DNA of 62,985 nucleotides, the filler included, from Collodictyon triciliatum (Eukaryota): the NCBI GenBank assembly GCA_043381765.1. It is 6 parts of 6 records of this genome, joined end to end, with 100 filler letters (N's around TTAATTAATTAA, not from the genome) between each part and the next. Parts side by side here need not be neighbours in the genome. Positions count along the whole stretch, not along the records: positions 1 to 12,065 come from JBHJMP010002249.1; 5 more parts are not named here. One strand, 5' to 3'. The number at the start of each line of letters is the position of its first letter. Positions within the stretch are counted from its first letter, which is position 1. This document shows, in pieces, positions 1 through 62,985 of the stretch. Position numbers and translations under genes: made by a program. The notes beneath the pieces are model-generated. The model did no database searches, was not told the origin of the DNA, and saw only the letters and a program-made list of their open reading frames with translations.

Positions 1-170
1 AAACAATAACAAAAAACAAAAAAACAAAAAACAAAAAAACAAAAAACAAAAAAACAAAAAAAACAAAAAACAAAACAAAAAACAAAAAAAATAAGAAACA
101 AAACAAAAAACAAAAACAAAAACAAAAAACAAAAAACAAAAACAAAAACAAAAAACAAAAAACGAAAAAC
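1..170. repeat. (CAAAAA)n-like low-complexity tract
   Basis: Directly visible; ends just before a CTGCAG acceptor. Confidence 0.9.
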
Positions 171-180
171 ATCCTGCAGA

Positions 181-3100
181 ATGCAAACAAACCCAACGGA
201 CCTCACTGCTTGCGGAATCCCCGAGCGCCTTGTGATCGGCGTCGACAAGACCACGGAAAGCGAAACCCGAGTCTACACCGAATGCACACTCAACTTCGGC
301 ACACGACCACGCGTGGTTGTGAAGCAGTATAATTACAACGCACTGTTTGACGTGGCCGTAGACATTGCCGCTGTCCAAAAGGACCTGACGCAGCTGATTC
401 TGCTGGAGCCGCACGCCAATCTCGGCCGCTATATGGGCTTCTTTCGCACAACCAAGCACATCTACTTTGTGCGCGAGTATGTGGACGGCATCCCTTTCAC
501 AGACGCCATCCCGAGCAACCGCTTCGATCCTCCTCTGCAAATCAGACTTTCTCTCCAGATTGCCCGCGCGGTCGACTATCTGCGCAAGGAGCTTGGCACA
601 ATCTTCCCCGAGGCTTCCTTTTGTGACGAGCCTATTGAAGCACACAACATCATCTTCGTGCCCAATACCGAGTGTGCGGTTCTTGTGGATTATCAACTCG
701 TCCCGCTGCGCGATTCAGTCCGCCGTAAATGGGACTCGCTCAACAGAGCAACAATCGGGCTGCCCATGTATCCGGCAGAGTATTTCCGCCTAGGCCATTA
801 TGTCCCGGAGAAGAGTGTCATGTTCTGCGTCGCCCTCGTGTCTTACATGATGGCCTCTTCAAACATTCCGAAAATCCGCCGCTTCAAACCGCCCACAAAG
901 TTCTCTGAGTCTGATGCCTACTGGATTCGTATAAAAAAGAACTTGGCCGATGATCCTGCCAACCGCGACAATCTGGCTGACTGGATTAAATTTCTGGAGC
1001 AGCTCTACCAGGTGTGTTCTTGTATACTTGTCAATATCTTCCTGTCTTTATTTTTCGGTAAAGGATGCTATTCATTCATTTGAATGGAATCGTTTCACCG
1101 GCTCTCTGTGCTGAATGGGCCTTTAAGCCCATCCTATCTTGTTATCAGGAAGCAAACAAAGAATTGTGCATTCTGACAATATCCCATTAGGAGCGAATGC
1201 CCTCATACGTAAGAGAAACGGACATGCAGAATATGCAATTGTCTTGTGCCGTGAGAAGCAGTCTTCATGATATTGTGGTAAGCTTCAAATATCAATCGCC
1301 CCTAGGCTCAATTTGTAGAAGCATGTTCTATATATATATGAGTTCCTTGAGTATCTCTAATTTTAATTATGTTATTTTGCAACCAAAAAATAAAATAAAA
1401 TAATTAACGCCTCAAAACAGAAAGAGAATTCAGAGCCGGGTATGGTATTTTCATTAAGATAAATTAATTTACTCAAATCATAATATCATTGGTGTGGCTC
1501 CTTTTTTTTTTTTTCTGGGTCTGTCAATTTCCAACTACTCGTTATATGCTTCCATAAACCTTCTTTCTTATAACGTTTCCCTCACATTTCGCTCCAACAG
1601 AATTCAAGAGAAAGTAAGTTCATTCTCATCACCCAATCCGTTTTGTTATTGTAATGCAAATTAATCATACAAAACTCGGCCTTAAGCGATTTAGAAGAAC
1701 TAGTAACGAATTATTCGATTTACTTCAGGTACTTCATACTGAACCCAAAGGTCGACCTTGGTGGTCTTATGTCCTTGGGCCCACATTTTAGTCCAGAGGA
1801 AAATCTTTTGAAAGCCACTCGACTGAGCATTTCAGGCAGGAGAATCCACACTCTTCCCAACGAACTCTCATTCTTGAAGGTCCTTGATGGGCTAGACCTT
1901 AGCAAAAACGAGGTATCCATGCTAAAGCTTCAAATTCTTTTCTTTCCTACCTTGTTTCTTACGATGAACACTGAGATATTTGTTTGAATATCTCTCCTTT
2001 TTCAATTGTGTTATTCCTAAATCTGAATTTTTGTGCTAATAACTTTATACAAAAACTCTGATGCACCAGTTTACCAGAATTCCGGATAGTCTTAAGGAGC
2101 ATAGTGCCTTGAAAGTATTGAACATGTCTAGTAATAAGGTTTCCTTTTTTTTTCTATCTATATATCATCTATCTTTTTATGAAATATCTTATGTATGCTT
2201 TGATATTATGTTCACGAAATAAAAACAACAGTCAAGTGGATGCTATTCCGCCAAGCGAGGCTGTGAACCATCATTTAAAAAACCCAACGGTGTCACCATG
2301 CACTAAACCTATTCCTTGAATATTAACAACAAACCAGATTCACGCAATGTATGCCTTATGTGTTCAGTCAATATCCTCTGTTACGAAACTAGACCTGTCA
2401 AACAATAAGGTGTCATTCTATTTTATCTTCTAACCTGCTGTATATTTTTGGGCTATCCTTTCCAACCAACAAAAAAAAAATATTGCTACGTGAACTTATA
2501 TGTATGAATAGCCATTCACTTAAGATAAAAAACCAATTTTAGATTTCGACGCTACCAGCCGATATTTCTTCATTGTCTACCCTGAGAGATTGGACTCTCG
2601 CAGGGAACCAGGTAGGTCTTGTATTTAAGCATTCCGTCGCGTTGTCATTTGCATAGCGCTTCCCTTTGTGCTGAGATGCTATTCTGCAGATCAAAGATAT
2701 TCCACCTGGAATCTCGAAAATCACAAACCTACGTAGATTGGATGTATCCCGCAACTTCGTGAGTCTCGTTTTTTTTTCTTTGAATACCGGTTTAGTGAAA
2801 GCTTGCACCCAATTTTCCTTTCTTTCCTTTTTTTATTTAACTCACTTGTATTTTTAATTCCCCTCAAAGTTAACACATAATTATGTTAGATATCTAGCCT
2901 ACCAGTTGAAATCTTCCAGTTGACCTTGCTTGAATGCCTCCTGATTCAAAATAATCCTGTGTGTGTTAGCATGCCCGTTTTGTTGAATTGTTTAGATATT
3001 TCACAATACTCTGAATTTTCGCTTGTTTGCTTACACTTGTAACGCAGGAATCATCGCCATAATTGTTTTTAGATTGATCTCATTCCAAGTGAAGTCCAGT

Positions 3101-6100
3101 TTCTTGGAAGGCTTCGAGATTTGACAGTATCCGAGAGTGGTCGCCCTTCCCCACTCTTGATACATAAAAATGTAAGGAAACTGCCTTGCTGGGAAACGCT
3201 GAAGTTCTCATATGACCCACAGGCTACTGGCGTTCTTAATGGACGCATATCATTCATTTTATTTGATAAGGTGACTTTATGTTACATCACAGTTTTACGA
3301 TCTGTGCAAACGAGAACCAAAACCTTTCTATGAAAGCTATGTGAACGTTGTAAATCACCCTCCTTATCATTTATTCTCGCCAAATTGCCTTTTCGTTTCG
3401 TGGTAGGTGTTGAAATCTAGACTGAAGCTGGAGCAAATTGGTTTGACTGCTTTCAACTTCACATCCCTCGCTGCATCTTATACTTGTTCTCTATATATCG
3501 AACACTTGTATTCTATCTAATGCTGACGTTCGAATCTGTATAGCGTTGAAGCTTGAGTACGAGCGAGGGGATATCGTCGACGTTTTTCTTGACGATCAAG
3601 ACGAGTAAGATAAATATTATCTATTCTTGATGTCAACTTCTAACTTTTTTTAAAAAAAAGACTATGGTGTGCTATTAAACTGCTTTTTTCCTTTTATCTT
3701 TTCATTTGTATTCAGATGCTCGACCGTGTTTCATCATTGATAATGCCGCTTTAACATAAACTATTCCTTTTTTTTTTATACTGTTTCTATACATGTCGGT
3801 TGTCTCACAACATTTATCACAAAAATTAGAACATCGGCTGTGATTCTAATAAAACAAAGTTTTGTAAGAGTTGCTCGGTCGTCTCTCTCGCTGATTCCTG
3901 TCGAACTTGAAAAAGAGGAAATTAAGTGTAAGCAAACAACCACCCCAATAATGGAAAAAAAAAACAGTTATTTTAAAATTAACTTTCTATGTCATCTTCG
4001 TACCTCTTTAGCTCACTTGACCGAAGATTTCTGACAAATATTCCTCTTTTATTTCTATTTCTATCGCATAAATAAGGTTGGAATCTCTACAAACAAAAGC
4101 GGCTGCAAAGCTCCGAGAAATTCCCTTCAAATACAAATACTGGCCCACCAAGTAGTTTTTCAGTTAGCGGCGGACCGTCTCTAACAGCAACTGTCGCTCA
4201 TCAAATGCCCATCGGTGACAATTAAATTGCATCATATTATTCATTACCATGAATGATATCACACTGTTGATTTATGATGTCTGATTCAAATATTTGATTT
4301 GAATGTAAACATTACTCTGAAGAGAAAAAACTCCGTTTTTCTATAGACTTGGAATGGATTCAGAGAAGAGTCCAGGAGGGAGCCGTTTCGGAGTTTTCTA
4401 AACCGTCTGAAACCGTTCGAGAGCCCGTAAAATTTCTTATCGATTGTTTAATGTCCCGAATTACTTATTTAATCAAACTATAAACGCATCATCTTATTTG
4501 GCTTCTTTACTTGTTGAAATGTATTGCTGGAAATATTTAAGGGGTCTTTCTTTTTCTTTTTTTTTTTTTTGAGAAATATTTGTGCGGTTTACTCTTCTTT
4601 TTCTTTATGGCGATTTCCCCGATATACAATCACTGCTTTGCTCAAATCATGCACTTAAATCTAGCTACAAGGTGGTGAGGTTTTGAGTCTGCTCGCTTGC
4701 TTTCGTGGAGTGTTCTGTGGACTCTGCATGGACGTTCTCAAAGATCCGATGGCTTTGCCATGTGGTCATTCGTTTTGCTTTTCGTGCATCGAGACCAGTA
4801 TGAATCAAAATGATGACGGCATCCTATTATGCCCTTATTGTCGCAAAAACATTATCACCAGCGACACAGTAGTAGAAAACTTTGAGAGGCGTCCGGTAGA
4901 CCAACGCTTGTTGGATGTCATATTATCTGTTGCCACGACTGTTCCGGATGACAAATACCCATTTTCATGTCAGAGCTGTGGATGTCCCAAAGCCGCCGAG
5001 TTTTATGGCTCCGATAAGTTGCTTAAGTGTAGTAGTCACAAAGTTTTAGAGAGCGAAGAAAGCTCATTTACCATTCTCTCTGGCCCTCCTGCGACGTAAG
5101 GCTTTTTTTCTTTAAAGCTTTAAACATCAGCAACGCCATTTAGCTCGTCCAATCAATTTTATTCATTTCCTTTTCCTTTTCCTTTTCCTTTTCCTTTTCC
5201 TTTTCCTTTTCCTTTTCCTTTTCCTTTTCCTTTTCCTTTTCCTTTTCCTTTTCCTTTTCCTTTTCCTTCATTCAGTTACATGCAAGTAAATTCATATAGC
5301 CTCGCTCATTTTCATTATTTCTTCTCATGCATACAATCCTTTTTTTCTCTCCCATTCCTCTTTCAAAAGAAAAGTGATCTCTTCTTGGAGCAAATTTAAT
5401 TCATCTCACAGCAGTGGCTTTTCTATGCAGGCCATTTCTTCTTCGCGACCAGAAACTTGCTGATTCTGCACCGAATATGGAGTGCCCAGTCCACAAAAAG
5501 AGCATCGTCAAATTCATTTGCCTTAAATCTCCAGAAAATCCTTTCAAATGTGACCTATGCTTTTGCCCAAACGACGCAGACCACCGAGGACCTGTCCACA
5601 TCCACGGAAATGAAAACATCATTCGCCACATCAAGGAAAAAATGCTACCGAGGCTCAAGCAGAAAAAGGATGAAGTTTACGTAATGAAGGAAAACATAGA
5701 TGCACAAATGAAAAAGGTATTTATGTACTTATTACTCCAGATTATTTTTTTTTTTGTATTTCCGCACGCCAGGTCTTAATGTGTTGAGCTGTAGTATTTC
5801 TTTCCTTTTTCTTCTTCTTCTTCTCTGCTGTCTTTAATACAATAACCAGTATTTCAAAATTCGTCATAAATCGACACATATTTGTATGATGTGGAGAATA
5901 TTGTAGAGATACGAAGAAGTCGATCATGATTTTTTATATTCTAAAAAGAAAAAGACTTATGAAAAAAGAAAAAGAAAAAACGTGACATACTAGAGAATAA
6001 ATCATACATATTGTTCTGCCCAAACAGAGCCAAAACGACCATTATGAATCCTCTGGAGCCATTCGAAGACAGTTTGAAGAGCTGGAGAATAAACTCCGGG

Positions 6101-7608
6101 CTGCCAAGGAGACGATCGAGACAGACGTAAAATATATATATTCCTTTTCGTCTTTTAAACAACAGAATACCGATTTAAGGAACTATGATACGCATACACC
6201 CATTGCTCATCATGAACTGCATACGATAGTGTCGACATCCTCACAAGAAATAGAAATTAAAAAAATCATAAAGAGAAAAAGCAAGAAATCCAAGCATAAC
6301 TGTATATGAACATAATCACATAAACAACAAGCAACACCTGAAAACAACAACGGACGCTGTCATAATTAACGCATTCCAACATCCCACCAGATGAAACGCT
6401 CAAGCGAGCTACTGGTGAAGCCGTTGAAGATCAAGCACGACGAGCTGCATCTGGAGCTGAAGCGCCTGGAAGTTGCCGAGAGTCTCATCGATTCGCTGAC
6501 AAACACACCTGCAGAGCGCTTCATGTTTGCCGACCTGAAGCACGTGTACGAGTACGTGCAGAGCAACCTGGCATCGCACCCGCGAGTCTCTGTGCCGGAG
6601 CCCTGCCAAGTGGTTCTGAGCCTGTCGCACAACCTGCTGGACGAGCTGGAGAAGCTCAAGGACTTTCTCTGCGGTGTCGTCCCCGAAAACCGGTGGCGTG
6701 TGGACAAGGAGGGCGGCACAAAGGGCGATTGGCAGCCGCCGCAGAGGGCCTTGACACCCTTCAACCTGGCCCAGGCAAGGCCCGTGCACGCAATGCAGAG
6801 AGAATACCCGCGGGCAGGCGCCCGAGCCGCAAACATGCTTCGCCGGCCGAGCGACATCCGCGTGCATCCGCTGACACATGAGATCTACGTGGCGGACGAG
6901 GAGGCGCAGCAGCTGCTTGTCTTCGACCGCGACCTGACGCTGCTGGCCACGCACGCAACCGGGCTGGGCCTGCAGAGGGCGCATCACGGGCCGAGGGGCC
7001 TGGCCATCTCCCGGGGCGGGCAGCACCTGGCCGTGGCCGACTACGGCGGCAACTGCGTCAAGATCTACAACGCAGACATGGTTCTGACGCACCGGATCGG
7101 AGGGCCGTTTGGGAGCCGCGCCGCCAGACTCTGCCGCCCGTACGCGCTGGACTACGACCACCTCGAGAACCTCTATGTGGCCGACTCCGGAAACCAGCGG
7201 GTGGTGCAGTTCAGCAAGAAGGGCGCGTTTGTGCGCACGATTGGGGAGCCGCACAGCCTGAATCTGGAGCCGCACGAACTGGCCATCGGCGTGGCCGTCA
7301 CGGAGGCCGGAGACGTCCTTGTGCTCTACGCGGGGTCGGGCCGCGTCGGCGTCTTTGGCTCGGACGGCGCGTGGAGGCGCTTCATCCCCGTCGTGCCGAC
7401 CAGCAGGGACGGCCGCTCGTCCATCTTCTGCAAGGCGGGCGGGCTCTTTGGCATCTGCGAACACAGCATCGGCTTTGTCGTGCTCTATGACATGGACGGC
7501 TCCGTCCACGCCGCACTCCCGCTGGAGGGCTGCATTGCCGCCTGCTTTGCGCCCGACGGTGTGCTCTATGTTGCAAACTCGCAGACAAGGTCGGTTGCTG
7601 CTGTCTGA
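181..7608 (+). CDS. Multi-exon pseudokinase-LRR-RING-B-box-coiled-coil-NHL protein (TRIM-NHL-like with long N-terminal extension), ~1,379 aa from ATG 181; 5' end may lie upstream
   Basis: Phase-consistent GT-AG exon chain: 181-1011, 1191-1277, 1601-1613, 1695-1912, 2070-2138, 2338-2409, 2543-2611, 2690-2758, 2890-2958, 3073-3270, 3407-3440, 3544-3604, 3830-3927, 4077-4214, 4347-4426, 4665-5095, 5431-5716, 6028-6126, 6391-7608. Kinase-fold motifs (VVVK, HANL..Y.G, FVREYVDG, LQIARAVDYL). LRRs (ISTLPADISSLSTLRDWTLAGNQ). C3HC4 RING (CGLC..PCGHSFCFSC..CPYC). B-box (CPVH..C..CDLC..H..H). NHL repeats (PRGLAIS, PYALDYD..LYVADSGNQRVVQF). CTGCAG acceptor at 178-179 suggests exon 1 could be internal. 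Confidence 0.75.
5168..5268. repeat. (TTTTCC)n intronic microsatellite
   Basis: Perfect hexamer run inside intron 5096-5430. Confidence 0.95.
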
Positions 7609-7673
7609 GCGCAGAAGCATTAAAGCAAGGTGACCATGATGATGATGATGATGATGAAAAGTGGCGCATATTA

Positions 7674-9410
7674 TTTTTTTTCTGGTTTCTTTTCTACTAA
7701 TAGTTTATTGAGAGAAAGCAAAGCCGAGGAAACCGCCTTTTGCCTCTAGGACAAGAAATGAGCTGTGGACTAGAAAGCGGAAAAACCAGATTGTGAGGTC
7801 GGAGTTTTTGTGTCTTGGGAGAAAGAAATATATAGAAAGGAGAGAAAGTATTCTCACACGCAGACTATTCTACCCGAGGTGATCAATTCCAACGCGATTT
7901 CTGGTTGTATTCGAGACTGACAGAAGAGCGGATAAAGTTGTCGGGTCGATGAAAGTACGCACATGGCAGTAACTTCTAAAATCGATTTCGACGAGTCCAT
8001 TCAACCATCTATCTCAGACAAAGTTTACATCCTATTTCATTCCACAGGATGAGTCTTTTGAGAGAGACATCGGGTCACTTTCCTTGCATTTCTTGCTGGG
8101 CGACTCTGACAAAAAGTGATACATCGTTGTTTGTCTGGTATTATCGGAAGTGGCGCTTGACCGTCCCCTGGTTTCGGAACCATGCGTAGCCGGCAGTGGA
8201 CTTTGCTTAACCGGAGTATGGATACGCGTTTGTGGTTTTAGAAACATACGCTCCTGCTTGCTCGGACTGTCTTTGGTTTGTGAAGTTCCAAGCTTGGATT
8301 CGACTTGTGCTGTTTGCTCTTGCTCCTTGGTTCTCGGTGCGACGGGCTGGGGCAGGGTAAACGGACTATCTTTGGTGGGCGCTGATTCTTGTGTTGGCTT
8401 CTCTTTGGAGTATCCTTTCGGATAAGTAACGAAGACTGCCTTGAGGCCTCTAATGTTAACCAAATTCACGTCAGTCTGAATGGGTAGTTTTAGGAGGGAT
8501 TTCTTTCGGGTTTTGGAGATGCACTGCTCTTGGGTCTTGCGATGTGCGACTTGTCCGGTGTTGGCGGTGGAGGGCTCGAGTGCGAGGATTCTGAAGAGGA
8601 ACCGTGATTTCCTTCCATCTCATCGTCGCTGTCGCTGTATGCGCGTATCTGCTGTTATTCTTGCGGACTCTATTGTTGACTGGCCTTGACTATCTTGAAT
8701 CCGTTGCTGCTTATCTGCTTGGTGGGTGTATTCTTTTTGCGGAGTTTTACTTGTCGTTCGCTGTTTGCGGCTGGTGGACGCTCTTTGAGGATGCGCTTTG
8801 GAAACTTTTTGCCCATGACCGTAAACTTTGCAGGGAGCTGGTTCTTGTGATAAAGAAGCTTCACCACGGCCGTGTCTGTGAAGGAGCCTTCGTCTTTTTT
8901 TATCTCCACGTGGGTCGGTCTGAACGGTTTCAGCTCCTCACGAATAAGTTGCGGCCACACGTCCAGCGGTAGTTGGTAGAGAATCATCAATTTTTATGTT
9001 GGTTTACTTTTGCTGAAGCTGATTGTAATATCGATCAAACTTACCTGCTTCAGCTTCAGAAGCTTTCGGGCGTTTTCTGCAATGCAGAAGGCAATCAGAC
9101 AAAAGCCTTCGCTGTCTGGTAAGCGCAATTGTATGGATTCTTCCCAAAGTTTGTTCGCTTTCAAGGAGGAGGCGAGCACATCTGTGAGCCTGCGGGCCTT
9201 GTTCTTATTGTTAACGATTTCCTCGACCCCGTGCAAAAATACTGTCCGATCAGACAGATTTGCAGGCGGCTTCCTTGCACGAGTCTTCCTAGACTTACGT
9301 GCAACTCGGGGGTTTTCCGCACCAGCGTTGGAACCAGAAGAACTGGCTGTGATGTGCGAAGCTTTGACAGGTCTCGGCTTGCTTCATCCAACTGACGCGG
9401 GCGGAGGCAT
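7674..9410 (-). mobile_element. Decayed non-LTR retrotransposon ORF1 (two-RRM gag-like) relic without a visible ORF2
   Basis: Intronless minus-strand frame from ATG 9410 reads through in-frame stops at 9386-9384 (TGA) and 8996-8994 (TAA). RRM-like motifs RTVFLHGV / GFCLIAF and LMILYQLPLDVWPQLIREELKPF..AVVKL..LPAKFTVMG. A frameshifted low-complexity tail follows. Minus-strand AATAAA (7709-7704) precedes an A8 run (7681-7674). No TSD identified. Confidence 0.55.
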
Positions 9411-10538
9411 GCAACATAGCCGATTTATCGGGCTTCCTCATGACAGAAGAGACTGGATAGATTTTGAAAACGAATATATCTGGAAATTAATTTTGTCGAT
9501 TTTTTAAATCAGCACATTAAGACGATTCGATATCTATATGCATAGTTATCAGTATAGTTTACTCTGCAAAGTAATATTCAGAATTCTGATGCCAGAATTG
9601 AATCTCATTCTTCACCCCTGTCACCAATCAAGCTTGGGACTGCGAGTATGTTGCCATTTGCGGTGGTCCTACCCCATCCTCGGGTTGACATGTTGGCCAC
9701 AAGAAGCCCAGAACATACATGTAAGAGAACCGAAAATGTTGGAAAACATTGTATAATCTACTCGCACTCTCTAAGGTCCAGTTTCTGCCTTCGGAACAAG
9801 TGACAAAATAATGGTCGGCCATTGGCTATGATAACTAACCATAATGCTTCGATATTAAGCCAGTTGCTATGCCGACTCGATAGTTAGTTTGCGCGATAGC
9901 CAAGTCTCATCCCAAGATGCCCTCCATCTAAAACTTTATATTCAAAATGCAGCAACTTGGGTTCACGAGAGAGCTGGCCATAAAGTATGAATACAATGTT
10001 CAGATTTAAATAGATGTTTGGTTGGCTGAATGAAGTTCGGATTATAAAAACACGAAGTTGAGATGGGTTCGTGCATTCTTGGTTTTCATGCCCGGTAAAT
10101 GCAGGTTAGAAAATTTCCAATTGCATGAAATGTGGACAGGTATCCATGAAGAAAAAAAAACAAACACACGACCGCGCCAGGTGTAGGATATGTCTAAAAT
10201 TCTAGCAGACCTGTGTCTGCTTCGATGAAGAAATAAGAGACCGAATTCACACAAAGGCGCGTGAGCCGGTGTACTTTATAATTTTTTTCTCTACAAAAGC
10301 CCCAGTAGCTAAGAATTTTCGTACAGCAGGCAATGAAGGCTTTATTTTATTGAGCATTTGAAGGGTTAAGAGTATGTAATTTTCTTGACGGGGAGTCATC
10401 AATAAAGTTGCTATGAGACCATTAAATGTCCTATAAGTTTGAAAAAATGCAATAATTATAGTTATTTAAACTAAAACTAATTGCTACATAAACTAAAAAA
10501 AAAAAAAAGAAAGAATATTAAAACAAATATTCAGAATT

Positions 10539-11910
<1,372 letters not shown>

Positions 11911-11967
11911 GTATGCTTCGCACCAAGGCGCTACATCGTTGATTCTTCTATCATATCATAAGAGTCC

Positions 11968-12065
<98 letters not shown>

Positions 12066-12165
12066 NNNNNNNNNNNNNNNNNNNNNNNNNNNNNNNNNNN
12101 NNNNNNNNNTTAATTAATTAANNNNNNNNNNNNNNNNNNNNNNNNNNNNNNNNNNNNNNNNNNNN
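12066..12165. other. Artificial scaffold spacer (N44-TTAATTAATTAA-N44)
   Basis: Palindromic six-frame-stop linker at 12110-12121 within Ns. Confidence 0.97.
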
Positions 12166-12646
12166 TCTTTCTCTTTTCTTTCTCTTTTCTTTCTCTTTTC
12201 TTTCTCTTTTCTTTCTCTTTTCTTTCTCTTTTCTTTCTCTTTTCTTTCTCTTTTCTTTCTCTTTCTTTTTCTTTCTTTTTCTTTCTTTTACTTCCATTCC
12301 TTTTTCTTTCTTTTTTCTTCCATTCCTTTTTCTTTCTTTTTTCTTTCTTTTTTCTTTCTTTTTTCTTTCTTTTTTCTTTCTTTTTTCTTTTTCTTTTTTC
12401 TTTCTTTTTCTTTCTTTTTCTTTCTTTTTCTTTCTTTTCTTTCTTTTTCTTCATTTTCTTTTTCTTTTCTTCATTTTTCTTCTTTTCTTTCTCTTTTCTT
12501 TCTCTTTTCTCTTTTCTTTCTTTTTTCTTTATTCTTTATTCTTTATTCTTTATTCTTTATTCTTTATTCTTTATTCTTTATTCTTTTCTTTCTTTTCTCT
12601 TCACGTTTTCCCTTTCGGTTTTAATTGCAAAACAGTTTGTGCGACT

Positions 12647-16965
<4,319 letters not shown>

Positions 16966-17500
16966 TATGGCCAAACGGCTTCGGGTTTCTTGGGGCTCTA
17001 TCGCTTTGCAGGTGTTCAAACGCATCCGTGCGAATGAGACCGTTTCTGTGGAGAGAGGATAGAACCTAATACAAACTAACAATCAACCATGCTAAAATAT
17101 TCATCTGCAAATGCATCGTGTGTATGAGAAACGAGAGAAAATGTATTCTTTTAAAAAAATAGATGGAAAAGTAGGCAATGTCCTTATTTTTCATTCGGGG
17201 TTAGTTTGGTAGAATGGTCATTAAACGTGGTTGCCGCTGGTATAAGATAAAAATGAAACTGTCTAATCATAAATTTGGAATTCTAATCCGTCAGAATAAA
17301 AGGTTTACGAGTGTATATTTTTTTCTCCGACGATAGGAAGACATGGGAAAGAAAATTAAGGTATTGATATGGTACAATTATGAAAGAAGAAGCCAAATAG
17401 GACCGGTGTTGAAGAGAACATGTGCAAAGAAGGTGGGAAAACAAACAGGATTGAGCATAAGAGAGGTAAAGAGAGTTGATTAAGATGAATTATCAATGGG

Positions 17501-19769
17501 CTAGAAGGCAGGTGGTTCAGCCCCACGACGAGGCGGTAGACTTGTGCTCTGTGCCCTCTTTTTAATGGTGAATATTCGAATGTCTTTAACGGCTCCTGAT
17601 GCTTCATCGGAGTCGTGCTGCGTTGTTAAATCACGGACATTAGCGCGCATAACAGAGGCATTTTGCCAAAAAAAAAAAGTATTACATATTTCATTCATAA
17701 CAAGTTCCCCCATTACAAATCATAAATATATATTTGTGCACTCCTTAAAATAAAAGTGAAGAGAAATAGCCACAAAACAGTCCATACTGTGAAAATAAAA
17801 AGAAGAGTATATTCCTGCTTCTCAAGTGAAATGGGTGCCAAGATGTTACCTCAAAGACCTGGAACTCGGGATGAATCATTTTCTGAAATGTCATCCAAAA
17901 AGCAGACATTTGCTTATGGTGACCAATGACCATCTATACAAAATGGCAGAGTTGGTGTAATTAGTTCCATTTCGTATGGGAGCCATTATTGTAACATGTG
18001 TAGTAACTCTTCGATATGTCTTCATCTTATGGATGATTGCTGTTTAAGAAAAAAGAAACTGACACTGAAACTGAAACTGACATTGGCATAATAGACAAAA
18101 GAGGATTTTAACTTGGTTATTCAGTGGAAATGCACCTTTGTTTCTGGCCCAACAAGTTTCTGGCAGTACGAATGGAGCTGTTGGGTGGCTTGTTCAGTGG
18201 TTATGCTATGGCCGAAGAAACACGCAGTGTTTGCCACAACTAAATCCACACATCGGTGGTCGCTGAAGTCGTCTTCATCCCTGAAAGTTTTGGCAATAGA
18301 TTAACTGGTCAATACACAAGCAGAGAAAGCCGGCATGCAAAAGCAACTGAACATACCACGGAAGTTCCGCGATATCCACTCGAACACATTCCTTGCAATT
18401 GGATTTGGCGTTGTGTCCTGTAAGCGTGCAGACACCAGGAAGCTCGCCAAGTGTGAGGATGCAATCTAAAAAATGGTATATCTGTTATTCATCGAGGTTC
18501 AACAGGGCAATGATTTTTATTTCTTTTCATAACAATAAGAGAGATGTTTCATCGGACCTTCGTTCAGGATATAGGATAGGTATATCGCTGTCACAGGCGA
18601 CGGACATCCAAGCAAGAGACACTTTCGAGCAGAGCTTAGGTATGAAGATTTTAAAAGGATACTTAAAAAAAAAGGAGGGAAAAAGAGGCTAATCTAAGAA
18701 ATAATGGTGTGGTAACAATTATAATTGGCCCTTTCTTTTAAGAATTTTTTTATCAAAAAAGAAGAATAGTAAATTATCAGATAAAATATAAGAACAGACA
18801 TGTAATCTGCGCCTCTTCTCTCAAAATGGCGGTTGAGCCCCATCGACTGGATTGTTATTATTTTCGTCACAAACCAAAGATGAATAATGGGTGAGAGGAA
18901 TCAAAAGGATATATATATATATATAATCAGGGGATTTTGCGTACCGTATAGATCACTTTGTCATCATGCTCCATTCCGTTGGAAGGTGTAGAGAACGAAT
19001 GAAAAATCAGTTCCCCGCGATTGGGAATTCGAAACTTGAAACCAAAACAACTAGACGAGGGGCGCTGTGAAGTCCTCTGTGATGGTCAAACATATGGATG
19101 ATTATAAATAAATGACACTTGTGAAGCAAGCGAATGCAACTTCTATCTTTTGTATAGAATTTGCTGTTTCCAGTCGAATGCCGGTAAAAAAGAAACAATA
19201 AATACTAATATCCAATACACTTATTCTTCATGGAAAAAAAAAAGCCTCACTTTCTGAACATAACCATTTGCATGGAGTGTGTAATAGACTGTCATTGGCG
19301 GACTTGATCGATCCTACAGTTTTTTTTTAATGAGGAAAAAAAAAAAGATATCATGAAATCAGAGTACAGGTCAAGTAAAGCTAGTAAAAGAGAGGAAAGG
19401 AGAGATATGAGAGACCGGAGTAAACAAGCGAAAGCAGAATACGAGCAACATAATCAATAGACCGAAAGAGAGAACCAGTATATCCGATCCTGGAGAATCC
19501 TTCGACTCCGGCAACGACACAGACCGCGGGTTTCTTGCCATCGGCCGAATGCGTTGGGCAGACTGCAGAAAGGACGAGGAAGACAAATGCTCCGCGCCAT
19601 GCAGAGGCCGAAAGTGGAATCCTGCACGAACCGCGTTTCCTGCAGCAAAAACCGCTGCTCCGGCGTCCGATGCAGACGAGGTTTGTAGAGACGCAGAAAC
19701 GGTGCAGAGTTCGGCCGGTGGAGGCAGAGTGCACAGCCGCGGGGCGAACGGAGCACACGGCGGATCCAT
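17501..19769 (-). CDS. METTL21/Methyltransf_16-like seven-beta-strand methyltransferase homolog with degenerate SAM-binding motifs
   Basis: Phase-consistent exons 19076-18945, 18846-18800, 18634-18558, 18465-18357, 18280-18136, 17933-17850, 17617-17501. Translation: ..DDKVIYTSMGLNRHFERRGADYISARKCLLLGCPSPVTAIYL..DCILTLGELP..HNAKSN..VDIAELPWDED..VDLVVANTACFF..LVGPETKMVIGHHKQ..FQVFE..DIRIFTIKKR. Motif order and spacing match METTL21 proteins. Start is uncertain (ATG 19769 or 19541). Confidence 0.65.
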
Positions 19770-19874
19770 CGACCCTCGCGCAGACTCGTCAGGGGCGGCT
19801 TTTGCTCTGTGTCGCTTCTCCTGGTGATATTGGGTTTTTTTTATTTAAAAGTATTTAGTTTCTTAATGGTTCAT

Positions 19875-20000
19875 TTTTTTTTGTTTTTTGTTTTTTGTTT
19901 GTTTTTTGTTTTTTGTTTGGTTTTTGTTTTGTTTGTTTTGTTTTGTTTTGTTTTGTTTTGTTTTGTTTTGTTTTGTTTTGTTTTGTTTTGTTTTGTTTTG

Positions 20001-20031
<31 letters not shown>

Positions 20032-20116
20032 GCTTTTGTTTTGCTTTTGTGTTTGTTTTTGTTTCTATTGTTTTGTTTTGTTTTGTTTTGTTTTGTTTTG
20101 TTTTGTATTGTTTTGT

Positions 20117-20150
<34 letters not shown>

Positions 20151-20175
20151 TTTTCTTTTGTTTTCTTTTGTTTTG
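19875..20175. repeat. (TTTTG)n microsatellite
   Basis: Directly visible pentamer array. Confidence 0.95.
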
Positions 20176-20897
20176 TGTTTATTTAGGTTTGCGGTTTTCA
20201 GGTTCGGAAGCAAGAGCCGACAGTGACGAAGGAATAGATTGCATCACTTTGACACAGAGTTGCGTGTTTTTTTTTTGTTTTTGTTTTTTTTTTTTTTTTT
20301 TTTTTGTTGTCAGACCGATTCTGCTTCGATTATCCGCTGCGACTGATTTGTCCGGCGATTAATGCGAGAGGGAAGAAGAGGGAACTTTAAATAAAATGAT
20401 GATCATGATCTGATGGAGTTGTGATGGAAACATTCATTGAATCATCCTAAAAGTGTAAATGTCTTTTATACAATTATGGAAATTATGCTATAACACCCAA
20501 AATTACAAGGTAAGGTGTGTGTCGAAGTTCTCCTTTGAATATATATCGCAATCATGTCTGATTTCACTGCGCAGCATCGAAGCATGACGACAAACAACCT
20601 TCGGGATGGACGATATAACCAACATCCGCACTGTTCTGCGCCGCATAGCCGATGCTTATATCTTCAAAATACACTCACACAAACACGCTAAGGCACATGC
20701 ACTCATATCGAGTTAGCGATAACCCTGCAGAGTAAGACATGATGGTTGTACAGCAATATCAAAGATAAGAAACAAACAGACAGCTCCATCCATTTTTGTT
20801 CTTGCCGGGCATACACGCACATGGGTGAGGGACATGCTTGACTCTTGTCCCACAACAAATGACTGTATTCCATTCCACGCAAACTGTGTTGAGTTGT

Positions 20898-23800
20898 TTA
20901 CTTTTTGAGCGACAGAGCGTACCGGACCGCAGCTAAGGCATCCACGCGGCCGTAGCCGTAGAAGTAGTTGGGGAAAGTGTCGTACCCCAGCCCATCGCAG
21001 GTGGCCACGTTTCCGGCAGGAACGCCTAAGCGACGCACAGCTGTGGAGGAGATTGCCTCGTACACCTGCTCGTAGCTGAGGGACGGATTTGCACTCAAGA
21101 CAAGCGCAGCGACCCCTATGATTTATTGTGCATTTCGTGAGAAAGATGCTCGCCACGTGACAAAATTGCGGAAATATCTGTCATTATTCAACTGTTGCAG
21201 TTTCGGATGAGCGTTTTCTCTCTGACAAAATTCTCTGTCTGAATGATTTTTTTTTGACTATGTCACATATGTTTCTGTGAGTCGCTCATTGAAGAGAGTG
21301 TTGAATAGAACGGAGGGAATGAAAATAATGAAAATAATGAATAAGAGGAAAGAAAATTGATGGTCATGCCTGAAATATGTGGGCACGCCATGGAAGTACC
21401 CGAGCTAACGGAATAACTGCTGTCTCCGTTTCCATAAGAGGACTTTCAGAAAGGGTGAAGTAAGAAAAAAAAACTTTATCGGAAGATATATTAATTAACA
21501 AAAAAAAAAAAATACACCGGAAACAATCAGCAGGGATACATCTATTCATATGTTGACATACTCGGACGTCCTCTCCTGGGGCTGAAATATCGGGTTTCAT
21601 GTTGGCGTATCCAGTTTGGCTCGGGCCTGGTCCACGGCTGCTGAAGCGAGACAGTGCATCCGCTTTGTTCGTGCATCCTACGCCGATGGTCTAGAACATA
21701 CATGATTGTGATATCAAATAACGTTTTTAGAGTGAATAAAACACAGGGGAGACGAATCTGTACCTGCACATAGTTTCCAGGAGCACCCGTTGTGGAGCAC
21801 CTTGGTCCAGAATTCCCGTTAGCAAACACAGGTATAATGCCTGAGTGGATTATTCGAGTTGCGTGGATAAATTAAGATATAAATGAGAAGGAAATCAGGC
21901 AATCCTTGATTATATTGAAACAATATCGAGAATCATTAATTTTATGAAAGAATACAATCAAATTTTTTTAACTATGTGGAGGTTAAAAAGGTGTTTTCCT
22001 CTCAATATAGTTTTCTTTACCAGCATCCCTCCAGGCACGCACATAATCCAAATAGAAACTATCAGTCTCATAGCCACCCCACGAGTTGGAAACAATGTCC
22101 GCCCCACGGGAGCAATCAGGAGCAGAACCGTCGCGTCTATATTAAGAAACATGAATTGAGGTGTCCTTTTCAGTGCCTCTCGGCGTTGATGAATAAGAAT
22201 ACTGTGCTATTACGAATGGCTGGGCAAAATTTGTTCCCGCAAATTGAAAGATAAAGCTGGACATTGAAATAAAAGGGAATGGAAAGGAAAAGGATGAGAA
22301 TAATACTGAGAAATGATATGACACATCTCTAAACTAAAATTTTACTTTGTTGGGCAAAGAGTCCACTCTGCACTGGTGATAAGTCCGTAGTTGAGGCACT
22401 GGCCATCTCTGCACCCTTTTGCGGCAATCCTGCGTAATTGTGTTGCATAGAGAAGAAGAAGAAAAAAGGAATCCGCCAACCAATTAAAAAGAAAAACGAT
22501 GCATTAGAGTAATTTTGGCATGTGCTAGTTTCACAATTTGAAAATTAGCAAATTTGGTCTTCATGAGGTATAGTTCCATATGATACCATTTAGCCCCAGG
22601 AGCAACCCCGATTCCGTAAGTGTCCGAACCAACTGCAGAGCCTGTTACATGAGAACCATGCCCGATGACGTCGAAGGGATAATCGGCGCAGCACTCAGAG
22701 CGAGGTTGGTTGCTGCAGGGAAGTCCAGGATTGCACCACCAATCATCATTGGCTGGAAAAAAAATAGATTAAAATAGGCGCCTTTCGCCATGAGGAGTCC
22801 GTAGACTAAGGAACGTAACATCTGCTTAAATAATAGTTGTCTATATCTCATATTTTGGTCGTCGCATAAACTCAAAATGACGATCTTATGTGAGATATCC
22901 GATAGGAAAAGGTTTGATAAAAATGAAATTGATAACAGATGAAATACAACAACATTGATTGATATGAATAGGTCTTGCACAAAATAAAAAAAGGAAACAA
23001 ACCAAACTCTTTAGGGTCCCACCAGTTGTAATCATGGTCGAATCGGTTATTTCCGAGGTTTCCACGATAATTTGCTACCAAAGCCTGGTGGGTGTACCTC
23101 GTTCCAGTATCGATAACAGCCACGACGACCTACACAAATTAAAAAAAAAAGGAGAGGGAGAGAAAGGAAGAAAAGAAGGATTGGCGCATATTCAACTCTA
23201 TGACTCATCGTCATTATGTATTCCTCTCTTATTCTACATGATGATCTACTATCCAATCAAATCTCAAACAAAATTTTCAAACATCATTAACACCCGAGCA
23301 TTCTGACAGGACATTAAAAAAAGTTGTTTTTTTTTAGAAAAACATCTAGATTGAACACAATTCTGAAGCGGGCAAAGCACTAGAAATCTAAAATCAAATC
23401 ACAACACTGGCCAACTCACATTCTCACCACGGGTGATATTCCAGGCAGCATCAGCACGAATCAGAGCGATATTCCACTCCAGCGCGCGTGTCTGGTCGTC
23501 AGGCGTCTCGTCCTGCTGGACAGAGTGAAAGGGCTCCACCGTGGCTGCGACAGCATCGGCCGGACGGACACTGTGGACATCTGCGGCCTGGACCAGCCAA
23601 TCGATGAATGCACGCGTGGCTTGCGGGAAGTAAAGGGCGTTGCTGATCCAGAAGGACTCCCAGTTTGCAGCGGCCGGCATCAGATCCTCCGGGATGGAGG
23701 CAAGCAGCTGCTTGTGCGAGTGCAGGGCAATCATCATTCGCACTTGCTGTACAATCTCGCGGCGTTGAGCGCGGGGCAGAGTCTCGCGCGCCGCAAAGGC

Positions 23801-24049
23801 CGTCCACATGCTTTGTGCATGACTTTGCTGCTCGCTCGAGCCCAGTGTGGCGGCAGCGGCTTGGAAGGCGGACTCGGAGTCCAGTTCCTGAGTCAGACGC
23901 ACAAGAATCCCAAACGGTTGGTCTCGGTCGTATTTGAGCCGGTGGGCCTCGTCCAGCGTAAGAAATCCGCAGAAGGAGGCACCAACGAGACTGGCGCATA
24001 GGGCTGCGGCGAGGATGAGCGGAGACCGGGTTTGTCGTGTGCAGAACAT
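20898..24049 (-). CDS. Secreted S8 subtilisin-like serine protease (bacillopeptidase F-like) with signal peptide and prodomain
   Basis: Hydrophobic N-terminus, propeptide, and catalytic triad motifs VAVIDTG, GHGSHVTG and SGTSMACPH. Also GIGVAPGAKW, IVSNSWG, FANGNSGP, FSSRGP, KPDISAPG and C-terminal PNYFYGYGRVDA across spliced exons. Confidence 0.92.
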
Positions 24050-24225
24050 CTGACTTTTTTTTTTAGTTTCCTATTTCTTATTTTATTTCGCTTTTTACTT
24101 TGTTTTGTCTTTTTTGTGCTTTTTGTGTGTTTTTTTGTGTGTTTTTTTGTGTTTTTTTTGTGTTTTTTTTGTGTTTTTTTTGTGTTTTTTTTGTGTTTTT
24201 TTTGTGTTTTTTTTGTGTTTTTTTT

Positions 24226-24325
24226 NNNNNNNNNNNNNNNNNNNNNNNNNNNNNNNNNNNNNNNNNNNNTTAATTAATTAANNNNNNNNNNNNNNNNNNN
24301 NNNNNNNNNNNNNNNNNNNNNNNNN
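24226..24325. other. Artificial scaffold spacer
   Basis: Same linker at 24270-24281. Confidence 0.97.
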
Positions 24326-24522
24326 GAAAAAAGAAAAGAAAAAAGAAAAGAAAAAAGAAAAGAAAAAAGAAAAGAAAAAAGAAAAGAAAAAAGAAAAGAA
24401 AAAAGAAAAGAAAAAAGAAAAAGATAAATGAATCAGTGCAACCAATACTGAGCACTATATTCATACTCCCTTGCTATCTGTGGGTCGATGGTTAGAGCAT
24501 GATACGTCTTTTTTATTCCCCT

Positions 24523-24563
<41 letters not shown>

Positions 24564-25174
24564 TGTTTCAAAGAGCTCGCTCCGTCTTTTAGTAGTTTGT
24601 TATACTCACGGGTCGGTGGCAGCTGGTGTCCTGATCGTCGGTGTGATCCGGTGCATAACCTGTGTTGTAAGAGACGTGGTCAAGTGACCTTTTCGCTCTC
24701 TGGGTGGCTTTGTCGGCCTTCCTGGTTTGCGTACGATCAGTAGGCATTCCACGAGTCAGGGTTGAGGCGCTGGTCTCCAGGTAGGCGGTCTCGTCCTTCT
24801 CAGGATCCCTCTTTCCGATCGCTTGCGCGCTTTTTTTCGGCTTCAGAACGTGGCGGGTTGGGAGAAGGAAAGAACGCCAGTGCAATAATAATATTTTCAG
24901 GGAATGTGTCCTTTTTTCTCTCTCAGTGTGCTTGTTTCTCAGCAAAGGAGACTTTTTCGTATTCATTATGATTTTTTTATTGTTCCTCTCGAGTCTGTCT
25001 GTCTGTCTCAGTATGATCACCACATCTATTCACATAGTAAGGTATAGAATTTATATATCGACCTTTGAGGATTTTGTCTCACGCACACATGGAAACAAAC
25101 AATCATACGGTTGGAAATATCTATTTATTAAAAGTGTATTTTTTGATGATGGCTTTGTAATGCAGTGTCCGTGG

Positions 25175-27994
25175 TCAATACGAATAAATGGTCGACCTGG
25201 ACTGGCTAAAGACAACAAGCCTATCGCTGGAGTCAAACATGCATTCTGACGGATTTCCCTCCTCCATTACCTTCTCTACTTTTCCATCCGCTGTGATGAA
25301 GCGAATGGATGACCTAGTGGAGTATGCGTTTGCATAGTCGCACATTATTAACCCACCAAACGGCCCCCTCTCCAAAAAGGTCGGTTCAAACAGCCCAACG
25401 TCGACTGTGTACAGCAACGAAAAGTCCAGAGTCGAGCGGATGCTGATGAACCCCGTCTTCTTGCGGTAGATAGCCAGGCAACCGAGACTACCCAACGCAA
25501 TACTCTTGATTTTGTGCTCCGGCGCATCAATTACGCAATCACTCAATTTCTTCATGACATTTCCCTCTCGATCAAGTTTCCAGATGTCAGAGTTTGAAAG
25601 GCTTGTGATAAATAAATTCCCTTCCTCACAAAAGACATGGCTCGTCTGGTCATTGTGCAATAGATTGGTGGACCGGTCCATCTTCTTGATCACCTTTTCT
25701 TCATGGTCGATGAGGACAAACGATTCATTATGAAGACAAGAGATAACGGCGACCATTCCATCGACTGAAAATGATATCTTTGAGCAAGCAAATCGACTTA
25801 AGAACCACCTATCTGTCTCGATTAATCGAATAATAGAATCACCACTTTCATTAAACACAAAAATACTTCCCGAACCAAAGACAGTGGCATAAATTTGATT
25901 CGTTTTTGGATTGATTGATATGTGATTGATTCTATCGATGAGTTTTCGTCCTGTTGGGTCACGATTGATGTTTTTTAACGGGAATTCAATGGAATCTGGT
26001 TCGTAGATAACTTTGTATTTTCGAATAACTCTCAACCGAGAGGATGTAACACAGAGATTATCATCTTCGTCAAATACAGCACAATAAGCCCAATTCAACG
26101 AGATATCTCCGATAAGTGCTCCAGATTCTCTATAAAACGAAAACCTGAGGGAGTTTGATTCATACAAAAAGAATTCACCAGACAAACGAAAACCAACCAA
26201 AGGACTTGAGCGAGGAGGAACCATTAGAGTCCGCAGCAGAGATCCCGTCGTTGAGAATACCAATATCACTCCTTCACCCTGCACAGTAACATAAAGTTCA
26301 TCCATTCTATTGACAGCAATACCATGGAATTTGTATTTTAGTTGGTCGTCCCCAAGCCGAACTGATTGCCCAAACGCCATCAATAATCTGCCTTCTCGAT
26401 CGAATTTTTGAATCCGATTGTTTTCAGTATCTGCGACATACATATTACAAAGCGAATCAAATGCAATTGATGAGGGTAGGTTGAATTCTTGATCTTCATT
26501 TCCCTTTGCGCCTTTTCCTAGGACAAAAATCACCGCATAATTTTCATCTAAAGCAATTATCATATGATTATTGCTATCGAGGAGAGCGAGTCTGCGGCCA
26601 TCCTTTGAAAAGGCCAAGACAACCGGACTGAAGGATTTTATGGATTTCCAATAAAGTTCGTCCAGGTGATCTGTCTTTCGAAAAAAGGAGCTCATGCGAT
26701 TATGTTTCTTTCTTTTCTGACGAATCCATTCATCAATTACCTCCATAATATCGATATCTCCGCACGGAGATAATTCTTTGTCAAAAATAAGAAGTTTCCT
26801 GGCCTCCTCATCTATGGCATGCAGCTGCTTGTTGACGGGATGAACAGCAATACCTGAAAGTGTTCGGATTGTCTGGTGTCTGGCCGACTCATTTACCAAC
26901 GTAGCAGTGTTTATGTTGCGTGTAATGTGATGCAGACCGCAAGAAACATTTGCGAATCTTTTCTCCGCGTGTTGGTCCTCACCGCTTGAAGTGTTGGCCG
27001 TGTTTTGGATTTTCGATAAAGTAAAGTGGATTTTCATTGGATTCGTCGGTATTTGAAAAACTGTCCTAGAAATGCTACTTAGTTGCTTTAAAATATTCAA
27101 CCGGCTGTGCAGTTGAAATACCACCGACCCGTCGACATTTGAAAGATCCTTGTATCTTTTTGTAATTCTCTTGATTTCGTACAACCACAATGGCACATGA
27201 GCGTGAGAGTGGTACACCTTTGTAGCTTTAGATCGAGATTGACCGAGCTGAAACCAGGTAAACATAAACAGAGAAAACCATATGATCATTAAAATTGATG
27301 AATAAATGAACAGAATTGAACAGAATTGAACAGAAAAAGAAAAGAAAAAGAAAAGAAAAAGAAAAGAAAAAGAAAAAGAGAAGAAATAGAAAAGAAAAAG
27401 AAAAGAAAAAGAAAAAGAGAAGAAAAAGAAAAGAAAAAGAAAAGAAAAAGAAAAAGAAAAAGAACATATAATATATACATGCAATTGTTGGATATTTAAT
27501 GGTGCATGCGACAATGAGCAAAAAAAAGAAAAGAAAAGTAAAACCAAAGTTCAAGAGCAACGTCATATAGTTATGTTGTGTATTATCTAACCTCACTCAA
27601 GGTGCGCTGCTCTCGTCGGTCAAGCACCGATACCCTCTCCTCAAATAAAGAGACTATCAGCGCATCCTTTCCCTCAAAGTAGGCAGTGATCTGAGTCCGT
27701 ACACAATATGAAAACTTGACACATACACACAAACAACAGATGCACATTCCTCATGTATTGTCTTGTGACGGGCACTCCGCGCAACACAACGCCAGTTCAT
27801 TGCAAATAAGCTCTGTCACTCGAGAAGGGGTATTATGCTTTTTTTTTCTTCTCAAACAACCCAAACAAAAAATGGCAGAGAGAGGCTTACCTGGTCGATC
27901 GCGTCTTCAAAACGACTGTGGTGGCCCGCTTTTGTGTTGGGTGTGCTTGCGGTGTGCATGTTGCAGGGTAGACTTACGTGTGTTGCGTCGATCG
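25175..27994 (-). CDS. Coiled-coil plus tandem NHL/beta-propeller protein (5' end unresolved, runs toward the gap at 28315)
   Basis: Large exon ~27250-25175 with NHL repeats (FNLPSSIAFDSLCNMYVADTENNRIQKFDREGRLL, HGIAVNRMDELYVT) and a second, more divergent repeat set. Upstream exon ITAYFEGKDALIVSLFEERVSVLDRREQRTLSE resembles a TRIM-type coiled coil. The start of the listed 790-aa ORF is intronic repeat. Confidence 0.75.
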
Positions 27995-28217
27995 CTAGGC
28001 AGGTAATTCATTATTGTTTCCGATTTTATATCTTCCCTTCCCTTATTTTTCTCTTTGTATGTACACAAAAATATGAGTTGGTGCTCGCAGTACCTGGGTT
28101 GGGAGTAGAATGGGCGGAGTCGTTGAAAAGCTCACCAAGGACAGCAGGTCAATTTGACAGGAGTTAAATCCTTCTTCATCTCCGTAAAACCATCGATCCT
28201 AACAATATTACTACTGC

Positions 28218-28314
<97 letters not shown>

Positions 28315-29103
28315 NNNNNNNNNNNNNNNNNNNNNNNNNNNNNNNNNNNNNNNNNNNNNNNNNNNNNNNNNNNNNNNNNNNNNNNNNNNNNNNNNNNNNN
28401 NNNNNNNNNNNNNNNNNNNNNNNNNNNNNNNNNNNNNNNNNNNNNNNNNNNNNNNNNNNNNNNNNNNNNNNNNNNNNNNNNNNNNNNNNNNNNNNNNNNN
28501 NNNNNNNNNNNNNNNNNNNNNNNNNNNNNNNNNNNNNNNNNNNNNNNNNNNNNNNNNNNNNNNNNNNNNNNNNNNNNNNNNNNNNNNNNNNNNNNNNNNN
28601 NNNNNNNNNNNNNNNNNNNNNNNNNNNNNNNNNNNNNNNNNNNNNNNNNNNNNNNNNNNNNNNNNNNNNNNNNNNNNNNNNNNNNNNNNNNNNNNNNNNN
28701 NNNNNNNNNNNNNNNNNNNNNNNNNNNNNNNNNNNNNNNNNNNNNNNNNNNNNNNNNNNNNNNNNNNNNNNNNNNNNNNNNNNNNNNNNNNNNNNNNNNN
28801 NNNNNNNNNNNNNNNNNNNNNNNNNNNNNNNNNNNNNNNNNNNNNNNNNNNNNNNNNNNNNNNNNNNNNNNNNNAACAACAAAAAACAATAAAAAAAAAA
28901 AACAAAATAAAAAAGAAAAATTGTAAATAGAAGATACATAAGGACATTAGCAAGAGCAACTCAGAAGGGAGAAAAAAGAAATTAACTATCGCACGAGTTA
29001 AGGCGATTCCATTCCTCTATTTCGTAAGCCTTCATTTTAAAGAGACGGAAGTTAGAAACACATGTACGCCTCTGCAAATTCAGCAAAATTGCAGCCAGAA
29101 TCA

Positions 29104-29192
<89 letters not shown>

Positions 29193-29225
29193 AAAAAAAG
29201 AACAACCAAGGAAGTGGTTAGGTAC

Positions 29226-30500
29226 ATGAGAAAGGCCCCAAATCCAACAAGGAGTGTGGCAACTTCAACTTCATCCCAGAATACCACCCGATATGCCACC
29301 ACGAAAAGAAAAGGGCAATTTCTGCGAATGGAAGTCAAGGAAGTAAAATGCGAAATAAATGCAAAAGAAAAGAAAGATGACCCACGCACATTTGTTGCTG
29401 ATGTTTCGTCAGTTTCGTCCAAGTTGCCAAACTTTTTAAAGCAAAACAGAGAAGTTGTTGAAGTTTCGGGCACTTTTGCCCTATGCAACATAAACTCGAA
29501 AAACATGAGGTTTTCTTTCTTTAAAAGAAAAAATAAAGTAGAATCATAAAATGGCCTACATGGATTAATATTTTGCGCCAAATTATTAATTTTTGATCAC
29601 ATTCGTCAAAGGTTTGCTGACGAGAAACTCGAGCGAGACTATCGTATACATATGACAAAGTCATCAATATCGACGCTAATTTATTTTACCTTCTTTGCGC
29701 TGACATACAGCCTTGTTCAACAAGGCTATAGGTTTTTCTTTTAAAAATGTTTATTACTTTGAATATTCACCGCATATGTTTCTTTTCAATATTATGATGT
29801 ACAATATTCCTTCATTCAAGAAACAGATTCGAGTTTTTGTGGAGTAATATTCGGTCTCATAATTAGGGTCAACAACTCTCTCATCAGAAAGATTATTTTC
29901 GGTATCATGTCTTTATTCATGTCGGTTATAATGAGCATTGCTTTTCTGATCCGCAGGCGTCTAAATAACCAAGAGACCATATTCTATTATACCCGGTACA
30001 AATTATTCATTTTTAAATAGCTAGTTTAGAATGGCTCTTTATGAATCTTAAGAAATAACCAAATGCAAAATTCCAGATTTTACTACCACTTGCACGATGC
30101 CACTTTTCTTGGATTGTCTATTTTGCTCTCGTCGACGATTATAGTAGAACCGGACCGAGTAATATCTGCTACTGAAGTCGTTGTTGTGGTAATGCACACG
30201 ACTGATAATTTGCATCTGTATTAAGAACAAATTTCAAAACGTGCATCCTTATGAGTTTAATGAAAATATGTTAGTATACGAATAAACCAATACGATTTCA
30301 TAGGCTATGGCTCTGGCTTTTCCAGGGGATTATGTACAGCAGACCCGTCTTGTCACATTTTCGAATTTCTATCCCTTTATTTTGCTGATCATTTCCGACA
30401 AAGCAGACTTTGCTATGATGTTCCGATGTCTCGCCCCACTTCTCATCACATCCGTCATAAGCGTCGCATTGCTGAGAATCACAGAGACCCAAAGAAAGCA
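29226..30500 (+). CDS. N-terminal multi-pass membrane region of an adenylyl/guanylyl-cyclase-type signalling protein (3' truncated)
   Basis: Spliced exons (29226-29509, ~29612-29731, ~29867-29995, ~30078-30188, 30304-30500). They give NMRFADEKLERDY, about six hydrophobic segments and a closing ..LRITETQRK, the layout of cyclase-type TM blocks. No catalytic domain is present in the scaffold. Confidence 0.55.
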
Positions 30501-30553
30501 GTACGCTCGTCATCCCATCCATTCTTACCAGAATCTTTTCTTTACACTGGACA

Positions 30554-30653
30554 NNNNNNNNNNNNNNNNNNNNNNNNNNNNNNNNNNNNNNNNNNNNTTA
30601 ATTAATTAANNNNNNNNNNNNNNNNNNNNNNNNNNNNNNNNNNNNNNNNNNNN
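30554..30653. other. Artificial scaffold spacer
   Basis: Same linker at 30598-30609. Confidence 0.97.
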
Positions 30654-31646
30654 TTGTTTTTTTGTTTTTTTGTTTTTTTGTTTTTTTGTTTTTTTGTTTT
30701 TTTGTTTTTTTGTTTTTTTGTTTTTTTGTTTTTTTGTTTTTTTGTTTTTTACTTATTGCAAGTGCACGATTTTGGCTCGATCGACGGTTATTTTGCTCTC
30801 AAAAGAGGAAAAACAGTGTTTAATTCTGGAAAATATTTATTATAACATACTATCACCAAAATTATAAGCACAAAACCACATAGATGAATCAAATATTCAA
30901 CATCTACAAATATGTAACGCGACAAATACAAAATTGTATCCGATTGCATGATGTCCATTTAAGATGAATCTAGATCATTTATTTCCGAACATGGCTTGGG
31001 AATCTTCTTTTTTTTTTCTTTTCCAATTCGTACTGCCTTCTCTCTTTGTTTGCTTCTTCTGCGAGCCCAGCGGATCCCACCCGCAAAGCCAGATTCGTCA
31101 TTTCGCTTTTATTGATGGAGCCTAATACGTCAAGCAGAGTGTGTTTTGTTTGCTGTGCGACACAAAGGACAAGATGCTTCTCAGAAACCGTAAGACTCAC
31201 AGTGGCAAAGACGCTTGTGCGATAGAAAACAGGCTGGCGTTTGTGACGATGGGGTATTAGCGCCGTGTCGACCCTCAAAGTAGTTGACTCCAACCGAGCC
31301 GTGTCACTCTTCAACTTTTTTTTTCTTTTTTTCTTTTTTTCTTTTTTCTTTTTTTCTTTTTTTCTTTTTTTCTTTCTTAAAATATGATTTTTGGCATTCG
31401 ATGCCATACGTCATTCCTCTTGATTGTGCATATAAATATCAGCTGACTTCAGGCTGAGAGGTTTTATTTTGGATTATTCAATCCCATTGAATTCGTCCAT
31501 GGATGTTTTCTTCCTTGCCTTTATTCTCTCCCGCTTTCTTCTTCTCTCTTCCACTTCCTTTTCTTTCTGGATCTAGAGGCCTCTACTTAAACATGAATTC
31601 CCCTGGATAATGTTCAATTTGCATATATGGGGTATTCTTGACTTAT

Positions 31647-34600
31647 ATGTCCATGGAGGGATTCTTCGTCGAAGAAGGGTTTAGTGGACTAGTTGAAGTT
31701 TGGGCTCCAATTCTCTTTACATCTTTTCTTTAATTCTTTTCTTTTCTTTAATTATATTCTATTTTATTCTAATACTTCTCTCACATTCTATTCTTCCTTG
31801 CGTATGAATCAAGCAAAAGACTTTCAAATGCTCCCTCACAGCAGACCGCACTCAAGTTCCGTAAGTTTTTCTACCTTTCTCGCGGGATTGCATGTTGATT
31901 CAAATGAAACATAGTTGTGGCCCTTATCATGACTCAACTTAAAATGAATAATTGTGACCATAACGACATGTAGATTAAGATGTATATCTTTTAAACCCTT
32001 TTTTTTATGTGTTTTATCTACATCTCTAACCCTTTTTTTTTTTTTTTTTTTTTTTTTTNNNNNNNNNNNNNNNNNNNNNNNNNNNNNNNNNNNNNNNNNN
32101 NNNNNNNNNNNNNNNNNNNNNNNNNNNNNNNNNNNNNNNNNNNNNNNNNNNNNNNNNNNNNNNNNNNNNNNNNNNNNNNNNNNNNNNNNNNNNNNNNNNN
32201 NNNNNNNNNNNNNNNNNNNNNNNNNNNNNNNNNNNNNNNNNNNNNNNNNNNNNNNNNNNNNNNNNNNNNNNNNNNNNNNNNNNNNNNNNNNNNNNNNNNN
32301 NNNNNNNNNNNNNNNNNNNNNNNNNNNNNNNNNNNNAGCTTCGGACAGCCAGCGCAGCAGGTATGTATCTATGAATGGAATATTGGTAGAGCCTTACATT
32401 CAGGTTATAAAATATGACTTTTGTAATACTTTTTATTTCTCAAGACAGCTTCTTCAATAATCACAATCTTGGCTTTTTTTCTCTCTCTATAAAATAATCA
32501 TATCAACTATTTTAATACTATTCTGTATGTACACATATGCTATCTCTGATAAAAAAAAAAGTGTTTTATTGGCTTAATCGACGAAATGAAACAAATAGAA
32601 TCCTCGCTTGGCTGTGACAAGTAGATCTATTTCCATGTCTATGTCTTCGTCTTACAAATCACATCAGGTGCAAACAACAAGCATCAACTCAACAACGCGA
32701 GTGATTACTCCGATTTATCCATCGGTAGCAAATACATCTTACTTTAGAAATCTTTCATGAATGTTATCATAAATGATAAACTGGCATATTATATGACGCT
32801 CTTATTTCTTCTAAAGTTTTAAGTGCACTAATACTTAAGTGTACTCGATTACAAGACACACAATGATTTTATGTCTCTTTTTAACACGTTTGTATCTGAG
32901 TAATTTTTTTTTATTGAAGCTAACTTGTATTATTTTACCCTATTCTAAAAATAAAAATAAAAACGCCTATTACACTTAGAGTCAACTGGGTGCGAGCAGA
33001 ACAATCCAAAATCTATCATTCTCTAGTTCTTCACCGAATGCCGTAGTACAAAGTACAGCAAAACCGCTTCCAACTATGAGCCAAAACCCATCGTTTCAGC
33101 AATTGCGCAGTGTAAATTCAAATTGACCATTACTATTATTGTATCGCCTTTGTATATAGGCATATATAATATCATAAAACAAAAAAATTAGTCAAACAAA
33201 GAGCAAACCAAAAAAAAAAAAAACAATATTTGTAACGTTTAGATGTATCTAACGAAATCCCACTCTATCATGTTCCTATCAGAACATGCGGAGATGAGGA
33301 ACAATCATAAATGCGAATTTAAAATGTCGCATGTTTGTCTAATATGTTGTTAACAATAGATTCATGCATCATCTTTTGTGAATGGACCACCGAATATTGC
33401 TGGCCACCTGTCGCAATCCCATCACATAATAAACAGTCCGCGCGCAGCATCTTCACGAGGATTGCCTACCAACGCTTACTCCACCCTCAGTCGACAAGCT
33501 TCGATTACTGCGTATCAGCTTCAATCATCATCACAAGGAACCAGACTTCTTAGCTCCCAAGGACAACGGAATCTCATCTCCGTTAATGACTCTGTACCTA
33601 CTCCTCGAGGAGCTATTAGCGTGCTCAAAACACCATGTATTACTATTACTATTATTATTACTATTACTATTACTATTACTATTACTATTACTATTACTAT
33701 TAGTGTTGCTATTGTGATTGTGATTGTGATTATACTGATATTCAATATCAGATTAAACCCAGAAATGAAAAATATTTATAAATAAGAGCGATTTATTTTT
33801 CCATAGTATAAAACACCTTCACCAATTCATATTTCAAATGTACCATAGCGTCCTCCTCAGATATGTCGAGTCCTAGGCACTTAAGTAGCCAAGAACCCAT
33901 CAAAGAAAAGTCATCACAACCTCTCCTGACAAAGAAGACAAGTTATGTTCGCGTATACATCGGAAGCCCAGAATCACACCAAGATTCAAGGAATTTACGT
34001 AATTCCCAGAAAGCACCTATATATTCGACGATTCCATCCCATACACCGAGCAACACTTTGCTTGGAACTCCTCGCAACATAGGTATCACAAAAGTTTACT
34101 CATCCGCGCCCATAAATTCTCCCAGAATCCCGGTTGTATCGAATATCAGTAACTAATTTAACTTTCACTCCACATCCAAATAATACTTTACTCATAATTG
34201 TTTTAAATATATGACAAAAAACAATTGAATTTATTTACAAATTAATTAATAAGACTTCTTCCTTTTTATTTGATACCTTTTTTTAAAACAAACAAACAAA
34301 CTATCTGCATATGTAGAAGCATACAATCAAATATCCGCAGGGGGAAATACGAAAAATACACACGGTCCTATGCATGTTATTTCTGTTGTATCTTCTCAAC
34401 CGGCACCCTTGACATCCTCATCCGAAATAGTGTCAATAGGATATGAGGAAGAAAAAGACTCTGCAAAAACTTACTTGTGCACACAATCCAGCATCACCAC
34501 ATTTGAGCATAGTGCAAAATTAGGTCTGACATGTTCTGATACTGCAGATGTCAACCCTATGGAGGCGCTTATGGATGACTCAGCCATCGAGATTAGCACC

Positions 34601-35896
34601 CCACATCCAGCTTTAGAGAAAAAGGATGAGTCAGTGTATGTTAGGGTAGAAAATAAAATCAGCGCAACAGAGGAATCAACCTCTGAGGAATCTGATTATT
34701 TTACAAATAATGGGAGCAACAGAGATAAACGAAATCAGGATGCAAAATTGCAAGCTTTTAACGCATTTGAACAAACATCTTTAAGCGCTGAAGACTCTGA
34801 AGATATGCCCCTTGTTACTGAAAGAAAACAACCTCATAATGCCGTGCCAGGTATGCTTGATGATGCTGAATAATAACGTAACATGATATAAACTGCATGA
34901 TCAAGACTAATTTTCTGCTGAAGGCAACGAGGATATATCTGCAACCACAGAAGAACAACAGAGTGCGGACGATTTGGAATCGTGTTCGACCTCCAAAGTC
35001 CTCGAATACGCTGGCTCGGTAAGGAAGAATATTTATTTTAGGTAAAATGAGAACTGGGAAATGTGAAGCAGAAAAAAATAAAGAGAAGAAAACAAAAACA
35101 AAGCATATAAAAACCATTCATAACAGCAAATATTATGCTAGGCAACCCTAGATGCCAATCCAAGGGGCGAGGAATCTGAGCAGGCAACCACACTTACAGC
35201 ATCCACAACATTAGTATCTTTCCATATCGGAGATTACCATGTGAAACAAACTATTGGGATTGGTGGATGTGCTATAGTCCAACTTGCACTTCATGAGCCT
35301 TCTGGTGTTCATGTTGCAATGAAGACGTTCGCCAAAACCAAGGAATACTCAGATGGGCGTCATGTTGCCTCATGGGACGAAATAAAACAGGAGATCAAAA
35401 TGCTGCAGTACTTGGAGCACCCAAATATCGTGCGAATGTATGAGGTACATAACCTACATATACATTTTCTTGCAATGCGTATATATTGCATGAAGAACCG
35501 ACTTAACTTCCTCATATGTATCTTGACCCCAAAAAACTGTCTGGAAAACACGCAACCATTTACAAATATCTTATATCCGTATCTCTTTTTTTATTTTTTA
35601 TTTTGACTGGCTCATCCACCCTCCATTTGGATAAAAAATTTACTCAAAAAATGAACACTAATACATAGTTAAGCCAGCATGAAGTATAAATAAATCACGA
35701 TGTCATGACTTTTTAGATTTTCCAAACGTCAGAGGAAATATATATGACACTTGACTATTGCCCATATGCCGATCTGTACAGCTATTCTGTTGCTCACGGA
35801 CTCCCAGTCGAATTCCAACTACGAAAGTGGTTTTGCCAAATGCTGTATGCAGTTGAATACTGTCATAGCATGCGAATCCTTCATCGCGATCTGAAG

Positions 35897-35993
<97 letters not shown>

Positions 35994-37572
35994 AATGATG
36001 AAGACACTCGAATACTATTAAATTTTATTTGCTATCACGGACGGGGTTGAATTGGTTTATATAGCTGAGTAAAAGTCACATTTTGACTGCAAGCATCACA
36101 AACTATCATTGATACAGGCAGAAAACTTCCTCTTGGATGAGTATTACAATATTAAACTCAGTGATTTCGGATTATCTATTCACATGGAAGAAGGTGCAAA
36201 AGTTGTCTCAAAATTCTTATCGCTGCCATACTGCTCACCAGAAATGCTCCATCACCGCGAGGTTACTTTGGCTATTTAGAGAAAAATCGGTTTTATGGAT
36301 ATCACTATTAATTCATGGCGTGATTATTCTTCTTTAGTTTGTATATACACTAATATGGGATTTAGTTTGGCTTTATTAGCGTCTAAACATCTCAATTTGA
36401 TTTGTATGGAAATCTCAATTTTGAGTATCAGTTGTATTTATTTATTTTATTTTATGTTGTCTTTATTCTTTTCTTTTAAAAAAAAATCAATAATTTAGTA
36501 CTCTGGGTTTGGTGCCGATATATGGTCTCTTGGGATTCTTCTCTATTTCCTCACCACCGGATACTTTCCATTTCGCAACACTGACGAGAGTAAGCTGTAT
36601 GATGATATAGACTCTGGTATTTTTACATGCCCTGAAGACTTCCCGCCAGGTTTGCATTGATACTTTTCTCTATACGAAGAGAAACGCTTTGTTTTCATTT
36701 TTCACTATTAGGAGTGGTATAACTAATATTATAAAACGATACTGTCAGAATTGGAAGACATGGTGAGGCAAATGCTACAAGTTGAAGTCTCTGCAAGGTG
36801 TTCAATAGCTGACATTCGCCGCCACCCCTGGATGACGGAGGGTATGAATGAAGGCTGATCATTTTAAGACTAATATAGAATCCTTAAATGTAAAATAGGT
36901 CTGATGAAAGATTATAGAACCTTTTGTTCGCCTTACTTCAGTCTTAAAAAAAAAAAAAAATACTTTAAGTGTTTCATGAATCATGGTATTTATCGCCAAC
37001 ACCGCAGTCGATTTAGAGCCTCCATTTAAGAGACAATCTTCTGTAAAAATTGATATCGAAGTCGCGCAAGAAATGGAAGACAGGGGTGTCAAGATCGATG
37101 ATTTGGTTTCCAATATTCGCGAGAAGGTATGGCTGAAGAGAATTGTGATTATCTATCATAAAAATCCATCCCGAATAATACCAAGCTATCTCTTCCACAA
37201 TGTTTTTTTTTCATTGGAAAATATGAAAGGAATGAAAGGAATGAGCGATTTCGACCTGTGTTATCACAAAGCTAATGCCACAAAATCGTCCACAGTCATT
37301 CAACCCCATCTATGCAACCTACTTCCTCAAAAAGAAGGCAAAGGACATCATAGCGGAGGTGGGTTACAAGCCCACGGAAAGTGACTAGGTGCATAGGTCG
37401 TCCGCCTGTTATACAATACATAAGCTTTTGGTGTTTATTTTATTTTATATCATTATCTTTTAATAATAATAATAATAATAATACAGCAAAGCCTCTAAAT
37501 AACCCGTCATTCACTATTGAGTTTGGCATCAGCATGAACGAGATTTTTATTAATTTTTCCCAGGTTTCTTAG
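31647..37572 (+). CDS. AMPK-related (MARK/SIK-like) Ser/Thr kinase with C-terminal kinase-UBA and long Ser-rich N-terminus; start uncertain
   Basis: Kinase exons 35142-36841: IGIGGCAIV, VAMK, LEHPNIVRMYE, ILHRDLK|AENFLLD, IKLSDFGLS, PYCSPE, ADIWSLGILLY, IRRHPW. UBA-like IDIEVAQEMEDRGV..FNPIYATYFL follows; stop TAG 37570-37572. Upstream low-complexity exons lie at ~32980-35018; an N gap at 32059-32337 obscures the 5' part. Confidence 0.8.
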
Positions 37573-38119
37573 CCTCAAAAAGGAATATCCGAAGTTATCC
37601 ATTCGATTACGCCTTCTGCCTCTATCCGTATGAGAGGATGAACGTTTTTTTTTTTTAACAAAACAAAAGCTACAAACGGAAACTTGAAAACCACAGAAAA
37701 ATTATATAAAAAATAGAGCCATTCCTCCTTGACATGAGCGATACTAATCCACACAAAAAGAGAAAATACCCTGTCTCGGAGGAGCCGCATAATAAAGAAT
37801 TTTTTTTTAAAAAAAAAAATATAGAAAACGAAAGGGAAACTTATTTATGTAGTCACATCTAAATTCGTTTTATTCAAGGAATGTTAGTTGACTTCACGGG
37901 TGAAAAACGACATGGAGAATATGATAGTTTTTTTCTTAATTCAACTTTAACAAAGCAGCCCCTAGTGAGCGCGTTTTTTTTTTCTCGAATAAAATTCTTC
38001 TTCTTTCGGAATCATACCAGGATTGAGTAGTTGGTCGGTAGATTGAGATGGACATAGTCATCCCAATTGTGTCATGTTCGCAGTCATCAATTTGCACTTT
38101 TGCAATCGCTATCGCAATC

Positions 38120-42357
<4,238 letters not shown>

Positions 42358-42507
42358 CTGAGTGTTTAATTGGTTTATTTGCCAAAGCAATCATAGTTTT
42401 TTAGTAATAGTATCGAGTAACGTTGTGCCAATAAGAGGAGACAGTTTGTAGTAGGAGATGATTATTACTATTACTATTACTGCTATTAGTACTGCTATTA
42501 GTATTGC

Positions 42508-42584
<77 letters not shown>

Positions 42585-42699
42585 GTATTATTATTATTAG
42601 TATTATTATTAGTATTATTATTATTAGTATTATTATTATTAGTATTATTATTATTAGTATTATTATTATTAGTATTATTATTATTAGTATTATTATTAT

Positions 42700-42799
42700 N
42701 NNNNNNNNNNNNNNNNNNNNNNNNNNNNNNNNNNNNNNNNNNNTTAATTAATTAANNNNNNNNNNNNNNNNNNNNNNNNNNNNNNNNNNNNNNNNNNNN
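42700..42799. other. Artificial scaffold spacer
   Basis: Same linker at 42744-42755. Confidence 0.97.
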
Positions 42800-43082
42800 C
42801 TATTATTATTGTTACTATTATTATTGTTACTATTATTATTGTTACTATTATTATTGTTACTATTATTATTGTTACTATTATTATTGTTACTATTATTATT
42901 GAACATTTGTTGTGATTATTTCTGCTTGTTGTGCATGTCAAGAGATAAAGGAGTCGATATATTCAGCAAAATATCAATATTGTTGTGGTTCCCATGATTT
43001 TTTTTTATCAAAATGGAGAGAAAAAAAACTATACTCGTATCGCACACGGATAAGAGAGGGCAACCAGTATTCAAAAAGTTAC

Positions 43083-46000
43083 CTGGATGATGACATAAAG
43101 CAAAAAGAAGAGCAGAGTTGGTTGTGAGTAAGGAACGACCGTTATCACTAAACTGAAGAATAATCGCCTCAGAAGTACGACACACTCCCACTGGTAGCAT
43201 TCCTTTTGGTACGAAAGAAAAAAGGAATAAGAAAATAAAAAGAGCTATCATGTGGTTTAATATAAATGAGTATCATTTTGCGATACACAGAAACCCGACT
43301 TTACCTTCCTGTAGGGCAAATACAGAAACCCATAGCTATCCTCTACATCTTCATCGCCAAACTTTTCAAAAAGCTTTTGAAGATGAAAATAAGTCCATAG
43401 TGGAAGACCGATTACAAATGCAATCAAAAACAAGACTGCTATTGTGAGGATGTGATCAAATTCTGGTGTGGAAGGCCGGCATTGGATCCAGGGATACATG
43501 TTCAGATACCAGTTCCCAGTTCCTGGGTCATGAAGGGTACATCCGATGGCACCGAAGGCCACTCGGCTGATTCCATAATATATTGCGTAGATGCAGAATG
43601 CAGAAACAAAAACTACCTATTGATGTTTTTTTTTAAAAAAAAAAAAGGAATAAAAATCATGCACCAGAAAATATAAGCATTCAACATATGATGAGCTCAT
43701 TTTGTTTATTTTTCAAGCATCATGTCCTTCATACTTTGTTTTTGTTTTTCCCTGGGACACCCCTCCAGAACAATATGGCAGTGGCCAATATGCACGGAAA
43801 TCGAAGCAGATAAATTAATATAGTAGTTTCTGTGGAGATGTCTCCTACGATACAATTCTACAAGAAACGGAGAGTAAGATAGATGGGACAACTATGGAGC
43901 AATTTATGACGGTTGTAATGCCTACTTATTGAACTATTTAATATAAAAGCAAGAGATAACGAAACAAACCAATGCAGGAAGCATAAAGCTGGACGAAACG
44001 AAGGCAGTGTCAACGAAGGAATTCATTCCGCTGCCCAAATCAAGAATGGTTGATGATAGAATGGAAAGGGTCTGCATGTGAAAAAGGAATATCTTGATAA
44101 CCCCTGCGTGAAGAAACAATAAAGATTAGATATCATATCAATAGTGAAAGAGATAATGAAAAGAGAAAGAGGAATAGGTTGTGATATCATTTTCGAAACA
44201 AAAGTGTGGCTATCTGAGTGAAGTAATTACCGGTATTTTTTGGTGGTGTTGTTATCAAGTACCATAGCAATAAGATCATTCCAAGTGGAAACAGAGTCAG
44301 AACTACAGCTGTAGCGTAATATGGGCATTCGGCACACTTTCTACCTTGTTGTTGATATCCTGACTCACAGCGCGAGCACAACCGGTCCTTAAATAAACAA
44401 AAATTGTAAGTTGGACTCCCTTTTATAAACTAGCCACGTTTCAAAGGTAAATCATTATGCCGCACAGCTTTAGCAAAAAAGTGAAACAAATGGATGGCGA
44501 ATGAATGAGCATTAAATATGATAATACTAAAAAAAAAAAAAAAAAAAANNNNNNNNNNNNNNNNNNNNNNNNNNNNNNNNNNNNNNNNNNAAAAAAAAAA
44601 AGATTGTTAAATCTGAGAAAACCCATGAACAGTTGGGCAGCATACTTACTGAATGGCCACTCTTGCAAGCAAATACTTCTCTATTGTTGGGGTTACATGC
44701 TGTTTTGTACGGACAAACTAACAACTCAACAGTTTTAATGGCGTTGTTTGAAGCGAAACATCCTTTCAAATGGGTACTGCCGGAGCATTCGCATGGATTA
44801 TCACAATGTATGCATTGGCTTCCGACTCCAAAGTAATTCGGTAGACACTGACAAAAAGTATCGTTATAGTAAGAAGAGTCCATGTAAACAACAAGGTTTG
44901 GATTTTCAAGGCCGACCACCAATGGGCAGTAATAATTGTCATCTTCTTTACTTTTTTCAAATGTATTTGATGCTCCCAAGAAAGATGGAACTGGGTACTC
45001 TTTCTTGTTCGACTTAAGAAAGGTGCTACTAACGTCCAAGACTCCAAGGTTTGAAAATAAAGAATAAGTTTCTGGTACGATTCCTTTGATTGGATTTCCG
45101 GAAACATTTAATCTCTCCCACCCCGAAAAAATTGGCAAGTCATCTAGAGATGTTAGCCTGTTGTTGGCCAGGTTAATTTCTCTTGCTTGGAAAAAGAAAT
45201 AGGGGATGTAATAGTTCAACGAGCCAAATAGTTTGTTATCTTGTAAATGGAGAAAATACAAGTTAGATATGGCTTCTTCCTGGGCCACTGGTATGAGAAA
45301 TGACACAATATCCTCTTCAATATGGTTATTACTTAGGTCTAGATTGATAAAATTGGGTAATTGCAGAAAGAATGGCGGTGTTTTTCCTCGAATTTTGTTA
45401 TTTTTGGCAACAAATTCGAGCAAATTAGATAAAGTCGAGGCGCTTTGTGGAATATTTCCTTCAATTTCATTGTTTTCAATAATGAAGCTTTCAAGTGAGG
45501 CCATCCCCAAGAAGGAGGGGAGATATCCGGTCAATTGGTTGAATCCAATGTCGACGTAATAAAGCTCGGGAAGAACCCAGTTCGGTATGCTTCCTGTGAG
45601 TTTATTACGAAAGACAGAAATTTTTCCCAGTTTTAAGGATTTCGAAAAATCAGGTAGCGACCCCTCCAGAGCTGTTTGTTGTATTTCCAAGGCTGCAAGG
45701 CTTGGCAAGTTACTAAAATTTGGAACCGTACCATAAACAGCTGTTTGATACAAACTCAATACCTCCAGCTTGGGGATGTTTTTAAAGTCTGGTATTTGTC
45801 CTGAAAGCTTCGTCTGGAAAGCCCGGAATGAACGGAGATTGCTTAGATTGGTAAAATCCGGTATTGTGCCCGAGATGTTGCATGATACAACATACAAGCT
45901 ACTTAAATTTGGAAGGTTCTTGAAATTCGGTATAGTTCCAAAGACTGCCAAGTCAGCAAAGTACAGGTGATTCAAAGTTGGTATATTACTGAAGTCTGGT

Positions 46001-48403
46001 ATTGTTCCTCCTAATCCACAATAGACAAAATAAAGTTGGCGAATATTAGGCATGTATGTGAAGTCGGGTATGGTACCGACTAGATTGTTTCGCACAACAT
46101 AGAGCATTTGAAGGGACGGAAGTTGGAAGTCCGGAAGGGTGCCATGTAGGCTCGTCTCGTAGATGAGAAGTGTTTCAAGCAGCATAAGATTGAAGTTTGG
46201 AATTGTTCCAGAGATAGGATTCTGCTGCAGTAAAAGCATGGTAAGTAAAGGTGTGTTGTTGAAGTCTGGTAGAGTCCCAGATATCGTGTTCGCACTAATA
46301 TCGAACAAAGATAGATAAGGTGTCATACTGAAGTGTGGTATTGTCCCATTCAAGCGATTGCTAGCTAACCTTAGGTAGCGTAAATTCGGGCTATTGGCGA
46401 AGTTGGATATCGTTCCCCATAATGAATTGTATGGAGCAAGAAAAACAGACAACGAAGGACCTCCAAGTGGGTTAGGAATCGAATCCGACAACATGTTATT
46501 ACCAATATCGACCACTTGGAGTAAAGGGAGGTCGGTAAATTTAGGAAGCATCCCAGAAAGTTCATTGTCTGATAGGGAGAGTATCTCAATAAGTGGATAT
46601 TGATCTATGGGTGGTATTGTCCCTGTAAGTCGGTTGCTTCCGAGAGAAAATGTGACCAAGTTGGGCAGGATGAACTTTGGAATATCACCAATCAACTGAT
46701 TTCCGGATAGCGAAATGGTATTCAGCATGGGAGTGGATGTGAAGTTTGATAAAGTGCCGTATAAGCGATTATCATGCAGCGCAATAATGGCTAGGGCTGG
46801 ACTATTGAACTGCGGCAGATTACCGATCAATCTGTTATGAAAAGCGGAAAGTGTCCCAAAATAGGGCAGATTGTAATCTGGGACTGTACCATCAATTGTG
46901 TTGTTTTGAACAGAAAGAATAGCCAATAACGGACAACCTGCGAGAGTGGGTAAGGTTCCACTCAGCAGGTTGAGATGGACAGCAAGAACATTGAGTGTAG
47001 GAACACTGTAATCTGGTATCGGTCCTTCAAAAGTGTTCTCAGAAGCACTGAATACATTCAAATTTTGAGACCCATCAAAGGCCGGCAGAGAGCCACTAAG
47101 CCTGTTCTGGTGAATTACAAATTGTTTCAAAAGCGGTAGTCGTATCTCTGGGAGGATGCCAGATAAGTCATTTCCATTTAATACTACCGCTTGAAGCATT
47201 GTGTGATCGAAGGACGATATTGTGCCATAGAGCGCATTGTCGTTGAGAACCAGATATGACAGGTACGGAATTTGTTTCAAATAAGGCTCAATTGAAGCGT
47301 AAGACCCCATCAAGGAGTTTTTTCCTAGATTCAGGGCGACAACCATGCAATAGCCCATCTAATTGAAGAAAATTAGTTACTATGGCTAAATAATTTGATT
47401 TTTTTTCCCCTTTCGATTCAAATATATCGTTTGGATTTGATAGGCATGTAGCGTTAAAGAAAATGAATATGTTTATAGAAAATATATGAGATCAAAAGAA
47501 AAGGAAGAGACAAGAAAGTGGGTAAAATAAAAAAGGATGAGTTTTACACATAGCAAATAACTGACTTGGCAATATCCAGGTCCACAAGGTGCGCAGACGA
47601 CGCCATACCATTCGCAATAACATATTGTTTCATTTCCCCAGTTTGTATTATCCTTCCAATTAGGTCCGTCAGTTTTGTTGTAAATTTCCATCAGCACCAA
47701 GGCAGGGTTTGACAGCTTTCTTCCTGTGATCGACACTACGTTCGGTTCTGTAATGTCTTGTTTTGAGAATGCATTTTGCTCATCTATTCTCTGTCTGAGA
47801 CTCCTGTCATAGAAATCGTCAATATCACTTGATTTTGTCTGTCTCCAGCTGTAGTCTGCATGCGAATCTGGTAAAATTCGACGCGAAACATCAGTTGCTG
47901 TCCTATCAGAATACGGTTGACGCAGACGAAGAAGTAGGCGATGAGAGTCTTCATGGCTCAATGCGATAATATCGCTTGCGCTCATTTTACAGAAGGCAAC
48001 AACATCTTCATATATGAACCCATTCCTTTGGTGATATGATCAGAAATATGATGGTATTTATATAAAAAAAAGTATTCACCAAATAGTACATTGGAAAAAA
48101 ATGTCTGCGATAGAGAAAAAGGATTCTAAGGTATAAAAAAAAAATGTATTATCTAAGAAAGTGTAAGAAGTTTTGACAATCTTTTTGGAAATGTAAGAAA
48201 GTGTAGAGCGATGGCCAACTATAATGAAACTAAACGATCGAGACATACTGGAGGAATGCACAGTAAGAGTTTAGCACGATAGAAACATCTGCATTAGCGC
48301 ACATCGGACCAGCACACAACATTATGATAAGGTAAAGTAGGCTAGTTTTCCATGTCAGCAAACAGATAACAGACATTCGGCTCCGACTATCAGTCGTCTC
48401 CAT
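43083..48403 (-). CDS. Large cell-surface LRR receptor: signal peptide, LRRNT cap, ~30 plant-type LRRs, Cys-rich stalk, multi-pass TM domain (3' truncated)
   Basis: First exon METTDSRSRMSVICLLTWKTSLLYLIIMLCAGPMCANAD. Cap LMEIYNKTDGPNW..NW..CEWYGVVC. One ~2.7-kb exon of LxGxIPxFxxxPxLxxLxLxxN repeats. Cys-rich CQCLPNYFG..CSRCESGY..CAECP. TM exons include GVIKIFLFHMQ, YGFLYLPYRK and WECVVLLRR. Confidence 0.85.
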
Positions 48404-48461
48404 GTAACCTGGCCCTACAAGACAAAGGCAGTAGCTCTGAAAAAAAGAATTTTATTGGCCT

Positions 48462-48517
48462 CTTTTTGTTTTTGTTTTTGTTTTTGTTTTTGTTTTTGTT
48501 TTTTCTTTTTCTTTTTC

Positions 48518-48548
<31 letters not shown>

Positions 48549-48763
48549 CTTTTCTTTTCTTTTCTTTTTTCTTTTTTCTTTTTTCTTTTCTTTTTTCTTT
48601 TTTCTTTTTTCTTTTTCTTTTTTCTTTTTTCTTTTTTCTTTTTTCTTTTTTCTTTTTTCTTTTTTCTTTTTTCTTTTTTCTTTTTCTTTTTCTTTTCTTT
48701 TCTTTTCTTTTCTTTTCTTTTCTTTTCTTTTCTTTTCTTTTCTTTTCTTTTCTTTTCTTTTTT
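48462..48763. repeat. Compound T-rich (TTTTTG)n/(TTTTC)n tract
   Basis: Directly visible; lies upstream of the LRR receptor start, probably in a 5'-UTR intron. Confidence 0.9.
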
Positions 48764-50152
48764 CCGAGACCATGTAAATACCTGAATACTTGACAGTACC
48801 TTTGTCGTTCCTTTGTAGAGTTTGACTGATTGATCTGAATGCCTCGTGTGTCTGATCTTCCTCAGCTGTGGAGACTCTGTTTAGTCAAGTTATGATTAGC
48901 CTATGCGTCCCTCTGCCGGCAGAGGTCGGACTGCTTTTGTGTACTTGTCTGCAGTCAGAGAATACGGTCCCAACACATGGACTGTTTCTCGAGCGTGCAT
49001 TCTCTGTCAATCCCAAGCCGTAACGACAAAAGTAAAAAACAAAACATATATCCAAACACCAGTCGCACGTCGGGGATTACGCTGGTGCACTCTTGGCTGC
49101 TTGTTTTTTTTTCTTTCATGACTGTTGCTTTGTTGCTTTGTTGCTTTGTTGTTTTTTTCTTTCATTACTGTCGCTTTGTTGCTTTGTGAGTTTTCAGATC
49201 GATTACGGGTTTTCCGTGCAACGCACTCACTTTTCTTCCCTCCGTCCTCCCAAAGTCGTCAATCCATAATTGGTTGTTTTATTACCGCATTATTCGTTTC
49301 TGTTGGAGATTTTGGAAAAATTCTATGAAATTGTACAAACAATGATACTTTTTTACAATAAATGCTCGAATCGCAAGTAACAATTTTCAGAATTAGATAT
49401 ATTCTTTGAAAATCCGTTTTGAATCCAGGAGAGGTTTGTGCGCGTATGGTAGTAATTCCACACATGGATATTTTCCTACGTCACTCTGACGCTCGTCCAT
49501 ATGTGGCCGTTCAATGCGCATCCATGTCGAGGGTGGAAGCTCCCGCTTGCGCCTGGACATAGACTTTGGGGCATTGCAGGTTTTGGGGAACGAACAAGTT
49601 TTTGGGTTGCACAAAACATAATGTCCCTTTTTGCCCAAAAGGCTCAACCCCTTGAACCCAGCGAATAGGCTTTAGGTGGTGCGCAAATATAATGCTTCAT
49701 TATTGTTTCTTTTTTTGTTAAACGCTTTCTCATATTTTCTTTTCTTTTTTCTTTTTAGACTTTAGAAGTAATATGTCTAACAGCAATAAAAAAAAAAAAA
49801 AAGGTGTGGTCTTGATATAATTAGGAGGAAAAATTACAAGGTCTAATCATTTTTTTTTAGACGGTGACACATACATAATTCGATAGCGCTATTTTCTCAA
49901 TGGACTCGTAGCTAAAATTACATCAATTAATATTTCAAAGGTCAAGATTTTGTATGTAGTCTCCAGCATGTTGTGGTGTATTCCACAACCATGAAAACGA
50001 TTTGGATATTTGCTATTGCGAGATGATTTGGAGTCATAAATGAATTATCAAACGCTACATTTGAATTGAGGGAAGGGGAGAAAAAAAGAAACCGCGTTTA
50101 TTTTTTTTAAAAAAAAGTGGCAAAAAATAATTTTTTCTCCGTTATTTGCCTT

Positions 50153-53085
50153 CTACATATCGGCGTTACTTATCTCAAAATCAAGTTGCAGGGTAAAAGG
50201 AAACTCGTCCAATTGAAGTAGAAGCTCGCGAACTCTCTGACGAGCGGGCCCATCCCTCACGATGGCGTGCGTATCGTAAGATTTAATCAGCAAACTGTCT
50301 ACCAAAGGAATAGCTTCTGGCCATTGGGCTAGTCTTCGCTTACTATTTTGAAATAAAGGAATGATGGCAAAACGTTAAATCCCTTGGTCAAATCGAAAAC
50401 TGCAGAAGGCATCACAAGAAAATAGGAAGGACTCAAACGATATCAAAGAAAAAATTGCGAGTACATCAATCCGTAGCACACTAAAGCCCTGAATTTGATA
50501 TCTTTCTTTGAACCAAATCCGTCAATCGCTTTGACAGCGTTGACACCCTCCATGATGCTTGTGCGCTCAGGAGGCTCGTCAGAGGTAACTAGGTATCCAC
50601 ATATGTCATCAATTCCCATCGACAAAAAAAAGGGTGGCAAAGAGAGACATACTTAATATTCTAGAACGCACCTTATTAGACAACAATAAATTAAATAAAA
50701 TTAAGAACAGTAATAATCTCTAGATTCAATTTCATAAATCCACATTTCCGAAAATAACTGTATTCTACGTTACACAATCTGTTGCATAATATCACGAAAA
50801 ATAAATATAATAGTAATAGTAATATGACATGTGCTACTTTTTACTGCAACCTCGCTAATAAAAGCATACCACTTTGCGAATATTTTTCGAGGAAACCAAA
50901 TGCATGAAATCGCGTTGAGTTGCGATAATCTTTTGCACCGTAGTGAAATATCTTCATCAGAGCCATAGACAAAGCCCCTCGGACTAGAATATGTATTTTT
51001 GGGTTCGAACCATCTTTTCCGAATTCGAACTGCAGAGAATTTTTTTTAAAAAAAAAAATCTTAGCTATAAGGCATGAATGTATGAAACCTTTTATTCAAT
51101 TTTATGAATATTGAATGAATGTTTGAATTGGTTTTCATTCATCGACTTTTGTATTGCTTGGATTAAGAAATAAAGCCAGAATACTTTGTCTTCGGCTGTG
51201 CTAAATCCATCACGAATATCAGATACAGCTTTTTCCAAGTTCTTCAAAAGTTCTATTTTCATTTAAAGTTTGTATATTACATATAGATATGTAAGCAATA
51301 TAAAAAAAATCTAGTTATCATCACGCTATACCAATTTGTATGTGATATGCAAATATAGTGTATACTTGTCCTTGTTTCTATTCTAATTTTTTCTTAAAGA
51401 GTAATATTTGATACATAATTAACCTGTTTTCTTGTCCAATGTTAACTTATTGGGGAACATTGGGGCTACAACAGGGGTTACAACTATATCTAAATAAATA
51501 AATAAATAAAAAGTATGATTATTAATGTAAAGTTTTAATTTGGAGAAATGAAGACTCAATATCATTTTATTATTCAAATAATTTATTTATTTATTTATTT
51601 AACCAAACTTTGATAGATTTATGGTAACCTGATGCACTTGAGTTTACAGTAGTGCTGGAAGACAAAATATTGGGTGTGGAAGGGACAGACAATAACTGTG
51701 CTGACTGTGTAGGTGAAGTTGCCTCTTTAATAAGTCGAGATTTGGATTGCTGTGGTTTCAGCTTACGCAAGGGAGTTGGCGATGCTACTTGGCTTTGTAT
51801 GCTGATAGCCAGTGGGCCAGGTACTGTTGTGTTCTGATTAGCTGGGGTTTCTACCTTATGGATAATCTGATTATGAGGTTTGGGAATGTTCTCAATCGGG
51901 ACTGATGGAGGCTTGGATGAAGTTGATGAGGATGTTGAAGAAGAAAGTTGTTCTTTTTGAAGCACAGCCAAGTCCTTTTCCAGTTTCTCGATTCGCTCTA
52001 ATAGTGGTTTCGTTGCTGTTTGAATAGCTTGGTCGATTAGATTTTGTATCTGGGACATGTCCATCTGTAGAGTATGCTGCCCCGTAAAATTTACCGGCGG
52101 GTGTGTTGTTGAGCTCGATTTCGACGATATTGAATCCCGAGGTTGAGAATTAGACGAAGTGGCTCCTCTGATGCTCGTTTCACTAATTGCTGGTTTATAA
52201 CCAAATATTGGATCGTTTTTGGCTGTTCCGTTCTCCTTTTGCTTTTCATTTTGTTTAGCTACTTTGGCCTCATTCCTGATTCGAATCTTTTCCTCTCTTT
52301 CACGAACCTCTTTTTCGTGTTGTTCTCTGATCTTTTCCTTCTTTTCATGAACCATTCTTTCTCGAACCTCCTTTCTCTTTGTCTCAACGGCAGACCCATA
52401 AATGAGTCGGACAGAATGAGCCCTATAGAGAGCCTGCAGTATGATGATTCTTTTTCGCCTTCTAAGGAACTGGACTCTCGCAACAAACATCTTCATAACT
52501 AAAATATAATCATTTGAGAAGAGTAAATGAATACTAGCTTTTGGTTTTGTTCTTTCTCGTTATCTTGTTATCGTTTGCTATATATATAAACAATACATGT
52601 AATAACTTTAGAAGCTGCCAGCCTTCTTCGGATGATACGAATTTTCCTGATAATTCGTGAAGTTATAGCTGTAACTAGTTTCGACACCACATAAAATAGG
52701 TGAAGAGCCCTTATTTGTCTTAAACGAACCGATACTAGATAAATCAATATAATATCGCATTTCAAACAACAGTATTTTTGGTGGCATTTACAATATGGGA
52801 TAGAATATGCCAGATATTATTATTCATTTTTCCTTCTTATTCATGATTATCATAAAAAAACAAATTACTCCTGTAATATCCGCGAACCACTGTTAGTATA
52901 CGCTTCCATCTCTTTTTAACCAACCATTTTTTGACTCTAGCAGCAATAGCTGGAGCTATTTCCTCGTACTCATTCGATCGAAGCTCATCCAGAAAGGCAA
53001 GCTAGAATTCGGATACGTTATATAGCACTGGGTGAGATGAGAGAAGCCATGAATCTGAGATATAATCTCTGAGGTATTAGATATA

Positions 53086-53166
<81 letters not shown>

Positions 53167-54653
53167 GATCTGTTGCATAAATCTTTGGCATATTATACTT
53201 TTCCGGCCCTGAAAAATATTTTGGTCACACCCAGCTGATAGTCTTTCTTGTCTATATCTAAAGCCATTAGGAGCGCCTCGCAAAAGGAGGCAGAGTCTAA
53301 ATCATCCATGACTGGGGGCATTAAATCACGATATCTGCATGAGTCAAGGGAAAGGTGATTGATTAGTTGATTTGTTTCAATCAAAAAAATCTAATTCGGC
53401 ACATGCATATATGATGGTTTGGTAATGCATGATTATGGAGATATATATATACCGATCGTGCAAATCCTCGAATGGACATCTTGTTGGAAATCCTGTATGC
53501 ATTAAACGAAGTGCTTCCATCATCCCACTGCACCGGAGCTGTTCCAACACCATCTTTCCGTCGAATTTTCCAGACACTTGTTCAGGATTCGGTTTAACGC
53601 AACGAATAAAGTGGGATGCCGTTTGGTTAAGATCTTCCATAAGCTCAGTCAGTTGTTTCTAAAAATAATAATAATAATAATAATTGTAAATGTAGAAATA
53701 TATTAATGATTAGTGTCTTAAAAAGAGTGATAGAGGCTGTTATAATAAACTATAACTCATACAATTTACAAGATATGAGGTAGTAAGTCATACTGAAATA
53801 AAAAAACCAAAAGGAAGTGAAAATGTAAATAGGAAGGATTAGGAATATAATCTGGGATGAATTATGCTTCTCATTACCACAAACTTTGCTCCAACAGTGT
53901 TAACTCTCTTTTGCTGGCCTGTCAAGGTTGGTGTTGCAGCAAACATGCTTTTTAATAATGGTATCGACGACGAAACCATAGCTGCTTTGAGGCCTTCCTC
54001 TAGATTGTCATTATTCTTTTCTAAAAATCCTGTTGTTGTGTCGTATATGACCTTGGTAAAAGACAAACTCGTAATTAGAAGGTGATCGGAATTCGAAACA
54101 TTTTTTGATTGAAATGTCCACAGCATATCCGATTTCGAGAGATGGTGTGCACAGACAATTTAACTGAATGTTTTTTTTTCTTTCAAAAAAATATGAGGAT
54201 AAGGGTAAGGGTAAGGGTAAACATAAGTATAAGTATAAGTGTAAGTATAATCTTACTTCTCCAGCAAAATGTTTGATGAGGAATGATTCATCTTTTCGAA
54301 GAGTTTGGGTCTTTGACATCTTGGGGAGTTTTAAGAACGGATTTTTGCCGTGTTTATTATGCACGTCTTCTGTAAAGGATTTGTCTGATCCTTTGGCTAG
54401 GCTTCCGGCATTGTCAAGTAATGAAAATATGCCGCTTTGTTTCTGTGTTAGAGATATGGCTAGGTTATTTCCAAATAATGTCGATTTGTTTCGTATAATC
54501 ATTTATATGACATCTTTTTATTATAATGTGACTACTTATAGGATATCAAATGGTCCGAAAAAATACCTGTCCAATTAAGTCGATGCAACCCTGGTTATCA
54601 TCGTATTCGATCCGAGTAAATTTAATGCCCTCTCGGGTGTAAATGTCTTGCTC
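50153..54653 (-). CDS. Myosin heavy chain, myosin-VI-like motor with IQ-like neck, charged helix and C-terminal RUN-like domain (5' part of motor missing)
   Basis: Motor motifs EQDIYTREGI, DNQGCIDLI, FLIKHFAGEV, FLEKNND, HFIRCVKPN, QLRCSGMMEAL, GFPTR, GVTKIFFRAGK. Neck IIILQALYRAHSVR. Tail ..ALMKIFHYG..KFRALVCYGL..LAQW..YDTHAIV..LLLQLDEFPFTL. Stop TAG 50155-50153. Confidence 0.88.
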
Positions 54654-54834
54654 CTGTATTTTTATGATGAGTGCTTAATATAAAATTATAGTGAGAAAGG
54701 TTTATCTTTTATCTTTTTATACATTTTTTATCTTTTTTTTATCTTTTTTTATCTTTTTTATCTTTTTTTATCTTTTTTTATCTTTTTTTATCTTTTTTTA
54801 TCTTTTTTTATCTTTTTTTATCTTTTTTTATCTT

Positions 54835-54934
54835 NNNNNNNNNNNNNNNNNNNNNNNNNNNNNNNNNNNNNNNNNNNNTTAATTAATTAANNNNNNNNNN
54901 NNNNNNNNNNNNNNNNNNNNNNNNNNNNNNNNNN
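54835..54934. other. Artificial scaffold spacer
   Basis: Same linker at 54879-54890. Confidence 0.97.
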
Positions 54935-55030
54935 AAACAAACAAACAAACAAACAAACAAACAAACAAACAAACAAACAAACAAACAAACAAACAAACAA
55001 ACAAACAAACAAACAAACAAACAAACAAAC
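54935..55030. repeat. (AAAC)n microsatellite at scaffold edge
   Basis: Directly visible. Confidence 0.95.
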
Positions 55031-55996
55031 GACCCATCTTTTGGATGAAAGTGAGACGAAAAGTTGAGGCCCTTCGAAAAGACCGCAACTTACCAAGTGC
55101 CATGTTTGTGTAGTCGACTTTGTCCAGAACCGAAGTTGCCATTGCGAAGAACCTGTTTGCTGAGGATTTCATTTTGAGCAGGATAAGTGTGGTGCCCAAC
55201 CAACAAGAGTCGATCGAAGCAGAGAAGGGAACCACATATTCGAGATCATGGCCAACTTATCTCCCAGATCATTCGCAGGTATATCCTCACAAACGCGTGG
55301 TGTGAAAGTCTTGAGACTTTACAGTTTCGATGCTGGATGTTTTACCTTCGTTGATTGTGTCTGCCGCTCTCTGTCCAGGCCGATTTGTGATTCTGCAAGT
55401 GAACAAATTCAAAAAACGTTGATGATGAAATAATATGATTAAATCTCTCAAGTATGGAAAATATAGTATATAATTAAAATATCAAATATAAATTCAGTTA
55501 TAAGCTAATTATATAGTAAAAATTACAATATAGTATTAATTATATAATATAAATCAAATTCCATCTCACGTACGAATTTTCTGTCGATTGTGGTCACAGG
55601 GCACAGATTAATCAGCACCGCGCATCCGACAACCCAAAAAACAGCGCCTTCGACAGATTCCGGGCACCAAAGACCAGATATTCGACCATATCGATCCACA
55701 TAAAGTCTATTCCTTTTCGTCCAAGGTGAGCTCTTTCCAGTAAAAAAAAAAAAAAAAAACTTGTGCGTGCCTGAAGCTATGCGCACGAAGGCAGCCAGCA
55801 CAAGTCGATTCACCAGCTAAAAAGCTCTCGTCTTGAACCAAGCCAGCAATGTATACGCCCTAATAGCGCTTGATCGTGTCAAAGTTTTACTGAAGCAGCC
55901 TGGAAATCACTTTTTCTGATTCCAACTGTTTGGAGACTAACAGGCACTCTCATTATTGTCGAAAAGATCGCCGAAGCAAGACCTAGAGAACAAACC

Positions 55997-58900
55997 ATGC
56001 AAAGCTCTCGTTTCTTTGCTGGATCCAGCAGTGAGTCTGAAGAGGAAGTCGAAGAGGAAGTGATCGAGCAGGTCCCCGATGCCGCGGCCGCCCGTGCTGT
56101 GAGTGGTTATATACGTGACTCTTGCTTCCTGTGTTGACGTGTTCTTTCCCTCTCTCTATATATATATATATATTTCCTAAGGATTTATTGAACGTACGGT
56201 TTCCTAGAAAACGAAAATACTCTTATTCTTTTTTTCTTTCTCCGTAGTCACGCCGAAAAGGTTGGGAGCTGTCTTCTTCAGATGAGGAGGAAAAGAGAAT
56301 GGTCAAGTCAGCTAAGGAGAGGGCCAAGGATGAGATCAAAGCCTTGATAGAGTCTTTGAAGGGGTCGATCAAAGAGAACAAGTGGCTCGATGTGACGAAA
56401 AGTTAGCTTTCTTTCCCCTTCATTCTTATCAAAGAGCGGTGAAATGTTCATTAACCCCTTGGTTCTTACTTTTCATATTTGTTTACTCCAAATACATTTT
56501 TCTATAGTACGATGGCCTCTGTCTTAATATTCCACTTTACCTAACTTTCACTTGTTAAAAGGATCAGACATAATAATATTTACATATCCCTTCAAAAATA
56601 CCGTTCATGCCAAATATATTTAACAATCTTATCTAATACTCGAATTGCAGACTTTGAAGACTTGCAAAAGCACTACTCCAAAGGACTGAGGACTGTCTAT
56701 AAAGAACGCCCATCATGGCTTTTTATCAGTGCGTTGAGTCATCTCGAAGAGTCACACAATGCTGTTTGGTCTGACAAAGAGGTTTTTATATGAATAGCAT
56801 AGTATTTTTTCTTTTCCCACCCAAGATTATATCAAGATGTGGATTATGGGAAATAAGTTATTCATGTGTGTAATTTTTAGAAACAAACAGGCTTCAGTAC
56901 CTCTGTCGCTAAGGCTTTCAATGCCATGCGACAAAATCTTCGCAAATACAATTCCACGTTTGACTCTCTTATCAAGCAAATCCGCGAGGTAAGCTCACAA
57001 ACCTTTGAGCACAACTTATTGGTTCACATATATATTCCGTGTGCCTAGAATCGAGACAGCTTACCCCCAATGTATGTATGTTGTGACCTATTCCTTAAAT
57101 TCATAGAATCCGTCTTTGATTGACGAGCCTGACTACGAAGATCAGCCAAGTTCTGAATCTGACTCTGACACTGAATCTGTCGCTACAGTTTCACGAGCAC
57201 CTATCAAAGCTGAAGATGTAAATGATGAAGTAATCGACAGGAAACTCGAAGATATTATTCAAAATCGCAGGCGCAGAGTACGTCAATTCTTCCTTTGGCA
57301 TTTCTCGGACACTTTTTTTCTGCTCCATAGTTCCCTTTACATTATATCGTGCGATATGTTTTTATTATACTGATTAATTTTCATGATTCAAATGAAGGGA
57401 GCCAATCAAGAAAAGTCCATTCGCCAACTTCGCTTCCTGGAAGAAAATACCTCAAACGCAGCCAAGAAAGTCAAGATTCTTTCTGTCGTCGTAGTCCTCA
57501 TCTATGATTCTAGCCAAAGAGATGCGGAGATGCGCCCCGTAACATGGAAAAGGTTTGTCCAAAGCTTGTAGACCTAAAGATTTCTCTCACTCGGTTTTTT
57601 TTTATCTTTTTGGAAACAAGACAATAAGAATACCCCCTTGAACAATCCTATGTTACGAAATGATCCTCAGAATCGCCGGAGTTATCGGTTCCATCCTCAA
57701 CATCACCGAAGCCAACCCATCCATCGTTATCGATACCACAGATGAGCTCGCTGATACAAAGTTTGGAGCCTCCGATGAAACCCAGGTTATCCCCTTACGA
57801 TCTGGACTTAAAATTGCTGATAAAAATATGAAAAAAAAAAAGACAAAATTCTAATGTTGCACGCATATGGCCAATCTCATTAATCGCAGTTGAGTGCTGA
57901 GGCTACAGAAAACGTCCGTGTGTCAACCAATCTCCTTGCTTTCATCGAAAGACTTGAGGATGATCTTGTCCGCAGCCTCCAATTTCTGGACCCACACTCC
58001 TCCGACTACGAAGACCGCCTTCTTGATGAAATCGCCTATGTTGAACTTGCATCTCGGGCCCAAAAGTACTACTCGTCAAAGAAAATGATGAAACATGTAT
58101 CACGCCTGGCTAGCAAGAGACTGGAGCATACTTATTACAAGGTATGCAAACCCTTTTAAACATACATGCGACTTTATTATTTATAAATATCAACTATGCA
58201 AGCTTCGTTTTCGTTACGCTCTCACAGCGGTCAATTCCGTGCTAACAAAAAAAAATATTATCAAGAGGGAGAAAGATTTCCCCGAGTCTGCCAAGATTGT
58301 TCCCGAGACATCTGGAATTGTTTTCAAACATGGAGACGAGCGCATTCGATACCGAGCTATTCTGTGCCAAGTTTACCACCATGCTATCAACGACCGATTC
58401 CAGCAAGCACGCGACCTGATGGTTCTGACCAGAATCCAGGACATGATTATCCAAACTGACATTCCAACGCAGATTTTGTTCAATCGCGCAATGGTTCAGA
58501 TTGGCCTGAGTGCTTTCCGTTCGGGCAGATTACTGGAAGCACAAGGATGCTTGAATGACATTTGCAACGGCGCTCGCTCAAAAGAACTTCTTGCCCAAGG
58601 AATTTCGTCGAAATATATTGAAAAGACACCAGAGCAGGAGAAGGCTGAGCGCCGCCGACAGGTCATTAGAAAAAGAAAAGGAGCTTTTCTAAAAAGATAT
58701 TTCTTTTTTTTTCTTGTATACATTTTTGTAAATGGAGAAATTGAACATCAAATGAATGGAAGCCATTTATCTCACCACATACCCTTTCTCTTCCTATCTT
58801 ACATTCACCTCTTTTCTCCCTTTTTTTTTTTTTTTTTGCGCAGACCCCCTATCACATGCACATCAACCTGGAATTGCTCGAGTCGGTGCATCTCCTCACG

Positions 58901-60422
58901 TGCGTTCTTGTAGAACTTCCCCCATTAACCGCCAGCAAGTCCTACCAACCAACAAAGTCATTCCGACGCCTTCTTGACTACTCGGAAAGACAAGTATTTT
59001 CTGGTAAGATGAATCTGCTCAGCTTTGCACTCATTTAGTTGCTATCACCTGGTGTATTGAACGCTCATACTTTGTTGTTTATATATAATTAATTTACTTT
59101 TCTTTACTATTGCGAAAAGGCCCGCCCGAGAATGTTCGTGACCACATGACGCTTGCAATGAAGTACATGACCACTGGCGACTGGAGAGCTGCTTTTGATA
59201 TTGTAATGAAGATCAAGTGCTGGAACCTCATTCCCGCCTTTGCCGAAGTGAAATCTGTGATTCAGAGGTTGGTATACACTATCTACATTTTCTTCGTGTG
59301 TTTCGCCGAGTGGGTACATTATATTTTTCTTTTTTTTACAAAAGAAAAAAAAAGATTTATAAAGATGCATCGATGTAAAGTTGAAGAGGGTGAATTCTTT
59401 CTTTTTTTTTTCAAACAAAACAACTCGTAATCAATTTTGCGCTTGGTACCACAAAATCACAGAAAAATCCAAGAAGAGACCCTCCGAACCTATCTGTTTA
59501 CGTTCAACACCCATTACTCATCTATCAAACTGGAGAAATTAGTTGCTCTCTTCGACCTTGAAGCAAATCACATCCACAGCATAATTTCCCGAGTTAATAT
59601 TCATTCATGAAACACATACGCGGACTGACCATATACATACACACTCATACACTGAATCTCTGCGCTTTTGTTCAATATCGCCTATGCCAATCCTGAATAC
59701 CTATTTTTCTATGATTTCTCTTTTCTGTTATTCAACATCACAGATGATTATCAACGACGAATTGGTAGCATCATGGGACCAACCCACCGAGAGTCTCGTC
59801 GTCCACCGCGAAGAGCCTTCCAAGCTGCAGCACCTTGCGTTAACATTTGCCGACAGAGTAAACCCACGCCACAAACCAAAGAATATTTATCCACAAACTC
59901 ACCACCAAAAGCGTACCATCACTTACGGAAAAGCAGATGGATGTGTTGAGCCCATAAATCACCTGATTTCTTTATTAATAAAAAAAAACAACAACAACAA
60001 CATTTAAACCCAACAGCTCAGCACATTTGTCGAGAGCAACGAACGCCTTCTCGAATCCCGGTCAGGCAGCGCCGCAGACGATGGGAAGCAGCGCAAGCCG
60101 GGGCGAAATGGTTTGATTCATATATGTCTCATCAGCATCGCCCCATCCTTTTATTATTTTTTTAGCTGTCAACATATAATGCAATCGCAGGATTAAAATG
60201 ATCGAAAAAGAAGGAAAATTATGGCCTAATGCATATCCCAGAAATAAAGAAAAAGAATGGAGACGTATTTATCCCACCCTCTTACCGAGTGTCAATCTGT
60301 GCTCAGATGAAGACTTCCGCCAGAATCGCTTCCGTCGCCAACAAGGCCGTCCCGTCTTCGTGCCTCAACCCGGTGCCCAAAACCGCCGCCCAAGACGCCC
60401 GCAGCCCAACCAGACTGCCTAA
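55997..60422 (+). CDS. EIF3C: Eukaryotic translation initiation factor 3 subunit C
   Basis: N-terminal MQSSRFFAGSSSESEEE, AKAFNAMRQNLRK, LQFLDPHSSDY, QILFNRAMVQIGLSAF, KELLAQG, PYHMHINLELLE, GPPENVRDH, PCI-domain KIQEETLRTYLF and MIINDELVASWDQ; 15 exons. Confidence 0.96.
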
Positions 60423-60915
60423 GCAAAGAACCGAAGCGAATCAAAGCTTTCTTTTTCCGCACTCTTTTCTTTTTTTCTCTTTCTTTTACACAAGTTTTTT
60501 TTTTCCCAAACAGCAACGAAACAACAACCAAAAAAAAAAGAAAAAAAGAGCGAAATAAAAAAAGATTTACATCGACGTTCCTCCCTGTCCTACCGGATAC
60601 CAATACCTTAATCTGGACATACGTTTCGATCTGTTCGATGCTTGTATGGTTGGCCGGAAGTCGCAGGAGCAAGCAAACAAGCACGAAGCAGATGCGCAGC
60701 AAAAGTGGCAGAAAAGCTGAGGCAATGATCGTGAACTGCTTCGCAGTGATCTCTTTGAAGAAGTGATAAAAATAAGATGTGCATCATAATATTTATTTGA
60801 AGCATTCAGTGGGGTTTGTCTTTTTATTTAATCCGATGTGATGCGATCCGAACCGATCGACTCTCATTAGAGAACCACAACCAAAAGCAAAAGAAAAACT
60901 TTTCCAGAGACAACT

Positions 60916-62828
60916 ATGACTCAGCCGAAATCCGTCGTCGTCCATCCTTTGGTTTGCTTTAGAATCCCTTTTTTCTTTTCCTTCCTTGTTAGTATTATTG
61001 TTTAATCAGAACAACTTCAAAGAAAAGCTACTCGTCTTTCTGTTTGCACTGATCAGAAAACATCATCTGTGGATGAAATTACTCGCTGTTTCTTTGGATT
61101 ATTATTATTGTCATCATTATATATAAAAAAAGAAAGAAAAAGAAAAGAGTATCTTAAGGTGAACTTCTAAGGTTTGGAATCACAGGTTCTGCTGAGTGTT
61201 GTAGACCACTACAAGCGCGTAGTTCAGAACGGCCGAAAGCGTGTCGTTGGTGTTCTGCTGGGCGAAAACTTCAAAGGAAAAGTTGACGTGACAAACTCTT
61301 ACGCAAGTTTGTATTTACGGGAAAATAACAATTTGTGCATGGGAGAATGAGATGATTTTTATTAGTTGATACTTATCTTTAGCGCTTTGATACATAACAG
61401 TCCATGGTGTTCAATTATCATCATCATTATTATTATATTATTTTGTTTGCTTATTTGCTTATCTGTAATATTATGTCAGTAAAATCTTATATGAACCAAA
61501 ACCACTGAAACAATATTTCAATCATCTTAGTTCCCTTTGAAGAAGACGAAAAGGACCCCAAAGTTTGGTTTGTCGATCATAACTATCATGAAGCCCTTTT
61601 TGCCATGTTCAAAAAAGTGAGCGGTAAGTCAACTAAAAAGCATTTTTTATTTTATTTCCTTTCATGTGCCTGAAAGATATCTGAAAATTGGAAAAAAAAT
61701 TCTTGATTTAACAAGGTATTGTTTGGTTTGACATATTTCATATACCATTAATTGACTGAATAAGTAACCTGCAATGCCCTTTAAACAGCACGCGAGACTG
61801 TTGTTGGCTGGTATAGTACAGGACCGAAAATTCGGCCCACGGACATTGAAATCAACGAAGTGTTTAGGAAATATGTCCCACATCCTCTGTTGGTTATCAT
61901 CGATGTCCAGCCCAAAGAACTTGGTCTTCCCACTGAAGCGTACCTCGCTGTGGATGACATCATCGAGGTAGCGAAAACGACTTACTTCTATGGGTTCGGT
62001 ATTGATTGACATATTATTTCACATCATAACAGGCATATCATATCTTGGATTTTAATAAATACGTAGGAATCATCCAGCTCAAAAAAGACGTTCATCCACA
62101 TTCCATCTGAAATCGGTGCTTTTGAAGCCGAGGAGGTCGGAGTGGAACAACTTCTTCGGTTCTTTTCATTCTAAATAAAATATTATTTATGCATACTTTC
62201 TTTTTCTTACTCTTATATATAATTTATCTTTAACTCAGTTTATTTCTTTCTCCTGAAAACGATTGACAATATCATCTCCATAGGGATATCACTGATGCAT
62301 CTGTATCAACCCTGGCTACACAAATTCCAGAGAAGCTCTCATCCTTGAAGGGACTGACCTCCCGGATTCATGACATCCACCAATATCTCGAGAATGTAAT
62401 CACAGAGTTGAAATTACAAACGGAAATATACATTTAGCATGTGACGTATAACTCAATAATTTTTTTTGTTGCTTTTATGAATCAAACAACTGCCTTGCAT
62501 GGTCAGGCACAAACGACTATTTGCACATTGTTCCAAGCTGATTTAAACCATCCATTGCGCAGGTATTGAACGGCCGCATTCCTATCAACAATCAAGTGAT
62601 CTACCATCTACAGGCATGCTTTCTTTTTTCCGCCATTTCTTTTCGTGAGAAAAATGATTCACGTCACGCCAAGTCCCATTTTTCTCCCTTTATATATATA
62701 TATATATTTATTGAAAGAAAAAGTAGTATTTACACATTACACACAGGACATCCTAAATCTTCTGCCCAATCTTAACATCGAAGAAATGGTGAAATCATTC
62801 GCAGTAAAAACCAATGATATGATGATAG
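60916..62828 (+). CDS. PSMD7: 26S proteasome lid subunit Rpn8 (MPN domain), 3' truncated by window end
   Basis: [96 protein letters not shown] across 8 visible exons. Confidence 0.96.
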
Positions 62829-62985
62829 GTTATTTATTTATTTATTTTGTCCTTTTTTGTCTTTTTTGTCTTTTTTGTCTTTTTTTTGTCTTTTTTGTCT
62901 TTTTTGTCTTTTTTGTCTTTTTTGTCTTTTTTGTCTTTTTTTCTTTTTTTTCTTTTTTTTCTTTTTTTTCTTTTTTCGTCTTTTT

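Follow-up and report, generated by a model that had tools for sequence, protein, structure and literature searches.

Exons on the plus strand at 181-7608 of the analysed window, a stretch of 62,985 nt of joined Collodictyon triciliatum sequence (assembly GCA_043381765.1), encode a dead kinase and leucine-rich repeats (LRRs), followed by a TRIM-NHL-type ubiquitin ligase. What is established is which domains are present, in what order and on which strand, that intron 1 is real, and that an open GT-AG path runs through the locus. A single long gene of about 1,310-1,360 aa in 17-18 exons is the likeliest single parse, yet we place it somewhat below an even chance. More tentatively, one protein of a non-animal eukaryote may combine a pseudokinase, an LRR array and a complete TRIM-NHL module, in which the RING would lie some 700 residues from the N-terminus.

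The features are collected in Table 1. The domain inventory of the earlier note was recovered: LRRs, a RING and NHL repeats, together with a kinase-like domain that lacks the catalytic Asp, a zinc motif resembling a B-box, and a helical region. Their plus-strand positions were confirmed too (kinase-like ORF from the ATG at 181, LRR exons at 1751-3270, RING at 4716-4841, NHL repeats in 6391-7605). The spliced model contains only GT-AG introns and no stops, and has 18 exons, 4,071 nt and 1,356 aa. A single stop-free frame of the kind that the note had described exists; the note gave it 19 exons and ~1,379 aa, and a nineteenth exon could not be placed. The RING does lie deep inside the fused model, with its first Cys at residue 697 rather than the claimed ~720; its position depends on the model and becomes residue ~48 if there are two genes. 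Two sequences tried as extra exons, a 13-nt exon near 1601-1613 (hand check) and an LRR-like relic at 2236-2334 within intron 2139-2337, have incompatible phases.

Table 1. Features of the locus, in order along the window.
Feature	Position	Strand	Basis and details
Exon 1, predicted kinase-fold domain	181..1011	+	ATG at 181; Pfam, homologs, alignment A1, AF2/Foldseek
Intron 1, GT..AG, 179 nt, phase 0	1012..1190	+	One X1 contig joins 1011 to 1191 exactly
Exon 2, short linker, 3' end uncertain	1191..1277	+	Donors 1208, 1250, 1277, all phase 0
Seven exons, phase 0, one predicted LRR unit each	1751-1912, 2070-2138, 2338-2409, 2543-2611, 2690-2758, 2890-2958, 3073-3270	+	Open frame; alignment A2
Putative 34-nt exon, phase 0 to 1	3407..3440	+	Acceptor 2.3, donor 3.4; codon z 0.6 (weak)
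Strongly coding exon	3544..3608	+	Ends at donor 3604|GTAAGA or at in-frame TAA 3606-3608
Putative linker exon, phase 2 to 1	3830..3927 (alternative acceptor 3869)	+	Acceptor 4.3, donor 2.5; z 0.8-1.0 (ambiguous)
Putative linker exon, 138 nt, holds ATG 4205	4077..4214	+	Acceptor -0.4, donor 4.6; z 1.0
Coding exon ahead of the RING exon, enters in phase 1	4347..4426	+	Island 18.4; z 2.06; acceptor 5.1, donor 5.0
RING exon, predicted C3HC4 at 4716-4841, then a second Cys/His-rich stretch	4665..5095	+	Pfam, PDB, motif scan
B-box-like exon and start of the helical region	5431..5716	+	Cys/His motif 5483-5605
Helical or coiled-coil exon, 33 aa, phase 0	6028..6126	+	Island 20.1; z 2.0; AG/GT boundaries
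Terminal exon, 65% GC, helical region and then predicted NHL repeats	6391..7608	+	Stop 7606-7608

Pseudokinase and LRR exons

Against Pfam Pkinase, exon 1 scored 22.1 bits, under the cutoff of 31.7, and its homologs P0122 and P0124 scored 88-102 bits, above it. The AF2 model built from alignment A1 (pLDDT 72.4, pTM 0.74) gave at least 500 Foldseek matches in the PDB at E <= 0.001, those listed being protein kinases with TM 0.53-0.70, and the exon is accordingly modelled as a bilobal kinase fold. In alignment A1 with the active-type kinase P0126, the Gly-rich loop GxGxxG is absent from exon 1, the HRD-Asp column holds Pro and the catalytic-loop Lys column holds Glu; the VAIK-like Lys, Asn156 and the DFG-like Asp (as DYQ) are retained. 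We regard exon 1 as a pseudokinase because the Gly-rich loop, the catalytic Asp and the catalytic-loop Lys are missing and the Pkinase score is below the cutoff. The nearest relatives were P0122, P0124 and P0121 of the Diphylleia rotans transcriptome (38%, 33% and 27% identity, E 5e-36 to 1e-11). The relatives are ORFs of 253-291 aa with only a kinase domain or, for P0121, an ORF of 537 aa, and a Pfam scan of these three detected no LRR, RING or NHL.

Intron 1 is precisely missing from a public contig of run X1, which indicates that exon 1 is joined by splicing to sequence further downstream. The 1011>1191 junction is the only one with public contig support, and no public contig covers 2508-4678, linker included. 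The donors of exon 2 at 1208, 1250 and 1277 scored 6.4, 6.9 and 8.0, and all of them are in phase with the acceptor at 1751. Beyond ~1240 the codon signal of exon 2 declines; the X1 contig shows no differences from the window over 1191-1240, five over 1241-1265, and then a 1-nt insertion at 1297 and a 6-nt insertion at 1328. The contig spliced at 1011>1191 continues unspliced beyond all three donors to at least 1371. Overall, the X1 contigs are unspliced over 1278-1371, 1913-1990, 2139-2337 and 2410-2440, and run X1 may be DNA.

Read together, the LRR exons give 542 aa without a stop; every boundary is AG/GT, and the composition-corrected codon z is 1.0-2.2. Alignment A2 of the seven units yielded the consensus IxxxPxxxxxLxxLxxLxxSxNx, with a mean column identity of 47%. 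The best Pfam match of a single exon was LRR_14 at E 0.1, the exons being individually too short for Pfam. Judged by the tandem units of 22-24 residues with an LxxLxLxxN core, exons 1751-3270 are assigned as leucine-rich repeats.

RING, B-box-like and NHL exons

The RING exon matched Pfam zf-C3HC4_4 at 1.4e-12 and passed the cutoffs of five further RING models. Its PDB matches were RNF168, TRIM31, TRIM30, TRIM5, TRIM25, TRIM21, TRIM2 and TRIM3, down to 1.5e-9, and a motif scan found the complete RING Cys/His pattern at 4716-4841. From these matches the exon is predicted to encode a C3HC4 RING finger of the TRIM/RBCC family. In the cited part of PMC2533329, the B-box, which directly follows the RING, is given as the defining domain of this family. 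Here, residues 99-115 of the RING exon are similar to the B-box-like exon 5431-5716, in which the motif scan found the pattern C-x2-H ... C-x2-C ... H ... H at 5483-5605. That exon had no Pfam match, even at E 10, and no B-box was among its 21 weak PDB matches. Of 30 feature matches in the Atlas, 21 belonged to the zf-B_box set (top 0.90), a recognition below the usual level that we treat as a lead only. The AF2 model of this exon has helices at residues 61-92, but its pLDDT of 49.5 is too poor for use.

Exon 6028-6126 and the region 6391-~6800 look helical by eye. The terminal exon matched Pfam NHL at 4.4e-16, with two stretches over threshold. Its best PDB relative was TRIM71 (6.5e-20), followed by TRIM2, TRIM3 and Thin, and the bacterial PknD reached just 2e-4. 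The gene probably ends in C-terminal NHL repeats of the TRIM-NHL subfamily (class VII / subfamily C), and an ATTAAA at 7619 follows the terminal stop.

Linker exons and the number of genes

Whether the LRR half and the TRIM half belong together turns on the linker between them. The composition-corrected codon z was 1.0-3.1 in confident exons and -1.75 to +1.38 in ten non-coding controls. The linker has its strongest codon island in exon 3544-3604 (24.0; z 4.8, reached by 0 of 2000 shuffles). This exon is clearly coding and holds no ATG, so the LRR-side gene extends at least to 3604. The 34-nt exon 3407-3440 was postulated because joining 3270 to exon 3544-3604 needs a phase shift. The TAA at 3606-3608 overlaps a perfect GTAAG donor, and a phase-2 GTAAG donor automatically yields such an in-frame stop. 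The linker's longest ORF, 96 codons at 3744-4034, contains exon 3830-3927. Exon 4077-4214 has a codon island of 15.5 in the needed frame, the other frames scoring 8.9 and 7.2, and in the needed frame 43 stop-free codons precede the only ATG, at 4205. A Pfam search with the linker exons returned nothing relevant.

A stop-free spliced path over the linker was present in 300 of 300 dinucleotide shuffles; an open path is therefore no evidence of fusion, and ranking by splice score alone produced many of them. The top real path from 3604 to 4347, (3869-3927)+(4077-4214), scored 27.4, and 10 of 300 shuffles scored at least as high (p ~ 0.03). Moreover, of nine phase pairs the one needed here (2 in, 1 out) was the best, the others scoring 14.8-21.7. 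The shuffle test errs on the generous side: with two genes, donor 4214 would be genuine as well. The putative linker introns (103-264 nt, GC 0.27-0.38) resemble the confident introns (78-335 nt, GC 0.29-0.46). The earlier note had observed that two splice routes keep the frame; skipping the 138-nt exon does so, as does using acceptor 3869 for 3830. The stop that it named at 4223-4225 is present. The frame of the RING exon indeed opens just after a TAG at 4662-4664 with its first ATG past the first Cys pair, and that of exon 4347-4426 holds no ATG. The proposed need of the RING exons for upstream exons thus stands as far as exon 4077-4214 but not beyond, since ATG 4205 is in frame and has a good donor at 4214.

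The single gene accordingly draws on the score and phase of the linker path, on LRR-side coding up to 3604 that ends in a GTAAG donor, and on exon 1 being spliced onward. Against it stand the weak linker exons 3407-3440, 3831-3926 and 4079-4213 (z just 0.6-1.0), acceptors 3544 and 4077 at -0.4 each, the partly unspliced X1 contigs, a linker without contig cover, and the failure of single-exon searches to find any protein of the fused architecture. A somewhat less likely reading than the single gene is that of two adjacent same-strand genes: a pseudokinase-LRR gene of ~574 aa ending at TAA 3606-3608, and a TRIM-NHL-like E3 gene of ~707 aa. The second gene would begin at ATG 4205 with a 10-nt first coding exon to donor 4214, followed by 4347-4426, and 3830-3927 and 4077-4204 would be 3'UTR, intergenic DNA or 5'UTR. 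Both reading frames work. The TAA comes immediately after the last strongly coding LRR-side exon and is followed 66 nt later by an ATTAAA (3674), as is likewise seen after the terminal stop. ATG 4205 combines a good donor with an unusually long ATG-free leader of 213 nt; gaps of that length make up 2.6% of the ATG-to-ATG gaps in the window, and 2 of 95 gaps within 1000-6400 reach 200 nt or more. The exon-1 relatives are without a TRIM part, and the TRIM proteins described in the cited part of PMC3503706, as in that of PMC2533329, have the RING near the N-terminus, which two genes would restore. However, a stand-alone TRIM gene needs either a first coding exon of just 10 nt, from ATG 4205 or 3716, or, from ATG 4354, a poor donor (-3.0), and the open frame above ATG 4205 outscores the other two frames in codon signal. 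Furthermore, the TAA is embedded in a donor, and the supposed intergenic DNA carries an in-frame path of the right phases that exceeds 290 of 300 shuffles. The GC of 3609-4076 is 0.31, like introns, versus 0.41 in the sole known 3' flank (7609-8031), which at n=1 is a weak comparison.

It is unlikely that exon 1 and a short tail within 1191-1404 make up a separate small pseudokinase gene, with a second, LRR gene starting at ATG 1769, which would either end at 3606, giving three genes in total, or continue into the TRIM-NHL part. The relatives of 253-291 aa, which stop where exon 1 stops in the alignment, the unspliced run of the X1 contig past the three donors and the 112 ATG-free nucleotides ahead of the in-frame ATG 1769, a plausible LRR protein start, speak for this arrangement. 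The tail beyond ~1240, however, has no codon signal and its frame is not kept in X1, the phase of acceptor 1751 suits all three strong donors (6.4-8.0), and the unspliced stretches are uninformative if run X1 is DNA. Finally, a partly decaying or non-functional locus without a stable fused product, such as a recently juxtaposed TRIM-NHL copy or relic LRR exons, is highly improbable. The LRR-like relic without fitting phase in intron 2139-2337 and the sharp GC contrast between the end exons (0.54 and 0.65) and the inner ones (0.36-0.51) agree with it, but every domain exon is open with codon signal, and of the 9 positions in exon 1 at which X1 departs from the window, 6 are third codon positions (hand count).

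If the single gene is correct, its product would begin with the pseudokinase, which, with the catalytic Asp absent, may serve for scaffolding or binding instead of catalysis. About 7-8 LRRs, a linker of ~140 residues from short exons and the E3 module (RING, B-box-like zinc motif, helical or coiled-coil region, NHL beta-propeller) would follow. By analogy with established RING E3 and TRIM-NHL biology, the RING would recruit a ubiquitin-charged E2, the helical region would dimerise the protein and the NHL propeller would bind a target, either protein or RNA. The LRR and pseudokinase half could add a second recognition or regulatory surface, comparable to the LRR in LRSAM1. Searches with single exons found no database protein of this architecture, in line with the earlier note, which knew none from described proteins.

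Such a fusion would be an undescribed build of ubiquitin ligase, with LRR and NHL as two independent recognition modules and a dead kinase on one RING. It would represent a new receptor-plus-E3 architecture, and the role of a cytosolic sensor-effector in a microbial eukaryote would be a natural one to consider for it. The part in innate immunity that the earlier note proposed is hypothetical. It would also place a TRIM-NHL module outside animals, where the cited parts of the TRIM literature (PMC2533329, PMC3503706) record none. Even with two genes, the RING / B-box-like / helical / NHL gene would bear on the origin of the TRIM-NHL family, because its NHL repeats are nearest to TRIM71, TRIM2 and TRIM3, the exon-1 relatives are from a protist and the family is described as animal-only. 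Both points depend on the transcript structure.

Comparison with known systems

The E3 part has the same order as the animal TRIM-NHL E3s (TRIM71/LIN-41, TRIM2, TRIM3, TRIM32/Thin, Brat, Mei-P26), namely RING, Cys/His zinc motif, helical region and C-terminal NHL. The closest solved relatives of its NHL exon are among them, and its RING matches TRIM RINGs that include TRIM2 and TRIM3. It differs in that a B-box was recognised neither by Pfam nor in PDB sequences, in that no filamin domain was seen and, in the fused model, in the late position of the RING. The subfamily is described as restricted to animals in the passages cited from PMC2533329 (2008) and PMC3503706 (2012), and our literature searches found no later work on this range; the only named relatives of exon 1, in contrast, come from the protist Diphylleia rotans.

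The Diphylleia rotans proteins P0121, P0122 and P0124 share C-lobe motifs with exon 1. The catalytic Asp is also missing in some of them (Pro in P0121 and Asn in P0122 at that column of alignment A1), whereas P0124 retains an HHD catalytic loop. These relatives stand alone or bear an unrelated tail.

ROCO/LRRK genes likewise combine LRRs and a kinase fold in one gene, but the kinase-like domain here lies N-terminal to the LRRs and is without the catalytic Asp. In ROCO/LRRK proteins, Roc GTPase and COR domains lie between the LRRs and the kinase. Membership in that family was rejected, as 1-7800 has no spare long coding island for Roc-COR and the linker exons gave nothing relevant in Pfam.

LRSAM1 contains a SAM domain, carries its RING at the C-terminus and is not known to have a B-box, NHL or kinase-like domain. 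The protein unites LRR recognition and RING ubiquitination in one polypeptide, as the fused product would, a likeness drawn from the described domains. According to the cited part of PMC11863841, LRSAM1 recognises bacteria and produces a ubiquitin signal.

Domain content of the locus

Within an AT-rich eukaryotic window that also contains microsatellites, assembly gaps and introns of the GT-AG type, the + strand carried three blocks of coding exons from 181 to 7608: kinase-like, LRR and TRIM-NHL-like. The earlier note had joined these blocks in a single open frame with 19 exons and ~1,379 aa. An open GT-AG model close to that size was indeed found; it comprised 18 exons with a total of 4,071 nt, coding for 1,356 aa, and the first RING Cys was residue 697. 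Several details of that note were confirmed, namely the stops upstream of the RING exon and of the exon at 4347, a RING without preceding ATG, the stop at 4223-4225, and two splice routes that both keep the frame. A 13-nt exon at 1601-1613 and an acceptor at 1729 were tried and rejected, since the phases were incompatible with all three donors of exon 2 (partly checked by hand). The domain inventory is real and its arrangement is unusual.

Coding exons of the kinase-like, LRR and TRIM-NHL-like blocks
Feature	Position	Strand	Remarks
Exon 1, kinase-like	181-1011	+	277 aa, ATG 181
LRR exons, seven	1751-1912, 2070-2138, 2338-2409, 2543-2611, 2690-2758, 2890-2958, 3073-3270	+	AG/GT boundaries
Coding exon before RING, no ATG	4347-4426	+	
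RING exon	4665-5095	+	Pfam zf-C3HC4_4 1.4e-12; PDB matches RNF168 and many TRIM RINGs
B-box-like exon	5431-5716	+	Cys/His motif with B-box-like spacing
Helical exon	6028-6126	+	
Helical region, then NHL repeats	6391-7608	+	Pfam 4.4e-16

The GC content was 0.54 in the first exon and 0.65 in the last, with 300-nt windows of up to 0.70; that of the inner exons (0.36-0.51) and of the introns (0.27-0.46) was far lower. A-rich microsatellite units occupied the left edge (1-170) directly 5' of ATG 181, and a hexamer-repeat microsatellite (5166-5268) was located within the intron downstream of the RING exon.

Exon 1 scored 22.1 bits against Pfam Pkinase, for which the cutoff is 31.7. When 1.84 billion representative proteins were searched exhaustively, 13 relatives were found at E ≤ 0.001, four of them at E ≤ 1e-10, and two of the four closest passed the Pkinase cutoff with 88-102 bits. 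The AlphaFold model of the exon, built with the alignment of these relatives, had a pLDDT of 72.4, and the PDB matches listed for it by Foldseek were protein kinases (TM 0.53-0.70). In the alignment the VAIK-like Lys, the catalytic-loop Asn and the DFG-like Asp were kept. The label pseudokinase, given from the sequence alone, is therefore supported: the fold and the relatives are those of kinases, but the glycine-rich loop is absent, the catalytic HRD Asp is replaced by Pro and the catalytic-loop Lys by Glu. The named relatives were three ORFs from a Diphylleia rotans transcriptome, either domain-only (253-255 aa) or extended by an unrelated tail to 537 aa. In the three relatives scanned, no LRR, RING or NHL was detected by Pfam, and none of 1,573 longer candidate proteins matched exon 1 at E ≤ 0.001.

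All seven LRR exons were in phase 0, with one leucine-rich repeat per exon. An LRR-like relic that resembles the start of the exon 3073-3270 (30% identity in 33 aa) was seen at 2236-2334 in the intron 2139-2337. It lacks an acceptor whose phase would fit and is therefore probably a decayed duplicate exon. Elsewhere in the window, on the - strand at 44527-47358, an intron-free ORF of 943 codons consisted almost entirely of LRRs (Pfam LRR_4 3e-34) with a Cys-rich tail; this is a separate gene for a large LRR protein.

The best solved relatives of the NHL exon were TRIM71, TRIM2, TRIM3 and Thin, and the bacterial PknD was much weaker. The B-box-like motif was not recognised by the Pfam and PDB sequence searches; the Atlas, a protein-feature look-up, gave a B-box as a lead only. 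An AF2 model of this exon alone, from the single sequence, reached a pLDDT of 49.5 and was for that reason kept out of the fold search. The motif scan of the whole window gave no second RING and no second B-box-like motif. A Cys-rich stretch was common to the tail of the RING exon (4959-5009) and the B-box-like exon (5540-5590), with 47% identity over 17 aa; this likeness may reflect an internal duplication or a pair of B-box-like units. A second ORF with NHL repeats, AT-rich and with 791 codons between its bounding stops, was present on the - strand at 25175-27550 (Pfam NHL 2.2e-08); over 287 aa it shared 25% identity with the NHL exon described here. Its surroundings contained neither a RING nor a B-box motif, and upstream of it lies an assembly gap at ~28300-28870.

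Contig evidence for intron 1

Related sequence was found in one public sequencing study, three runs of which (X1, X2 and X3) are marked as RNA on a guess. Their contigs were compared with the window over 170-5150. None covered 2508-4678, a stretch that includes the linker between the LRR and RING-side exons, and none came from X3, so the comparison speaks neither for nor against a connection across the linker. One X1 contig carried the exact 1011-1191 junction, from which a GT..AG intron of 179 nt had been removed. The same contig was unspliced past the donors at 1208, 1250 and 1277, up to 1371, and further X1 contigs were unspliced across 1420-1990 and 2134-2440. These unspliced stretches fit partly processed RNA and equally the DNA of a relative without intron 1. 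Under either reading, intron 1 is real.

By hand count, six of the nine differences between X1 and the window in exon 1 fell at third codon positions, compared with two of five at 1241-1265, after which indels followed at 1297 and 1328. These sequence differences support selection on exon 1. The first 24 letters of the X1 contig differed from the window and ended at the AG right before ATG 181 (170-181). They matched nothing anywhere in the window and may be a spliced 5'UTR exon beyond its left edge. A contig of X2, from a different organism, showed four differences to exon 1 over 433-770 and then diverged at 770, in mid-exon.

The linker and the choice between one gene and two

The linker (3271-4346) was scored with a codon log-odds model derived from exons and introns elsewhere in the window (60-nt window means of +6.1 and -5.1, respectively), and shuffles of each segment were used to correct for composition, giving z. 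Two islands were clearly coding, 3544-3604 (raw 24.0, z 4.8) and 4347-4426 (raw 18.4, z 2.06). The connecting pieces were ambiguous, with z of 0.6 for 3407-3440, 0.8-1.0 for 3831-3926 and 1.0 for 4079-4213; confident exons ranged from 1.0 to 3.1 and ten non-coding controls from -1.75 to +1.38.

The linker interior was also shuffled 300 times with dinucleotides preserved. An in-frame path without stops and with at most two exons was allowed in 300 of 300 shuffles, and an open path as such is therefore no evidence for fusion. Choosing the path from the splice score alone was rejected; many chains were open and tiny exons were favoured. Between donor 3604 and acceptor 4347, the highest-scoring path in the unshuffled sequence was (3869-3927)+(4077-4214) with 27.4, a value reached by 10 of the 300 shuffles, and the phase pair required by the flanking exons ranked top of nine possible (27.4 versus 14.8-21.7). 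This test is slightly too kind to the fusion, because donor 4214 would be real whether one gene or two are assumed. Also counted for a connection were the exon 4077-4214, whose required frame scored highest and held 43 open codons upstream of its sole ATG; the position of TAA 3606-3608 inside a perfect GTAAG donor, a form that always creates a stop in phase 2; and the resemblance of the putative linker introns to confident introns in length and GC. The poor scores of the acceptors 3544 and 4077 were counted against it.

On balance, the junction of the LRR half with the TRIM half is slightly favoured, and the pseudokinase is probably joined to the LRRs. When these two estimates are combined, the full fusion of the earlier note is close to a coin toss, on its doubtful side. 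A division into a pseudokinase-LRR gene and a TRIM-NHL gene is possible but rather doubtful. It would make TAA 3606-3608 the natural end of a 574-aa pseudokinase-LRR protein, and ATG 4205 with the splice 4214>4347 would yield a conventional 707-aa TRIM-NHL protein with its RING near the N-terminus. The 213 nt directly before this ATG (3992-4204) contain no ATG on the + strand, as expected of a true start with a clean leader. Gaps of such length amount to 2.6% in the window; over 1000-6400, two of 95 gaps reach at least 200 nt, and the other of these spans a microsatellite. However, a stand-alone TRIM gene would have to begin with a coding exon of 10 nt or else use a poor donor. That the pseudokinase forms a gene of its own is unlikely, and a small remainder falls to a decaying arrangement.

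Putative function and comparison with described proteins

The biochemical reading is identical under every parse and follows the established biochemistry of RING E3 ligases and TRIM-NHL proteins. By this analogy the RING would recruit a charged E2, the helical region would dimerise the protein and the NHL propeller would select the target. In the fused parse, the LRRs and the dead kinase would provide a second surface for recognition or regulation. The role in innate immunity is a reasonable guess, nothing beyond.

Protein searches were run exon by exon on the unspliced window sequence. None of 384 longer candidate proteins matched the RING exon at E ≤ 0.001. The NHL exon matched 597 of 8,000 longer candidates; the 120 listed were NHL-repeat proteins, with bacterial or metagenome sources where names were given, one carrying kinase domains, and Pfam accessions for RING, B-box or LRR were not seen among these 120. 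A metagenome scan with the RING exon gave four loci with RING-level likeness only (42-50% over 32-55 aa), and no other exon of the locus matched any of the four. The metagenome loci L001 and L002 encode an unrelated TRIM-like N-terminal RING. The earlier note knew of no described protein with this architecture, in agreement with our single-exon searches. The absence of a matching protein is as compatible with a new fusion as with an incorrect join.

The tripartite motif is stated to be exclusive to metazoans in a passage of PMC2533329, and Table 1 of PMC3503706 gives the range of the TRIM-NHL subfamily as "Animals", with the TRIM37 group alone eukaryote-wide. No later report of a protist TRIM-NHL protein was found in the literature searched, the coverage of which was incomplete. 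For the combination of LRRs and a RING, LRSAM1, described in PMC11863841 as a ligase that recognises bacteria, provides a precedent.
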